Positions 1 through 64,000 of a stretch of DNA of 64,000 bases are shown piece by piece (positions within the stretch are counted from its first letter, which is position 1; every line of letters begins with the position of its first letter). The position numbers and the translations under genes were made by a program. Under the pieces are notes generated by a model. That model had not been told where the DNA came from, did no database searches, and saw only the letters and a program-made list of their open reading frames with translations. This DNA is from Sphingobacteriales bacterium (GTDB taxonomy: Bacteria; Bacteroidota; Bacteroidia; Chitinophagales; JADIYW01). The stretch is taken from NCBI GenBank assembly GCA_947460245.1, contig CANHGL010000005.1, positions 25,121 to 89,120 of the forward strand. The letters are read 5' to 3'.

Positions 1-289
1 TAGAACACATCAGATACGCGTACATATGAAGTATATCGGGCATACTGTATTTGGAGATTATAGTTATGGCGGCGATCAGATTCTCTCTGGCACCGTTTAT
101 GGTAAGTATAAAACATTTATAGAAAACTGCTTTAAATTAATGCCTTACCACGCATTACATGCACAAAGCTTGGGTTTTACACATCCACGTACAGGAGAGG
201 AAATGTATTTTGAAATGCCACTACCTGAAAATTTCACACAAGTCTTGGATAAGTGGGAAAATTATACGAAAGGCTTTACTATACAGTAG
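1..289 (+). CDS. RluA/RluD-family pseudouridine synthase, C-terminal fragment (5' end outside window)
   Basis: The frame is open from the window edge. Translation from nt 2 reads RTHQIRVHMKYIGHTVFGDYSYGG, which is the conserved (G)RTHQIRVH and GDxxYG blocks of RluA-family enzymes. Stop at 287-289. Confidence 0.8.
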   Translation, partial: RTHQIRVHMKYIGHTVFGDYSYGGDQILSGTVYGKYKTFIENCFKLMPYHALHAQSLGFTHPRTGEEMYFEMPLPENFTQVLDKWENYTKGFTIQ

Positions 290-298
290 TTTAATTTT

Positions 299-1348
299 TT
301 ATTCTAATGTCTTCAAGTCAATAACAAAGCGATACTTTACATCGCTCTTTAATATTCGTTCATATGCTTCATTAATATAATTGATAGGAATAATTTCTAC
401 ATCCGATACAATATTATGCGCTGCACAATAATCAAGCATTTCCTGGGTTTCCGGAATGCCACCTATAGATGAGCCATGTATACTTCTTCCATTAGATAAG
501 AGTACGAAACCATTTACCTTAATAGGCTCTGGCGGAATCCCAACACAGATATGAACACCATAAGCCCTTAATAATTTTAGGTAGCTATCATAATCGTGAG
601 GTGCAGAAACGGTATCAATAATAAAGTCAAAATAGTTCAGGTATATTTTTAATTGATCTTTATCGCTTGTTAAACAAAAATTATGCGCACCTAATCGTAT
701 AGCATCTGCTTCTTTTGATGGTGACGTACTAAGCATAGTAACTTCAGCGCCAAAAGAAACTGCAAATTTCACGGCCATATGTCCTAATCCGCCTAAGCCA
801 AGAACTGCTACGCGATGTCCTTTACCTATTTTGAATTTACGTAATGGTGAATAGGTGGTAATGCCGGCACACAATAGAGGGGCTACTTTATCTAATGGCA
901 AGGTATCTGCCACTTTTAAGACAAAATGTTCGTCGGTTACAATTTGATTTGAATATCCTCCATAGGTAGGTGTTATGCCATCTTTCTCCAAGGAGTTATA
1001 TGTCCAAACGGCTTTTCCTTTTTCGCAGAATTGTTCATGGCCATTACTACAGTTGCCACATTCTCTACAGGAATCTACCATACAGCCTACTCCGGCAAAA
1101 TCGCCTACTTTAAATTTAGTAACATTATTACCTACCTTTAATATTCGGCCTACTATCTCATGACCGGGTATCATCGGATATTTCGCAGGACCCCATTCGC
1201 TTCTTACCTGATGAATGTCTGAGTGACATACACCACAATACAAAATTTCTATTAATACGTCATTAGCCTGCACCTCTCTTCTTTCAAAATTCCAGGGACT
1301 TAATTTATCGGTAGAACTTTTAACGGCATATCCTTTTGATGGAATCAT
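299..1348 (-). CDS. Zn-dependent NAD(P)-alcohol dehydrogenase (cinnamyl-alcohol/YahK-like MDR family)
   Basis: 349 aa. Catalytic Zn motif GVCHSDIH plus GHEIVG, structural Zn cluster CRECGNCSNGHEQFC, and Rossmann motif GLGGLGHMAV. Confidence 0.85.
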   Translation of the reverse strand: MIPSKGYAVKSSTDKLSPWNFERREVQANDVLIEILYCGVCHSDIHQVRSEWGPAKYPMIPGHEIVGRILKVGNNVTKFKVGDFAGVGCMVDSCRECGNCSNGHEQFCEKGKAVWTYNSLEKDGITPTYGGYSNQIVTDEHFVLKVADTLPLDKVAPLLCAGITTYSPLRKFKIGKGHRVAVLGLGGLGHMAVKFAVSFGAEVTMLSTSPSKEADAIRLGAHNFCLTSDKDQLKIYLNYFDFIIDTVSAPHDYDSYLKLLRAYGVHICVGIPPEPIKVNGFVLLSNGRSIHGSSIGGIPETQEMLDYCAAHNIVSDVEIIPINYINEAYERILKSDVKYRFVIDLKTLE

Positions 1349-1406
1349 AAATAAAGATTTAATTGTAATTGTAACAAGGCATTTTGTTTTTTTTCTGACA
1401 AGTAAT

Positions 1407-2432
1407 CTATTCCAAATTTAGCTTACTTATTCGTATACATTCTCTACTTAAGGCGCTACCGGAAAAGTCAAAGTAGATGATATTAGGGATTCTACCCTTT
1501 TTTATCTGTTGATTAGCAATGAGTGAATTGAGTGTAGCAGGGAGTGCCAAGTTTGCACTATCTGCAGTTTTCTGAATAGAAGAGGCGTCTGGGTTTATAG
1601 CACAGGTAATGGCCTGCGTTTCATCTTGTGTAATTTGCCAGCTAAACTGAAACAGTTTATTCCCATCATTAGAAAAATTACTATACTCATTAATTTGTCC
1701 CTGTAATAGACTTGCAAGGCTATGACTGTTTGTCCATCTGCCTTCATTGGGTTTTATAGCAGAAGAGAAGAGCCCTAAAGATTTATTTAACGAATCATTA
1801 GCTATACCCTCATAAATTAAAATAACTTTTCCTTTTCCGCTATTACCTATAATTTCTTTTAATGGTGTTTTAATTATAGGGATTACGGAAGATGCGGACT
1901 CTTTATATATTTTATCTCCAAGTAATCTATTGCTCATACTAATCAGGGCTGTATCACTGGGCGATGTACCACAGAAATGGCTGAGTTCTAAAATAACTAA
2001 TTCTGCATGAGTATCGAGAAATCGATTAATATCACTATAAATATTTTCCAGCAAACCACCTTTACATCCAAATCCACCGCACCCGGTAGAATGTTCTGTA
2101 TATATTTTATTATTTGCAACAGATGGTCGTACATCAAATATTCTTACTCCCTGCATGAGCTGCTGATAGAAGTTAAGCGATTGAGTTTGTGTATTGCAAG
2201 CATTTGCACCAAAAGTACAATTGTTTAATTCATACATGCCTGCATCGTGTGCACCCGGTAGAACAATATCTATTAATTTTATGTCTTTGTCTGGATGTTC
2301 TGTTATTAGATCCTGCATCCAGGATTCAGTGGGGGTAATAATAGCTGTATTGCTTTTATTTATTGTAGTTACTTCTTTCTTGCAAGAAAGCACAATAGAT
2401 AAAATGGCAAACCATATTGTATAATTCTTCAT
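1407..2432 (-). CDS. Lipoprotein with PI-PLC X-domain-like phosphodiesterase fold
   Basis: Lipoprotein signal (AILSIVLSC). The blocks VLPGAHDAGMY and VRIFDVRP resemble the catalytic-His and barrel blocks of phosphatidylinositol-specific phospholipase C X domains. Confidence 0.55.
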   Translation of the reverse strand: MKNYTIWFAILSIVLSCKKEVTTINKSNTAIITPTESWMQDLITEHPDKDIKLIDIVLPGAHDAGMYELNNCTFGANACNTQTQSLNFYQQLMQGVRIFDVRPSVANNKIYTEHSTGCGGFGCKGGLLENIYSDINRFLDTHAELVILELSHFCGTSPSDTALISMSNRLLGDKIYKESASSVIPIIKTPLKEIIGNSGKGKVILIYEGIANDSLNKSLGLFSSAIKPNEGRWTNSHSLASLLQGQINEYSNFSNDGNKLFQFSWQITQDETQAITCAINPDASSIQKTADSANLALPATLNSLIANQQIKKGRIPNIIYFDFSGSALSRECIRISKLNLE

Positions 2433-2487
2433 AACTACATATGAAAATAAGCTATTTAATAGAAATATTTTAAATAACTAAAAAATA

Positions 2488-2916
2488 TTATAATTGATGA
2501 TAATCCGGAAGTGTATCTAATCTGTAAGCTTTCTCTTCGATAATCTGAAAAAAGAAAGAATCTTTGCCATTGCTTACCATCAGATAGGGTACTTGTAGCT
2601 GTATATTATAGGTGGCTATCTGTTGTAAAGTCTTCTCTTTTATTTCCACATATTCTGCTTTGCATTCTATAAGTAGCTTAGGTTGCAATTCTTGATTATA
2701 GACTACTATGTCGTAACGTTTCCGAAGAGCATTAACCTTTATGGTCTTCTCAACGGAGATGTATTTTAGTGGATATGAAAATTGATCAATTATTTTGTGT
2801 AAAATAAATTGTCTCACTTTTTCTTCCGGAGTAAGTATTATCCATTTTTTTCTGATCAGACAATGAATATGCTTCTTATTGTCGGCTACTTTAATATTAG
2901 GAATTTGTTTAGGCAT
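2488..2916 (-). CDS. Stand-alone HsdR-N-terminal-domain (PD-(D/E)xK-like) protein
   Basis: 142 aa. The pattern EKVRQFIL...YDIVVY...LLIECKA (D...ExK) matches small proteins usually annotated as type I restriction enzyme HsdR N-terminal domain-containing. No hsdM, hsdS or helicase part lies nearby. Confidence 0.6.
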   Translation of the reverse strand: MPKQIPNIKVADNKKHIHCLIRKKWIILTPEEKVRQFILHKIIDQFSYPLKYISVEKTIKVNALRKRYDIVVYNQELQPKLLIECKAEYVEIKEKTLQQIATYNIQLQVPYLMVSNGKDSFFFQIIEEKAYRLDTLPDYHQL

Positions 2917-2925
2917 TCGATGTAA

Positions 2926-4485
2926 TTACTTACATAAAGATTTAACGCTCCGGAACATTCTATTGAAATGTATGGCTTCCAACCCTTTGTTAAAGCTGTC
3001 GGCCGACAACCAAACAAACAGAGGTTTTCCAACTACATGATTTTCCGGAACAAAGCCCCAATAACGTGAATCTAAAGAGTTATGTCTATTATCGCCCATC
3101 ATCCAGTAATAATCCTGCTTAAACGTATAGGATGTAATGGGTTCTCCATTTATGACTAATTTGTCTTCTAAAATCTGAGCATTTGCATTCTCATACAATA
3201 CAATGGTCTGTGCATAACGGTATAAATTATCCTTAATATTTAAGTCTATAGTCCAACCTTTCTTAGGAACGATTAATGGACCATAATTATCCAGGTTCCA
3301 TTTATAGTATTGCGCTAATGTAGAGTATATCCAATTGCCTTGAAGCGGAGATGAAGGTGCAGGATCTATACTTTTTACATTCAATTGTTTCTTTAAAGCT
3401 TCTAACTGATCGTAGCTCAATAATACTGCAATAGAATCTTTATTTACAGCAAGATACTGTCTGAACTGTGCATATAGCTCATCGGAAGGAGCAACAGGAT
3501 TGCCCATCTCATCGGAGAATCCCATTTGCTGATTTCCATTTGTAGCAGTGTATATGATTTCTGGAAAATCATTATACCAGTTTATATTTAAGTCTTTAAA
3601 TGTTTCTGCACTGAAACTCACTCCATTGGTTTTGACCATGTACTCAAACTGCATATTTTTATAACGTGGTTGAGCAGTTTTATTTACATACAATTGCTTG
3701 TTTAGAACCTCTAGTGTATCACCTGCAATTGCTACGCAACGTTTTACATAATTTTCTCTTTTGTCAATAGGTCGTTCTGGAAACTGATAGGCATCTCCAG
3801 GATAATTAAATACTACAACATCTCCACGTTCAATTTTTTCAAATCCTGGTAGTCTATGATAATCCAGTTGGACCAAAGTAGAATAGGCTTTTCCTAAATT
3901 GAAGGGCAAGGTGTGATGCGCAAAAGGAAAAGCAATCGGTGTCATTGGTGGTCTTGCACCATAATTTAGCTTACTAACAAATAGATAGTCGCCAGCTAAT
4001 AGAGAGCCTTCCATGGATGTAGTTGGTATCTTGTATGCCTCTATAACAAATGAACGAATAATAGTTGCGGCAACGACAGCAAAAACAATAGCATCAGCCC
4101 ATTCTCTGACAAAAGAACGATTAGATTTATTGAGTTTGTCATTAAGATGACTAGGTCCTTCATAGCTGGCATTTTTATCTAAAAATCCTATATAAGAAAA
4201 GTAAATTGGGCCCAAGAAAATAGCTGTAAGATGATCCAGAAATGAACGCCTTCCAAAAGAATTACAAAGGTCCGGTACCCAGGTTAAACCGTATAAGAAA
4301 TTTACATAAGGGATAAGTCCAAAATAGGCCTGCCTTTTCTTTCTGCCTATGATTTCGACAAGTGTAAAATCCTGTACCAATGGTATAAATACATGTAAAG
4401 GGTTTTTTCCGGCTTTCTTATATAAACCATAGCAAGGTATATGCAACAGGTAATGAAGTAAATAGGCGTATATCAATGTAATCAT
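2926..4485 (-). CDS. lepB: Signal peptidase I with Bacteroidota-type N-terminal membrane extension
   Basis: Ser box TTSMEGSLLAGD, Lys box YVKRCVAIAGDT and box E GDNRHNSLDSRYWGFVP. The N-terminal 110 aa (YKKAGKNPLHVFIPLV...) look like the DUF5684-type membrane module typical of Bacteroidota LepB. Confidence 0.9.
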   Translation of the reverse strand: MITLIYAYLLHYLLHIPCYGLYKKAGKNPLHVFIPLVQDFTLVEIIGRKKRQAYFGLIPYVNFLYGLTWVPDLCNSFGRRSFLDHLTAIFLGPIYFSYIGFLDKNASYEGPSHLNDKLNKSNRSFVREWADAIVFAVVAATIIRSFVIEAYKIPTTSMEGSLLAGDYLFVSKLNYGARPPMTPIAFPFAHHTLPFNLGKAYSTLVQLDYHRLPGFEKIERGDVVVFNYPGDAYQFPERPIDKRENYVKRCVAIAGDTLEVLNKQLYVNKTAQPRYKNMQFEYMVKTNGVSFSAETFKDLNINWYNDFPEIIYTATNGNQQMGFSDEMGNPVAPSDELYAQFRQYLAVNKDSIAVLLSYDQLEALKKQLNVKSIDPAPSSPLQGNWIYSTLAQYYKWNLDNYGPLIVPKKGWTIDLNIKDNLYRYAQTIVLYENANAQILEDKLVINGEPITSYTFKQDYYWMMGDNRHNSLDSRYWGFVPENHVVGKPLFVWLSADSFNKGLEAIHFNRMFRSVKSLCK

Positions 4486-4575
4486 AGGACGAGTTATTAA
4501 GTAAAGTTAGGTGATAATAACAGAAAGCAGTAGTTATAATTCTCTTGTTTTCTTAAGATTTGTTAAATGATTTAT

Positions 4576-5319
4576 TTATTTAGAAAATCCAAGTACATCT
4601 TCCATTGTATATACTCCTTTCTTTTCTTTTAACCAATTGGCCGCCAGCAATGCACCTTCTGCGAATCCTTTTCTGTTATGTGCAGTATGAATAAGTTCTA
4701 TTTTATCTATATCAGAGTTATATTGTACGATATGAGTACCGGGTACATTATCAACTCTTTTCGAAGATATCTCTAAATCCTGTGGCTGAACAGAAGTTTC
4801 CTTCACCCAATTATCTTTCCTTTCGATCCTTTTTAATATATCGAGGGCTGCATGAATTGCGGTTCCACTGGGTGCATCTTTTTTTTCTGTATGATGTATT
4901 TCTTCCAAGCTCACATCATAAGATTGGTGTGCATTCATGAGTTGTGCAAGATACCTGTTGATTTCAAAAAAAATATTTACGCCTATACTGAAATTAGGAG
5001 CAAATAAAAATGTCTTATTCTGTTCCAATGCGAGACTTCTAATATCTAACAGTTGGTCTGTCCATCCGGTACTTCCTATAACAACCGGTATATCTGCATC
5101 AAAACATAATTTTATATTGTCTACTACCGTTTCTGGAGTTGTAAATTCAATAGCTACATCAACTGATTTTAGCGTTTCAATGGATATACTATTTCTGTTT
5201 TGGGTATTTATAATAAGGCAAATATCTAATTCACTATTTTTATTTCTTGTATTGATCTCATCTGCCATAGCATGTATAGCTTTTCCCATCTTTCCGTATC
5301 CTATTAATGCAATTTTCAT
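4576..5319 (-). CDS. dapB: 4-hydroxy-tetrahydrodipicolinate reductase
   Basis: N-terminal NAD(P) fold MKIALIGYGKMGK and the DapB signature EIHHTEKKDAPSGTA. Confidence 0.9.
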   Translation of the reverse strand: MKIALIGYGKMGKAIHAMADEINTRNKNSELDICLIINTQNRNSISIETLKSVDVAIEFTTPETVVDNIKLCFDADIPVVIGSTGWTDQLLDIRSLALEQNKTFLFAPNFSIGVNIFFEINRYLAQLMNAHQSYDVSLEEIHHTEKKDAPSGTAIHAALDILKRIERKDNWVKETSVQPQDLEISSKRVDNVPGTHIVQYNSDIDKIELIHTAHNRKGFAEGALLAANWLKEKKGVYTMEDVLGFSK

Positions 5320-5326
5320 TTACTGA

Positions 5327-6037
5327 TTATTTTATTTTAAGATTTATGGCTATTCCGGTATAGTAGCTATTATCAATTGTCTGTAATTGTGGTTTTATCT
5401 TCATACTGAGTTTGTCGGAAATATCAAAAGAATGTAAATGCGCATCTACTACCGCATCTACAATGGATAAGCCCCAAACAAATGCGGTGCCAAAGGCAGA
5501 CAATTGAACATTTCTCCGATAAGTATTTCTATTGATTTCCAATTCATCAAGTGTTAGTTGACTTTGAGGATAGGGATTGGCTATGCCATTAAATGAGTTT
5601 TGTATATATCCATTATAAGCTCTAAGGTTTTTCACGTTTGATGCTAGAAAATAGGCCATTGTGCCCATAAGGCCATAAACAATAGGAAGCTTCCAATATC
5701 GCTTATTGTAAATCTGACCCAAACCCGGACAAGCCAAAGCCCATAAGGCTGCCTTTTTAGGTATGTAATGAGTAGTATCTAACTTTGGAGATCTTCTAAG
5801 CTTTTTCTTTTTTACCTCAGTAGTATCGATATTGATTTTTTCAGCTAATGCTGGTGTCCTTATGTCTAATACATCTGTAATTATTGTGTCCTTATTGATT
5901 AAGGATATGCCAGATTGAATACTGTCAATTGAAACAGTACTGTATGCATGAGATAAATTAAAAACAAATAAAAACAAGAGAAAAACAGCATACAACACGT
6001 TGTAAGCTATAGAATTTTTATTTCTATCTTCTCTCAT
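5327..6037 (-). CDS. DUF5683-family membrane protein
   Basis: The block CPGLGQIYNKRYWKLPIVYG plus its position between parB and dapB are typical of this Bacteroidota family. Confidence 0.6.
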   Translation of the reverse strand: MREDRNKNSIAYNVLYAVFLLFLFVFNLSHAYSTVSIDSIQSGISLINKDTIITDVLDIRTPALAEKINIDTTEVKKKKLRRSPKLDTTHYIPKKAALWALACPGLGQIYNKRYWKLPIVYGLMGTMAYFLASNVKNLRAYNGYIQNSFNGIANPYPQSQLTLDELEINRNTYRRNVQLSAFGTAFVWGLSIVDAVVDAHLHSFDISDKLSMKIKPQLQTIDNSYYTGIAINLKIK

Positions 6038-6057
6038 CTTGAAATTGTAAATTATTT

Positions 6058-6960
6058 TTATTCTTTATCAATTATATCAAGGAGACGGTTTAGATCAGAA
6101 GTGGAATAAAAAGGAATAATAATCTCACCTTTATCTGTACTGGTTTTTTTGATCTTAACTTTTGTTTCAAAAATATCCATCAATTTAGTTTGAACACTTT
6201 TATAGGCAGCAGGCAATGGAGCCTCTGTATTATCTTTTTTTCTGCTAGAAGTTCCATTAGAAAGCAATCTAACCAATTCTTCCGTTTTACGCACAGATAA
6301 ACCTTTTGAATTGATTTCTTTTAAAACATACAACTGTTTGTCTACCTCCTGAATTCCGATGATAGCTCTAGCATGTCCCATGGATAGAACTTTTTCTCTT
6401 AGTGCTTTTTGTATCTCCGGTGGAAGTTTTAATAAGCGCAGATAGTTACTTACAGTAGACCTGTCTTTTCCAAGACGCTCTCCGAGGTTTTCATGGGTAA
6501 GATTACATTCATCAATTAATCGCTGATAGGTGAGTGCCACTTCCATTGAATTCAGGTCTTCCCGCTGAATATTTTCAATCAAAGCCATCTCTACAACTTC
6601 CTGATCGTTTGCTGTTCTAACATAGGCCGGGATTTCTATCATCCCCGCCATCTTGGATGCACGCAATCTTCTTTCACCAGAAATTAATTGATATTTCCTT
6701 TCAGCAACTTTTCGAACGGTAATAGGTTGAATCACTCCATGAACACGAATAGAACTTGCTAATTCCTCTAAAGCCTGCTGATTAAAATCTGCACGTGGTT
6801 GGAATGGATTTACTTCTATTTGTTCTAGTCTGATTTTAGGTACGGTATTGATGATAGAGTCTTCATCAGTTGCACTAATCTTTAGCACTTCCGTATCATC
6901 GTCTATATCTGATAATAACGCACGTATTCCCTTACCTAAGGCATCTTTTTTCTTGTTCAT
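6058..6960 (-). CDS. parB: Chromosome partitioning protein ParB
   Basis: ParB box LISGERRLRAS, a HTH region (LTHENLGERLGKDRSTVSNYLRLL), and location downstream of parA. Confidence 0.9.
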   Translation of the reverse strand: MNKKKDALGKGIRALLSDIDDDTEVLKISATDEDSIINTVPKIRLEQIEVNPFQPRADFNQQALEELASSIRVHGVIQPITVRKVAERKYQLISGERRLRASKMAGMIEIPAYVRTANDQEVVEMALIENIQREDLNSMEVALTYQRLIDECNLTHENLGERLGKDRSTVSNYLRLLKLPPEIQKALREKVLSMGHARAIIGIQEVDKQLYVLKEINSKGLSVRKTEELVRLLSNGTSSRKKDNTEAPLPAAYKSVQTKLMDIFETKVKIKKTSTDKGEIIIPFYSTSDLNRLLDIIDKE

Positions 6961-6983
6961 ACTTTATATTTTAGGGTGCAGTG

Positions 6984-7829
6984 TTAGTTTAGATTTTTAT
7001 TTTCCATAGCCTGTATGGAAAGACTAGTAGTATCTACAATTTTTTCATCCATAGGAACATTAGTCATCCCGTTATTTTGCAGGATTTCTCTTGCAAGGTT
7101 CAGATAATTGATGGCACCTTTGCTATCGGCATCATAAAGAATAATAGGCTGTCGCAAACTTTGAGCTTCTCCTAATCTAGTATTTCTATGGATAATAGTA
7201 TTGAAGACGCTGGTTTCGAATCTTCGCTTTACTTCAGAGACTACCTGATTAGACAGGTTTAATCTTTGATCATACATCGTCAATAAAATACCTTCTATTT
7301 CTAATTCTTTGTTTAGTCTCGACTGAACAATTTTAATAGTGTTGAGTAGTTTTCCTAATCCTTCCAATGCAAAGTATTCGCATTGAACAGGTACTAAAAC
7401 AGCATCAGATGCAGTTAGTGCGTTTACGGTAATTAAACCTAATGAAGGGGAGCAGTCAATGATTATAAAGTCGTAATTTTTCTTTAAATCCTGCAATAAG
7501 CCTTTTAAGATTTTCTCCCTGTTCGGGTGATTGATTAACTCAATCTCTGCACCAACAAGGTCCAGATGAGACGGTAATAAAAATAGATTTGGAGTATCTG
7601 TTTCTAAAATGATATCTTTTGGTTTAGCAGCATCTATAAGACATTCATAAAGACTAATCTTTATATTTCTTGGATCAAATCCACATCCACTCGTACTGTT
7701 TGCCTGAGGGTCTGCATCAATGAGAAGTGTCTTCTGTTCTAGTATTGCTAAACTCGCTGCCAGGTTTACCGCTGTTGTTGTTTTTCCAACACCGCCTTTT
7801 TGATTCGCTACACTTATTATCTTTCCCAT
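6984..7829 (-). CDS. parA: Chromosome partitioning ATPase ParA/Soj
   Basis: Deviant Walker A NQKGGVGKTTTAVNLA, Walker B FIIIDCSPS. 281 aa. Confidence 0.9.
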   Translation of the reverse strand: MGKIISVANQKGGVGKTTTAVNLAASLAILEQKTLLIDADPQANSTSGCGFDPRNIKISLYECLIDAAKPKDIILETDTPNLFLLPSHLDLVGAEIELINHPNREKILKGLLQDLKKNYDFIIIDCSPSLGLITVNALTASDAVLVPVQCEYFALEGLGKLLNTIKIVQSRLNKELEIEGILLTMYDQRLNLSNQVVSEVKRRFETSVFNTIIHRNTRLGEAQSLRQPIILYDADSKGAINYLNLAREILQNNGMTNVPMDEKIVDTTSLSIQAMENKNLN

Positions 7830-7847
7830 ATATTATCTTTCCTTTTA

Positions 7848-8528
7848 TTATAATTCTATACTATCTCCTATATTCAATAAAATCAATTCTTTTCCATGTT
7901 GGGTGAATTTCTGTTGAGCAGCTACATGATCAATTTTGATGTAACCAAAAGTGTCGAAATGAACACCAATAATTTTATTGCATTGAATAAAATCAGCGGC
8001 TATAATGGCATCATCAGCACCCATCGTAAAGTTATCACCAATGGGCAGAACAGCAAATTTAAGAGCTGCCCAGCGGGGTATTAGTTGCATATCCATTGTA
8101 AGTGCCGTATCCCCTGAATAGTAATAATCACCATCACCAGTATTTACAACAAACCCCATCGGATTTGCGCCATAGGTACCATCGGGAAGTGAGGAGGAGT
8201 GCTGGGCGACAACACATTTTATGGTTCCAAAATCAGATTGCCATTTTCCGCCTATGTTCATAGGTCTGAAATTTTGCAAACCTTGTTTAGACAGCCATTC
8301 ATATACCTCATAAGCACAAATAACGGTGGCATTTGTTATTTTGGCAATGGCCACTACATCGGCTACATGATCTTCATGACCATGTGTTAATGCAATATAG
8401 TCGCACTCTATGGTGTTGATATCAATATGTTTTGCCAGTTCATTGGGGGTGATAAATGGATCAAATAAAAGCTTTTTTCCATTTGCTTCCACCAAAAAAC
8501 AAGCATGTCCGTAAAACGTGAGTTTCAT
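7848..8528 (-). CDS. Metallo-beta-lactamase-fold metal-dependent hydrolase (UPF0173-like)
   Basis: 226 aa. MKLTFYGHACFLVE start and the metal motif LTHGHEDHV. Confidence 0.8.
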   Translation of the reverse strand: MKLTFYGHACFLVEANGKKLLFDPFITPNELAKHIDINTIECDYIALTHGHEDHVADVVAIAKITNATVICAYEVYEWLSKQGLQNFRPMNIGGKWQSDFGTIKCVVAQHSSSLPDGTYGANPMGFVVNTGDGDYYYSGDTALTMDMQLIPRWAALKFAVLPIGDNFTMGADDAIIAADFIQCNKIIGVHFDTFGYIKIDHVAAQQKFTQHGKELILLNIGDSIEL

Positions 8529-8723
8529 ATTAGATTCATTAAAGGCACAAGAAAGTATAAGCTATATTACACAAAAACTTACCAGCTATGTTCCACGTTC
8601 AAAAATAGGCTATAATAAGGAGCATTTTTAAAAAGCAGACATAATTTATTACACACACGTTGTGTGGATAAAAATTAAAATATTGTGTATCATTCCGCTT
8701 TACTTTTATGAAAATCTAAACAA

Positions 8724-9248
8724 ATGATAACCGTTTTCCATGGCACCGCAAGGGCAGACAGCAATTCCCGGAAAATATCCAATTTTTATACCGAGTTACT
8801 GACTAAAAAGAATGTTCCACACCAGTTTTTTACTTTAGAAGGTGTACATGAGTCTGTATTCAATAAAACACCGTATCAGGAGAAACCTGCTCATCTGACA
8901 GCTATTGAAAATGATATTTTGATGCCTACTTCAAAATATATCTTTATCATACCCGAATATAATGGGAGTTTTCCAGGCATGTTTAAGGGGTTTATAGATG
9001 CTACGGATATCAAAAAGTGTTTTCATCATAAAAAAGCTTGCCTTACCGGTGTTGCTGAAGGAAGAGCTGGTAATTTGCGTGGAATGGAACATCTTACCAA
9101 TATATTTCATCATATGAAAATGGATGTTTTATACCAAAAAATACCCATTTCGCAGGTGCATCAGCACCTGGATGAAGCAGGCAGGCTGACAAATCCGGAA
9201 ATCATGAGCATGATTGAACAGCAAGTAGATCTTTTTCTGGAGTTTTAA
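8724..9248 (+). CDS. NAD(P)H-dependent FMN reductase family oxidoreductase
   Basis: 174 aa flavodoxin-like protein. The block IFIIPEYNGSFPGMFKGFID is characteristic of FMN_red proteins. Confidence 0.7.
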   Translation: MITVFHGTARADSNSRKISNFYTELLTKKNVPHQFFTLEGVHESVFNKTPYQEKPAHLTAIENDILMPTSKYIFIIPEYNGSFPGMFKGFIDATDIKKCFHHKKACLTGVAEGRAGNLRGMEHLTNIFHHMKMDVLYQKIPISQVHQHLDEAGRLTNPEIMSMIEQQVDLFLEF

Positions 9249-10864
9249 TGTATTACATGAAATTAAAATATAGCATTATCGTACTGGCATCAATATTGCT
9301 GAGTAGCTGTAATTCCGGTCCTGCTAAAAGTAACAAGGTATTTCATATGAATATCTCTGCCGGACTTACCTCTTTGGACCCTGCATTTTCCAAGGATCAG
9401 GCTACCATGTGGTGCGATAACCAATTATATAATGGTTTAGTGCAGATAGACGGTGCACTTCATGTAAAGCCTTGTATTGCTAAATCCTGGACCATTAGTG
9501 ATGATGGATTAACGTATGATTTTATTCTTAGAAAAGATGTTTTTTTTCATGACCATGCACAGTTTCCAAATGGCAAGGGTAGGAAAGTAGTTGCTCAGGA
9601 TTTTGTATACTCGTTCAATAGACTGATTGACTCCACCGTTGCCTCAACGGGTGGATGGCTATTTCATAATAAAGTAGATGTAAATCAACCTTTTGAAGCA
9701 ATAAATGATACGGTATTTAGGATCCATTTATTAAGTTCCTTTCAGCCTTTATTGGGTATGCTGACATTGCAATACTGTTCTGTAGTACCTAAAGAAGTAG
9801 TTGATTTCTATGGTAAGGATTTTCGTTCACATCCTATTGGCACAGGTCCATTTAAATTAGTAAGATGGGAAGAGAATAACACCTTGATTTTGAAAAGAAA
9901 TGAGGCTTATTTTGAAACAGATACTGCAGGTAATAGATTACCTTATCTGGAAGGTGTTCGATTTAGCTTTATTGCAGATAAGGGGACTGAATTTCTGCAA
10001 TTCTCGCAGGGTAAACTGGATTTTATGACGGGGCTGGATATTTCCTATAAGGATAAACTGCTTACTGCTGATGGTAAACTTCAAGAGGAATGGAAGCATC
10101 AGCTGGTTTTTGAAAAAATGCCTTATCTCAATACGGAATATTTAGGTATATCAATGCTAAAACAGCCCGTTGAGGCTCTTAAGAATAAGAAAGTCAGACA
10201 GGCCATTAATTACGCTATAGATCGTAAAAAGATGATTACTTTTTTACGAAATGGTATTGGAGTTCCCGCAGAGCATGGAATGATACCTAAGGGTATTCCT
10301 TGTTTTGATGATAAGGTTGTAAAAGGATATACATATGATCCTCAAAAGTCCAAACAGCTTTTAGAAGAAGCCGGTTATCCGAATGGGAAAGGGATTGGTA
10401 CTATTAAAATATATTCAAATCCAAGCTATCAGGATTTAATTACTAATATTGCCAATGAGCTAACCAATATTGGTATAACTTTAGAAATTGAAAATACACC
10501 GGCCACATTTTTACGAGAGGCTATGCGTAAAAATGAAGTACCGTTTTTCAGAGCTTCGTGGATTGGTGATTATCCTGATGGAGAAAACTACCTAACACTT
10601 TTTTATAGTAAAAATGGAGCTCCACCAAATTACACCTTCTTTAAAAATGAGCAATATGACAAGCTATATGAAGCAGCTTTAAAAGAGACAAATCAAGAAA
10701 AAGTATATGCCTTATATCATCAAATGGAGCAATTGATTATTGAAGAAGCTCCTGTTGTTCCTTTGTTTTATGATGAAGTGACACGTTTTAAACAAAAGTA
10801 TGTTCATGGTTTACCGAATAACGCAATGAATATGATAATTTTGAAAGAGGTGCAGATAAAATAA
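9248..10864 (+). CDS. ABC-transporter substrate-binding lipoprotein, family 5 (peptide/nickel type); orphan
   Basis: Lipoprotein signal (ILLSSC). 538 aa with SBP_bac_5-like blocks (FHDHAQF..., IGTGPFKLVRWE, LEYLGI-like NTEYLGISM). The start overlaps the previous stop (TAATG). Confidence 0.8.
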   Translation: MYYMKLKYSIIVLASILLSSCNSGPAKSNKVFHMNISAGLTSLDPAFSKDQATMWCDNQLYNGLVQIDGALHVKPCIAKSWTISDDGLTYDFILRKDVFFHDHAQFPNGKGRKVVAQDFVYSFNRLIDSTVASTGGWLFHNKVDVNQPFEAINDTVFRIHLLSSFQPLLGMLTLQYCSVVPKEVVDFYGKDFRSHPIGTGPFKLVRWEENNTLILKRNEAYFETDTAGNRLPYLEGVRFSFIADKGTEFLQFSQGKLDFMTGLDISYKDKLLTADGKLQEEWKHQLVFEKMPYLNTEYLGISMLKQPVEALKNKKVRQAINYAIDRKKMITFLRNGIGVPAEHGMIPKGIPCFDDKVVKGYTYDPQKSKQLLEEAGYPNGKGIGTIKIYSNPSYQDLITNIANELTNIGITLEIENTPATFLREAMRKNEVPFFRASWIGDYPDGENYLTLFYSKNGAPPNYTFFKNEQYDKLYEAALKETNQEKVYALYHQMEQLIIEEAPVVPLFYDEVTRFKQKYVHGLPNNAMNMIILKEVQIK

Positions 10865-10883
10865 ACATTTCTAATTAATACAT

Positions 10884-11687
10884 ATGATACACAATATTAT
10901 AAAAGACAAATCCACTAAGCTATTTATTTTTTTAGGAGGATTTTTTATTGCAAATGCATTTATTGCTGAAGTTATCGGAGTTAAAATATTCTCTTTGGAG
11001 AAAACAATTGGTATTACACCATTTCAAATACCATTATTTGGAAATGTATTTTCTTTTAATCTGACTGCAGGTGTTTTACTTTGGCCTGTTGTTTTCATTA
11101 TGACCGATATCATTAATGAATACTATGGCGAAAGAGGTGTTCGTTTTTTGTCTTACCTTACTGTTACGCTTCTGGCTTATGCCTTTGCCATGTATTATCT
11201 GGCGATTCACTTGGTTCCTGCTGATTGGTGGCCAGGCTCAAAAACAGCTCAGGGTGTAAATGATATGCAATCTGCTTATGCACAGGTTTTCGGACAGGGA
11301 ATTGCTATTATTTTAGGATCATTAATTGCATTTTTGGTTGGTCAGGTAGTGGACGTAGTGATATTTCATAAAATAAAAAAATGGAGTGGAGAGAAATATA
11401 TTTGGCTTAGGAGTACTGGCTCTACAGTAGTTTCTCAGTTTATTGACAGTTTTGTAGTGTTATTCTTTGCGTTTTATCTTTACCCTGCCTACATCAGTGA
11501 TGCTAATGGTAAAGCATGGGCCTTTAGTTTAGTGATGTCTATCTGTATTGGTAATTATATCTATAAATTTCTGATGGCAGTTGTTCTAACACCCGTTATC
11601 TATTGGGTGCATCATCTTATCGAGGGTTTCCTTGGGCATGAGCTGGCTACTCAAATGAAAAAGGCTGCATTGAAAGATGAAGTCTAA
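10884..11687 (+). CDS. yhhQ: Queuosine-precursor transporter (YhhQ/Vut/DUF165 family)
   Basis: Polytopic membrane protein of 267 aa with the conserved blocks WPVVFIMTDIINEYYG and VVSQFIDSFVV. Confidence 0.7.
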   Translation: MIHNIIKDKSTKLFIFLGGFFIANAFIAEVIGVKIFSLEKTIGITPFQIPLFGNVFSFNLTAGVLLWPVVFIMTDIINEYYGERGVRFLSYLTVTLLAYAFAMYYLAIHLVPADWWPGSKTAQGVNDMQSAYAQVFGQGIAIILGSLIAFLVGQVVDVVIFHKIKKWSGEKYIWLRSTGSTVVSQFIDSFVVLFFAFYLYPAYISDANGKAWAFSLVMSICIGNYIYKFLMAVVLTPVIYWVHHLIEGFLGHELATQMKKAALKDEV

Positions 11688-11728
11688 TCTTATTATAATA
11701 TTTTACTATCTTTGATATATAGAATTTT

Positions 11729-11890
11729 GGTTTTCGGTATTCAATATCGAAATTAAAAGGGAAACAGGTGTAAAACCTGTACAGTCCCAGCTGCTGTAAG
11801 CACTATTAGAAATTGCTGAACGCTACTACCACTGTTTGTTTTTTACGAATGGGAAGGTTTCAGCAAGGTGTAAGTCAGAAGACCTGCCAA
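11729..11890 (+). promoter_or_regulatory. Cobalamin (B12) riboswitch
   Basis: Conserved core AAAAGGGAAACAGGTGTAAAACCTGTACAGTCCCAGCTGCTGTAAGC, then CCACTG and GGGAAGG. The B12 box AAGTCAGAAGACCTGCC lies at 11872-11888. The element sits directly upstream of a TonB-dependent receptor. Confidence 0.85.
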
Positions 11891-11934
11891 TTTTCGTTGA
11901 ACTTTTAAATGTTCTGAGGAAACATTTCAGTTGT

Positions 11935-13845
11935 ATGGCTAAAATAGTTACATCTATACTATTTGTGTTTTTTGTTGTAATAACAGAAAACAACTTTGCT
12001 CAGCAAAGTAATACGCTATTGCAACAAATTGATACCATACGTATTGTTGGTTATACTATTCCTTCTCACACATCCATTTACAGTATTTCTGCAGTTCAGA
12101 AAATCGCATCTGCACAAACAGATATTGCTGACGTCTTGCAATTGAGCACACCAGTATATATCAATTCATACGGATTCAGTAATTCTTCCTCTGTTTCTAT
12201 TCGCGGGGGAAATGATGATCATACAAATGTTTATTGGAATGGTCTTAAAATAAACTCCTTAAGTTTAGGGGGTACAGATATTTCGCTGATACCATTGGAA
12301 AGTGGGACTGAAATAACTGTAAATACAAATACAACATCTTTGGGTGGAGATATAGATATATCTACTAAACCCAATTGGCAAAATAAATATGCCATCAGAG
12401 TCAGAAGCGATGTCGGTAGTTTCGATCATTTTAGAAATCAATTGTCGCTGGAGTTAGGAAATAAGAACATTCAACTACAAACCAGTGCTTTTCATCTAAC
12501 TGCAAAAAATAATTTTCCATACTCTGATTACTATAAATTCAATAATCCCCAAGAAGTAGCGAATCATAATTCAGTTCGTCAGTCTGGAGTAGTAAATAAT
12601 TTATTTATAAAATTGAAAAAACAATCTTTTATATCCATAGGTAGTTGGTATGGAATGAGAAATAAAGATATCCCAGCGATTATGGGGGTGAATAATGAAA
12701 GTAATAAATACCAAAAGGACAGAGCCATACGCCATAATCTAAATTGGGACAGGTATGGGTCTATGGTTCAGTATCATTTTTCTATAGCACATACCTATGA
12801 TGCTTTAAATTACAGCGATAAATTATTGCCTACAGATACTTTTCTATTTATTAATTCCAATTATGCCACCAATAGGATAGCACAATCTTTTTCTACTACG
12901 CTATTTTTAAAATATGGAATTTCTTTAATCTCAGGATATCATTATCAACTACTGATGGCCAATGTTCAGGAGTACACTAAAAAAGCATATGATCATATTG
13001 GAGATGTTTATTCGCAAGTAAAATGGCAGAAAGGGACTTATTCTGCTTCTTTAACAGTAACTCAACCTTTCTCTTCCTATAAGTATTTAAGGCCTCAAAT
13101 AGGGGTAGAAGCTGGGTATACGCTTCCTAATAAAAAATATAGCATTTCAATATCTTATTCAGATAAGTATAGATTTCCAGATTTAAATGATCGCTATTGG
13201 TATCCAGGCGGAAACCATGCTATCAAACCAGAATATGGATGGTCTATAAATCTTGGTAATTCATTTCATTTGAATGAAAAATCTAATAGACATGAACTTA
13301 CTGGTCAGATAAATCTTTATTACAGCCAGATAAAAAATAATATTGTTTGGACGCCTATAACCAGTATTAATTGGTCGCCTAAAAATCTAAAGAAGACTAG
13401 TCTGTATGGAACCGAATTGCAATTAAATTACTCCTACACGCATCCTAAGCTTTCCTTAAATTTCAATACACTCTATAATTTTAATAGAACACAAATAGTA
13501 AGTGAACTTTACCGACAGGATTTAGTAGGTAATTTTTTAAGGTATAAACCTCAGCATACTTTTCGTGCTTCTGTGTATGCAGAGCAGGAATTCTTAGGTG
13601 TAGGTCTCAACTATCAATTTGTATCCACGCGCTATACAGATGAAGAAAATTTTTCTTTTTTTGCCTTAAAGCCTTATCATCTCGTTGATATGTACCTTTC
13701 ATTTAAAGGATTTATTAAAGCACATCAATTGCAAATTATATTCAAGATAAATAATATTTCTGGAACGTCTTATGAGTCAATACGAGCATATGCACAACCG
13801 TCTAGGAATTATATGATTTCCTTTATTTACCACTTTAAAAAATAA
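11935..13845 (+). CDS. btuB: TonB-dependent vitamin B12 receptor (BtuB-like)
   Basis: Start moved to the ATG at 11935 (MAKIVTSILFVFFVV signal peptide), because the longer TTG-initiated ORF runs through the riboswitch. Plug-domain block VSIRGGNDDHTNVYWNGLKIN and a beta-barrel C terminus. The riboswitch lies upstream. Confidence 0.8.
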   Translation: MAKIVTSILFVFFVVITENNFAQQSNTLLQQIDTIRIVGYTIPSHTSIYSISAVQKIASAQTDIADVLQLSTPVYINSYGFSNSSSVSIRGGNDDHTNVYWNGLKINSLSLGGTDISLIPLESGTEITVNTNTTSLGGDIDISTKPNWQNKYAIRVRSDVGSFDHFRNQLSLELGNKNIQLQTSAFHLTAKNNFPYSDYYKFNNPQEVANHNSVRQSGVVNNLFIKLKKQSFISIGSWYGMRNKDIPAIMGVNNESNKYQKDRAIRHNLNWDRYGSMVQYHFSIAHTYDALNYSDKLLPTDTFLFINSNYATNRIAQSFSTTLFLKYGISLISGYHYQLLMANVQEYTKKAYDHIGDVYSQVKWQKGTYSASLTVTQPFSSYKYLRPQIGVEAGYTLPNKKYSISISYSDKYRFPDLNDRYWYPGGNHAIKPEYGWSINLGNSFHLNEKSNRHELTGQINLYYSQIKNNIVWTPITSINWSPKNLKKTSLYGTELQLNYSYTHPKLSLNFNTLYNFNRTQIVSELYRQDLVGNFLRYKPQHTFRASVYAEQEFLGVGLNYQFVSTRYTDEENFSFFALKPYHLVDMYLSFKGFIKAHQLQIIFKINNISGTSYESIRAYAQPSRNYMISFIYHFKK

Positions 13846-13850
13846 GCACT

Positions 13851-14930
13851 ATGAAATTAATCTCTAAAATTCCTTTATTTATTATTTTATTTACAATGTC
13901 ATGCAGTAAGGAACAGACAGCTATCGCACCGGATAATTATGTTGAGTCGGGGTCTGCAATAGTCGTAAATGAAGGTGGCTTCCAGAAGAACAATGGCAGC
14001 ATATCGTACATATCCAGAAATAATACAGTATATAATAATGTGTTTGAACAGTCCAATAATGGTCAAATTGTTGGTGATATTTTACAGTCTTTTACGCGCA
14101 GTGGTAATTATGGAATTATATGTGCTAATAATTCTCAAAAAGTTATTGTCTTAGATGCACGAACCTTTAAACAAGTTGCAAACATTACCAATGGAACAGA
14201 CTATCCAAGATTTGCATTGGGTGTAGCTGCTAATAAAGTTTATATTACCAATGGAAGTAGTGTTGGTTCCGTACTGGTATTAAATCTTAATACATTTACC
14301 ATCGATAAAGTCATTGCAGTTGGTGATGGACCTGAAGAGATGTTAGCTGTAAATGGGAAAGTGTATGTAGCCAATAGTGGTGGTTTTGGCAATAATAATA
14401 CCGTTAGTATCATTGATATAGCTACCGATAGAGTGATAAATACAATAACAGTTGGGGATTATCCAACAGAGATTGAAAAAGATGCAGACGGATTTCTTTG
14501 GGTATTGTGTAAAGGCGCAATAATATATCCAGCACCAAACTATGCTCCGGTTCGCCAATCTGCTGCTAAGGTAGTCAGGATAAATCCTTTAAATAATTCA
14601 ATAGATAAGTCTATAGATCTTGTTCCGGCGAATGCAGATTTAAGTGCTGCTGATAATCTTGATATTAGTGGTGATGGCAGTAGAGTTTATGTATGTGTAG
14701 ATGATAAGGTATATGAATTTCCCATTACAGCATCAGCATTGCCAGTTATTCCAATTATTAATCGTTTTTTTTATGGATTGGATGTACATCCCTATACCAA
14801 TGAAATTTGGGGGGTTGATCCCGGAGATTATAATGAAGCCGGAAAAGTTATACGCTATAATAGTTCAGCCCAACCTGTAGATTCTTTTAGAGTGGGTATT
14901 ATACCTAGTGGTGTTTATTTTAATTTTTAA
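13851..14930 (+). CDS. Surface lipoprotein with YVTN/YncE-type beta-propeller repeats (candidate BtuG-like B12-capture protein)
   Basis: Lipobox FTMSC. Repeated blocks of the type KVYVANSGG.NNTVSIIDIATDRVINTITVGDYP. It lies 5 nt downstream of btuB. Confidence 0.6.
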   Translation: MKLISKIPLFIILFTMSCSKEQTAIAPDNYVESGSAIVVNEGGFQKNNGSISYISRNNTVYNNVFEQSNNGQIVGDILQSFTRSGNYGIICANNSQKVIVLDARTFKQVANITNGTDYPRFALGVAANKVYITNGSSVGSVLVLNLNTFTIDKVIAVGDGPEEMLAVNGKVYVANSGGFGNNNTVSIIDIATDRVINTITVGDYPTEIEKDADGFLWVLCKGAIIYPAPNYAPVRQSAAKVVRINPLNNSIDKSIDLVPANADLSAADNLDISGDGSRVYVCVDDKVYEFPITASALPVIPIINRFFYGLDVHPYTNEIWGVDPGDYNEAGKVIRYNSSAQPVDSFRVGIIPSGVYFNF

Positions 14931-14958
14931 TACTCTTTAGGATTATGTATATTTATTT

Positions 14959-15498
14959 ATGTATTTAGAACATAATTATTGTGTTTCCTGTGGTGCATCA
15001 GTGGTGCTAAAATTGTCTGATGGACGCGATAGGATTTATTGTGTTCAATGTGAAACTATTCATTATACCAACCCAAAGATGGTAGTAGGTGCATTGGCTG
15101 TATGGGAAGATAAGGTCTTATTGTGTAAGAGAGCCATTGAGCCAAGAAAGGGGTATTGGAATCTGCCAGCAGGTTATTTGGAGGATTTTGAAAAAGCTGA
15201 AGACGGAGCAATTAGGGAAACCTTGGAAGAAGCAGGGGCTCATATTGAAATTGAAAAAATACATGTATTATATAACTTACCACAGGCAAATCAAGTATAT
15301 ATACATTTTTTAGCTAAGATAAAGGATGGAATAGTGCTAAACGGAGAAGAAAGTTTGGAATCTGCATTGTTCCTGGAAGAAGAAATACCCTGGGAGGATA
15401 TGGCTTTTACCTCTTCGACTTTTGCATTAAGAAAGTATTTTGACGATAGGAAATCAGGAGTAAGTTCTACGCATCTTGGATCGTATCCTGAAAAATAA
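14959..15498 (+). CDS. Nudix hydrolase with N-terminal zinc ribbon
   Basis: CVSCG...CVQCE zinc ribbon, then the Nudix box GYWNLPAGYLEDFEKAEDGAIRETLEEAG. Confidence 0.8.
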   Translation: MYLEHNYCVSCGASVVLKLSDGRDRIYCVQCETIHYTNPKMVVGALAVWEDKVLLCKRAIEPRKGYWNLPAGYLEDFEKAEDGAIRETLEEAGAHIEIEKIHVLYNLPQANQVYIHFLAKIKDGIVLNGEESLESALFLEEEIPWEDMAFTSSTFALRKYFDDRKSGVSSTHLGSYPEK

Positions 15499-15544
15499 AC
15501 ACCAAATAATGAATTAAATATTAGCTATTCCTTATATTTACACC

Positions 15545-16123
15545 ATGGAAAAATTACACTTCTCTTCATCTAAATTTTTAGTAGCATTTCTTGTTGTAGT
15601 TGCTTTAATTTTCAGATTAATTCCACATCCATTTAACTTTACACCAGTAATGGCTATTGCCTTATTTGCAGGTGCCAAATTTAAAGATACGATATGGTCA
15701 ATTATTGTTCCCATTAGTGCATTATTTTTAAGCGATATTTTATTGTCTTTATTAAATAATTATCCACTTTTTCACAACACTATTTTCTTTGTATACTTTT
15801 CCTATCTTTTAATAATTATGCTAGGATGGAAGCTGCGCAACTCATCTTTAAATATATTTAAAACAATTTCTTTTACCTTGATATCCTCTATCTTATTCTT
15901 TGTTATCACTAATTTGGGAGTATGGATGTTTGGAGGTATATATAGTGCTGACTTTAACGGATTACAAACGTGTTTTCTGATGGCAATTCCTTTCTTTAAA
16001 TATTCCTTAACAGGTGATCTTTTCTGGGTTGCAGTTTTATTTGGAGTATATGAATATTCCAGCAGAAAATTACCAATCATCTTTTCCAAACTTGCTGCTG
16101 AACGTAATTCAGTAAAACGCTGA
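15545..16123 (+). CDS. Small polytopic membrane protein (DUF6580-like putative transporter component)
   Basis: 192 aa with about 5-6 hydrophobic helices. The N-terminal block RLIPHPFNFTPVMAIALFAGAKF matches my memory of the DUF6580 family. Confidence 0.45.
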   Translation: MEKLHFSSSKFLVAFLVVVALIFRLIPHPFNFTPVMAIALFAGAKFKDTIWSIIVPISALFLSDILLSLLNNYPLFHNTIFFVYFSYLLIIMLGWKLRNSSLNIFKTISFTLISSILFFVITNLGVWMFGGIYSADFNGLQTCFLMAIPFFKYSLTGDLFWVAVLFGVYEYSSRKLPIIFSKLAAERNSVKR

Positions 16124-16210
16124 TAATCTTATCATTTATCCTTTTTAACAGGTTTTAAACATCTTCGGTTAATGATGATATTTAATTCCCTGTTGCTGTC
16201 TTTTATTCCT

Positions 16211-16218
16211 TACTTTTG
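16211..16218 (+). promoter_or_regulatory. Candidate Bacteroidota -7 promoter box (TACTTTTG) for glmM
   Basis: Exact match to TAnnTTTG, 21 nt upstream of the glmM start. Confidence 0.4.
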
Positions 16219-16238
16219 ACTTTCTAAAAAAAAACAAT

Positions 16239-17630
16239 TTGTCATTAATAAAATCTATTTCAGGAATTCGTGGTACCATAGGAGGAAAATCCGGTGATGC
16301 ATTAACCCCGATTGATATTGCAAAATTCACGTTGGCTTTTGGCAGTATACTAAAGGCGCAAGGTGCTAAAAAAATTGTAGTCGGAAGAGATGCACGTATT
16401 TCAGGTGACATGGTGCATCGGATTATAACTGGAAATCTTTTAGGAATTGGTATTCATGTAGTGGATTTAGGCTTGGCAACCACTCCAACTGTGGAGTTAG
16501 CCGTTACTGCAGAAGAAGCAGATGGTGGAATTATCATCACCGCAAGCCATAATCCGAAGCAATGGAATGCATTAAAGTTGTTAAACAGCAAGGGTGAGTT
16601 TATTTCCCAGGCATTAGGATTAGAAGTTTTAGAACTTGCAGAACAGGGTGATTTTGATTTTGTGGATGTTGATCAACTGGGACAGATAGAATATAAAGAC
16701 TATTTAGAATATCATATCTCTAAAATACTGGAGATACCTTTTGTAAACAAAGCAGCTATTGAGGCAAAAAATTTTAAAATTGTAATAGATGCTGTTAATA
16801 GCGTGGGTGGATTTGCAGTTCCTAAGCTTCTTGAAGCGTTAGGTGTTAAAGAAACTGTAGAATTGTATTGTGAGCCTAATGGTAGGTTTGCTCATAATCC
16901 CGAGCCACTCCCTGAACATCTTTCCAATCTTAGTTCTGCTGTAAAACAAAATAATGCTGATCTAGGGATAGCCGTTGATCCGGATGTAGATCGCCTAGCA
17001 CTTATAGATGAGCAAGGTATACCATTTGGTGAAGAATTTACACTTGTTGCTGTTGCAGATTATGTATTAATGCATAAAAAAGGAAATACCGTATCTAATC
17101 TTTCTTCTACAAAGGCCTTACGCGATATTACAGAGAAATATGGTGCATCCTATTTTACATCTGCTGTAGGTGAGGTAAATGTAGTAGAAAAAATGAAGGA
17201 AGTCGATGCAGTTATTGGTGGTGAAGGAAACGGAGGAGTAATCTATCCTGAATTACACTATGGCAGAGATGCATTGGTTGGTATTGCATTATTTTTATCA
17301 CATTTGGCTACGTCAAATAAAAGCACTAATAATCTGAGATCGCTCTACCCAAATTATGTAATATCTAAAAATAAAATACAATTGGAAGAGGGCATGAACC
17401 TTTCTTTTATAATTAGAAAAATTGCAGAAAAATATAGCCATTATCCTCAGAACGCTATTGATGGACTAAGGATTGATATTGATGAAGATTGGGTGCATAT
17501 AAGGGGTTCCAATACAGAGCCAATCATTCGTATTTATGCAGAGGGTTCTACTGAGAAAACTGCAGATAATATTGCAAAAAAAATGATGGATGATATCAAA
17601 ATGATTCTCCAAGGCGAACAGGAGGCATAA
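16239..17630 (+). CDS. glmM: Phosphoglucosamine mutase
   Basis: MSLIKSISGIRGTIGG N terminus (TTG start), phosphoserine loop TASHNPKQWNALK, and Mg site GIAVDPDVDR. Confidence 0.85.
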   Translation: MSLIKSISGIRGTIGGKSGDALTPIDIAKFTLAFGSILKAQGAKKIVVGRDARISGDMVHRIITGNLLGIGIHVVDLGLATTPTVELAVTAEEADGGIIITASHNPKQWNALKLLNSKGEFISQALGLEVLELAEQGDFDFVDVDQLGQIEYKDYLEYHISKILEIPFVNKAAIEAKNFKIVIDAVNSVGGFAVPKLLEALGVKETVELYCEPNGRFAHNPEPLPEHLSNLSSAVKQNNADLGIAVDPDVDRLALIDEQGIPFGEEFTLVAVADYVLMHKKGNTVSNLSSTKALRDITEKYGASYFTSAVGEVNVVEKMKEVDAVIGGEGNGGVIYPELHYGRDALVGIALFLSHLATSNKSTNNLRSLYPNYVISKNKIQLEEGMNLSFIIRKIAEKYSHYPQNAIDGLRIDIDEDWVHIRGSNTEPIIRIYAEGSTEKTADNIAKKMMDDIKMILQGEQEA

Positions 17631-17642
17631 CCTAGAATATTG

Positions 17643-18653
17643 ATGGCAGCTACTTTAGAATCTATATGGAGCAAATTGCAGTCAAATAAATTTGACCCTA
17701 TATATTTTCTATGCGGTGAAGAATCCTATTATATTGATCTTATAGAAGACTATATAGCAGAGCACGCCCTTGCGCCTCACGAAAAAGATTTTAATTATTC
17801 TATATTTTATGGTAAGGATACAGATCCTGTTAATGTGTTAAATGAAGCCAAGCAATATCCTACTTTTGCAGAGAAAAGGCTTATTATTATAAGGGAAGCC
17901 CAGGAGTTTAAGGCCAAGGATTGGGAAATACTGGAAAAGTATTTTGAGCAACCTGTTGAATCTACCATACTAATATGCGCTCATAAAAATAAAACGCTGG
18001 ATAAACGTACCAAAACTTCCAAAACTATTGAGAAAAACAGCGTTTATTTTGAGTCAAAGAAAATTTCTGATGAAGCTTTACCTGAATGGATATCGGCGTA
18101 TGTAAAAAAACTTGATTTTAAGATTAGCACATTGGCTGCAACTATTATCGCTGAGAGTTTAGGGAATGACTTAAGCAGGATTTCAAAAGAAATTGATAAA
18201 CTAAGTGTAATGCTTTCAGATAAGTCTGAAATTACGCCTGAAATCATTGAAAAATACATTGGTATTTCTAAGGAATATAATGTAACTGAATTTAATAAAG
18301 CTATTACAAGTAAAGATTTTTCCAAAGCCATGAGAATGGTTTTGTACTTCGAAAAGAATCCAAAAGCAGGACCTCTCATCCAGATTCTTGCTTTCTTATA
18401 TAATCATTTCAGCAAGTTGTTTGTAATTCAAAAATCAGCTGATTTACAATCTGCCTCAGTAGCTATGGGTTTCAAAGGAGGCTGGATGCCGGATGATTTA
18501 AAATACGGTGTAAAATATTATTCTCCTGACAAAACACAGGAAATTATTCAATTACTTTGTTTATACGATGCTAAAGCAAAAGGATTATACGCAACCAATA
18601 ATAGTTCTGATGCAGATTTATTAAAAGAATTGGTGTATCAGATAATGAAGTAA
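17643..18653 (+). CDS. holA: DNA polymerase III delta subunit
   Basis: About 336 aa. The N-terminal block FDPIYFLCGEESYYID and overall helical C-terminal domains are typical of HolA. ATG at 17643 is preferred over TTG at 17640. Confidence 0.75.
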   Translation: MAATLESIWSKLQSNKFDPIYFLCGEESYYIDLIEDYIAEHALAPHEKDFNYSIFYGKDTDPVNVLNEAKQYPTFAEKRLIIIREAQEFKAKDWEILEKYFEQPVESTILICAHKNKTLDKRTKTSKTIEKNSVYFESKKISDEALPEWISAYVKKLDFKISTLAATIIAESLGNDLSRISKEIDKLSVMLSDKSEITPEIIEKYIGISKEYNVTEFNKAITSKDFSKAMRMVLYFEKNPKAGPLIQILAFLYNHFSKLFVIQKSADLQSASVAMGFKGGWMPDDLKYGVKYYSPDKTQEIIQLLCLYDAKAKGLYATNNSSDADLLKELVYQIMK

Positions 18654-19808
18654 TTATTGTGTAAATCCATATTCTTCAAATATAAATTTGAGTTCATTAT
18701 AGATATGTTGCTTATCAAAAGCATATTCATCTAAGGTATAGCTATGCTTGCTATTATATCTGGTAGCTTTTTCAGTTGCTTTATCCAGTTTTTCTAAAAA
18801 AGCAGGAGAGATTTCTAATTTAAGCTGTGTATAAATTTTCAATACCGTGTCTTTAGGTGCAGCTATAAGATCCGTGTATGGAATAGTAATAAAGTTTTCT
18901 TTTTTAAAATTTTCTTTTTGCAAATTAAAGTACTTATAGTATTCAATCCCCAATTCACCCCATTCCCGATATGCCTCTGATGTTTTTTCAATATCAGGAT
19001 GTAATACTTTCCACGGCTCGGCAAACATTGACGTAAATGAAGGAATTGCCTGATAAGGATTTCTAATTAAAAATATAATTTTTACATCCGGAAATATTTC
19101 ATGAAGCATTTCTAATCTGCCTGAACTCATAACTGTTTTTCCGAGGTATAATTTATTGCTTCCCAAGGCATACATCCATCTTTGTACGGTTGCTTTATAA
19201 TAATTCTTTATATTTTCTTTGGTCTTAACATCCAATCGATCTGGTATGTATAAATCACTAAATTCTTTTAAGAAAGGAGTAGCTAGACCAATACTTGGGG
19301 AGATACCCGAAACAAAGTGTAACCCTTCATCTTCTTCTGATTTATTAAATCCGGTTGCATGAATATCATCCCATCCTCCAAAAAAATGTTGATTAATAAA
19401 GTTTAAAAGCCGGTGAAGCGGATTGCCAGGTATTTTCTTATCTATGGTGTTAAAAAATTGAATCATCCGAAAAAAAGTAATAGACGGAAAGATTGTTTGG
19501 TACATTATATTTGAAACGAACTTCTCTTCATCTAAACACATTAATCGATGTAAAAAAGTGGTACCACTTCTTGGGTTACTAATAATAAATACGGGTTGCT
19601 TTACTATTATATTCTTATAATTGGGAAATAAAATTTCATCCAGTAATCGCGTAACAGCACTTAATAGTCCAACAATAAAAACAGATAGTATATATATTAA
19701 CCCAATAATACACCTACGAATAGTAAAATGCTTAAAACAATGGAGATAAATAAAACGAAAATGAGTTTTAAGTCGAGTATAAAATATAGTGGCGTCTAGA
19801 AAATTCAT
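18654..19808 (-). CDS. Membrane-anchored sulfotransferase family protein
   Basis: N-terminal hydrophobic helix (IGLIYILSVFIVGLLSAV), PAPS 5'-phosphosulfate loop ISNPRSGTTFLHRLM, and a 3'-phosphate motif-like LIRNPYQAIPS. Confidence 0.7.
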   Translation of the reverse strand: MNFLDATIFYTRLKTHFRFIYLHCFKHFTIRRCIIGLIYILSVFIVGLLSAVTRLLDEILFPNYKNIIVKQPVFIISNPRSGTTFLHRLMCLDEEKFVSNIMYQTIFPSITFFRMIQFFNTIDKKIPGNPLHRLLNFINQHFFGGWDDIHATGFNKSEEDEGLHFVSGISPSIGLATPFLKEFSDLYIPDRLDVKTKENIKNYYKATVQRWMYALGSNKLYLGKTVMSSGRLEMLHEIFPDVKIIFLIRNPYQAIPSFTSMFAEPWKVLHPDIEKTSEAYREWGELGIEYYKYFNLQKENFKKENFITIPYTDLIAAPKDTVLKIYTQLKLEISPAFLEKLDKATEKATRYNSKHSYTLDEYAFDKQHIYNELKFIFEEYGFTQ

Positions 19809-19868
19809 AATAAACTAAAGTGGGCAAAAATAACATTAATTCATTGTAATATGTATAGCCTTATATCC

Positions 19869-20567
19869 CTAATTTAAATGAACGCTACCTCTCAAATGAC
19901 CCATCTGCCTTAAAATCCAGCCTTTTCGTTTATTAATGTATTTATTGGGGTGTGCAGCATTCCACTTTCTGGGATTGGGAAGTACAGCGGCAATAGCAGC
20001 CGCTTCTGCTGAACTTAAGTTTTTAGCGTCTTTCTTAAAATAAATTTCTGAGGTAGCCTGAATACCATAGATTCCATCACCCATTTCAATGACATTTAAA
20101 TATACTTCCATGATGCGTTTTTTACTCCATAAGATTTCTATTAAGAAAGTAAAATATACTTCAAATGCCTTTCGGATATAACTGCGTTGAGGAAAAAGGA
20201 ATACATTTTTAGCGCATTGTTGACTAATCGTGCTGCCTCCTTTAATTGGTTTGCCTCTTTTTTTTAACTTTTCATTTTGCTTGACTACTTTTTCTATAGC
20301 TTGAAAATCAAACCCAAAATGTTGCGAAAACTTTTGATCCTCGGAGCAGATTACTGCCAAAACAATATTAGGAGACATCTCCGATAAACTTACCCATTCT
20401 TTATGAATCCTTGGAAGCTCACCACTTGCTATTTGTTCTACACAACGAATAAGCATTAGCGGTGTAACAGGAACTGGGATGAATCGAAATAAAAGTGTGG
20501 AAATTATACTTATTAAAAAAAATGCTATGATAAGGCGTCTGAGCCATTTCCAAATAATATTCCACAT
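19869..20567 (-). CDS. mtgA: Monofunctional peptidoglycan glycosyltransferase
   Basis: GT51 motifs CSEDQKF and GGSTISQQCAKN, with a single N-terminal TM helix. 232 aa. Confidence 0.85.
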   Translation of the reverse strand: MWNIIWKWLRRLIIAFFLISIISTLLFRFIPVPVTPLMLIRCVEQIASGELPRIHKEWVSLSEMSPNIVLAVICSEDQKFSQHFGFDFQAIEKVVKQNEKLKKRGKPIKGGSTISQQCAKNVFLFPQRSYIRKAFEVYFTFLIEILWSKKRIMEVYLNVIEMGDGIYGIQATSEIYFKKDAKNLSSAEAAAIAAVLPNPRKWNAAHPNKYINKRKGWILRQMGHLRGSVHLN

Positions 20568-20635
20568 AATTATACTTAAGTTATTCTCAAAGTTGTAAAA
20601 CTAATGTAACTTAACACATTATAAATATCCACTTT

Positions 20636-22000
20636 ATGTTGATGAAAAAAGGATTTGATGATTTGCCTTATCCCAAAATAAGCAATGCTATTTTTGGCAA
20701 TATGGCTCAACTGAGAAAAGAAAAAATAAATTTCTTTATTCAGCAGAAGAAAGTTTTAGGAAATATTTATAGAATTAAAGTCCCTACCAGAAAAGTTGTC
20801 GTAATAACTAGCCCTGAATGGATAAAATATGTATTAGTAGATAACAATAAAAATTATACTAAAAGCTTTGCATATGATTCCATACGTCTTTTTTTAGGAA
20901 ATGGTCTTTTAACCAGTGAAGGTGATTTCTGGAAACGTCAACGAAGATTAGCTCAGCCTGCTTTTCATAAAGAAAAGTTACATCTTATGTTTCATAATAT
21001 GGTGGAACAGACCAATAAATGCATACAACGGTTGGAAAAGTATGCAGATTCAGGAGCGCTATTTAATCTTTCTGATGAGTTATATAAACTGACCTTAGAT
21101 ATTGTAAACTCAACGCTATTCTATAATGAAATTGAAAGCACCACTGGTTCAATATATCAACTGGTTTCAAAGGGGAGTGAGTTTATTACTCAACGTATAG
21201 ACAATCCATTTCAATTACCCAACTGGGTTCCAACTCCTCATAATTGGAGAGAAAAAAAGATTTTACATTCTATGGATGATGTGTTTTTTTCTATTATTGA
21301 CAGGCGTAGAAAAAATAAAGAACATCACGAAGATTTGCTGAGTATGCTCATGGAAGCAAAAGATGAAGAAACTGGGGAGGGAATGAGTAATAAACAATTG
21401 CGTGATGAAATCTTGACCATTTTTGTTGCTGGTCATGAAACCACACAAATTGCCTTAGGGTGGACATTTTATCTGCTCTCTAAGAACCCAGATAAATTGA
21501 ATCAATTAAATAATGAATTGGATGCACAGGCCAATGATTCTATAACATCTCCTTCTGATATACGAGGATTAACCTATCTTAAACAGGTAATTGATGAATC
21601 CATGCGTTGCTACCCACCGGCATGGGTGATGGGAAGAAGAACCATAGAGAAAGATAACATAGAGGGATATGAAATACCTCCCTATACCAATGTAGTTATG
21701 CCTATTTATGTGGTACATCACGATGAAAGTATATGGGAAAATCCATATGAATTTGAACCGGAACGTTTTGCACCTGATAAATTGAAAGACAAGCATAAAT
21801 ATGCTTATTTTCCTTTTGGTGGCGGACCCAGACTTTGTATTGGAAATAATTTTGCTATACAAGAAATGCAGGTAGTATTGGCAATGATACTTCAGCGTTT
21901 TAGGGTAGAAATCGATAGTCAATTTATACCTGAATTAGATCCTTTGGTTACCTTAAGACCTAAGTATCCAATTTATGCAAAAGTGTGGAAAAGAAAATAA
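20636..22000 (+). CDS. Cytochrome P450
   Basis: I-helix AGHETT, ExxR (DESMRCYP), and the heme-thiolate loop FPFGGGPRLCIGNNFA. Confidence 0.85.
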   Translation: MLMKKGFDDLPYPKISNAIFGNMAQLRKEKINFFIQQKKVLGNIYRIKVPTRKVVVITSPEWIKYVLVDNNKNYTKSFAYDSIRLFLGNGLLTSEGDFWKRQRRLAQPAFHKEKLHLMFHNMVEQTNKCIQRLEKYADSGALFNLSDELYKLTLDIVNSTLFYNEIESTTGSIYQLVSKGSEFITQRIDNPFQLPNWVPTPHNWREKKILHSMDDVFFSIIDRRRKNKEHHEDLLSMLMEAKDEETGEGMSNKQLRDEILTIFVAGHETTQIALGWTFYLLSKNPDKLNQLNNELDAQANDSITSPSDIRGLTYLKQVIDESMRCYPPAWVMGRRTIEKDNIEGYEIPPYTNVVMPIYVVHHDESIWENPYEFEPERFAPDKLKDKHKYAYFPFGGGPRLCIGNNFAIQEMQVVLAMILQRFRVEIDSQFIPELDPLVTLRPKYPIYAKVWKRK

Positions 22001-22073
22001 AGATATAATTTCTAAATGAGGAAATTTGAGTCTACAATAGTATTGATATACCAAAGAAATAGCATTTTAAATT

Positions 22074-22634
22074 ATGGCCGCTACAGAAACAATAAGAATG
22101 CCACTGGGTTTTATAGCACCTGATTTTTCTTTACCGGATGCTGTTTCAGGCAAGGTGCTTTCTCTAGAAGAACTCATAGGTGCTCATGCAACTGTAATTA
22201 TGTTTATCTGTAATCACTGTCCATATGTTAAGCATATCAATAAACAATTGGTGAGTTTGGCTAATGATTATATGTCAAAGGGTATTTCTTTTATTGCTAT
22301 AAGTTCAAATGATGCCGTAAGCTACCCAGATGACGGTCCTGAACTGATGAAAGTAACAGCTCTGTTTGAAGGATATCCTTTCCCTTATTTATATGATGAA
22401 ACTCAGGAGGTAGCTAAAGCTTATCATGCTGCATGTACTCCTGATTTTAGCATATTCGATAAACAACTACATTGTATTTATCGTGGCCAATTAGATAACT
22501 CCAGACCTAAAAATGACAGCATATCCAATGGGAAAGATATTCGGAATGTTTTGGATGCAGTACTTTCAGGCAACGCGGTTAATCAACAACAATTTCCCAG
22601 TATGGGATGTAATATTAAATGGAAGAAGGATTAA
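22074..22634 (+). CDS. Thioredoxin-fold (AhpC/TSA-like) protein
   Basis: 186 aa with the CxxC site FICNHCPYV in a peroxiredoxin-like context (FIAPDFSLPD). Confidence 0.7.
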   Translation: MAATETIRMPLGFIAPDFSLPDAVSGKVLSLEELIGAHATVIMFICNHCPYVKHINKQLVSLANDYMSKGISFIAISSNDAVSYPDDGPELMKVTALFEGYPFPYLYDETQEVAKAYHAACTPDFSIFDKQLHCIYRGQLDNSRPKNDSISNGKDIRNVLDAVLSGNAVNQQQFPSMGCNIKWKKD

Positions 22635-22636
22635 AG

Positions 22637-23539
22637 ATGGATATTTTTAAAATATTTAAGGAGAATTCATTGTTAAGTAGTGTAGATACACTTCAAAAAA
22701 CTACTAAAACGGTAAATAATCTTATTGCATTAGTTTCGGATAACAATGTGTCCATTTCTGTAAAAGAAATGCTAAATGGCTTAAAATCAGTTTTAGTAGA
22801 GAAGCCCAATATTAGTGCCCTGAATCATTATATCAATCATTTTTTATTAAGATTAGATCCGGAGCAACAGCCTATTGTAATAAAAGAACTTTTAGAGGTC
22901 TTTCACGAACGATGGAAAAATGTAGAGCGTAAAACAGCAGAAGTTGCAGCGCAGTATTATGATTTTGAAAATAAAACTATTTACCTTTTTGGAAGCGATC
23001 CATCTATTTTATCTCTAATAGATTTATTACTGGTAAAGCAAATTAAATTTAAAGCAGTTCAGCTTTTGACTGATAGAACAGAAAAAGACAAGGAACAAGC
23101 CAGCGCAATTGCCTTGAAGGGAATTCCTGTTAAAGTTTCGACCATAGCGGGATTCGGTAAGCCAGCAGGTGAAACTGCTGTTTTGATTATGGGTTGTGAT
23201 ATTATTATGCATGAAACATTCAAAGCTCAATCAGGAGCTCATCTTCTAACTTCTGCTGCACAAACCTTTGCAATTCCTGTTTTAGTTTTAGCAGATAGCA
23301 GAAAAATACTCAATAAGAAATTTTTTAATCCTTCCGTTGCGCAGCTATTAACCGGTAAAGAAGATAAATCTGGTAATGTTATATGGAAGAATACTCCTCA
23401 AAATATTGAGACTATACATAATTACACCGAAGAGATACCTAATCATTTTATAAACTGTTTTATATTAGAAAAAGAAGCGCTCACACCGGAGGAATTGATA
23501 GAAAAAATAGATAAAGTGCTGGTAGTAAACTTCTTTTAG
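22637..23539 (+). CDS. Divergent IF-2B-family-like protein (eIF-2B alpha/beta/delta / sugar-phosphate isomerase fold)
   Basis: The C-terminal half (IYLFGSDPSIL...ALKGIPVKVSTIAGFG...VLIMGCDIIMHETFKAQSGAHLLTSAAQTFAIPVLVLADSRK) follows the block order of IF-2B family proteins. ATG at 22637 is preferred because it starts just after the upstream stop. Confidence 0.4.
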   Translation: MDIFKIFKENSLLSSVDTLQKTTKTVNNLIALVSDNNVSISVKEMLNGLKSVLVEKPNISALNHYINHFLLRLDPEQQPIVIKELLEVFHERWKNVERKTAEVAAQYYDFENKTIYLFGSDPSILSLIDLLLVKQIKFKAVQLLTDRTEKDKEQASAIALKGIPVKVSTIAGFGKPAGETAVLIMGCDIIMHETFKAQSGAHLLTSAAQTFAIPVLVLADSRKILNKKFFNPSVAQLLTGKEDKSGNVIWKNTPQNIETIHNYTEEIPNHFINCFILEKEALTPEELIEKIDKVLVVNFF

Positions 23540-23573
23540 TGCAATATTGAGGATAAAAATGAGTTATTAAATT

Positions 23574-24503
23574 ATGTCACAAGCTGTACAAATACAACAA
23601 AAGCGGTCTAATCAGCAGTCAATCATAGTTACTTCAGCAATTTTAATAGCGTTGTTGCTATTGTTGTTTTATATAAAATTACAGCATCCTCCTGTTCAAG
23701 AACCAATTTCAGCTGTAATTATAGACTTTGGTGATAGCAAAGAAGGTTTGGGAAATGATAATGAATTACTTGCAGGAGGAAGCGCATCAACACCTCAGGA
23801 ATTAGCAGCAGCAAATCCTGAACCGACACCGATTACTCCAACTCCAAAACCTGTTGTATCCACTTCTACTCCGATAAAAACAACACCTGTTAAAACGGTG
23901 GTATCCGAAGATCCACAGGCAGTTGCCATTTTAAAACAACAGAAAGAAGATCAGGAGCGCGCTAAGAAGGCAGTCGAAGAACAGCAGAGAATAGCGGAGA
24001 TAGTTAAAAAAGCAGAAGCAGAACGTGCGGCAAGAGCTGCAGAGGAAAAACGAATTAAAGATCAAACGGCAAGTATCTTTTCTAAAGGTAAATCAGGTAT
24101 AGGGAATGGTACCGGTAATGCCTCGGGGAATGGTACAGGAAACGGACAAGGAAATTCTAATCCGGGAGGAAATCAGGGTTCACTATCCGGAAAACCAGGT
24201 GGTGATCCAAATGGTAATGGAAGCGGAGATGGGATGAGCTATGATTTGAAAGGAAGGACCTGGAGGAAACGTCCATTGGTATTTGACAACTCTCAAAAAG
24301 TAGGAAAAGTAGTTGTAGCTATTAAAGTAGATAAGGGCGGAAATGTGGTTTATGCAAAATATCAACAAAAAGGAAGTACAACAACAGATAGCCAACTTAT
24401 ACAACTTGCAGAACAGGGTGCTATGAAAGCTAAATTTAGTGCTGATCCTTCAGCGGATGAAGATCAGTTTGGCACTATAAGTTTTAAGTTTAGTGTGCAG
24501 TAA
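23574..24503 (+). CDS. TonB/TolA-like energy-transducer family protein
   Basis: N-terminal TM anchor, Pro/Thr-rich spacer (PEPTPITPTPKPV), a charged coiled segment and a G/N-rich tract. The C-terminal about 80 aa resemble a TonB C-terminal domain (GKVVVAIKVDKGGNVVYAKY...). Confidence 0.55.
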   Translation: MSQAVQIQQKRSNQQSIIVTSAILIALLLLLFYIKLQHPPVQEPISAVIIDFGDSKEGLGNDNELLAGGSASTPQELAAANPEPTPITPTPKPVVSTSTPIKTTPVKTVVSEDPQAVAILKQQKEDQERAKKAVEEQQRIAEIVKKAEAERAARAAEEKRIKDQTASIFSKGKSGIGNGTGNASGNGTGNGQGNSNPGGNQGSLSGKPGGDPNGNGSGDGMSYDLKGRTWRKRPLVFDNSQKVGKVVVAIKVDKGGNVVYAKYQQKGSTTTDSQLIQLAEQGAMKAKFSADPSADEDQFGTISFKFSVQ

Positions 24504-24569
24504 TTCTGTAGTTTCAATTTGAACATTTCATTAAAAATGAAGTACTTTGTGTACTCAAATCTAAATCAA

Positions 24570-25298
24570 ATGCAAAAGACTTCTGCAAGTATCTTGTTTG
24601 ACAATAAAGCTATAGTTCCGAAGGAATTTAATAAGATAGCTGAGAAATATGACTTCGCTACAAGGATGAGCCAAGGCTACCAGGATGATCTAAACCGTAG
24701 TGGAAGCTTGTTAACCTTAAAGGGAGATGAAACAGTAATTGACTTGTGCTGTGGTACAGGAAAATCTACAGTATCATTTTTATCCAGAATTACATCAGGT
24801 AAGGTTTTCTGTGTAGATAATTCAGAAGGAATGTTGGCAGTTGCTCAGGATAAATTCTCCAAAGAAATTGCAGCAGGAAAAGTTGAGATATCGCTTCAGG
24901 ATGCTATGCATTTGAATTTTGCACCTGAATCTGTAGATGCAATATTTATGGCCTATGGATTAAGAAATATGCCAGATTATGACTTGTGTATTGAAAATCT
25001 CTTTCGAATATTAAAACCGGGGGGACAACTTGTTATCCATGACTATTCATTAGCAAATTCCTGGTATGCAAAACCATTGTGGTTCGTTCTTAGTTATGGA
25101 TTCATTGTTCCATTCTGTACATTGATATCTGGCTCTGCTACTATCTATACTTATTTAGCAAAAAGTGTTTTGAATTTTCTCAATCCGGATCAGTTAAAAG
25201 AATTGTTGTTAAGCAAAGGGTTTACAGGCATTAGCATAGTTCAACATGCCAGTTGGAGGAGACTATTTTTTCATAGTTTTCATGCTATAAAAAAATAA
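24570..25298 (+). CDS. Class I SAM-dependent methyltransferase (UbiE/MenG-like)
   Basis: FNKIAEKYDF block near the N terminus, SAM motif I VIDLCCGTGKST, and the post-I and motif II/III blocks LRNMPD and LKPGGQLVI. The start is uncertain (TTG 24519, ATG 24537 or ATG 24570). Confidence 0.7.
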   Translation: MQKTSASILFDNKAIVPKEFNKIAEKYDFATRMSQGYQDDLNRSGSLLTLKGDETVIDLCCGTGKSTVSFLSRITSGKVFCVDNSEGMLAVAQDKFSKEIAAGKVEISLQDAMHLNFAPESVDAIFMAYGLRNMPDYDLCIENLFRILKPGGQLVIHDYSLANSWYAKPLWFVLSYGFIVPFCTLISGSATIYTYLAKSVLNFLNPDQLKELLLSKGFTGISIVQHASWRRLFFHSFHAIKK

Positions 25299-25310
25299 CT
25301 TTTTCTGCGA

Positions 25311-26594
25311 ATGAATTACAACGAGACTATTGATTATCTTTTTCAAAAGCTTCCTATGTTTTCGCGCATCGGAGAACAAGCTATAAAGAAAGATCTTTTT
25401 AATACCCATGAACTTTGTGCTTATTTAGATCAACCACAAAATAAATTTCCAACTATACACATAGCAGGAACTAATGGAAAGGGTTCTGTTTCTCATATGT
25501 TAGCTTCTATTCTTCAGGAAGCAGGCTATAAAACAGGGTTATATACCTCACCACACCTTAAAGATTTTCGTGAAAGAATTAAAATAAACGGAATACCATG
25601 TGAAGAGGAATTTGTTATCGATTTTACAGAGCGGATTAAAAATAAAATTGAGACAATTGAGCCCTCATTCTTTGAGATTACAGTGGCTATGGCCTTTGAT
25701 TACTTTGCTCAGCAAAAGGTTGATATTGCTATCATAGAAACAGGGCTGGGAGGACGTTTGGATTCTACTAATATAATAGACCCTATACTTTCTATAATAA
25801 CGAATATAAGCCTGGATCATCAACACCTGCTTGGCAATACACTTGATCAAATTGCCTTCGAAAAAGCAGGTATTATAAAACAACATACACCGGTACTAAT
25901 CGGAAGGAAGAATAATATTACAAATCATGTTTTTTCAGAGAAAGCCAGACTATCAGATGCACCTCTCTTTTTTACAGAAGATAGTGTTCATTTAAATCAT
26001 GCAGAAAACGTCAAAAACTGCCTTAAGCTTGATGTGAAAATTAATGGAATACCAAAAGTATACTACTGCGATTTATCAGTACAATACCAATCTGAAAATA
26101 CCTGCACTGTTCTAGCTGCTGTAAATATTTTAAATCAAAATAGTACGCTAATATTAAATGATTTATCGGTACATGCAGGCTTGTTAAATGTAGTAAGTAA
26201 TACTCAATTCTATGGCAGATGGCAGCTTCTGGAGCATGTGCCAAAGACGATAGCAGATGTAGCACATAATGAAGATGGAATAATGAAAGTTATATCCCAA
26301 TTAGAAACTGAATCATTCCAACAGCTACATTTTATTTTAGGTGTTGTTAAAGACAAGGATATAGATAAAATATTACAATTACTTCCCAAAGATGCTTTAT
26401 ACTACTTTACCGAACCCCCAATACCCAGAAAGCTGGAAGTAGATATTCTAAAAGAAAAGGCTCAATTATATGGTCTTGTTGGTAATGCTTACATGCATCC
26501 TAAGGATGCGCTGAAAGCAGCCAGAATTAAAGCTAAGAAAGACGATTTCATTCTTGTGTCAGGTAGTTTCTTTGTTGTTGCTGAGGTAATTTAG
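25311..26594 (+). CDS. folC: Bifunctional folylpolyglutamate synthase / dihydrofolate synthase
   Basis: P-loop HIAGTNGKGSV, the blocks TSPHL and ETGLGGRLDSTN. 427 aa. Confidence 0.85.
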   Translation: MNYNETIDYLFQKLPMFSRIGEQAIKKDLFNTHELCAYLDQPQNKFPTIHIAGTNGKGSVSHMLASILQEAGYKTGLYTSPHLKDFRERIKINGIPCEEEFVIDFTERIKNKIETIEPSFFEITVAMAFDYFAQQKVDIAIIETGLGGRLDSTNIIDPILSIITNISLDHQHLLGNTLDQIAFEKAGIIKQHTPVLIGRKNNITNHVFSEKARLSDAPLFFTEDSVHLNHAENVKNCLKLDVKINGIPKVYYCDLSVQYQSENTCTVLAAVNILNQNSTLILNDLSVHAGLLNVVSNTQFYGRWQLLEHVPKTIADVAHNEDGIMKVISQLETESFQQLHFILGVVKDKDIDKILQLLPKDALYYFTEPPIPRKLEVDILKEKAQLYGLVGNAYMHPKDALKAARIKAKKDDFILVSGSFFVVAEVI

Positions 26595-26703
26595 AGTGAA
26601 TTAAGCATTTTAGAAGATATGTCGCTATACTGTAGACATAAAAAACTGCTCAAAATTTGGTTAAATCTTTTTTTTGGTTAATTTGTGGCAATTAATAATT
26701 ATT

Positions 26704-27096
26704 ATGGCAAAGAAAATTCCATTTACCGTTGAGAGAACTTATAAATCTTCTCCAGCTATTTTGTATTCTTTTTTAACTACTCCCTCAGGTTTAGTTCAGT
26801 GGTTTGCAGACTACGTAGACCTCGATCCTAATGGAGAGGTATTTACTTTCGAATGGAACGGAGAAGGGCAGACAGCAGAAGTTTTAGTATACGAAGAAGA
26901 CGAGTTTATCAAACTCAGATGGGATGATGAAGAAGATGAAAAAGCTTATTTCGAATACCGCATCCGCGTAACAGATATTACTAAAGAAACTATTCTTACC
27001 GTTACAGACTTCGCTACAAAAGAAGAAATGGATAGTGCAAAAGAACTCTGGAAAAGTCAGTTAAATGACCTTGCTAAGGTTTTGGGAAACGGATAA
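26704..27096 (+). CDS. START-like / SRPBCC (AHSA1-like) domain protein
   Basis: About 130 aa. The pattern SPAILYSFLTTPSGLVQWFAD is typical of this fold family. ATG at 26704 is preferred over the upstream TTG. Confidence 0.5.
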   Translation: MAKKIPFTVERTYKSSPAILYSFLTTPSGLVQWFADYVDLDPNGEVFTFEWNGEGQTAEVLVYEEDEFIKLRWDDEEDEKAYFEYRIRVTDITKETILTVTDFATKEEMDSAKELWKSQLNDLAKVLGNG

Positions 27097-27103
27097 TTTA
27101 ATT

Positions 27104-27856
27104 TTATTGTTGTTGCTGAGCCTGTGCTTGTTTGAAGTGAGAGTCATCTCTACTTAATCGGTTATATGCACACATATATATAATACCTGGATATTTTGCA
27201 ATCAGTTGATAATTGTGAGTAGCAAAAATCATAGGCGTTTGCGTCTTCTTGAATATAGAATAGAATAAACTCATAATTTCATCGGTTGTCTCAGGATCAA
27301 GATTACCGGTAGGCTCATCTGCAAGAATTAACTCAGGATGGTTCAATAATGCTCTTGCAATTGAAACACGTTGTTGCTCACCACCAGATAATTGATTAGG
27401 GAACTTTTTGATTTTGTCCGTTAGAGAAACTAAATCCAAAGATTCTTCAATAGCTGATTTAATTTTTATACTATCTGACCATCCAATGGCACGAAGCATA
27501 AACTCTAAATTTTCAAATACGGTTCTATCAGTTAATAATTGGAAATCCTGAAACACAATACCCAATCTTCTACGCAAATTGGGTAGATCTGAGCGACTCA
27601 GTGATTTGAGGCTATATCCGCAAACATCCGCCTCTCCATGATTAAATTCCAGGTCACCATATAGAGTTCTAAGTAAACTACTTTTACCGCTTCCTGTTCT
27701 TCCGATGAGATATACAAAATCACCTTTACGCACCTCAAAATTCACATTATCTAAAACGAGATGATCGTGGTGCATAATTTTAGCATTCTTAATATCTACC
27801 ACACGGGGCATTATTTTGGAAACAATTGGATTATTGATTGCAACAGCTTCAGCCAT
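27104..27856 (-). CDS. ftsE: Cell-division ABC ATPase FtsE
   Basis: Walker [12 protein letters not shown], signature [15 protein letters not shown], and Walker [12 protein letters not shown]. No ftsX is adjacent. Confidence 0.75.
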
Positions 27857-27955
27857 AAGGATAGTATTTAGAGATTTAAAATGTACACTCAGCCATTATT
27901 ACAGGACTTAATATACTTAACAAATGTACAATTTAAATTAAACCGAATAAATCCG

Positions 27956-27963
27956 TATTTTTG
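27956..27963 (+). promoter_or_regulatory. Candidate -7 promoter box (TATTTTTG) for hemE
   Basis: Exact TAnnTTTG match ending 7 nt before the hemE ATG at 27970. This implies a very short or absent leader. Confidence 0.3.
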
Positions 27964-27969
27964 CCCAAG

Positions 27970-28995
27970 ATGTTAACAAATAACCTATTATTAAGGGCAG
28001 CCAAAGGCGAATATGTAGAACGAATTCCGGTTTGGATGATGCGTCAGGCGGGAAGGATTCTACCAGAATATAGGGCTGTAAGAAGTAGTGTAAATGGGTT
28101 TAAGGAACTTGTAAAGCATCCTGAGTTAATTTGTGAGGTAACTCTTCAACCGGTAGATATATTAGGAGTTGATGCTGCTATTATATTTTCAGACATTTTA
28201 GTGATTCCAGAGGCTATGGGTCTGAATTATGAAATGGTGGAAAGTAAAGGTCCGCTATTTCCTAAAACTATTCAGCAAAGTAGTGATGTAACTCAACTAA
28301 CTACAGACGTAGTTCCTAATCTACAATATGTATTTGATGCTTTAAAACTTACTAAGGATGCATTGAATGGTAGAGTACCACTGATAGGTTTTGCAGGAGC
28401 TCCATGGACTATTTTTGCCTACATGATAGAAGGCAAGGGAAGCAAAACCTTCTCTCAGGCGAAGAAGATGCTTTATACAGACCCTCAGTTATCACATTTA
28501 TTATTGGACAAAATAACGACATCTACAATTGCATATCTGAAAGAGCAAGTTAGTTGTGGGGTAGATATTGTTCAGATTTTTGACAGCTGGGCTGGTGTAT
28601 TGAGTAAGGCACAGTATGTAGAATTTGCATTACCCTATATGCAAAGAATTACGGAAGCCATAAGTGAAGTCCCGGTGATTTTATTCGCAAAGGATGCGCA
28701 TTATATTTTAAAAGAATTCGGACAAACTAACTGTGCTGTTATTGGATTAGACTGGACGATTGAACCACAGAAGGCTAGAGAAGAAGTATCCAGAAAAACT
28801 TTACAAGGCAATTTAGACCCTTGTGTTTTATATGCCGATAAACAAACTATAAAAACTGAAACGGAGCGTATGCTTCAGGCTTTTGGCAGTCAGAACTATA
28901 TATGTAATCTCGGACATGGGGTATATCCAGATGTAGACTTTGAAAAAGCTAAATACTTTATTGAAGTGGTACAGAACTATTCAATAAGCAAATAA
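27970..28995 (+). CDS. hemE: Uroporphyrinogen decarboxylase
   Basis: Signature IPVWMMRQAGR and PEY. ATG at 27970 (MLTNNLLLRAAKGE) matches the canonical HemE N-terminal spacing, whereas the TTG at 27961 overlaps the promoter box. Confidence 0.9.
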   Translation: MLTNNLLLRAAKGEYVERIPVWMMRQAGRILPEYRAVRSSVNGFKELVKHPELICEVTLQPVDILGVDAAIIFSDILVIPEAMGLNYEMVESKGPLFPKTIQQSSDVTQLTTDVVPNLQYVFDALKLTKDALNGRVPLIGFAGAPWTIFAYMIEGKGSKTFSQAKKMLYTDPQLSHLLLDKITTSTIAYLKEQVSCGVDIVQIFDSWAGVLSKAQYVEFALPYMQRITEAISEVPVILFAKDAHYILKEFGQTNCAVIGLDWTIEPQKAREEVSRKTLQGNLDPCVLYADKQTIKTETERMLQAFGSQNYICNLGHGVYPDVDFEKAKYFIEVVQNYSISK

Positions 28996-29006
28996 CAAGC
29001 TATTTA

Positions 29007-29906
29007 TTAAAACCGACAATATACGCCCAATGGAAGTTTTTGTTGAGTGGAAGATGGAATATAAAGCTCTCCATACTCTGGCTGAATAGCCGATAATCCT
29101 GTTTTTATAAGATTATCTTTAATAAGATTCTCGATAATTAGAGCAGAAAATCCGAGAGAATAGGTGTTAAGAATAAAGAAATGATTCTCCTTATCTAATA
29201 GTTGAAAGACATCGTTTATCATTTCATTAATTTGATCTTCCAGCTTCCAACTCTCCCCATTTGGGCCATGACCATAGGCAGGTGGATCCAAAATAATACC
29301 CTGATATATTTTACCGCGCTTTACCTCGCGTTTAACAAACTTTACGGCATCTTCCACAACCCATCTGATATCTTTAAGATCAGATGAAACCATATTTCTA
29401 TTGGCCCAGTTCACCACTTGTTTTATAGAATCTACGTGATAGGTTTCAGCACCGGCAGCACATGCAGCCAGACTTGCACCACCGGTATATGCAAATAAAT
29501 TAAGTACTTTAGGTTGTTCTATTTTTGATTTGATAGTGGTTATCTTGTCTGTAATAAAATCCCAGTTAACGCTTTGTTCTGGAAAAATTCCAACATGCTT
29601 AAACTTCGTTAAGGCAAGATTGAAGGTAAGTTGCTTATCTAAAGCATTTGTAAACGCATATTGAATTTCCCAATTCTCTGGCATATTTTTTAAGGAATCC
29701 CAACGACCACTAGATGAGGAAACACTGGTAAACTTTACATGAGCCTGTTGAAGCCATTCTGATTCAGAAAGATTACGGCACCAAACTGCTTGCGGCTCAG
29801 GTCGGATGGTGATATACGCTCCAAAACGTTCCAGTTTCTGAAAATCTCCGGAATCTATTAATTCATAGTCCTTCCAGTTTTTAGGAGATATAGTCTGTAA
29901 AGTCAT
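29007..29906 (-). CDS. Class I SAM-dependent RNA methyltransferase (RlmI/RlmK-like)
   Basis: Motif I LNLFAYTGGASLA and motif IV IILDPPAYG. Confidence 0.7.
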   Translation of the reverse strand: MTLQTISPKNWKDYELIDSGDFQKLERFGAYITIRPEPQAVWCRNLSESEWLQQAHVKFTSVSSSSGRWDSLKNMPENWEIQYAFTNALDKQLTFNLALTKFKHVGIFPEQSVNWDFITDKITTIKSKIEQPKVLNLFAYTGGASLAACAAGAETYHVDSIKQVVNWANRNMVSSDLKDIRWVVEDAVKFVKREVKRGKIYQGIILDPPAYGHGPNGESWKLEDQINEMINDVFQLLDKENHFFILNTYSLGFSALIIENLIKDNLIKTGLSAIQPEYGELYIPSSTQQKLPLGVYCRF

Positions 29907-29962
29907 GCACAATAATAGTAAAATTTTATTGCAGGAAACAATACTATAGCGTATCGTTTTTG

Positions 29963-30502
29963 TTATTTATTATTCTTGTAGATGAATGTACCAATTAGGG
30001 ATGCAATAGCCCCCATAAACAGCATGCCAAGTAAAGAGAATAATACCATGATACCTGGCGACATGAATTTTTTTGACAGTGTAATTGCATTATCTATCTG
30101 TTCCTGACTTAGGCCTTTATCCGACATTTGATTTCTGGATACATCCAATGTCTTATCTATGAAATCTGGTTCTATAATACTGATATGCAATAAGAAATAA
30201 AGGATTGTGATGGCTGAAAGAATAAGCGTTATGATCATGCCCTGACCAAATAAATAGCCAAAGGAAGTATGTTTGCCTTCATTTGCTATTGCACACATTT
30301 TTAATCCTACAATAATGGCCGCTACCATAATACCGGTTGAAATCCACTTTGTCCAACTCTCTAATTGCATCCCTAAAAGATAAAGTATCAAAGAAACTAA
30401 AATGCTGGTTAGTCCACCAATTATTCCAAACCTGATGGCAATATTAGTTATTGCTGTCTCTTTGTTTTCCGTTTGAGCGTTTTTAGATAAATCTACTGTC
30501 AT
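29963..30502 (-). CDS. DUF4199-family membrane protein
   Basis: 179 aa with four hydrophobic helices, and a block order typical of this Bacteroidota family. Confidence 0.5.
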   Translation of the reverse strand: MTVDLSKNAQTENKETAITNIAIRFGIIGGLTSILVSLILYLLGMQLESWTKWISTGIMVAAIIVGLKMCAIANEGKHTSFGYLFGQGMIITLILSAITILYFLLHISIIEPDFIDKTLDVSRNQMSDKGLSQEQIDNAITLSKKFMSPGIMVLFSLLGMLFMGAIASLIGTFIYKNNK

Positions 30503-30546
30503 CGTTTTAGTTTAGTCTAAAATAAATAATAATTATTGAATTATAG

Positions 30547-31770
30547 TTAAGCTAATGATTTTTCAGCAATACTACTTCCGGCAATATATCCTGTGGTCCA
30601 GGCTGCCTGAAAATTAAATCCTCCTGTAACCGCATCAATATCTAACACTTCCCCCGAAAAAAATAAACCAGGAACAATCTTACTTTCCATTGTTTTAAAA
30701 TCAACCTCTTTGAGTGCTATTCCACCAGCAGTAACAAACTCCTCTTTATGGGTGCTTTTTCCACTTACATTTAGTAAACAAGTAGTAAGGGTTACTGCTA
30801 TTTTTTGTAATTCTTCTTTAGTTGTATCTGCATATTTTTTTGACGGGTTGATAGATAATATATTTAATAGGCTATTCCAGAATCTGGATGGAATATCAAA
30901 GGGGGAGAAGTTTCCAATATTCTTTTTAGCATGTTGAATTTTAGCTTCAGCTAAAATATTAGTGGCATCCTCTTTCTCCCTATTTATCCAATTTACATAC
31001 ACCGGAAACTGATAATTATAAGCTGCAAGTTCTATGGCTGCAAATGCAGATAATTTTAATATACCTGGACCACTCAATCCCCAGTGCGTGATCAAGACAG
31101 GTCCCCTTGCTTCATATTTGGTGTTTGAAATCTTAACAGTACAATCAGGCAATGAAATACCTTCTAATCCCTTAATTAATTCATCTTTTATTGTGAAGGT
31201 GAATAAGGATGGAACAGGAGTTAGGATGCTATGACCAGCTTTTTCTAACAGCTTCCATAGTGTTGGATTACTGCCCGATGCTACCAGAATATAATCTACC
31301 TCTAAACATGCTTCATTAAAGAAAATACGCAAGGAAGGCTTTGTTTCAAATCGTATTACTTTTGCTTGTTTTAGTATAGTAATGCCTAACTGTTTTGCAG
31401 ATTGCATCAGGCAATCAATGATAGTAGCAGAATCGTCTGAAACTGGAAATATTCTTCCATCATTTTCAGTTTTTAGAGCCACTCCTTTTTGCGTAAACCA
31501 ATCAACGGTTGAAGCACAGTCAAACCGATAAAAAGAACCTAATAACTCTTTACTGCCACGAGGATAAAATTTAATCAATTCTTTTGGGTCAAAACAAGCA
31601 TGTGTAACGTTACATCTTCCACCTCCAGAGATTCTTACTTTACCTAATACATCAATGCCTTGCTCTAAAATAGTGACTTTGAGATGAGGGTTATTTTCAG
31701 CAGCGGTAATGGCTGCAAAAAAGCCTGCAGCACCGCCTCCAATAACTACCAATTTATGTGTTTTTTGCAT
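30547..31770 (-). CDS. NAD(P)/FAD-dependent oxidoreductase, HI0933/YhiN (BaiN-like) family
   Basis: Dinucleotide fold KLVVIGGGAAGFFAA, the block GGGRCNVTH, and C-terminal VTGGFNFQAAWTTG. ATG at 31770 (MQKTHKLVVIGGG) is preferred. Confidence 0.8.
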   Translation of the reverse strand: MQKTHKLVVIGGGAAGFFAAITAAENNPHLKVTILEQGIDVLGKVRISGGGRCNVTHACFDPKELIKFYPRGSKELLGSFYRFDCASTVDWFTQKGVALKTENDGRIFPVSDDSATIIDCLMQSAKQLGITILKQAKVIRFETKPSLRIFFNEACLEVDYILVASGSNPTLWKLLEKAGHSILTPVPSLFTFTIKDELIKGLEGISLPDCTVKISNTKYEARGPVLITHWGLSGPGILKLSAFAAIELAAYNYQFPVYVNWINREKEDATNILAEAKIQHAKKNIGNFSPFDIPSRFWNSLLNILSINPSKKYADTTKEELQKIAVTLTTCLLNVSGKSTHKEEFVTAGGIALKEVDFKTMESKIVPGLFFSGEVLDIDAVTGGFNFQAAWTTGYIAGSSIAEKSLA

Positions 31771-31850
31771 TCGTCTACAAAGATGCATTTTATATGCATA
31801 ATTGTGGATATCTACCTTTGATTTTACTTCATTTTACCCACTAAAAAATC

Positions 31851-31858
31851 TACTTTTG
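31851..31858 (+). promoter_or_regulatory. Candidate -7 promoter box (TACTTTTG) for gyrA
   Basis: Exact TAnnTTTG match 23 nt upstream of the gyrA ATG. A second match, TACCTTTG, lies at 31813-31820. Confidence 0.4.
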
Positions 31859-31880
31859 TTTACCTAAATTTTACTAAAAA

Positions 31881-34451
31881 ATGTCAGAAGAATCAGAAGG
31901 ACTAAGTAAGTCAAGAGTTATATCCATAAACATTGAGGATGAGATGAAATCGGCCTATATCGACTACTCGATGTCGGTCATTGTCTCTCGTGCCTTACCT
32001 GATGTAAGGGATGGTCTTAAGCCGGTTCACAGGCGTGTTTTATTTGGTATGTCGGAGTTGGGTATGACTTCCAATAAGCCGTATAAAAAATCTGCTCGTA
32101 TAGTTGGGGAAGTACTCGGTAAATATCACCCGCACGGGGATAAATCTGTATACGATACCATGGTGCGTATGGCACAGGAGTGGTCCTTGCGTTATACCTT
32201 GATTGACGGTCAGGGTAACTTTGGATCTATTGATGGTGATCCACCGGCAGCTATGCGATATACTGAAGCCAGATTAAAGAAGATTGCGGAAGAAATGTTA
32301 GAGGATCTGGATAAAGATACAGTAGATTTTCAGTTAAACTTTGACGATTCTTTGGAAGAGCCAACTGTTATGCCCACGCGCATTCCTCAATTAATGGTAA
32401 ATGGTGCTTCAGGGATTGCAGTAGGTATGGCTACCAATATTCTACCGCATAATTTGTCGGAAGTTATTGATGGTATTCACGCTTATATAGAAAATAAGGA
32501 TATTACTACAGACGAGCTGATGCAGTATGTAAAAGCGCCGGATTTCCCAACTGGAGGTATTATTTATGGTTATGAGGGGGTAAGGGATGCTTTCCTTACT
32601 GGTCGTGGTAAAATCCGAGTTCGTGGAAAGGCCAGAATTGAAGAAAATAAAGAAGGAAGAACACAGATTATCATATCAGAAGTGCCTTATCAGATTGAGC
32701 CTAAAATGATAACCACCAGGGCTGCTGAATTGGTAAATGAAAAGAAGATTGAAGGCATATCTGAAATTCGTGATGAATCAGACAGAGATGGCTTACGTAT
32801 CGTATTTGACTTGAAACGTGATGCTATTCCAAATGTGGTATTAAACAATCTATATCAATATACGCCGTTACAAACCAGCTTTGGGGTAAATAATATTGCT
32901 TTAGTGCATGGTCGTCCTCAAATGTTGACGCTTAAGGATATGATTCATCATTTTGTGGAGTTCAGACATGAAGTAGTAACCCGCAGAACGAAATTTGAAT
33001 TAAGAAAGGCGGAAGAGCGTATCCATATATTGGAAGGATATCTGATTGCATTAGATCATTTAGATGAAGTCATTAAATTAATCAGAAGTTCTAAGAATCC
33101 TGAGGCTGCGAAAGATGGTTTAATCAGCAATTTCGAAATGTCCGAGCTGCAAGCCAAAGCAGTACTGGCATTAACCTTACAACGTTTAACAGGACTTGAA
33201 ATCGATAAGATACGTGCAGAACATGCTGAAATATCTTCTTTAATCAGTCGATTAAAAGAAATTTTGGCAAACGAACATCTGCGTTTTGATATCATTAAAG
33301 AAGAGCTTTCTGAAGTAAAGAGGAAATACGGTGATGCAAGAAGATCAGAGATAGTTATTTACGGCGATAATATATCTTATGAAGATATGATAGCTGAAGA
33401 GGAAATGGTCGTAACGATTTCACACCTTGGCTATGTAAAAAGAACTTCACTGGATGAATATAAAAAACAGAACCGAGGAGGAAAGGGATCGCTTGGTGGA
33501 AAAACAAGGGATGTAGATTTCATTGAACATTTATTTGTTGCCTCTACGCATAATTATTTATTGCTCTTTACAGAACAGGGTAAATGCTTCTGGCTGAAAG
33601 TTTATGAAATTCCGGAAGGCAGTAAAACATCTAAAGGAAGACCAATACAAAACGTTATCAATATTCCTCAAGACGATAAAATTAAGGCTTTCATTAATGT
33701 GAAAGACTTGAAGGATCAAGAATTCCTGGACACCCATCACATTGTAATGGCTACAAAACTTGGAACGGTGAAAAAAACATCGATGAGAGAATATTCCAGA
33801 CCAAGATCTAATGGGGTTAATGCTATTACCGTTAGGGATGGAGATGAACTGGTAACAGCTAGCATGACCAATGGTAATTGTGAAGTAATCCTGGGTTCTA
33901 AAAAAGGATATGCCGTTCGCTTTAACGAGAAAGAGGTGAGACCAATTGGAAGAACTGGATCCGGTGTGCGTGGTATTACCTTGAGAGGGGCAGGTGATGA
34001 ACTGATTGGCATGGTTTGTGCAGATGTAAATGCGGAAATCAAAGAAGACATCATGGTGGTCTCAGAAAATGGATATGGTAAACGTTCTGCATTGGATGAC
34101 TATCGTATTACCTCTCGTGGTGGAAAAGGCGTTATTTCGCTAAATGTGACCGATAAAACAGGGGATATGATAGCCATTAAGTCTGTAACGGACGAGAATG
34201 ACCTCATGATTATCAATAAATCTGGATTAACCATCAGAATTGGTTTAAATACACTGCGTACTATGGGTAGAAATACTCAGGGGGTAAGTTTGATTAAACT
34301 AAAAGAAGATGATGCAATAGCAGCCGTTTCCAAGATTAATCACGAAGAAGAGGAAGAAGAAATTGTTTTAGGAACAGAATCTGAAAGCGCTGAGAATAAT
34401 GGTGAAACAGAGACTCCAGAACAAGCTAATGAAAATCAAACAGAAGAATAA
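31881..34451 (+). CDS. gyrA: DNA gyrase subunit A
   Basis: 856 aa. [27 protein letters not shown], active-site block [10 protein letters not shown], GyrA-box-like NRGGKGS, and an acidic C-terminal tail. Confidence 0.95.
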
Positions 34452-34468
34452 TACTTAAAATCATTTTT

Positions 34469-35632
34469 ATGCATAAACAAATTCTATCCATTTTACTACT
34501 TACCGTAAGTTGTATCTTTTTAACGAATTCGGTACACGCACAAAAATCAAAGATTGGTTCTGCACAAATCTTATTAGATGAAGGAAAAGCACTTGAGGCA
34601 AAGACAGAAATAGATGCGGCACTACAGGATGAAGAAATACAGAAAATGCCTAAGGCCTGGAATACCAAAGGTGAAGTGTACAGAAACATCTATGAAACCA
34701 AAATATATTACCTGCAAAATCCTAATTGCTTGTTTATAGCAAAGGATGCTTATACCAAAGCTATAGAATTGGAATTGAATCCAAAGAAACAAAAAGATTT
34801 TATTGCCTCACTAACTGCTATTTCAGGCTATTTATTTAATGAAGGACTAGAGAGATTTAACATTAAAAAGAATGAGGATGCTTACAAACATTTTGATGCG
34901 AGCAGAGTAATTAATAATTACTTATTTGATAAGAAATTCATACCTGCATTAGATACTAATGCTATCTATGCAACGGCTATTGCAGGAGCAAATATCAATA
35001 AATATGATGAAGCACTACCATTGTTAGAAAAACTAGTAGATATGAACTACAACAATGTAGCAGCATATGAAGTATTAGCACAGATTTATGACAATAAGAA
35101 AGAGAAAGAAAAATTAGTTAAGTTTATTTCATTAGCATTATCCAGATTTCCCAAGAACAACAACTTAATGATGTACGACCTCAACTCAACTTTAGAAGGT
35201 GGAAATGATCAAAGCAAATTAGAGAAATTATTAGCTGCATTAGAAAATGATCCTAAAAATACTTCTATACTATTTAATATTGGTGCTGTGTATGATAAGA
35301 TGAAAAATACAGAATCTGCTAAAGAATACTATTTAAAGGCTATTTCAATGAAGGCAGATTATGGAGATGCATACTATAATCTTGGAGTTATGTACTTTAA
35401 TGCGGGGGTAGAGGTAAATAAGAAAATGAATGCCATTGAAGAAAAGGATGACAGAGATGGTAAAAAATATACAGCTATGAAAGCTGAGCGTGATGAGCTT
35501 TTTAAATTAGCATTGCCAAACCTTGAAAAAGCTTTTGAGATAGATCCAAAAAATCAGGATTACAGACAGAATCTTAAGAAAGTTTATGCCAGTATGAATA
35601 TGCTTGAAAAAGCAAAGGCACTAAGTGAATAA
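34469..35632 (+). CDS. Secreted tetratricopeptide-repeat protein
   Basis: Signal peptide plus several TPR-like units (e.g. ILFNIGAVYDKMKNTESAKEYYLKAISMKADYGDAYYNLGVMY). Confidence 0.65.
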   Translation: MHKQILSILLLTVSCIFLTNSVHAQKSKIGSAQILLDEGKALEAKTEIDAALQDEEIQKMPKAWNTKGEVYRNIYETKIYYLQNPNCLFIAKDAYTKAIELELNPKKQKDFIASLTAISGYLFNEGLERFNIKKNEDAYKHFDASRVINNYLFDKKFIPALDTNAIYATAIAGANINKYDEALPLLEKLVDMNYNNVAAYEVLAQIYDNKKEKEKLVKFISLALSRFPKNNNLMMYDLNSTLEGGNDQSKLEKLLAALENDPKNTSILFNIGAVYDKMKNTESAKEYYLKAISMKADYGDAYYNLGVMYFNAGVEVNKKMNAIEEKDDRDGKKYTAMKAERDELFKLALPNLEKAFEIDPKNQDYRQNLKKVYASMNMLEKAKALSE

Positions 35633-35654
35633 TATATTCAAAAGATAAAAATAT

Positions 35655-35680
35655 AAAAGCCGCCTAGTGCGGCTTTTTTT
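35655..35680. terminator. Intrinsic terminator between convergent genes
   Basis: AAAAGCCGC-CTAGT-GCGGCTTTTTTT: a GC stem flanked by an A run and a T run. It lies between the TPR gene stop (35632) and the receptor gene stop (35682). Confidence 0.7.
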
Positions 35681-35681
35681 A

Positions 35682-38222
35682 TTACCAGTTAATCTGAAGT
35701 TTAAAATTAAATCTTCTGGATGTGAGGTAATTAGGAATTGCCCATTGGTTATTATTGGTATCCTTTATCCATCTATAAGAGAGTGTATTTCTGATACCCA
35801 GAATATTAAAGACTTCAAAGCTCGCCCAAATATTTTCAAACTTAGCGCCAAAGCTGTTTGGTTTCTTTACTGCACGTTTTGCACCATTGAGCAATAACGC
35901 GGAGAAACCAATATCCAGCCTTCTGTATGGAGGCACCTTCAATACATCCTTATAACGATTTCTATCAGGTGGACCATAAGGCAAACCCGTACCTACCACT
36001 AAATTCAAATGCACTTTAAAACGCTTGTATTTCTCCAGATAATCCTGAAAAAATAAACTTACAAAAATTGTTTGATCAGTTGGTCTGCGGATATATCCTG
36101 GACGTATAATGGATGAATCCACAGCTACCTGATCGGCTACCAATGAGGTAATGATAGCACCGTCTTTATTTCTGTATTGGGTATAAAAATCGTCGAGTAT
36201 ATCTTCTTTCGTATTCATATACGATAAAGAAATCCAGGAGTCTGTTCCTTTTACCAGTTCCCCGAATAAACGTAAATCGATCCCCGTCGCATATCCTCTT
36301 GCATTATTATTGGCAAAATAGCGTATACGGGTATCTTCAATTTCGTAGGAATTAAGGTTTCGTATATATTTATAATAGGCCTCCGCCGTGAATTTGAACT
36401 GGCGTTTTTTAATTTTAAAATTATACTCTGAACCTAATAAAATATGATAAGACTGCTGCGCCTTTACATTTCTGTTAATGCTGCCATCAAACCCTCTTAA
36501 TTCCCTGTAAAAAGGAGGCTGCGCATATACTCCTCCAGCTATCCTAAAGGATACATCACTTTTAAGTTTAGGATGATATAGTAATTGTACTCTTGGACTA
36601 ACTATAAATTCATTATTTACATTCCAATAGTTGTATCGTATTCCTGCAGTCAAAATAAGACTGCTTGAATCTTTATTGATTAAATTCCAGGTATCCTGAA
36701 AATAGCCATGCACCCTAAAAGAGGTCAAATCATTTTTAGATTTTAGGCGATAAGGAAAATTAATGGCTGTTCCGGAATATGGGATAGAATATCCTGCAGA
36801 GTCTATTCGTTGCCACTCACTGAGTTGATCGTTAATTTTTTCGTATTGGAAAGTTGATCCCCATTCTAATACATGCTTCTCTTTGGTAATATCTTTTTTA
36901 TCTAATATAGTATACTTTCCGAGGTGTGAAAAATTAGCTACTGTAGCATCCAGTTTATTGCGTGCCCAGTTTTGAAAAGTACCAATGCCTAAATTGGCTT
37001 TTACATTTCCAAAGTTATCATTGGAAGGATCAATTTCAATCTCATCTAAAGTATAATATCCGGTAATATTAAATGTTTCTGTTTCCTGCATCTTCCAAAA
37101 GGCAGACATAAACTTTAAACTCAACTTAGAATTGGGGAGGTAGCGATAAGAGATACCGGCCATAGTATTTTGAAACCTGTCCTTTTCATTTCCTTCAAAA
37201 TCTACTAAAAATCGAATCAACTTATCGAATGTGCCTGCTCTGGTTTCTTCAGTTACGGGAACAAAACGATAATCGTTAAAGGCATTATTAAAGATAATTT
37301 CAATATCGTGATGTAAATTGGGCTTATAATGTAAGTCTAATTGTGCATCAAAAAAGTTAGGATTGTATTCTCCCTTTTTATCCAGACTTCCTAATAGATA
37401 TCCATTGGATTTGTATCGTAAACCTGCTAGATAAGTAAACTTAGGAAGCGTTGAATCCTTCTTACTGTAAACTGCACCTTCCACATGTGCGTTAACACCC
37501 AGAATACTTGCCATAACAGAGCCGTGGAATTTGGTAGGAGATTTGTATTTAATATTCAATACGGATGACATCTTATCTCCGTATTTTGATTCAAACCCAC
37601 CTCCGGAAAAAGAGAGTTTATCCGTTAAATCTAAATTGGTAAAACTTAAGCCTTCCTGTTGTCCACTGGAAATTAAAAAAGGTCTGTAAATTTCAAAGTC
37701 ATTTACATAAACCAGATTTTCATCATAGTTACCCCCGCGAACATTATATTGTCCGGTGAGCTCATTATTAGATTGAACACCTGCAAATGTTTTTATAATG
37801 GTACCAACATCATTTGTTGGATTGGGAAAATACTCAACAGATTTTGCGTCAATTACCTGTATGCCTTGGCTTGTTCTCCTAGCGCTGATTTCCACGGTAT
37901 CAATAACATTCTCATTACTTGCAAACTGAATATCCTTATACAACACGGTTTTATTGGAAGGATATAAAACAATGGTTTTCTTTCCCATTTCAAGATTGGA
38001 AAATTCAACGACACAGGAATCTTCATATTCAACTTCCAATGCATAAAATCCTTTACTGTTAGATGTTGTGCCATTTGAAGTACCTACTTGAAGTACCGAT
38101 ACATTAGGAAAAGGATTGTTTTTGGAATCAGTTATTTTACCTTTCAGCGTTAAGCTTACTTGTGCATGCAATGATAAAAAGATAAGCAGGAGAGCAGCAG
38201 CTATGGAAAATCTTTTCATCAT
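35682..38222 (-). CDS. TonB-dependent receptor with N-terminal carboxypeptidase-regulatory-like domain
   Basis: 846 aa. Signal peptide, a CarboxypepD_reg-like start (LKGKITDSKNNPFPNVSVL), plug block YNVRGGNYDENLVYVNDFEIY, and a barrel ending in an aromatic residue (QINW). Confidence 0.8.
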   Translation of the reverse strand: MMKRFSIAAALLLIFLSLHAQVSLTLKGKITDSKNNPFPNVSVLQVGTSNGTTSNSKGFYALEVEYEDSCVVEFSNLEMGKKTIVLYPSNKTVLYKDIQFASNENVIDTVEISARRTSQGIQVIDAKSVEYFPNPTNDVGTIIKTFAGVQSNNELTGQYNVRGGNYDENLVYVNDFEIYRPFLISSGQQEGLSFTNLDLTDKLSFSGGGFESKYGDKMSSVLNIKYKSPTKFHGSVMASILGVNAHVEGAVYSKKDSTLPKFTYLAGLRYKSNGYLLGSLDKKGEYNPNFFDAQLDLHYKPNLHHDIEIIFNNAFNDYRFVPVTEETRAGTFDKLIRFLVDFEGNEKDRFQNTMAGISYRYLPNSKLSLKFMSAFWKMQETETFNITGYYTLDEIEIDPSNDNFGNVKANLGIGTFQNWARNKLDATVANFSHLGKYTILDKKDITKEKHVLEWGSTFQYEKINDQLSEWQRIDSAGYSIPYSGTAINFPYRLKSKNDLTSFRVHGYFQDTWNLINKDSSSLILTAGIRYNYWNVNNEFIVSPRVQLLYHPKLKSDVSFRIAGGVYAQPPFYRELRGFDGSINRNVKAQQSYHILLGSEYNFKIKKRQFKFTAEAYYKYIRNLNSYEIEDTRIRYFANNNARGYATGIDLRLFGELVKGTDSWISLSYMNTKEDILDDFYTQYRNKDGAIITSLVADQVAVDSSIIRPGYIRRPTDQTIFVSLFFQDYLEKYKRFKVHLNLVVGTGLPYGPPDRNRYKDVLKVPPYRRLDIGFSALLLNGAKRAVKKPNSFGAKFENIWASFEVFNILGIRNTLSYRWIKDTNNNQWAIPNYLTSRRFNFKLQINW

Positions 38223-38236
38223 ACTATATGAAAATA

Positions 38237-38893
38237 CTAAGCGATATGCTTTAACTGATGAATGGTAGCTAAAGGATCCTCTGCGCTAAATATAGTATTA
38301 CCTGCAACCAAAACATCCGCACCGCACTCTACTAATCTTTTACCATTTTCCAGCGTAACACCACCATCTATTTCAATCAGTGCTTTAGAGTTTTTCTGGA
38401 GGATAAGTTCTTTTAAGCGAGCAACTTTATCATACGTTTTTTCAATAAATTTTTGTCCGCCAAAACCAGGATTCACACTCATTACGCAAACCAAATCAAT
38501 CTCGGCAATAGTGTCCTCTAATAATTGTATAGAAGTATGAGGATTTATAGCTACCCCTGCCTTCATGTTGCTTGCTTGAATCTTTTGTATAGTTCGATGA
38601 AGATGAGAACAAGCCTCAATGTGAACGGATAAAATATCAGCACCCACTTGTTGGAAAGCCTCGATATATTTATCGGGTTCTACAATCATAAGATGAACAT
38701 CAAATGTTTTAGAACTGAGTTTACGCATAGCCTTTATAACCGGCATACCAAATGAAATATTAGGTACAAAAACACCATCCATTACATCAATATGAATAAA
38801 TTCTGCTTCACTGTCGTTGAGCATATTGAAGTCTGCCTGCAAATTGGAAAAATTAGCGGAGAGGACAGACGGTGCAATAGTGGGTTTGCGCAT
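38237..38893 (-). CDS. rpe: Ribulose-phosphate 3-epimerase
   Basis: The blocks IAPSVLSANF, HIDVMDGVFVPN and MSVNPGFGGQKF. Confidence 0.9.
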   Translation of the reverse strand: MRKPTIAPSVLSANFSNLQADFNMLNDSEAEFIHIDVMDGVFVPNISFGMPVIKAMRKLSSKTFDVHLMIVEPDKYIEAFQQVGADILSVHIEACSHLHRTIQKIQASNMKAGVAINPHTSIQLLEDTIAEIDLVCVMSVNPGFGGQKFIEKTYDKVARLKELILQKNSKALIEIDGGVTLENGKRLVECGADVLVAGNTIFSAEDPLATIHQLKHIA

Positions 38894-38914
38894 ATCTAAA
38901 GATAGTAGAAAGTT

Positions 38915-38970
38915 TACAAAAAAGTTATAGGCTAAAATTAATGGAAATTGTCCATAACCTTAGCCTATAA
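38915..38970 (-). terminator. Possible rpoD terminator (long-loop hairpin plus T run)
   Basis: On the minus strand, TTATAGGCTAA ... TTAGCCTATAA arms (38960-38970 / 38925-38935) enclose an inner ATGGA/TCCAT stem and are followed by CTTTTTTG. Confidence 0.4.
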
Positions 38971-38985
38971 TCTATAACTTTTGTT

Positions 38986-39852
38986 CTAGTTTAAATACGT
39001 CTTTAATTCACGGGTAATCGCAAAACGACGCATTTTACGAATAGCCTTATCTTTTAACTGACGAACTCTTTCGCGGGTAAGTTTCATTTTGATGCCGATT
39101 TCATCAAGGCTATAAGACTGGCTGAATTCATTTAAACCGAAATACAGTTTTAAAATATCTACTTCTCTTGGCAATAAACCTTTAAGTGCATTATCCAATT
39201 CATCATGCAGCGATTCTTCGTTTAATAGATGATCCGGCTTAGCCATGGAATTATCTGCCATTAAATCTAAACTGGTTGTTTCATCATCATCACCCACAGG
39301 TGTGTCTATGGAAACGTGAAAGGATAATGTGGCACGTAATGTAGCTAACTCATCAGCCTTCATTTCTAATAATTCTGCCAATTCATCATTCGTTGGTTCG
39401 CGTTGATTTTTTTGTTCAAAGTCAACGATAGTTCTTTGTATCTTGTTATAGATAGTTGCCTTGTTCATAGGTAAACGAACGATACGAGGCTGTTCAATTA
39501 AAGCCTGCAGGATAGACTGACGAATCCACCAAACAGCATAAGAAATAAATTTAAATCCTTTGGTTTCATCAAATTTGGTTGCAGCTTTAATTAATCCAAT
39601 ATTTCCTTCATTGATAAGGTCATTTAAAGGCAAACCCTGGTTTTGATATTGTTTGGCAACAGAGACTACGAATCTAAGGTTAGATTGTACAAGTTTATCC
39701 ATTGCTCTAACGTCACCTTCGCGAACTTTACGAGCTGTTACTACTTCTTCATCTTCCGACATCATTGGAAGCTTGGAAATTTCATTAAGGTACTTGTCTA
39801 CAGAAAAACTGTCTCTCGATGTGATTTTGGTGGTAATTTTTAGTTGTTTCAT
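38986..39852 (-). CDS. rpoD: Primary RNA polymerase sigma factor (sigma-70/SigA, short Bacteroidota type)
   Basis: 288 aa. Region 2 (NLRFVVSVAKQY..., ISYAVWWIRQSI) and region 4.2 (LDEIGIKMKLTRERVRQLKDKAIRKMR). Confidence 0.9.
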   Translation of the reverse strand: MKQLKITTKITSRDSFSVDKYLNEISKLPMMSEDEEVVTARKVREGDVRAMDKLVQSNLRFVVSVAKQYQNQGLPLNDLINEGNIGLIKAATKFDETKGFKFISYAVWWIRQSILQALIEQPRIVRLPMNKATIYNKIQRTIVDFEQKNQREPTNDELAELLEMKADELATLRATLSFHVSIDTPVGDDDETTSLDLMADNSMAKPDHLLNEESLHDELDNALKGLLPREVDILKLYFGLNEFSQSYSLDEIGIKMKLTRERVRQLKDKAIRKMRRFAITRELKTYLN

Positions 39853-39945
39853 GTTTCTGGTTTTTTTGTATTAGGGCGATTAATAATATTATTTTTTGAG
39901 TTACATAATAACTAATTGGGGGGATAACAATAAAAAATTACTTGT

Positions 39946-39969
39946 GGTTGTTAGGGTTGTTTAGGGTTT
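39946..39969. repeat. Short tandem repeat GGTTGTTAGGG / TTGTTTAGGG in the rpoD upstream region
   Basis: Read directly at 39946-39956 and 39957-39966. On the rpoD-sense strand it reads CCCTAAACAA CCCTAACAACC. Confidence 0.5.
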
Positions 39970-40027
39970 CTTGGATTTATGTACGACAAGTATACGGAAA
40001 TGTTACATACGATGTACAAAAAAGTAT

Positions 40028-40064
40028 AAAAAAAAATGTAAATACCAATAATTTGGTATTTACA
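40028..40064 (-). terminator. Intrinsic terminator of pnp
   Basis: The minus strand reads TGTAAATACCA-AATTAT-TGGTATTTACA followed by TTTTTTTTT, 34 nt after the pnp stop. Confidence 0.75.
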
Positions 40065-40097
40065 TTTAATATTTTGTACTACAAAAAGTAGTAAAAT

Positions 40098-42230
40098 CTA
40101 AGATTGTGCCTCTTCTTTGGTCATTAAGGCCTTACGGCTTAATTTAAATTTACCGGTTTTGCTATCAACCCCCATAAGCTTAACCATTACTTTTTCACCT
40201 TCTTTTAAAACACCCTCTAAGGAATCCAAACGGTCGTGGGAAACTTCAGAAATATGTAATAAACCTTGTTTTCCTGGTAAAAACTCAACAAATGCACCAT
40301 ATGGCATGATAGATTTCACTTCAGCTTCATATACATCACCAACCTCAGGAACGGCTACAATCGATTTTATACGATCCCAAGCGGCCTTCATATTGTCTTT
40401 ATTGTTAGACAATACAGTAACCTTTCCGATACCTTTCTCTTTATTTTCTTCAATAGTAATAACGGTATTGGTCTTTTCCTGAATATCCTGAATAATCTTT
40501 CCGCCTGGTCCGATTACAGCACCGATAAATTCTTTAGGAATATTAATGCTTTCAGCTCTAGGTGTATGAGGTTTTAGGTCTTCACGATGAGAAGGTATAC
40601 ATTTCTGCATGGCCTCCAAAATATGCAAACGGCCTCTTTTTGCCTGATCTAATGCTTCAGCTAAAACTTCATATGATAAACCATCTACTTTAAGATCCAT
40701 CTGCACACCGCAGATACCATCTTTAGTTCCGGTAACTTTAAAGTCCATATCACCAAGATGATCTTCATCGCCAAGGATATCCGATAAAATAGCATATTTA
40801 CCATCTTCTGCAATCATACCCATAGCAATACCGGATATATGTTTTCTGAATGGAATTCCTGCATCCATTAGCGCTAATGATCCGGCACAAACTGTAGCCA
40901 TAGAAGAAGAACCATTGGACTCTAAGATATCTGATACTACTCTGATTGTATATGGATTTTCATCTTCACTAGGCAGCATTTGCTTTAGTGAACGAAGTGC
41001 AAGATTTCCATGCCCAACTTCTCTTCTTGAAGTACCACGTAACATTTTCACTTCGCCGGTAGAAAAAGGTGGAAAGTTATAGTGTAATAAGAATTTACTG
41101 AAAGTCAATTCTTCTGCTTTGTCAATCATCTGCTCATCTTGTTTTGAGCCGAGTGTAACAGTAGTTAACGATTGTGTTTCACCACGTGTAAATAAAGCAG
41201 ACCCGTGAGGAGAAGGAAGAATATCAATCTCCATAGCTAATGGACGAATCTCATCTGTCTTTCTACCATCTAAACGAATTCTATCATTCAACACCGTATT
41301 ACGGATAGTTGTCTTTTCTAATTTGCTGAAATATTTACTGAATAGTTCTTTATTGAAACTTTGTAATTCCTCTTCAGAAACAGCAGCTAAGTAATCTTCC
41401 TTTATTTTTTTTAGTGAAGCCTTGCGTTCATGTTTACCGGTTGCAGATTTAGCAATTTCATGAATACGTGTTTCAGCAAAAACTTTGATTCGTTCTTTCA
41501 ACGCTTCGTCTTCCAATGGAGCAGCAACAACAATTTTTGTCTTTCCACATTTTTTCTGTAATTCAATCTGCGCATTACATTGTTTGATGATTACTTCGTG
41601 ACCAACTTTTATTGCAGCAATTAAATCCGCTTCGCTGGCTTCCTTCGCTTCACCCTCCACCATCAATATATTTTCAATGGTACCCGCAATGATTACACTT
41701 AGTTCTGCTCTTTCATTTTCTTTCGGAGTAGGATTCACCACAAACTTACCATCAATCTTAGTTACACGAACTTCTGAAATCGGACCTTCAAAAGGTATAG
41801 ATGAAATGGATAGGGCAGCAGATGCAGCTAATCCCACCAAAGTATCTGGTTCTACTTCTTCATCGCTTGAGATTAAATAGATTAATACTTGTGTATCATT
41901 TTTAAAGTTATCAGCAAACATTGGACGAATGGCTCTGTCTACAATACGACAGATTAAAACTTCATAGTCTGATGCTCTTCCTTCACGTCTGTGAAAGCTG
42001 CCCGGAATTCGACCCGCAGCTGCAAATTTTTCCTGGTATTCTACAGTTAAAGGGAAGAAGTCAATACCTTCTTTTGGAGTCTCTGCTGCAACAGCAGTTG
42101 CCAGTAAAATACAATTTCCTGATCTAACAACAACAGACCCATCTGCCTGACGTGCTAATTTTCCTGTTTCTATGGTAGCAGTTCTACCATTTCCGTAATC
42201 AACGGTTTGTGTATGTATGTTAAAATTCAT
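40098..42230 (-). CDS. pnp: Polyribonucleotide nucleotidyltransferase (PNPase)
   Basis: 710 aa. Two RNase PH domains (RxDGR block IRLDGRKTDEIRP), KH (IGAVIGPGGKIIQDI) and S1 (GDVYEAEVKSIMPYGAFVEF). Confidence 0.95.
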   Translation of the reverse strand: MNFNIHTQTVDYGNGRTATIETGKLARQADGSVVVRSGNCILLATAVAAETPKEGIDFFPLTVEYQEKFAAAGRIPGSFHRREGRASDYEVLICRIVDRAIRPMFADNFKNDTQVLIYLISSDEEVEPDTLVGLAASAALSISSIPFEGPISEVRVTKIDGKFVVNPTPKENERAELSVIIAGTIENILMVEGEAKEASEADLIAAIKVGHEVIIKQCNAQIELQKKCGKTKIVVAAPLEDEALKERIKVFAETRIHEIAKSATGKHERKASLKKIKEDYLAAVSEEELQSFNKELFSKYFSKLEKTTIRNTVLNDRIRLDGRKTDEIRPLAMEIDILPSPHGSALFTRGETQSLTTVTLGSKQDEQMIDKAEELTFSKFLLHYNFPPFSTGEVKMLRGTSRREVGHGNLALRSLKQMLPSEDENPYTIRVVSDILESNGSSSMATVCAGSLALMDAGIPFRKHISGIAMGMIAEDGKYAILSDILGDEDHLGDMDFKVTGTKDGICGVQMDLKVDGLSYEVLAEALDQAKRGRLHILEAMQKCIPSHREDLKPHTPRAESINIPKEFIGAVIGPGGKIIQDIQEKTNTVITIEENKEKGIGKVTVLSNNKDNMKAAWDRIKSIVAVPEVGDVYEAEVKSIMPYGAFVEFLPGKQGLLHISEVSHDRLDSLEGVLKEGEKVMVKLMGVDSKTGKFKLSRKALMTKEEAQS

Positions 42231-42258
42231 ATCCTTTTTTAGTTTTATAGATTAGATT

Positions 42259-42283
42259 AAAAAGGCGAGGCAAAAGCCTCGCC
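42259..42283 (-). terminator. rpsO terminator / rpsO-pnp intergenic hairpin
   Basis: The minus strand reads GGCGAGGC-TTTT-GCCTCGCC followed by TTTTT, between the rpsO stop (42301) and the pnp start (42230). Confidence 0.75.
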
Positions 42284-42300
42284 CAATAAGGAGTATAAGA

Positions 42301-42567
42301 TTATTTACGTAATCCTAATTTTTCAATAAGTGCTCTGTACTTAACGATGTCCTTGTGAGCAAGGTACTTTAATAATCGTTTTCTTTGTCCTACAAGCTTA
42401 TATAGAGAACGGGTAGAGGAGAAATCCTTCCTGTTTGTCTTTAAATGTCCTGAGATGTGATTGATTCTGTGAGAAATCAATGCTACTTGTGATTCTACGG
42501 AACCAGTGTTGGTGGTAGATCCGCCAAATTCTTTAAAAAGTTCTTGTTTTTTTTCTGTCGTCAACAT
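42301..42567 (-). CDS. rpsO: 30S ribosomal protein S15
   Basis: 88 aa with GSVESQVALISHRINHISGHLKTNRKDFSSTRSL...LLKYL, the classic S15 sequence. Confidence 0.95.
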   Translation of the reverse strand: MLTTEKKQELFKEFGGSTTNTGSVESQVALISHRINHISGHLKTNRKDFSSTRSLYKLVGQRKRLLKYLAHKDIVKYRALIEKLGLRK

Positions 42568-42605
42568 TCGTCTAATATTTTATTGGTCATCCAAAATTTG
42601 AGTCG

Positions 42606-42613
42606 CAAAGATA
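42606..42613 (-). promoter_or_regulatory. Candidate -7 promoter box (TATCTTTG) for rpsO-pnp
   Basis: The reverse complement of CAAAGATA is an exact TAnnTTTG match, 39 nt upstream of the rpsO ATG. Confidence 0.4.
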
Positions 42614-42689
42614 TCAATATTTTGTGTTACTACAAAATTATTAATGATAAAATTAAGCTGTAAAGTAGCTTACTCAAACGTATAATTCC

Positions 42690-44210
42690 TTATAAATCAA
42701 ACTTAATACCTTGTGCCAATGGTAAATCAACACCATAATTCACTGTACTGGTTTGTCTGCGCATATAAGCTCTCCAAGCGTCAGATCCGGATTCTCTGCC
42801 GCCACCGGTTTCTTTTTCACCCCCGAAGGCACCTCCGATTTCAGCCCCTGAAGTACCCATATTAACGTTGGCAATACCACAATCTGAGCCTGAAGCGGAT
42901 AAGAACAGTTCCATTTCCCGCATATTGGTGGTGATAATAGATGAGGATAAGCCTTGTGGAACATCATTTTGTAATGCAATCGCCTCTTCTAAGTGCTCAT
43001 ATTTCATCAGGTATAATATAGGTGCAAATGTTTCTGTTTTTACAATAGGCAACTGACTATCTACCTCTACGATACAAGGCTTCACATAGCATCCTGAAGC
43101 AAAACTACCAGCGGATAACACTTCACCTTCAATAGCGAATCTGCCGCCTTGAGCCTTGCAGGCCTCTATGGCATTGCGATAGAGCTGAACTGCCTGCGTG
43201 TCTATAAGTGGTCCTACATGAATCCCATCTTCCAATGGATTACCTATTTTTAATTGCTGATATGCGGTTACTAATTTTTCTTTAAATTGCTCATAAACAG
43301 AAGAATGTATTATAATTCTTCTAGTAGTAGTACAACGCTGTCCGGTAGTACCCGTTGCGCCAAACACGCTACCAATCACTGCTAGTTTCAAATCTGCATC
43401 AGGCGTAATGATAATGGCATTGTTTCCCCCGAGCTCCAATAAGGTTTTACCTAACCTGGCGGCAACTGTTTTAGCTACTTCTTTACCCATTCTAGTAGAA
43501 CCGGTAGCAGAAACTAAGGCTATGCGTTCATCCTGAGCAATCCACTCCCCAATTTCACGACCTCCGGTTACCAAACAAGACAAGCCTTCCGGTAAATTAT
43601 TTTCCCGAATTACTTTTTCTACAATCTTTTGGCAGGCAATACCCGTTAAAGGGGTTTTCTCAGAAGGCTTCCATATACACACGTTTCCACACACCCAAGC
43701 CAACATGGAATTCCAGCCCCAAACAGCAGCAGGAAAATTGAAGGCTGTGATAATCCCTGTAATTCCAAGTGGATGCCATTGCTCATACATTCTGTGGTTT
43801 GGACGCTCAGAATGCATGGATAGGCCATAGAGCTGTCTGGATAAGCCCACTGCGAAATCGCATATATCTATAATCTCCTGTACTTCTCCTAAGCCTTCTT
43901 GTAGGCTTTTCCCCATTTCCCAGGAAACCAATCTTCCTAAATCATCTTTGTGATCCCTGAAGGCATTACCCATCTGACGAATAATTTCACCTCTTTTGGG
44001 TGCCGGAACCATTCTCCATATCTTAAAAGCTGCTTCTGCAGCGACCAATGTCTTTTCGTATTCCTCTTTTCCACTGATTTCTACGGATGCAATCTTATTG
44101 CCATCAACAGGAGAAAAAGAATCTAATTGATTGCTTGTTGAGAACCATTGAGTTCCGGTGGAAGCACCCTGATTTACGTCAAGGATATTTAAGTTTTTTA
44201 GAAACTTCAT
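42690..44210 (-). CDS. NAD-dependent aldehyde dehydrogenase (ALDH7 / piperideine-6-carboxylate dehydrogenase-like)
   Basis: 506 aa. Catalytic Glu block LELGGNNA, Cys block GTTGQRCTTTRR, and a WKPSEKTP cofactor block. Confidence 0.8.
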   Translation of the reverse strand: MKFLKNLNILDVNQGASTGTQWFSTSNQLDSFSPVDGNKIASVEISGKEEYEKTLVAAEAAFKIWRMVPAPKRGEIIRQMGNAFRDHKDDLGRLVSWEMGKSLQEGLGEVQEIIDICDFAVGLSRQLYGLSMHSERPNHRMYEQWHPLGITGIITAFNFPAAVWGWNSMLAWVCGNVCIWKPSEKTPLTGIACQKIVEKVIRENNLPEGLSCLVTGGREIGEWIAQDERIALVSATGSTRMGKEVAKTVAARLGKTLLELGGNNAIIITPDADLKLAVIGSVFGATGTTGQRCTTTRRIIIHSSVYEQFKEKLVTAYQQLKIGNPLEDGIHVGPLIDTQAVQLYRNAIEACKAQGGRFAIEGEVLSAGSFASGCYVKPCIVEVDSQLPIVKTETFAPILYLMKYEHLEEAIALQNDVPQGLSSSIITTNMREMELFLSASGSDCGIANVNMGTSGAEIGGAFGGEKETGGGRESGSDAWRAYMRRQTSTVNYGVDLPLAQGIKFDL

Positions 44211-44309
44211 AATTATTATTTACGGTGCAAAGGTAATAAAATGCTGCAAGTCTTTCGGATTTATGGATAAGATTCAATGGCTATTGTTTGATTAATGTTT
44301 TTTTGTTGA

Positions 44310-44317
44310 TACTTTTG
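44310..44317 (+). promoter_or_regulatory. Candidate -7 promoter box (TACTTTTG) for yajC-coaE
   Basis: Exact TAnnTTTG match 18 nt upstream of the yajC ATG. A TTG lies about 19 nt further upstream (44288-44290). Confidence 0.45.
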
Positions 44318-44334
44318 TACTACAATTATTATTT

Positions 44335-44664
44335 ATGCAATTACTATTCTTACTACAGGGAGCTCCTAATTCTAGCATACCAACAATTCTTATGATGGGG
44401 TTGATGTTCGTTGTATTTTATTTCTTTATCATTCGTCCTCAATCCAAAAAGGCAAAAGATCAACAAAATTTCATTGAAACGCTTAAAAGCGGAGATAAGG
44501 TGGTTACCATTGCTGGTATTCATGGAAAAATTGTAGCCGTTAATGAAGAAGATAAAACCTTCATGATACAAGTGGATGGACCTACCCGTTTAAAGATTGA
44601 AAAATCTGCTATTAATGCGGAACTGTCTAAAGCAGTTCAGGGTTCAGCTGCAGCTACTGCCTAA
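44335..44664 (+). CDS. yajC: Preprotein translocase subunit YajC
   Basis: 109 aa. Single TM followed by IIRPQSKKAKDQQNFIETLKSGDKVVTIAGIHGKI, the YajC signature region. Confidence 0.8.
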   Translation: MQLLFLLQGAPNSSIPTILMMGLMFVVFYFFIIRPQSKKAKDQQNFIETLKSGDKVVTIAGIHGKIVAVNEEDKTFMIQVDGPTRLKIEKSAINAELSKAVQGSAAATA

Positions 44665-44670
44665 TTCCTT

Positions 44671-45258
44671 ATGATCAAAGTGGGTATTACGGGTGGAATC
44701 GGCAGCGGCAAAACTACTGTTTGTCGACTATTCGCCACACTTGGTATTCCTGTATATCATGCAGATGACAGAGCCAAAGAGCTTATGGTCTCCAATCCTT
44801 TAGTTGTTGAGAACATCAAAAAACTTTTTGGAGAGCAAGCCTATGATGCAAATGGCCTGAACAGAAAACGGATAGCGGAAGCTGTTTTTAATGACGACGA
44901 GCTTTTAAAACAACTCAATGCCATTGTCCATCCTGCTGTTTTTGAGGATGCTCAACAATGGTTTCAACATCATCAGGATAAAGCATACATACTATATGAG
45001 GCTGCGATAATGTTTGAATCCGGCAGTAACAAAATGATGGATAAGCTGATTACCGTGGTGGCTCCTTTGGAAGAAAGAATTTCAAGAACCATGCAACGTG
45101 ATCAGGTAAGTAGCGCAGAGGTTATGGCTCGTATACAAAAACAATTACCAGACGAAGAGAAGATCAAACAGTCTGATTTTGTGATTTATAATGACGGATC
45201 AGCACCATTAATGGAGCAGGTAATGGAAATACATCAAAAGCTGATAACGACGATATAG
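44671..45258 (+). CDS. coaE: Dephospho-CoA kinase
   Basis: P-loop GITGGIGSGKTTV plus the HP..., IVHPAVFED blocks. 195 aa. Confidence 0.85.
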   Translation: MIKVGITGGIGSGKTTVCRLFATLGIPVYHADDRAKELMVSNPLVVENIKKLFGEQAYDANGLNRKRIAEAVFNDDELLKQLNAIVHPAVFEDAQQWFQHHQDKAYILYEAAIMFESGSNKMMDKLITVVAPLEERISRTMQRDQVSSAEVMARIQKQLPDEEKIKQSDFVIYNDGSAPLMEQVMEIHQKLITTI

Positions 45259-45355
45259 TTCTGTTTGCTGTGTACAACTTTATTTTCTTGTTTTTACAGA
45301 ACTATATATTTTAGAGAGCTGTTTATTCAACAGTATTTTTTTTTAACAAACGATT

Positions 45356-46291
45356 ATGATAGAAACTATAAATTGTCTGATTATTGGTGCAGGTCCTGCT
45401 GGATATACTGCTGCTATTTATGCTGCACGTGCAAATCTAAAACCTGTATTATATACTGGATTAGAACCGGGCGGACAACTCATGACCACCACTGATGTAG
45501 AAAATTATCCCGGATATCCAGAAGCTGTAACTGGACCAAAGATGATGGATGACTTTCAAAAACAAGCAGAGCGTGTAGGAACTGAAGTTCGTTTTGGTTT
45601 GGTAACTAAAGTTGATTTTTCCGGGAAAGTACATAAGGTTTGGATAGATGATGAAAAAGAAATTCATGCCAACTCCGTTATTATTGCTACCGGAGCTAAA
45701 GCCAAATGGCTGGGAATTGAATCCGAAGAACGATTAAATGGAAGAGGAGTTTCAGCGTGTGCTGTTTGTGATGGATTCTTCTATAAAGGAAAAGAAGTGG
45801 CTATTGTTGGGGCAGGAGATACAGCCGCAGAAGAAGCCTTGTATTTATCAAATCTTTGTCCGCAGGTACACATGATTGTGCGCAGAGATAAAATGCGTGC
45901 TTCTAAAATTATGCAAGAGCGTGTAATCCGTAAAGAGAATATAAAAATATACTGGAATTCAGAAACAGAAGATATATTAGGACAAGACAAAGTTGAAGGA
46001 GTACGTTTAAAAAATACTGTTACACAGGAAATTTCTGAAATAAAAGTAGAAGGTTTCTTTGTCGCTATTGGTCACCAACCCAACTCTGCTATCTTTAAAG
46101 ATTTTCTGGTTATGGATGAAATCGGATACATACAGACAATACCTGGTACTTCTAAAACAAAAGTAAATGGCGTATTTGCTTCAGGAGATGTACAAGATAA
46201 AATATACAGACAAGCAGTAACTTCTGCAGGCTCTGGATGTATGGCAGCTCTGGATGCAGAGCGTTACCTGGCTGAAAACTTTGAGCATTAA
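45356..46291 (+). CDS. trxB: Thioredoxin-disulfide reductase
   Basis: FAD fold IIGAGPAGYTAAIYAAR, redox-active CAVCDG, and NADPH fold VGAGDTAAEEA. Confidence 0.9.
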   Translation: MIETINCLIIGAGPAGYTAAIYAARANLKPVLYTGLEPGGQLMTTTDVENYPGYPEAVTGPKMMDDFQKQAERVGTEVRFGLVTKVDFSGKVHKVWIDDEKEIHANSVIIATGAKAKWLGIESEERLNGRGVSACAVCDGFFYKGKEVAIVGAGDTAAEEALYLSNLCPQVHMIVRRDKMRASKIMQERVIRKENIKIYWNSETEDILGQDKVEGVRLKNTVTQEISEIKVEGFFVAIGHQPNSAIFKDFLVMDEIGYIQTIPGTSKTKVNGVFASGDVQDKIYRQAVTSAGSGCMAALDAERYLAENFEH

Positions 46292-46304
46292 CAAAATTTA
46301 ATTA

Positions 46305-46333
46305 AAGCAGACTTATAAAAATAAGCAGACTTA
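46305..46333 (+). repeat. Perfect 11-nt direct repeat AAGCAGACTTA x2 (18-nt period) in the trxB / DUF4294 intergenic region
   Basis: Copies read at 46305-46315 and 46323-46333, 37 nt upstream of the ATG at 46370. Confidence 0.6.
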
Positions 46334-46369
46334 CCTAATTGTAGTTAAATTTATAACGTGTCTGTTTTT

Positions 46370-47023
46370 ATGAAGAGAATTACACTTTTATCTGCATTAC
46401 TGTTCGGGTTTCATTATTTTGGATTTTCAAAAAAAATTTCGGTTTACGATACTATTATATTGCCAAAGATTATCCTTTTGGGAGACACTTTACCAGAAAT
46501 CGTTCTTGATCCAATAGAAGTTAGAGCCACCAGGTTAGGAAAGGTAAATCTGGAAGAGTGGCAGATGCGTTACCTGAGAATTGTGTATCCTTATGCATTG
46601 CGAACTGCTCGTTTATCAAAAAAAGTGAATGATGATCTCGAAAAATGTAAAACAAATAGACAGCGAAAGCATTATTTAGATGAATGTGAGAAAGTGCTGA
46701 GAAATGAATTTGAAAGCACCTTAAAAAATTTATCGCGTAAGCAGGGGCAGTACCTTATAAAACTAATCAATCGGGAAACCGGACAAAGTGTGTATAATTT
46801 ATTGAAAGAATACCGCAGCGGATGGAAGGCATTTTGGTGGAATTTTATGGGTAAGTTTTTCCAGCTGGATATGAGAGCTGAATACGACCCGGAAGGAGAA
46901 GACAGGGAAGTAGAAAATTATATTGCCCGATTAGAAGAAGTATATCAACATGACGGAACTATATATCTAATACAAAATGAAAAATTCAATACACCAATTC
47001 CGGGTCAAAAACGCTCAAAATAA
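46370..47023 (+). CDS. DUF4294-family secreted protein
   Basis: Signal peptide MKRITLLSALLFGF, then the blocks VYPYA and RKQGQYLIKLINRETGQSVYNLLKEYRSGWKAFWW typical of DUF4294. ATG at 46370 is preferred over GTG at 46358. Confidence 0.6.
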   Translation: MKRITLLSALLFGFHYFGFSKKISVYDTIILPKIILLGDTLPEIVLDPIEVRATRLGKVNLEEWQMRYLRIVYPYALRTARLSKKVNDDLEKCKTNRQRKHYLDECEKVLRNEFESTLKNLSRKQGQYLIKLINRETGQSVYNLLKEYRSGWKAFWWNFMGKFFQLDMRAEYDPEGEDREVENYIARLEEVYQHDGTIYLIQNEKFNTPIPGQKRSK

Positions 47024-47468
47024 AGAGGTAGACCTGTCAGATTTTAAAGGAAAAGTAGTGCTGGTTGTAAATACAGCATCCAAGTGTGGACTTACCCCTC
47101 AGCTCAAAAACCTGGAAGAACTGTATCAGCAGTATAAAGCTCAGGGGTTTGAAATCATAGGTTTTCCATCCAATGATTTTGCCGGACAAGAACCCTTGTC
47201 TTCTGAAAAAGCAGAAGAATTTTGTATGATTAATTACGGAGTTACTTTTCCTATTATGGAAAAGGTTCACGTTAAAAAAGGGAAGGAACAGCACGAATTG
47301 TTTAAGTTTATGGGAGAGCATACCTCAGGGCTATTTAATTACCCTAAATGGAATTTCCATAAGTACCTCATTGATAAAAACGGAGAGGTAGTAGATTATT
47401 TTGTTCCCATCACGCAGCCAACAGACAAGAAGGTCAAACAAAAAATTGAAGCATTATTATCCAAATAA
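46977..47468 (+). CDS. Glutathione peroxidase family protein (Cys-type)
   Basis: SIHQFRVKNAQNKEVDLSDFKGKVVLVVNTASKCGLTPQ active-site block (Cys, not Sec), FPSNDF and KWNFHKYL blocks. Confidence 0.85.
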   Translation: MKNSIHQFRVKNAQNKEVDLSDFKGKVVLVVNTASKCGLTPQLKNLEELYQQYKAQGFEIIGFPSNDFAGQEPLSSEKAEEFCMINYGVTFPIMEKVHVKKGKEQHELFKFMGEHTSGLFNYPKWNFHKYLIDKNGEVVDYFVPITQPTDKKVKQKIEALLSK

Positions 47469-47488
47469 CGATTCATTAAAATAGCCTG

Positions 47489-48196
47489 ATGAAATTAGAC
47501 ATCCTCGTTTTCTCTGCCCATCCGGACGACATAGAACTTTCTTGTTGTGGAACGGTGATGAAACATATTGAGCTTGGTTATAAAGTAGGGATAGTAGACT
47601 TAACAAGAGGTGAATTGGGAACTCGTGGCAGTGCGGAAATTCGTGCTGAGGAAACTCAAAGAGCTTCGGATATTTTAGGAATTAGTATCAGGGAAAATCT
47701 GGGCTTTAGAGATGGCTTTTTTGAAATAGATGAAACGCATTTACTAAAAGTAGTGAGCATCATTCGAAAATACCAGCCGGAGATAATTTTAGCTAATGCC
47801 ATACGGGATCGTCATCCAGACCATAAAAGAGCCGGAGATTTAGTATCAAGAGCAAATTTTTTGAGTGGATTGGTGAAGGTTAATTCCAATAGTACTGAAA
47901 ACCCTTGGAGAGCAAAAGCTGTTTACCGTTATGTTCAAGACGAATTTGTACAACCAGATTTTGTAGTAGATGTTACAAAATACCATGATAAAAAGCTCGA
48001 AGCTATAAAAGCATTTAAGTCTCAATTTTTTGATGAGGATTCACAGGAACCACAAACACCTATATCCAGGAAAGACTTTCTGGATTTTATTACTGGAAAA
48101 GCCAGGCAATTCGGGAGGCCCATTCATTGTGAGTTTGCAGAAGGATTTACCGTTGAACGGTATATAGGGGTGGATAATCTTCTAGACTTGAAATAA
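47489..48196 (+). CDS. bshB1: LmbE/PIG-L family deacetylase, bacillithiol biosynthesis BshB1-like
   Basis: The LVFSAHPDDIELSCCGT zinc-binding motif, HPDH block and 235-aa length match BshB1-type enzymes. Confidence 0.7.
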   Translation: MKLDILVFSAHPDDIELSCCGTVMKHIELGYKVGIVDLTRGELGTRGSAEIRAEETQRASDILGISIRENLGFRDGFFEIDETHLLKVVSIIRKYQPEIILANAIRDRHPDHKRAGDLVSRANFLSGLVKVNSNSTENPWRAKAVYRYVQDEFVQPDFVVDVTKYHDKKLEAIKAFKSQFFDEDSQEPQTPISRKDFLDFITGKARQFGRPIHCEFAEGFTVERYIGVDNLLDLK

Positions 48197-48205
48197 AAAT
48201 ATATT

Positions 48206-49213
48206 TTACCAAACCTTACTGATATCCTCGCACCAGGCTCTTACCAATCCATCTTCTTCTTTTCCAACGAAGCCTTTGGAAGTCAGCATATCATAGCATA
48301 TCAGTAAATCATCCAGCATATTTTCTTTGCCGCCTTTGATATTCAAAGCTGCGAGTTCCTTACAGATCTTAGCGTTATTCAAATACCCCGGAATTTCGTC
48401 TTCGAAATCCTTCAATAGGTTGTGCTCATTACGTTCCTGCCAAACCGTAGCTTCGTGAAACAAAATACTCCAGCCATTTGCCCAGGCAATACGCTGTGCT
48501 ACATAACTTCTCCAAATATCCGTCATACGGAAACTGCAGTAGGCAGGCAAATACAACAAGGGGAAAGCTTCTTTATACCAGTAGGTATTTTGACTATTAA
48601 ACGGGCTCCAGGCTCCATCACCTAAAGCAATATTCATCCCTTTATTGAAATTCAATGGGAGGGGGTATGCCAAACGATATACTGCATCAACATCCGGATT
48701 TTCATCTGCTAATCCCTGCTGAATTGGACATATAAGTTCTTTTACTTCAAAATCTGTTAGGGGTGAAGATGGCTTTTGTAGCTCTTCTAAAGGCAAACCT
48801 CTTGGCCATATAAACTTGTCGCTGAAATAGTTGTATACGTTTACCCAACCTTTTTGTTGAATATCATAAGCTTTTACTGATTTTGTTTTGTCCATCCAAA
48901 ATTCAGGCCTTGGAAAATTGTCATCATCCGTTTCAACGATCTCCTCAGTTCCATTTTGTAAGGCGATAATATATCCTATGTTTTTTCGAGCATAGTGTTT
49001 GGTCGGACAAAGCTTGGCAAATTTTGAATCCAGGCTTAGCTGACGATCAACAGACCAAAAGTCGCAATTAGGAATATTAAAAGTTGCAGGCGATTTGGTA
49101 TCACCAATCATTATAAAGTTTACATTCCTCGCTGCAGATTCTTTAGCATAAGTATGCAATACTTCCATTGTATCTGCTCCAATCGACGTAATTACTAAAC
49201 TTTTTTTAGACAT
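48206..49213 (-). CDS. STELLO/DUF288-like putative glycosyltransferase
   Basis: The blocks KHYARKNIGYIIAL, ETDDDNFP, WPRGLP, ENPDVDAVYRL, FNSQNTYW and RMTDIWRSYVAQRI match my recollection of the conserved blocks of the DUF288/STELLO family. Confidence 0.5.
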   Translation of the reverse strand: MSKKSLVITSIGADTMEVLHTYAKESAARNVNFIMIGDTKSPATFNIPNCDFWSVDRQLSLDSKFAKLCPTKHYARKNIGYIIALQNGTEEIVETDDDNFPRPEFWMDKTKSVKAYDIQQKGWVNVYNYFSDKFIWPRGLPLEELQKPSSPLTDFEVKELICPIQQGLADENPDVDAVYRLAYPLPLNFNKGMNIALGDGAWSPFNSQNTYWYKEAFPLLYLPAYCSFRMTDIWRSYVAQRIAWANGWSILFHEATVWQERNEHNLLKDFEDEIPGYLNNAKICKELAALNIKGGKENMLDDLLICYDMLTSKGFVGKEEDGLVRAWCEDISKVW

Positions 49214-49257
49214 ATAATATTGATATATAATGTATTAAAATTACTATATTAAACTTT

Positions 49258-49992
49258 TTATAGAACAGGCGTATTCCCTAATAATCGCTGTATAAAATAG
49301 TATATCAGCGTTTGACGGGCATTTTTTACTGCAGATTTCGATACCCTTGGCGAAGGGGCCTGATAATGAATAGGAACTTCTGCAATTCTATGCTTACGTA
49401 GAAGGTACTTAACCTCTGTTTGATAAAAATGAGCTCTAGATTTCAAGGGATATTGCAATAGTTTGCCGATGATATCCCTATGAAAACCCTGAAATCCGGA
49501 GGTCATATCATATAACTTGGTACCTAACAATAAGTTAGCTAAAATCGTACCCACTTTTGATAACATCCTTCGATTGAAAGGAGAGTCGCCCATTGAGCCA
49601 TCCTTTATAAATCTAGAACCAAAGGCACATTCATTACCCTCATTTAATACTCTTAAATACATAGGTATAGCCCTTGGATCGTGAGATAAGCCTGCATCCA
49701 TTTCTATAATGATATCATGACCATTATCATAAGCAACACGGAAGCCCTTCAAGTAAGCATCCACCACATTCTTATTTTCCGGAGCCCAAACCACCTCAAA
49801 CCTGGAATCTTTCATTTCCAACTCGCGAGCCAACTCTAATGTTTTGTCCTTGGAGGCATTATCAATCACAAAATAAACCTTACCCGTACCAATCACATCC
49901 ATTACACGGGTCAACAAATCCACAAAAGGAGCGAAGTCGTCTTCTTCATTTGCCATTGGTATGGTTGCCGCCCAGTTGGTATATAAGTACAT
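49258..49992 (-). CDS. Family 2 glycosyltransferase, polyprenol-phosphate (Dpm1-like) type
   Basis: TIPMANEEDDF (the xxPxxNEE start of GT2), VIDNASKDKT, and DAGLSHDP (a D-x-D-like DAD/DAG block). 244 aa with no TM domains. Confidence 0.75.
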   Translation of the reverse strand: MYLYTNWAATIPMANEEDDFAPFVDLLTRVMDVIGTGKVYFVIDNASKDKTLELARELEMKDSRFEVVWAPENKNVVDAYLKGFRVAYDNGHDIIIEMDAGLSHDPRAIPMYLRVLNEGNECAFGSRFIKDGSMGDSPFNRRMLSKVGTILANLLLGTKLYDMTSGFQGFHRDIIGKLLQYPLKSRAHFYQTEVKYLLRKHRIAEVPIHYQAPSPRVSKSAVKNARQTLIYYFIQRLLGNTPVL

Positions 49993-50015
49993 ATATTGAG
50001 TATAGATTAAGACAG

Positions 50016-50023
50016 CAAAGATA
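50016..50023 (-). promoter_or_regulatory. Candidate -7 promoter box (TATCTTTG) for the GT2 / STELLO-like operon
   Basis: The reverse complement of CAAAGATA is an exact TAnnTTTG match, 24 nt upstream of the ATG at 49992. Confidence 0.4.
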
Positions 50024-50183
50024 GCTTAAATCATATTACTTTATGTAATCATGTCGCTAATTAAGAAACCTTTTATATCTTAGTAATAGATTTTAGTTTT
50101 TGATTTTTTGTGAAAATAAAGACTAAATAAATCTACTTTATATTAAATAGAATACACAATTTCAATATATTATATACAAATCA

Positions 50184-51605
50184 ATGAATAAAAGAATTAA
50201 TGCATTTAGCAGTGATGCAATGGGTAATATGGATGCTACATCCATTTCCGAGGCTATTGCAAACAAGTCTGTTTCCGTTTCAGAAATTACAGAAGCGGCC
50301 ATTGCCCGAGCTGAAAGTGTGAATGGCGCTTTAAATGCCATTGTCATAAAGACTTATGATGATGCAAGAAACAATTCTCCCCAACAAAAAGACAGCATAT
50401 TTTATGGTGTTCCTACCTTCATCAAGGATAATGAGCCTTTAAAAGGATACCCCACACAAAAAGGTACGGGTGCTTTCAAAGCCAAACCTGAAAAAAAGAA
50501 TAGTAAATACACTAATCAGTTTCTGTCAACCGGGCTTAATTGCCTCGGCAAGAGCACATTACCGGAATTTGGATTTATTTGCAGTACAGAAAATGAGCGT
50601 TGGGGCATAACCAGAAACCCCTGGGATACTGATTATACCACAGGTGGTTCTTCTTCAGGTTCGGCAGCACTGGTAGCCAGTGGAGTAGTTCCAATAGCGG
50701 TTGCCAACGATGGTGCAGGGTCTACCCGAATTCCGGCATCCTGCTGCGGTTTGGTAGGACTAAAACCCACCAGAGGCAGATTATTGCCGCTACATGGAAC
50801 AGAGACGTTGCCTGTAAACATCGTATACTCGGGTGTGCTAACGAGATCCGTAAGAGATACTGCAGCTTTTTATTCGGGAGCTGAGCAATACTACTATAAT
50901 TCTAAATTACCCAAATTAGGTCATATTCAATTGCCACTGAATCGAAGATTGCGCATTGCTTTGTTCGAGAATTTACCCGCAGATCGTCAGGGGCATATGG
51001 ATGAGGATACCTACCGTGTGCAGCTAGAAACCGCAAAATTATTGGAATCCTTAGGACATCAAGTAGAAATTATTAAAGTTCCGCTTAATATTGAAGACCT
51101 TACCGTACATTATTTAAATTACTACGGATTTCTATCGTATATGACCAATACATTTAGTCGGCTGGTTTTAGGGGCAAAGGTAGATAAATCTGTTTTGGAA
51201 CCTTTTACAATAGGATTGATGGATACGTTTAAGAAGAATAAATTTCAGCTTCCCAAAAGTTTGCGCATACTGAAAAAGTCGGCTGAAGAAACAGAAAGCA
51301 AACTAGAGCAGAATTATGATTTGATAATGACATCTGTTACAACGAAAATCACTCCAAAGATTGGTTATTTTTCTCCCACATTGAGTTATGATGAAATTGC
51401 ATATCGTGCGGCTGACTTTGCCTCATTTTTACCTTTATTCAATATCTCGGGATCTCCAGCTATTTCCTTGCCATTAGGAACTGCAAGCAATGGAATGCCT
51501 GTTGGGGTACAATTTGCGGCACCATTTGGAAAAGACGCCCTATTGATAGAACTTGCTTTGGAGCTGGAAGCGGCACAACCCTGGAAATTTATTTATAACG
51601 CCTAA
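50184..51605 (+). CDS. Amidase-signature family amidase
   Basis: AS signature GGSSSGSAALVASG with the upstream catalytic Lys block PTFIKDN. 473 aa. Confidence 0.8.
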   Translation: MNKRINAFSSDAMGNMDATSISEAIANKSVSVSEITEAAIARAESVNGALNAIVIKTYDDARNNSPQQKDSIFYGVPTFIKDNEPLKGYPTQKGTGAFKAKPEKKNSKYTNQFLSTGLNCLGKSTLPEFGFICSTENERWGITRNPWDTDYTTGGSSSGSAALVASGVVPIAVANDGAGSTRIPASCCGLVGLKPTRGRLLPLHGTETLPVNIVYSGVLTRSVRDTAAFYSGAEQYYYNSKLPKLGHIQLPLNRRLRIALFENLPADRQGHMDEDTYRVQLETAKLLESLGHQVEIIKVPLNIEDLTVHYLNYYGFLSYMTNTFSRLVLGAKVDKSVLEPFTIGLMDTFKKNKFQLPKSLRILKKSAEETESKLEQNYDLIMTSVTTKITPKIGYFSPTLSYDEIAYRAADFASFLPLFNISGSPAISLPLGTASNGMPVGVQFAAPFGKDALLIELALELEAAQPWKFIYNA

Positions 51606-51617
51606 AAGCTAATTGAT

Positions 51618-51836
51618 TTGTTGACACCCCAAGCCAATAACCCGCTACATGGTAAGAACCTGGAGAGTATCCTCGAATATTTAGTAGATTATTATGGATG
51701 GGAGTATTTAGGCACACAGATTAATATTCGTTGCTTTAACTATGACCCCAGCATCAAATCCAGTTTAAAGTTTTTACGTAGAACGCCATGGGCGAGAAAG
51801 AAAGTAGAGGAGATGTATTTAGAAAGCTTAGGGTAG
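51618..51836 (+). CDS. VF530/DUF2132-family small protein
   Basis: 72 aa. [25 protein letters not shown]...IRCF...[24 protein letters not shown] matches the family pattern as I recall it. TTG start. Confidence 0.55.
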
Positions 51837-51843
51837 TTTAAAG

Positions 51844-53181
51844 CTATTCTGCAAAATTGATTTTGACAGCTCTATTTTTAATCTTCTGATCTTTAGCCAA
51901 TTTGAGTACTTTATCTGCTTTTTCACGTTTTACTGCAGCATAAGCGAAAAAATCTTTCACATCTACAAATCCCAATTCATCTCTGTTGAGTTTCCCAACT
52001 TTAGACAAGAATCCTACGATATCCGTCTTATTTATGGCATCTTTTTTGCCTTTGCTGATGAATAAGGTGACCCAAAGTGGAGGAGAAGGCAGTGAATATT
52101 TATCAGATAGCTCTAAAACTTCAGTGCTTTCAGCCAGATAGGCTGGGCGTTCCTCCTTTTGGGTTAGAATCATAAAAGCACTGCCTGAGGCATGCATGCG
52201 CGCGGTTCGGCCATTTCTGTGTATGAAAACCTCTTCAGAATGTGGCTGCTGGTAATGAATAATATTCTTTACTTCGCGGATATCCAAACCTCTGGAAGCT
52301 AAATCTGTAGTAATCAAAACATTAACACTACCATTAGTAAATTTTACCAATACACGCTCTCTTTCTTTTTGGTCGAGTTTACCATGAAAACATGCATTTT
52401 CTATGTTTTTACGATTCAGATGATCACTGATACGCTCTACAACTTCGCGGTGATTACAAAAAACGATGGTAGGTGCATTGCTGTCCAGGCTGCAGAGTAA
52501 CTTTAAAAAAGCTTCCAGCTTATCTACATCTTCCGAAAGCACTAATTTTACAGAAAGACGGGTATTTGAAGTACTATCTTTATCTAAAAAATTAAGCTCC
52601 CGAACCTCTGATATTTTTATATACCTAGGAATATCAATGGATTGTGTAGCAGATATTAAAATTTTACTTTTAACATTTGGAAGATGCTGAACTATATATT
52701 CCATTTCCTTAGAAAAACCAAATTCCAAAGATTTATCAAATTCATCGAAGATTAATGTATGCAGAGCGGTCGTATTAAATGTTCCTTTACCTATATGATC
52801 TGCGATTCTACCTGGAGTACCAATCAGAACTGAGGGAGGAGACGATAAATTGTTCTTTTCCACCTTAAAATCATGGCCTCCGTAGCAACAATTTACCTTT
52901 AAACCGGTCTTCATCTGCTTAAAAACAGACTCTATCTGAAGCGCAAGTTCTCTGGAAGGCACCAATATCAATGCTTGAACGTGAGTGGATTCTTTATCTA
53001 TAAGCTTTAATAATGGCAGTAAATAAGCCAATGTTTTACCGCTTCCTGTTGGCGACAAGAGCATTATATCAGAAGAGTGCTTAAAATGTTCGAGCATGGA
53101 TTGCTGCATAGGATTCAGAGCATCTATGGAAAAATGCTGAAGAATCTGATCTAAATTTTGATTTTCATTCATGAAGTCCAA
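51844..53181 (-). CDS. DEAD-box-family RNA helicase with DbpA-type C-terminal RNA-binding domain (motif II = DEFD)
   Basis: Q motif/motif I (LNPMQQS..., SPTGSGKT), motif II IFDEFD, motif III SAT, motif VI HRNGRTAR. The C-terminal about 75 aa (LFISKGKKDAINKTDIVGFL...) look like a DbpA domain. Confidence 0.8.
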   Translation of the reverse strand: MDFMNENQNLDQILQHFSIDALNPMQQSMLEHFKHSSDIMLLSPTGSGKTLAYLLPLLKLIDKESTHVQALILVPSRELALQIESVFKQMKTGLKVNCCYGGHDFKVEKNNLSSPPSVLIGTPGRIADHIGKGTFNTTALHTLIFDEFDKSLEFGFSKEMEYIVQHLPNVKSKILISATQSIDIPRYIKISEVRELNFLDKDSTSNTRLSVKLVLSEDVDKLEAFLKLLCSLDSNAPTIVFCNHREVVERISDHLNRKNIENACFHGKLDQKERERVLVKFTNGSVNVLITTDLASRGLDIREVKNIIHYQQPHSEEVFIHRNGRTARMHASGSAFMILTQKEERPAYLAESTEVLELSDKYSLPSPPLWVTLFISKGKKDAINKTDIVGFLSKVGKLNRDELGFVDVKDFFAYAAVKREKADKVLKLAKDQKIKNRAVKINFAE

Positions 53182-53364
53182 AGGTAAACTTTACAGCAAA
53201 GAACAAAGATTTTAATTCGTTACCTTTATAATAATTAGGTTGAGTATGAATCTATTCTCCAATACAACCCATTATAAATAAGAAACTTACATTGTATTTT
53301 GTCCTATAATTTATATTATGTTAAATAGAGTTAAGCCATAACAAGGAGCTCTATATAAGGCTTA

Positions 53365-55089
53365 TTAAGATCTTGGAAAACGCTTATACTGATCATAGGC
53401 ATAAAAGCTAAGATACTCACCATCTTCTATACTTTTTTGAATTGCCCTCCAATATTTAGGTTCAAATAATTCGCTGTGCTCAGCTAAAAAGATATCACCG
53501 ATTGGTCCATCAGGAGCCATAAAACCCATGAACTCTTCCGGAAAAATATCATTGGATTCAGCATGTATCATATCAAAAGTTCCTCGGGTATCATCCTCTA
53601 GATTAGGTTGTGGCAGTCTGCGGAATCTGCATTCTGTTACTTCTGCTATTTCATCATAATCATAGAAAATAACCCGACCATGACGGGTAACCCCAAAGTT
53701 CTTTAATAATAGATCCCCAGGGAAAATATTGGCAGCTGCCAGCTCTTTAACACAAAATCCATAATCCAGAATAACACTGCACAAATCAATAGGATTTTTG
53801 GTTTCCTTGAGATAGAGATTTAAAGGCGTCATTCTTCGTTCAATATAAACGTGTTTCAGCAATACCTTATCGCCTTTAAATTCGACGGTTTCTTTACACG
53901 AACGCTCTAATTCTTCTATAAGTTCAGTGGTAAAAAGATGCGCTGGAAACTCCAAATTCTCAAATAAGTGGGCAAATGCCATCCTTCCTACTCTGTCATT
54001 TACCTCAACCTCTTCGTATTTCTTAATTACAAATTCACGGGTACAATTTTTAGGGGCTTCAAATTTATCACGTATCACTTTAAACACAAAATTGTAATAC
54101 TTAAGGGTAAAAACGGCCATCACCATACCCTTTATTCCGGGTGCGATAATAAACTTATCGTCATGACTATTGGTATAATTTACCAAATCCCTGTATAATA
54201 TAGTCTTACCATGACGGTAATAACCAATAGAATCATACAACTCTCCCACTGCTTTATGGGTTAACATCGCTTTCAGGTAGTCAATAATTTGCGCAGGGTA
54301 TTTTGTAGAAACAAAGAAGGACGCACGGGTAAAACTAAAGATGATACTGATTTCAGCCGGTATGTAAATTACAGCATCTACAAAAATGCCCTTTTCCTCA
54401 TTCAAAAGCGGAATAACTATAGGCATTGACCAATTCTTATAAAATAGCCTTCCTATAATAAAAGCACCTCTGTTTCTATAGAAAACAGGCTTTAAAATCT
54501 CAATTCTATCTAATAAGAGATTTGATTTTTGATGAATAATAACAGGAGCCATTTCATCAAAAATATGCTGTGCATCTCTTTTGATGTCTTCATATGGTAC
54601 ATCAAATTTAAAATGATGAAGTATTTGTGTAATAGCAGCAACAGAGAAATGGGAACAATCAAAAATCTCAAAAATCTCCTCATCAAATTTTGGCATAGGC
54701 TTATAATCCGTCTGATCAAAAAACTCTATATCCGGATTAAAACTCTTATCCAGAAATACTTTCCTTGTAATAGAATTATAAAATGTTTCAGAATTTAGTC
54801 GATGCGGTTTGTCTTTAATAAGATCAGAGTAAATTAGCTTAATATCTTTCCAATAAGTAATATCATGAATATGATCTCCTAAAATTTGTTGGGTTAAGGA
54901 ATACACTTCTCTTACATAGTTACCATATAGTTTATAGCGATCCTTCTGACCTTTAAATAAGTCTTTAAAGTTTCTATTTTCAAAGTACAGCTTGGCGTGC
55001 TCAGTAATATCATTGAAGTTAGTAAGTAGGATATCATATTTTTCAGCAATATTGCTGGCTACCATATGAACGGTATCTTTCTTTGTCAT
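53365..55089 (-). CDS. aceK: Isocitrate dehydrogenase kinase/phosphatase homologue
   Basis: 574 aa, collinear with E. coli AceK as I remember it: APGIKGMVMAVFTL, FKVIRDKF, NDRVGRMA, HVYIERRMTPLNLYL, AAANIFPGDLLLKNFGVTRHGRVIFYDYDEI, and FPEEF near the C terminus. Confidence 0.85.
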   Translation of the reverse strand: MTKKDTVHMVASNIAEKYDILLTNFNDITEHAKLYFENRNFKDLFKGQKDRYKLYGNYVREVYSLTQQILGDHIHDITYWKDIKLIYSDLIKDKPHRLNSETFYNSITRKVFLDKSFNPDIEFFDQTDYKPMPKFDEEIFEIFDCSHFSVAAITQILHHFKFDVPYEDIKRDAQHIFDEMAPVIIHQKSNLLLDRIEILKPVFYRNRGAFIIGRLFYKNWSMPIVIPLLNEEKGIFVDAVIYIPAEISIIFSFTRASFFVSTKYPAQIIDYLKAMLTHKAVGELYDSIGYYRHGKTILYRDLVNYTNSHDDKFIIAPGIKGMVMAVFTLKYYNFVFKVIRDKFEAPKNCTREFVIKKYEEVEVNDRVGRMAFAHLFENLEFPAHLFTTELIEELERSCKETVEFKGDKVLLKHVYIERRMTPLNLYLKETKNPIDLCSVILDYGFCVKELAAANIFPGDLLLKNFGVTRHGRVIFYDYDEIAEVTECRFRRLPQPNLEDDTRGTFDMIHAESNDIFPEEFMGFMAPDGPIGDIFLAEHSELFEPKYWRAIQKSIEDGEYLSFYAYDQYKRFPRS

Positions 55090-55121
55090 TTTGTAGTATT
55101 TTTGACTTTCAGTCTTACAAA

Positions 55122-55129
55122 CAAATATA
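55122..55129 (-). promoter_or_regulatory. Candidate -7 promoter box (TATATTTG) for aceK
   Basis: The reverse complement of CAAATATA is an exact TAnnTTTG match, 33 nt upstream of the aceK ATG. Confidence 0.35.
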
Positions 55130-55199
55130 ATTAAATAAAGCTGATTGATATTTAGGTATTTGAACTGTTTAGTTTAATAAACACACCATTGTTTTAAAA

Positions 55200-57014
55200 G
55201 TGCATAAAAAGTTAGTTATCCATATCATCTTATTTTTTCTAATGGCAGCATGGAAAGCTGACTATGCCAAAACTATTCGTATCGATAATAATTTTAACTC
55301 CTTAGAACTCTATAATGGATTAAGTAAAAAAAAGAGCTCCACTCCCGACCTCTTTAAACTGTCTATAAAATTACTGAATACTACTACTGAAAACAGACAA
55401 CTATACCTTAGTATTATCAACCCAACTTTAGATAGCATATTCATTTTTGAAAATGGTAGCACCTCTATATTAGGAGATTATCAATCCTTCAATAAACGAA
55501 AGTTTAAACACATCAATCATGTATACCCAATATTACTTCATGGTAGCGAAGAAAAAGAAATCATCCTAAACATCAGAGAGCAACATCAGTATAATAATTT
55601 CAGAATCACCCTGACAACAGAAAATAATTTTATAAAAACAACAAATCATGATAATTTTTTTATCGGTATTTTCTTCGGACTTCTTTTTACTTATCTATTA
55701 TTATTGATATGCTTGTATATATTTAGCAAAAGCAGATTTTATTTAAAATATTTAACTATAAACGTCTTCATGATCCTTATATACCTACAATTTACAGGTA
55801 TTGGGAATCAGTATGTTTGGTTCTATTCAGTAACAGTTCAGAAATACATAACTATTATTGCAGTAAGCGGATATATTATTTCACACATATATTTTATTAG
55901 AACTTTTTTTTCAGCAGAATCTAACTATAATATAGGAAGGTATTTATTTATAATATTTAGTACCATAATGATATTATTACTTATATCCTACCTATTAGAT
56001 ATCTATCAACCTATGATTCAATATCTACAAAAGAACAGCTTATTTTATACTTTAAATACTGTTTTTTTAGGATATGGTGCATATATACTTGTTGTATCAG
56101 TTTATTCTTATATCAATACAGGAAGAAGAGAAAGTATCTGGATAATATCAGGAACCGGATTGCATATAATAAACTGGATATTATTTATCAATAATAATTA
56201 CGGAACGAATTATATTCTAAATTCAATAGACTTATTAAAATTAAGAACAAACCATGTATTTATAGCACCAATAAATTTTTATCTGACAACTGTAGAAATA
56301 ATAATGGTATCTATATTCTTAGCCACAAACTATTACAAACTTATTTATGAGAATAATATATCTTCTAAAAAGCTAAATCTGCTTCAAAAAAAGAATTTGA
56401 ATAGATTTATTCTTGGCCAGGAAGAAGAAAGAAATAGAATATCATCAGATGTAACAGATGTCATCTTAAAAGATATACAAATACTAAAAAAAACAATTAA
56501 TTCGTTAAAATTAAAAGATGATCCAAAAGAAATACTACCTAATGTAATTTTGGATATTGATAAAACCATTCAAGACATAAGAGATATTAGCGGAAACTAT
56601 ATTGCACCTGAAATACAAAAAATGTCTGTTAAGGACATAATAATTACTGCGACTAATAAGCTAAATGACTATTTAATAACAGAATATCAATTGCCTAATA
56701 TCACAGATGCAGTATTCCTGAATTCAACAGCGAATATAAATCTATATCGGATTCTGCAGGAAATCTCAAATAATATCATTAAACATGCAAATGCAAATCA
56801 TGTAACTATAAGAATTACCATCGATGAGAAAACTACACAAATTACAATAGAAGATAACGGAATTGGATTTAATCAGGATATTAAAAATACAGGAATTGGA
56901 TTAATGAATATTGAATCCAGAGTTAATCTATTAAATGGAGCTATAAATATATCCCCATTAGAAAATCACGGAACATCTATAAATATTCTAATTCCAATAA
57001 TAAATAACCAATGA
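55200..57014 (+). CDS. 7TM-DISM sensor kinase paralogue A: intact HATPase_c boxes, phospho-acceptor His replaced by Thr
   Basis: Signal peptide, an extracytoplasmic domain of about 130 aa, seven hydrophobic helices and a linker. A HisKA_3-like H-box reads EERNRISSDVTD, followed by N box LQEISNNIIKHA, G1 EDNGIGF and G2 TGIGLMNIESR. GTG start. Confidence 0.75.
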   Translation: MHKKLVIHIILFFLMAAWKADYAKTIRIDNNFNSLELYNGLSKKKSSTPDLFKLSIKLLNTTTENRQLYLSIINPTLDSIFIFENGSTSILGDYQSFNKRKFKHINHVYPILLHGSEEKEIILNIREQHQYNNFRITLTTENNFIKTTNHDNFFIGIFFGLLFTYLLLLICLYIFSKSRFYLKYLTINVFMILIYLQFTGIGNQYVWFYSVTVQKYITIIAVSGYIISHIYFIRTFFSAESNYNIGRYLFIIFSTIMILLLISYLLDIYQPMIQYLQKNSLFYTLNTVFLGYGAYILVVSVYSYINTGRRESIWIISGTGLHIINWILFINNNYGTNYILNSIDLLKLRTNHVFIAPINFYLTTVEIIMVSIFLATNYYKLIYENNISSKKLNLLQKKNLNRFILGQEEERNRISSDVTDVILKDIQILKKTINSLKLKDDPKEILPNVILDIDKTIQDIRDISGNYIAPEIQKMSVKDIIITATNKLNDYLITEYQLPNITDAVFLNSTANINLYRILQEISNNIIKHANANHVTIRITIDEKTTQITIEDNGIGFNQDIKNTGIGLMNIESRVNLLNGAINISPLENHGTSINILIPIINNQ

Positions 57015-58783
57015 AAATACTTCTATATATAGTGTTATTTATATGTTTCTGTAAGCATTCACTTGCACAAGACAAAACCATACTCATCAATGAAAGCTTG
57101 AGATGTATTTCTATATCCAGTAAAATAACTAATCAGTCAATAAAGAAAGGCTATATCACACAGCAGATAATGCTAAAAAATTGTGAAAATCATATAAATG
57201 AATTGATGCTTGAACTACCTGCGCAACAATTTGAAAAAATATATTTTACACAAACAGAACAACATAAAATCAAAAGTAAATATAATTACACCTCAAAGAA
57301 AATGAGTGATAGAAGATATTATGACAGAAATATAATATTTCCAATATCACTAAAACCAAATCAAATCAGCCAAATTAATCTATACTTTAAGAAACCAAAT
57401 AAAGTCCAAAAAACAAAGGCATTATTATGGAAAAAAGATGCTAAGATTGCAAGAACAGAGGCACTTGAATTAACAAGGGGTATTCTTTATGGCATATTAA
57501 TATTATTTACACTTTCGGCCTTAATAGTATCTATTCTCATACAAAAGAGAAATTACTATTACTATGTATTATATCTAAGTACAGGTATAATCTATCTTTT
57601 CGTGAATAATAATTTAGGCAATGAATTATTATGGCCAAATTATCCATCTATTGATTTATTCCTAAAAAAAATAATGCTTTCTGCATACCTAATATCCTCT
57701 ATGGTATTTTTGAAAGGATTTATTGAAAGGCGTATTTATTTACCAAAACTACAAATGGCATTACAGTACTTTATATATTTTAGTTTAATACTGATTGCTA
57801 CATCTTTATCTATCTCATTTTTCTCCAATAAAGCACAGCTATTGTTTATAGAAATACAAAATATTTTTATATACCTAAGTATAATGAGTATAGTCTTAAC
57901 TTTTATATTTATTTACTTTAATACTCAGGAAAAATCTATCGTAAGCTTTACATTATTATACTTTTTATCATTTTCATTTTTTTTATTTTATCCTCAACCT
58001 GAATTTGGTGAAAATATCATGGGTGTTTACATTGGACAACTATACACCTATAGTAATGCATTTATTGTAGCTATCATAATTTGTTTTACTACTGTTTATG
58101 GTGTACTTCAAGTAATAAAGAATAATGAAGTTGTGAAAAAAGAAATGAGTATTGCGAATTCTGATAACACATTTTCTATTATCCACGGCCAACAAAATGA
58201 ACGCATACGAGTTGGAAGAGAACTACATGATGGTATTGGCATTATGATGTCTGCCATTAAAATGAAAATGTCATCCATAAATATTCAAGATATTGAAGAA
58301 GCTAATAATATTACACAAATCAATAAAGATATCGATACAATTTGCGCTACCATAAGAACATACTCCCATCTACTGTTACCACCTACTCTAAAGAAATTTG
58401 GATTGCAGGTAGCGCTCAAAGATATTCTGGAAGCCCATCGGATTCAAACAAAAACTAAAACTAAGTATAACCTAAATATACCTGATGAACTAACAGATAC
58501 ATCACAACAACTTATCCATGATATCATAAAGAGCTTAATAGCGTATTTCACAGCATTCCCTCCTGACGAATTACAGATTAGTATATTCATACTATCCTCT
58601 ATAAAAGAAGCACAAATTAGGATAAAGTATAAGGGAGTAAATATGAATTTAAAAAATACAGATATCCAATCTGTAATTACATCTGTTAATCTATTACAAG
58701 GTAATTTTCAAACTCAATTGATAAATGCATGGAATTATACAATTCATATAGAATTACCCGTATTATTTAAAGAAGAGAACTGA
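57011..58783 (+). CDS. 7TM-DISM sensor kinase paralogue B: canonical HisKA_3 H-box, degenerate ATP-binding domain
   Basis: Same architecture as paralogue A. The H-box NERIRVGRELHDGIG is intact, but the positions aligning with the N, G1 and G2 boxes read IIKSLIAYFTA, KYKGVNM and DIQSVITSVN. The start overlaps the upstream stop in ATGA. Confidence 0.7.
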   Translation: MKILLYIVLFICFCKHSLAQDKTILINESLRCISISSKITNQSIKKGYITQQIMLKNCENHINELMLELPAQQFEKIYFTQTEQHKIKSKYNYTSKKMSDRRYYDRNIIFPISLKPNQISQINLYFKKPNKVQKTKALLWKKDAKIARTEALELTRGILYGILILFTLSALIVSILIQKRNYYYYVLYLSTGIIYLFVNNNLGNELLWPNYPSIDLFLKKIMLSAYLISSMVFLKGFIERRIYLPKLQMALQYFIYFSLILIATSLSISFFSNKAQLLFIEIQNIFIYLSIMSIVLTFIFIYFNTQEKSIVSFTLLYFLSFSFFLFYPQPEFGENIMGVYIGQLYTYSNAFIVAIIICFTTVYGVLQVIKNNEVVKKEMSIANSDNTFSIIHGQQNERIRVGRELHDGIGIMMSAIKMKMSSINIQDIEEANNITQINKDIDTICATIRTYSHLLLPPTLKKFGLQVALKDILEAHRIQTKTKTKYNLNIPDELTDTSQQLIHDIIKSLIAYFTAFPPDELQISIFILSSIKEAQIRIKYKGVNMNLKNTDIQSVITSVNLLQGNFQTQLINAWNYTIHIELPVLFKEEN

Positions 58784-59715
58784 ATATCTATATCTGGATA
58801 GTCTCTCTTAAAGTTTGATAAAGCATCTTCAACTTTAGTTTGATAAGCAAAAGCAGATTGGGTTCCAGGATGTTTGATCTTATGCTGATAGAGCATTTTA
58901 AGTTTATCTATTCTGTCCATACAATTCAAAGTAGATGAAGACATATAGGAGTCTATAAATCGTTCCCAGATATATTGAATCGCTACATTATTGGGATGAA
59001 GCATATCTTCTGCGTAGAACCTATAATCCCTGAGTTCATCCATCATAATCTCATAGGCAGGAAAATACGTTATATTCCCGTACATCTCTTTTAGCTGATG
59101 AATACTTTCCAGGAGTATAGACTTACTTCTTGAATTTTCTACGGCTCCTTCTCTCCAGTGTCTTACAGGACTTACTGTAAATATGACAATCTTATTTTCG
59201 AGCAAAGGATGTATCTCTTTATAGGCCAATAAAATATCATCTGTAGAAAGTATTCTCTTATCAAATTCAGATCCAGGTATTTTATGGCAATTTGCAACTA
59301 TACTATCCCGCTCAATATGTCTGTACACAAATGAAGTACCTAATGTTATCAGTATATATTTACTTTCCTTTAATTGCTGATGGGCAATAGACAATCGATT
59401 ATTGATTTTCTCGAGCACCTGAGCTTTATTTAAACCAGAAAAACTACCATGGTGATCCAGGGAAAGGTATAAATCATTATAGTATAATAAATCCTTACTA
59501 GAATAATAATCTTCCGATACTATGCGTTGAATAGATTTAAAAATGGAGATTGGATTATATACTATTCCAAAAGGATTACAGTCCAACTCGAATCCATAAG
59601 AATGTAACATTCCTCCTATATTTTCTGTAAAGCATGATCCCAACATCAACAGCCTGTCAAGATGACAAATAGAGAATGGAGGCCTTTGTAGAAGAACTTT
59701 CGTGCTGAATTCCAT
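58744..59715 (-). CDS. GSCFA-domain protein
   Basis: N-terminal MLGSCFTENIG (GSCF motif) and SGNH-like block order. 323 aa. Confidence 0.7.
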   Translation of the reverse strand: MEFSTKVLLQRPPFSICHLDRLLMLGSCFTENIGGMLHSYGFELDCNPFGIVYNPISIFKSIQRIVSEDYYSSKDLLYYNDLYLSLDHHGSFSGLNKAQVLEKINNRLSIAHQQLKESKYILITLGTSFVYRHIERDSIVANCHKIPGSEFDKRILSTDDILLAYKEIHPLLENKIVIFTVSPVRHWREGAVENSRSKSILLESIHQLKEMYGNITYFPAYEIMMDELRDYRFYAEDMLHPNNVAIQYIWERFIDSYMSSSTLNCMDRIDKLKMLYQHKIKHPGTQSAFAYQTKVEDALSNFKRDYPDIDIQFSSLNNTGNSI

Positions 59716-59766
59716 TAATTTTAAGCTTTATTTTTATTTTGGAAAGATATTTGCTATTATTCGCTT

Positions 59767-61035
59767 ATGCAACTTTTCAGACCCTTATTCTTTATTGTAG
59801 TGCTGCTAATACCTGTATTGGCTATTTCCATACCCATGGAAAATAAGATCTATTCTGAATACATAAAAACGGTACAACTCTACCCTACCGGATATGACAT
59901 GGCACTTCCGGTAATAGGACTAAACACAGGAGAAACACTAGAATTACGGTTTGATGATATCTCCGGCAAACCAAAAAATTATTTCTATACCATTTTGCAG
60001 TGTCACAGCGACTGGACGCCTACTGCCATGAATATTATGGAGTACATAGATGGTTATAGTGAAGCAAATATTAATGATTATCAGCTATCCAATGGTACAA
60101 AAACAAACTATGTGCATTATACCATGAAATTACCTAATACTGATATGAAGATAAATAGGTCGGGAAATTATCTGCTCATAGTTTATGAAACAAATAAAGA
60201 CAACCCCATCTTCACCCGACGATTTATGATAAATGAGTCTAAAGTAGTAATTGATGCAGGCGTAGCCTACCCAAGAAATATGTCTTTAAGAGATAAATAT
60301 CAGGAAGTTGTCTTTAAAGTAAACTATAAGGGGTTTTCGATAGATAATCCGCCAATCGAAATAAAATCTACGGTATTACAAAACTACAGATGGGATAATG
60401 CAAAACTAAATATAACTCCGCAATTTACTGGTATCAATGAACTTAACTTTGATTTCAACGGAACCCTAACCTTCCCTGCATTGGGCAGAGAATTCAGATT
60501 CTTCGATCTAAGATCACTCCGATTTAGAGGACAGAATATCCGAAGCTTCGATATTACGGAAAATACAAATAATGTCTTCCTAACCTATGACTACCCTCAA
60601 CCACCATTTAAATATCAATTTATTAAAGACTTGAATGGTCAGTTCTATATTGAAAATCTGGATAATCCTTATTACAATACCGGTGCAGACTATGCGAATG
60701 TTCATTTTACGCTAGATTTTGGAAGCTTGATCAACAATGGTAACTTTTATGTAATTGGTGCGTTTAATAATTGGACTTGTGATGAACAGTCTAAAATGCA
60801 ATATGATCCAATGGACAAGGGCTACGCTGCAACAATTTCATTGAAACAGGGAAATTATAATTACTCCTATATCTTTAAAGATGAAAATGGTGCAACAGAT
60901 CAATTCTTAACAGAAGGATACTTTATGGATACAGAAAACGACTATACCATACTATTGTACTATACCCCTTTTGGTGAACGATATGACAGGCTTATTTCAG
61001 TGAAACATATTAATTCCCTATTAAACAGATATTAG
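59767..61035 (+). CDS. DUF5103-family protein (type IX secretion plug-like)
   Basis: Signal peptide, then IKTVQLYPTGYDMALPVIGLNTGETLELRFDDISGKPKNYFYTILQCHSDWTP, the characteristic N-terminal region of DUF5103. The family assignment is from memory. Confidence 0.55.
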   Translation: MQLFRPLFFIVVLLIPVLAISIPMENKIYSEYIKTVQLYPTGYDMALPVIGLNTGETLELRFDDISGKPKNYFYTILQCHSDWTPTAMNIMEYIDGYSEANINDYQLSNGTKTNYVHYTMKLPNTDMKINRSGNYLLIVYETNKDNPIFTRRFMINESKVVIDAGVAYPRNMSLRDKYQEVVFKVNYKGFSIDNPPIEIKSTVLQNYRWDNAKLNITPQFTGINELNFDFNGTLTFPALGREFRFFDLRSLRFRGQNIRSFDITENTNNVFLTYDYPQPPFKYQFIKDLNGQFYIENLDNPYYNTGADYANVHFTLDFGSLINNGNFYVIGAFNNWTCDEQSKMQYDPMDKGYAATISLKQGNYNYSYIFKDENGATDQFLTEGYFMDTENDYTILLYYTPFGERYDRLISVKHINSLLNRY

Positions 61036-61587
61036 ATGAAAGAATACCATTTAGAAAAAGGAGATTTGCTTATTGCAGAACCTTTTATGAAAGATCCAAA
61101 CTTTAAAAGAACAGTCACATTAATTTGTGAGCATCATAATGAGGGTACCTTAGGTTTGGTGCTCAACAGACCTTCCATCTTCAAGATCAACGAAATGATT
61201 CCAAACTTTCCTTCATTTAAAGGTGATGTATATTATGGCGGACCTATTGGACTGGATCGCCTAAATTATCTGCATGCTTATGGAGATATACTGGAAGGTT
61301 CCTTTCATATTAAAGATAATATATACTGGAATGGAAATTTTGAACAGCTAAAAGAACTCATTAAGGAGAAAATCATTTTACCACAAAATATTAATTTTTT
61401 TGCTGGCTATGCAGGATGGGAAGCAGATCAACTACAAGAAGAAATGCAGGATGAAAGCTGGATAGTATGTAAGGATCATCCAGAGTTATTTAAAATGAGT
61501 ACCTATATGTGGCAGGAAGTACTTGTAAAAATGGGTGGTAAAAATAAACTAATTTCTACCTTTCCGGAAGATCCACTTCTCAACTAA
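61036..61587 (+). CDS. YqgE/AlgH family protein
   Basis: 183 aa. LLIAEPFMKDPNFKRTVTLICEHHNEGTLGLVLNRP and YYGGPI blocks. Confidence 0.8.
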   Translation: MKEYHLEKGDLLIAEPFMKDPNFKRTVTLICEHHNEGTLGLVLNRPSIFKINEMIPNFPSFKGDVYYGGPIGLDRLNYLHAYGDILEGSFHIKDNIYWNGNFEQLKELIKEKIILPQNINFFAGYAGWEADQLQEEMQDESWIVCKDHPELFKMSTYMWQEVLVKMGGKNKLISTFPEDPLLN

Positions 61588-62900
61588 CCTAAGGCTGCTT
61601 TATATACTTCAAGGCATCTGTTGCGCGCGAAAGTATGCTCTACAATGGGTTTAACATAAGTCAATTCACTATACTCTGGAACCCATTTTTTGATATACTT
61701 TAAATCCTTATCAAATTTTAAAGTCTGTAATGCAGGATTAAAAACCCTGAAATAAGGTGCAGCATCAACACCTGTTCCCGCTGCCCATTGCCAACCTCCA
61801 TTATTGGAAGACAATTCATAATCTAATAATTTTTTAGCAAAATAAGCCTCGCCCCACCTCCAGTCAATTAATAAATGTTTAGTTAAGAAACTGGCAACAA
61901 TCATACGAACCCGATTGTGCATAAAGCCAGTTGTATTTAACTCACGCATTCCGGCATCCACAATAGGGTAACCTGTCCTCCCCTCACACCATGCAGCAAA
62001 TTCATCGATATTATTTCTCCATTGAATTTTATCATATTGAGGCTTAAACGACTGTGAAACAACACGTGGATAATGATATAAAATCATCATATAGAATTCT
62101 CTCCAGATTAATTCATTTAAAAAAATCTGATTGTTTGAAGCTAAAGCCTGACGAGCTAGCTTTCTAATAGAAATAGTACCAAATCTTAAATGTAAACTAA
62201 GCCTTGAGGTACCTAGAATACTTGGATAGTCTCTATTTTCCTGATAATGATTAATTAGATTATCCGAAACTATTCTATCTGGAAAAACAACATTCGATTG
62301 TAAAAACCCCATAGAATCTAATGAAATTAAATGCTGTACGGAGGACACCTTTAGGAAAGATGCAAATAAAGATTCCGAAGGATAAGATGCCAAAGAATCA
62401 TTTTGGAGTGTAAACTTCCATTTCTTACTGTAAGGGGTAAAAACATGATATGGGGTGCCATCATCTTTAACAACTTCCTTTTTTTCAAAGATAACCTGAT
62501 CCTTAAAGGAATAAAATTCAATGCTTTGCATTTTCAAAAAATCAGCAAATTGTGCATCTCTATTAATAGCATAAGGCTCGTAATCGTGATTTGTAAAGAC
62601 CTTTTTTACTGAATTAGTAGTTAAAATTTGCTTCCAAACTTCTGAAGGTTTTCCATAATAAATATTCAAATCTGAACCTAACGCTATGAGTTTATTTTTT
62701 AAATATTCTAACTCCTTATAAATAAATAAAACTCTATTATCTTTTGTAAGCGTGTTTCCATCCTTCAAATCATCCAGGATATCAACATCAAAAATAAATA
62801 TTGGCAAAACAGGATAACCTGATTTTAGTGCATAATATAAAGCAGTATTGTCTTCCAAGCGAAGATCTCTTCTAAACCAATGTATTGCTACTTCATTCAT
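61584..62900 (-). CDS. Cryptochrome/photolyase family protein (deoxyribodipyrimidine photolyase or Cry-DASH)
   Basis: IHWFRRDLRLEDNTAL, WREFY, TGYPIVDAGMREL, NNGGWQWAAGTGVDAAPYFRVFNP. Confidence 0.85.
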   Translation of the reverse strand: MNEVAIHWFRRDLRLEDNTALYYALKSGYPVLPIFIFDVDILDDLKDGNTLTKDNRVLFIYKELEYLKNKLIALGSDLNIYYGKPSEVWKQILTTNSVKKVFTNHDYEPYAINRDAQFADFLKMQSIEFYSFKDQVIFEKKEVVKDDGTPYHVFTPYSKKWKFTLQNDSLASYPSESLFASFLKVSSVQHLISLDSMGFLQSNVVFPDRIVSDNLINHYQENRDYPSILGTSRLSLHLRFGTISIRKLARQALASNNQIFLNELIWREFYMMILYHYPRVVSQSFKPQYDKIQWRNNIDEFAAWCEGRTGYPIVDAGMRELNTTGFMHNRVRMIVASFLTKHLLIDWRWGEAYFAKKLLDYELSSNNGGWQWAAGTGVDAAPYFRVFNPALQTLKFDKDLKYIKKWVPEYSELTYVKPIVEHTFARNRCLEVYKAALG

Positions 62901-63669
62901 AATTGTATTGTGTATTATCTGTTAATATTTTTATATCCGAAACTACATTTTTCACTGAAGCTGCTGAATACCTTCTGTCCTCTATATATTCAACCCATCG
63001 AATACCTTTTACAGCATTGGTAATAAAGACACCATCAGCTAAATATAGATCTTCCATTGATACCGACCTTTCTATAACCTTCAAAGCTAACGCATTGTTT
63101 ATGATAAACGCTCTAAAGACCCCCATAACAGGCCCCTCCGAAAGAGATGGGGTAATAATACTTTGATCCTTTACTATGAAAATATTACAAATAGAGGTGT
63201 CCGAAATTCTATTATACCCATTAAGTACAATAGCATCATTATAATTATTTTCTTTTGCATATAGTGCCGCACGATCATATATGCCTCTTTCAGTATGTTT
63301 CAAATTCATAAAAGGCTCAATAGGCTTTTTATATTTGGGTAAATAAGCCAGCGTTAAACCTTTTTCATTAAAAGAATATATATTTTTTTCTAAAGGGCTA
63401 ATCTTACAACTCCAAATAAGATCGCTTAAACACGGGATACAATCATTTACCCTGATTTTATGTATCTCGATTCGTAATCTAAAATCCTTAAATCCATTTC
63501 CTAAACACTCATTTTCTAAAAGGCTTAGTAATTTGGCTTCAATAGAAATTGCTGATACGTTAACACCTATAGCATTTAGGCTATCTGTTAAACGTGAAAC
63601 ATGAAGGTCTTTAAAGACCAGCTTGCCATTTAGCACTTTTATCGTCTCTATTAATCCAAAATTAGACAA
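62893..63669 (-). CDS. Class IV aminotransferase-fold protein (aminodeoxychorismate lyase-like)
   Basis: 258 aa. Candidate PLP-Lys block NLKHTER, followed by DAIVLNGYNRISDTSICNIFIVKDQSIITP and FITNAVKGI. TTG start overlapping the upstream gene's stop. Confidence 0.6.
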   Translation of the reverse strand: MSNFGLIETIKVLNGKLVFKDLHVSRLTDSLNAIGVNVSAISIEAKLLSLLENECLGNGFKDFRLRIEIHKIRVNDCIPCLSDLIWSCKISPLEKNIYSFNEKGLTLAYLPKYKKPIEPFMNLKHTERGIYDRAALYAKENNYNDAIVLNGYNRISDTSICNIFIVKDQSIITPSLSEGPVMGVFRAFIINNALALKVIERSVSMEDLYLADGVFITNAVKGIRWVEYIEDRRYSAASVKNVVSDIKILTDNTQYNYE

Positions 63670-64000
63670 ATCTTAATTTTAAAAATAAAATACAAAAAAA
63701 ATAAATTACCATTGAGCCATCATACACAACACTAATTTGCCATTTTTTCACATACTCAGATTTATACCATGCAAACCATTGTAGAAAAAAAATAAGCAAA
63801 CACAACATTAAAAAAAATGGCAAGACTATAATCATTGAATGGGTGAAATAAAGAAACCAAAAAAACAGACCTAACAAATACACACCTCCCAAAAGAAGCA
63901 TTATTATTTTAGTAGTCTTTATGCCAAAAATAACTGGTATAGTTTTTAGTCCTTTATTATAATCAGATCTAAGATCATTAATATCGAATGGTAAACAAAT
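63662..64000 (-). CDS. UbiA-family prenyltransferase, C-terminal part (5' end outside window)
   Basis: The reading frame stays open from 63901 to the window edge. Translated by hand it gives ...ICLPFDINDLRSDYNKGLKTIPVIFGIKTTKIIMLLLGG..., the second Asp-rich motif region of UbiA prenyltransferases, followed by hydrophobic helices. Confidence 0.6.
   Translation of the reverse strand: MCLPFDINDLRSDYNKGLKTIPVIFGIKTTKIIMLLLGGVYLLGLFFWFLYFTHSMIIVLPFFLMLCLLIFFLQWFAWYKSEYVKKWQISVVYDGSMVIYFFCILFLKLRFV

Follow-up and report, generated by a model that had tools for sequence, protein, structure and literature searches.

The 64-kb stretch of DNA analysed here (hereafter the window) carries two adjacent genes, A and B, that encode 7TMR-DISM sensor proteins with reciprocal losses. 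As judged from their motifs, the content of the two proteins is complementary, and one complete catalytic set would be spread across both. We consider it probable, at roughly 60%, that A and B constitute one obligate heteromeric (split) sensor histidine kinase of the HisKA_3 type, with A as the subunit that would phosphorylate B in trans. This reading draws on the complementary motifs, the end-to-end homology of the two proteins, their conservation at more than 30 loci, low dN/dS values, the conserved gene overlap and the precedents among known systems.

Organization of the locus

Gene A (55200..57014; 604 aa from a GTG start) encodes a sensor of the 7TMR-DISM type in which the DHp has no His but the ATP-binding catalytic domain is intact. 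Gene B (57011..58783; 590 aa) encodes a second 7TMR-DISM sensor, whose HisKA_3 DHp is canonical and whose CA-like domain is catalytically dead. Both genes and all their domains are on the forward strand. The stop of A and the start of B overlap in ATGA at 57011..57014, as a first, sequence-only reading had described, an arrangement indicative of translational coupling. In the deposited annotation, A begins at ATG 55242 and has 590 aa. Alignment of the orthologs favours the GTG start, which supplies the signal peptide, over this ATG.

The neighbours of the pair are those named previously. The divergent neighbour of A is aceK, the gene of isocitrate dehydrogenase kinase/phosphatase (53365..55089, reverse strand; Pfam AceK_regulatory and AceK_kinase), and a GSCFA gene (58744-59715, reverse strand) is the other neighbour. 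The divergent intergenic region between aceK and A (55090..55199) measures 110 bp and lacks the YjbR-family gene found in most relatives, where the interval is about 400-440 bp. A sigma-70 promoter scan of positions 54900-59000 gave 28 sites against 33 expected and was uninformative; Bacteroidota promoters also differ from that consensus. A terminator scan of the same region found none.

The pair is indeed more AT-rich than the flanking genes, with a G+C content of 27.2%, compared with 34.4% for aceK and 35.0% for the window. This AT-richness recurs in nearly all relatives, in which the pair typically lies 1-5 points under its flanks, and it therefore gives no sign of a recent foreign origin. 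An origin of the low G+C in recent horizontal transfer was also rejected, on the ground that the pair is syntenic in all relatives.

Protein A

The sequence-only reading had proposed a common architecture for the two proteins. Pfam and the AF2 models showed in each an extracytoplasmic domain, the seven-helix 7TMR-DISM module, a DHp domain and a CA-type C terminus. The Pfam searches gave complementary domain content for A and B, and the motifs quoted earlier were all found in their places.

In A, Pfam matched 7TMR-DISMED2 (31.4 bits, cut-off 22), 7TMR-DISM_7TM (33.6 bits, cut-off 29) and HATPase_c (49 bits), with no match to HisKA_3 (PF07730). The AF2 model (pLDDT 77.8) showed seven transmembrane helices. 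The extracytoplasmic beta-sandwich of the 7TMR-DISMED2 type (PF07696) covers residues ~25-140 (55272..55619), with beta strands at 25-140 in the model, and is the part of A that evolves fastest (mean pairwise identity 0.365). The seven transmembrane helices occupy residues ~141-381 (55620..56342; PF07695 and AF2). Helices were modelled at 141-176, 179-206, 211-241, 244-269, 278-307, 311-344 and 357-434, TM7 being continuous with DHp helix 1. A TM7-exit His (NYHxLI), near-invariant among A orthologs, is replaced by Tyr in this window.

The degenerate DHp of A (residues ~385-465; 56352..56594) was delineated by hhalign against B and by alignment with DesK. What is left of its H-box reads GQEEERNRISSDVTD, with Thr419 (codon ACA at 56454-56456) in the place of the acceptor. 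This residue shares a column with the acceptor His of DesK, residue 188, in the family-profile alignment of A. The substitution of Thr for the acceptor His read from the sequence was thus confirmed. Among 26 orthologs and four distant loci, this column contains G, E, D, S, N, T or Q, and never H. In the profile alignments, the acceptor position was not taken by any other His of A. The cytoplasmic part of A has His only at 529, 534 and 590; all three lie within the CA domain, and the DHp helices have none. An alternative acceptor His was rejected, the stretch from residue 381 to the N box being free of His.

The HATPase_c domain (56676..56996; PF02518) also matched the VraS and DesK CA profiles. 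Its N box (QEISNNIIKHA, 519-530), G1 box (EDNGIGF, 551-557) and G2 box (TGIGLMNIESR, 564-574) are intact, as had been thought, and their motif residues are invariant across the orthologs in the 26-sequence alignment.

Protein B

In B, Pfam matched 7TMR-DISM_7TM (37.9 bits, cut-off 29) and HisKA_3 (PF07730; 29.5 bits, cut-off 24), and no HATPase_c (PF02518) match was obtained. The AF2 model (pLDDT 78.3) again showed seven transmembrane helices, located at residues ~142-365 (57434..58105; PF07695 and AF2). The extracytoplasmic beta-sandwich covers residues ~23-141 (57077..57433), with AF2 beta strands at 23-141. Its DISMED2 score, 14.3 bits, is under the Pfam cut-off, and a Pfam match is recorded for several B orthologs. 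The B protein of one relative (L028) is without an extracytoplasmic domain of the DISMED2 type.

The DHp domain of B (58121..58399) carries the H-box NERIRVGRELHDGIGIMMS with the acceptor His406 (codon CAT at 58226-58228), so that the canonical H-box claimed for B was borne out. Residues E404, L405, H406, D407, G408, I409 and G410 are invariant in the alignment of 31 B orthologs, and the distant loci also keep the ELHD of B. In the AF2 model, the DHp hairpin consists of a long helix (341-421) and a second helix (428-455). At H+5, the DxxxQ phosphatase motif of HisKA_3 has Ile instead of Gln. This suggests that B may not be a standard bifunctional transmitter; the Gln is also missing in some intact relatives.

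The C-terminal pseudo-catalytic domain of B (residues ~483-583; 58457..58759) has a CA-like alpha/beta fold without N, G1 and G2 boxes. It was modelled at a pLDDT of 85-90. Its lid is shortened, with just ~8 residues separating the strand 533-541 from the helix 550-561. The top Foldseek matches of the B model were DHp+CA chains of DesKC. The B family profile matched no PDB sequence, the CA-like domain being visible by fold comparison. The three boxes are missing from every B ortholog, which leaves B with no functional ATP site, while the CA-type fold is kept in the position that it has in DesK. This agrees with the loss first noticed in the sequence.

The cytoplasmic halves of A and B were compared by hhalign, which gave a probability of 98.3% over 212 columns. 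The two halves are homologous end to end. Thr419 of A lies opposite His406 of B, and the degenerate stretches of B face the N, G1 and G2 boxes of A. B has the acceptor His of the HisKA_3 H-box (consensus E-R-x-R-I-A-R-E-L-H-D), which A lacks, whereas A has the N-box Asn, the G1 DxGxG and the G2 GxGL of HATPase_c, which B lacks.

Conservation in related genomes

The survey covered 27 species-level MAGs of uncultured Bacteroidota (Chitinophagales, Saprospirales and Sphingobacteriales) and four more distant loci. The same reciprocal losses were seen in 27 of the 27 MAGs and in the four distant loci, amounting to more than 30 independent assemblies, and they persist in deeper lineages in which B retains only ~30% identity. 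Both genes are present on 25 of the 27 loci; the remaining two are contig fragments starting inside B. Of 26 loci, 18 join A to B through an NTGA overlap of 4 nt; 5 have an overlap of another kind, and 4 show gaps of 26-44 nt. The genes also overlap in L086, L087 and L089. No orthologous pair with intact motifs in both genes was found. In P0142, the nearest relative that is intact, the four domains are all present and a Response_reg+GerE regulator is adjacent, which shows the ancestral canonical state. A crude regex sorting of 147 further 7TMR-DISM relatives, of which the top tier alone was checked by alignment, hints at other degenerate members.

The dN/dS values were 0.03-0.10 for the His-less DHp of A and 0.006-0.08 for the pseudo-CA of B, which matches the intact domains. 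In addition, the degenerate domains hold invariant residues of their own. The degenerate domains of A and B are under purifying selection.

The absence of an adjacent response regulator, pointed out previously for the window, extends to the relatives. A phmmer search of all ORFs of at least 70 aa found no NarL- or CheY-like protein in the window, no response regulator occurs consistently within 10 kb of the pair in 27 related loci, and no adjacent Response_reg+GerE regulator was found in L081, L086, L087 and L089. A canonical HisKA_3 kinase with a NarL regulator lies 6-8 kb from the pair in some loci (L007 and L009), and such a system is missing from the window and most loci. The aceK gene adjoins A divergently in all of the L002-L028 loci that reach upstream of A, and also in L081, L087 and L089; in L086 it is not adjacent to the pair. 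The YjbR gene is missing in this window as well as in L025, L027 and L028. Since the pair is kept there, the case for YjbR as an essential third component is weakened.

Discussion

On the split-kinase reading, the arrangement would have originated by duplication of a 7TMR-DISM kinase and subsequent reciprocal loss of function. A would have given up the acceptor His while keeping the ATP-binding catalytic domain; in B, ATP binding would have gone, while the acceptor His was kept together with the docking surface of the DHp. One coupled transcript would supply A and B in roughly 1:1 amounts. We infer that the two proteins form a complex held together by the DHp helices and the 7TM bundles, the simplest assembly being an A:B heterodimer with a single active half-site, in which the CA domain of A would phosphorylate His406 of B in trans. 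The strict co-occurrence and the translational coupling of the genes lend such a complex indirect support. The phosphoryl group of B would then be passed to a NarL/LuxR-type response regulator that is presumably encoded elsewhere. If autophosphorylation in this kinase class were strictly in cis, the A:B heterodimer would be inactive. Since each subunit has a fast-evolving periplasmic domain of its own, the complex could combine two extracellular inputs. The conserved aceK linkage suggests an output directed at the TCA/glyoxylate branch point.

EnvZ is the classical case of complementation between His-minus and ATP-minus mutants in the laboratory. In GacS, the H293A and G472A/G474A variants are each inactive and show autophosphorylation in trans upon mixing (PMC8498467). 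The likeness to what we propose for A and B is that two individually dead subunits gain trans activity in a mixed dimer. The laboratory cases, however, are engineered point mutants of one homodimeric protein, whereas A and B are natural, ancient and encoded by two diverged genes. A natural split kinase is known in Rhodobacter sphaeroides, in which neither CheA3 nor CheA4 autophosphorylates alone, and CheA4 phosphorylates CheA3, which serves the regulator (PMC3591291, PMC6829392). There, the kinase activities are shared out over an ATP-binding partner and a His-bearing partner. By motifs, A and B likewise place catalysis and the acceptor His on two polypeptides, at more than 30 loci. CheA3/CheA4, however, is a soluble class II kinase whose halves physically miss the lost domains, whereas A and B are full-length class I transmembrane tandem paralogs, each with a degenerate domain copy and its own sensor domain. 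In the literature searched, pairs of 7TMR-DISM or HisKA_3 kinases with reciprocal degeneration were not described. This agrees with the sequence-only reading, which knew of no such arrangement in 7TM-DISM kinases; the split-kinase concept itself was already known from CheA3/CheA4 (PMC3591291).

The DHp and CA fold and the sequence class of the pair are those of DesK, NarX and LiaS. The B model superposes on DesKC (3EHF, 3GIE, 5IUJ), and the A profile aligns across the DHp+CA region of DesK. These kinases, however, are homodimers in which each chain has both motifs, and their cognate regulator is adjacent. Neither A nor B alone qualifies in full. The 'four-component' RedCDEF system of Myxococcus xanthus also combines a true kinase with a non-autophosphorylating HK-like protein in the phosphoryl flow (PMC2755868), but it has another architecture, two response regulators in the operon and no reciprocal complementarity. 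In Pseudomonas aeruginosa, the 7TMR-DISM/DISMED2 sensor RetS has lost ATP binding in its CA domain and forms a DHp-DHp heterodimer with GacS (PMC8498467, PMC5992135). It thus resembles the present pair in the loss of ATP binding and, as proposed for A and B, in its pairing with another kinase. The difference is that RetS inhibits an otherwise self-sufficient GacS, with no reciprocal loss. Moreover, RetS and GacS belong to the HisKA class, are not paralogous neighbours, and carry receiver and HPt domains.

RetS, which acts by binding another kinase (PMC8498467), lends some weight to the view that A and B are a kinase-like protein and a pseudokinase that form a regulatory pair without phosphotransfer from A to B. 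One or both would serve as a scaffold for, or allosterically modulate, other kinases of canonical type or targets that are not kinases, as in RetS-GacS and DivL-CckA, and the His of B would be limited to phosphatase activity or back-transfer, with a regulator phosphorylated by another kinase. The lack of a linked regulator and the canonical systems close to the pair in L007 and L009 are consistent with this view. Such systems are, however, confined to a minority of loci, and the view leaves unexplained the exact complementarity of the losses, the constant co-encoding and mostly translational coupling of the genes, and the invariant ATP-site residues of an acceptor-less A. We therefore regard it as unlikely.

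It is still less likely that the GHKL ATPase domain of A acts on another substrate, as a Ser/Thr kinase like RsbW/SpoIIAB or as a pure ATPase, with B functioning independently. The candidate substrates would be the YjbR-family protein, AceK and a non-His residue of B. The CA domain of A shows weak NCBIfam matches to RsbW/SpoIIAB (E 0.0015-0.17), and the conserved neighbours are AceK and YjbR rather than a response regulator. The CA domain, however, matches MctS, UhpB, LiaS, VraS and DesK of the HisKA_3 class far better, the Thr that replaces the acceptor His in A is not conserved, and YjbR is dispensed with in this window and in three other lineages that keep the pair. The invariant H-box of B would also be left without an ATP source.

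With a similarly small chance, an asymmetric A/B heterodimer might be a two-input coincidence detector whose output bypasses a classical response regulator and controls AceK directly or through the YjbR-family protein. If so, extracellular sensing would be coupled to post-translational control of carbon flux at the isocitrate dehydrogenase/glyoxylate-bypass switch. Sporadic decay, with the genes as pseudogenes in the making or artefacts of a metagenome contig, can be dismissed despite the metagenomic origin of the window and the AT-richness of the pair, because the motif states are identical in more than 30 independent assemblies, the reading frames are intact, dN/dS in the degenerate domains is far below 1 and these domains have invariant residues of their own.

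Histidine kinases are textbook homodimers. The questions of cis versus trans firing and of half-site activity have been studied mostly with engineered His-minus/ATP-minus heterodimers. Evolution appears to have fixed just such an arrangement here, with a full-length transmembrane sensor as each partner, and selection to have maintained it throughout a deep clade. Should the split-kinase reading hold, A and B would offer a naturally occurring class I kinase that is obligately asymmetric, for study of its structure and mechanism, and would suggest a simple route to the integration of two inputs at the membrane. "Incomplete" or "orphan" kinases in domain scans could then be halves of one enzyme, which would bear on annotation and on two-component censuses. 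For the uncultured Chitinophagales, the aceK linkage offers a testable lead on the regulation of the glyoxylate bypass.

Reciprocal motif loss in the pair

Gene A (55200-57014, forward strand; 604 aa from a GTG start) and gene B (57011-58783, same strand; 590 aa) are open reading frames that overlap in ATGA. The pair is flanked by a divergent aceK gene on the side of A (53365-55089, reverse strand) and by a convergent GSCFA-family gene on the side of B (58744-59715, reverse strand), the 3' end of which overlaps that of B by 40 nt (58744-58783). No intrinsic-terminator-like hairpin was found across 54900-59000. In the deposited gene call, A starts at ATG 55242; the conserved signal-peptide-like N terminus in the ortholog alignment, however, supports the GTG at 55200. 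The window belongs to a 108-kb metagenome scaffold (ERZ28612991).

Pfam searches assigned 7TMR-DISMED2, 7TMR-DISM_7TM and HATPase_c (49 bits) to A, with no match to HisKA_3, whereas B matched 7TMR-DISM_7TM and HisKA_3 (29.5 bits), with no match to HATPase_c. The closest NCBIfam models for both proteins were the HisKA_3-class kinases MctS, UhpB, LiaS, NarQ and NarX. The cytoplasmic halves of A and B align as homologs across 212 columns (hhalign probability 98.3%). In this alignment, GQEEERNRISSDV-T419-D of A lies opposite GQQNERIRVGREL-H406-D of B, and the ATP-site N, G1 and G2 boxes of A lie opposite IIKSLIAYFTA, KYKGVNM and DIQSVITSVN of B. The family profile of A covers the region of DesK comprising the His-bearing dimerisation domain (DHp) and the catalytic ATP-binding domain (CA), and the column of Thr419 corresponds to the acceptor, DesK residue 188. 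From residue 381 up to the N box, A contains no His. The sequence-only reading, according to which A has lost the acceptor His and B the ATP site, was thus confirmed by Pfam, hhalign and the sequence check, and the codons it cited were right.

In many HisKA_3 kinases the Gln of a DxxxQ phosphatase motif lies at H+5, as is known from work on NarX. B reads H-D-G-I-G-I (window 58229-58243, B residues 407-411), and H+5 is Ile in nearly all of its orthologs. The Gln is also missing from several intact Bacteroidota relatives.

Predicted structures

The AlphaFold2 models of A and B (pLDDT 77.8 and 78.3, respectively; 85-90 in the C-terminal domain of B) share one plan: an N-terminal helix, a beta-sandwich ectodomain and seven transmembrane helices, followed on the cytoplasmic side by a helical hairpin and an alpha/beta C-terminal domain. 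In both models, TM7 runs on into helix 1 of the DHp. At the lid position, only about 8 residues are present in B, whereas A has about 13. Since the best PDB matches of the B model were DesKC chains containing DHp and CA, the C-terminal domain of B is predicted to be a CA fold that has been retained without the ATP-site residues.

Conservation of the losses

Protein searches yielded about 40 clusters of A type and about 65 of B type. HATPase_c is present in every A-type cluster and HisKA_3 in none, whereas nearly all B-type clusters have HisKA_3 and none has HATPase_c; one B-type cluster has a 7TM match alone. Many clusters of the two types share contigs. When one genome per species was scanned, relatives of B were recovered at 27 loci (L002-L028) in uncultured metagenome-assembled genomes of Chitinophagales, Saprospirales and Sphingobacteriales. 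In 25 of them, B is immediately preceded by A; the other two (L024 and L026) are contig fragments that start inside B. Across the loci, A has G, E, D, S, N, T, Y or Q in the acceptor column, never His, and retains N, G1 and G2; B keeps ELHDGIG and has lost N, G1 and G2.

In an exhaustive profile search, the B-type representatives formed the top tier (at least 220 bits), below which ordinary intact kinases begin at about 183 bits. Three of the most distant B-type genes were traced to their contigs. An A-type gene precedes every one of them, the overlap being 4 nt, and the motif states are again reciprocal. A fourth distant locus, found through AceK, has the same arrangement and motif states. 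Among the genomes that carry the pair is the near-complete GCA_020636535.1, with a contig of 2.1 Mb. Since the same losses occur in 27 species-level and four distant loci, the reciprocal loss is ancestral to a deep clade and not sporadic.

B of L028 (9995-11317) has no extracytoplasmic domain; it begins at TM1 and overlaps the stop codon of A directly. The domain is likewise absent from the B proteins P0281 and P0282 (about 436-440 aa). In the L028 lineage, periplasmic signals would be sensed by A only. Among 147 further 7TMR-DISM/HisKA_3 representatives (P0283-P0418), a crude motif classification flagged some as having no H-box or no ATP-site boxes; degenerate members may occur outside the A/B clade.

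The selective constraint on the "dead" domains was calculated from pairs of loci with unsaturated dS (L007/L009, L011/L013, L012/L014 and L025/L027). The dN/dS was 0.03-0.10 for the His-less DHp of A and 0.006-0.08 for the pseudo-CA domain of B, as low as in the intact domains; the ectodomains are the fastest-evolving parts of both proteins. These low values show that both "dead" domains are functional parts. Decay or an assembly artefact as the origin of the motif losses is refuted by the motif states recurring across loci together with the low dN/dS.

Between L025 and L027, dS is 0.007 in the CA-domain codons of A against 0.4-1.0 across the rest of A and B, which suggests a recent patch of recombination or gene conversion. 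In L022, aceK is split into two ORFs (6085-7805) and the last 25 or so residues of B (9908-11701) are out of frame. Since the contig name ('tig...') resembles that of a long-read assembly, these disruptions may reflect indels of the assembly instead of genuine pseudogenes.

Coupling and gene neighbourhood

A 4-nt NTGA overlap joins the stop of A to the start of B in 18 of 26 loci. Other overlaps were found in 5 more by longest-ORF calling, and gaps of 26-44 nt separate the genes in the remaining 4. The window of 64 kb encodes no NarL- or CheY-like protein, and none was found as a consistent neighbour of the pair in relatives; L007 and L009 alone have a canonical kinase and regulator, which are unrelated and 6-8 kb away. 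In L007, this HisKA_3 kinase and NarL-type regulator lie upstream of the DUF4294/GSHPx/PIG-L/STELLO/GT2 block that it shares with the window. P0142, the nearest intact kinase with 7TMR-DISM, HisKA_3 and HATPase_c, has a Response_reg+GerE gene directly downstream.

The divergent aceK gene adjoins A wherever the sequence reaches far enough among the 27 loci, and also in three of the distant loci (L081, L087 and L089, not L086). The linkage is kept across a clade in which the identity of B drops to about 30%. In other Chitinophagales and Bacteroidia, homologs of AceK with 54% and 41% identity have no such pair alongside. The conserved aceK neighbourhood suggests a functional link between the sensor pair and the isocitrate dehydrogenase switch.

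A YjbR-family gene (PF04237, 107 bits; 113-162 aa) immediately precedes A in 20 of the loci L002-L023 and in L086, L087 and L089. It stands between aceK and A on the strand of A and abuts its start (7816-8172 in L007). The gene is missing from L025, L027 and L028 and from the window, where aceK and A are 110 bp apart (55090-55199) and tblastn gave no match in 64 kb. In two distant lineages, the YjbR gene and A are separated by a ferritin/Dps-like gene (L086, 3460-3999; L087, 3545-4063). Compared with L007 (2285-5905), the window has, in 50184-53181, three extra genes between the glycosyltransferase gene and aceK, namely an amidase, a VF530-family and a DEAD-box helicase gene.

The G+C content of the pair is 27.2%, against 35.0% for the window, and was lower than that of the locus in 22 of the 24 loci compared, typically by 1-5 points. 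Recent transfer as its source was ruled out, since the low G+C recurs in the pairs of relatives; it characterises these membrane-protein genes.

Proposed mechanism

The simplest reading of the motifs and models is that A and B would form an obligate heteromeric split kinase. A would bind ATP and carry out catalysis, and B would contribute the acceptor His together with the DHp on which the regulator docks. Phosphorylation would have to occur in trans, whether inside a four-helix bundle of A and B that has one active half-site or from one dimer to another; an orphan NarL-type protein is the presumed downstream regulator. The split kinase, already proposed in the sequence-only reading, has the support that sequence, structure prediction and comparative genomics can give. 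There are two other explanations. A and B may be a pseudokinase/scaffold pair with no transfer from A to B, which we consider unlikely. That A acts on a substrate other than His seems to us quite improbable.

The trans-phosphorylation envisaged for the split kinase has good precedents. His-minus and G2-minus variants of GacS are inactive singly and become active once mixed, and GacS pairs with RetS, a 7TMR-DISM kinase no longer able to bind ATP, in a DHp-DHp heterodimer of canonical appearance (PMC8498467). A natural split kinase is known in which CheA3 is phosphorylated by CheA4, and 3.66% of the HisKA proteins in SMART, which are without a HATPase domain, might belong to split kinases (PMC3591291). 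The general idea of split kinases thus already exists. The form is what is new here: both partners are full-length transmembrane sensors, paralogous and translationally coupled, and each keeps a degenerate copy of its disused domain and an ectodomain of its own. The linkage to aceK points to an output that would be control of the TCA/glyoxylate branch.
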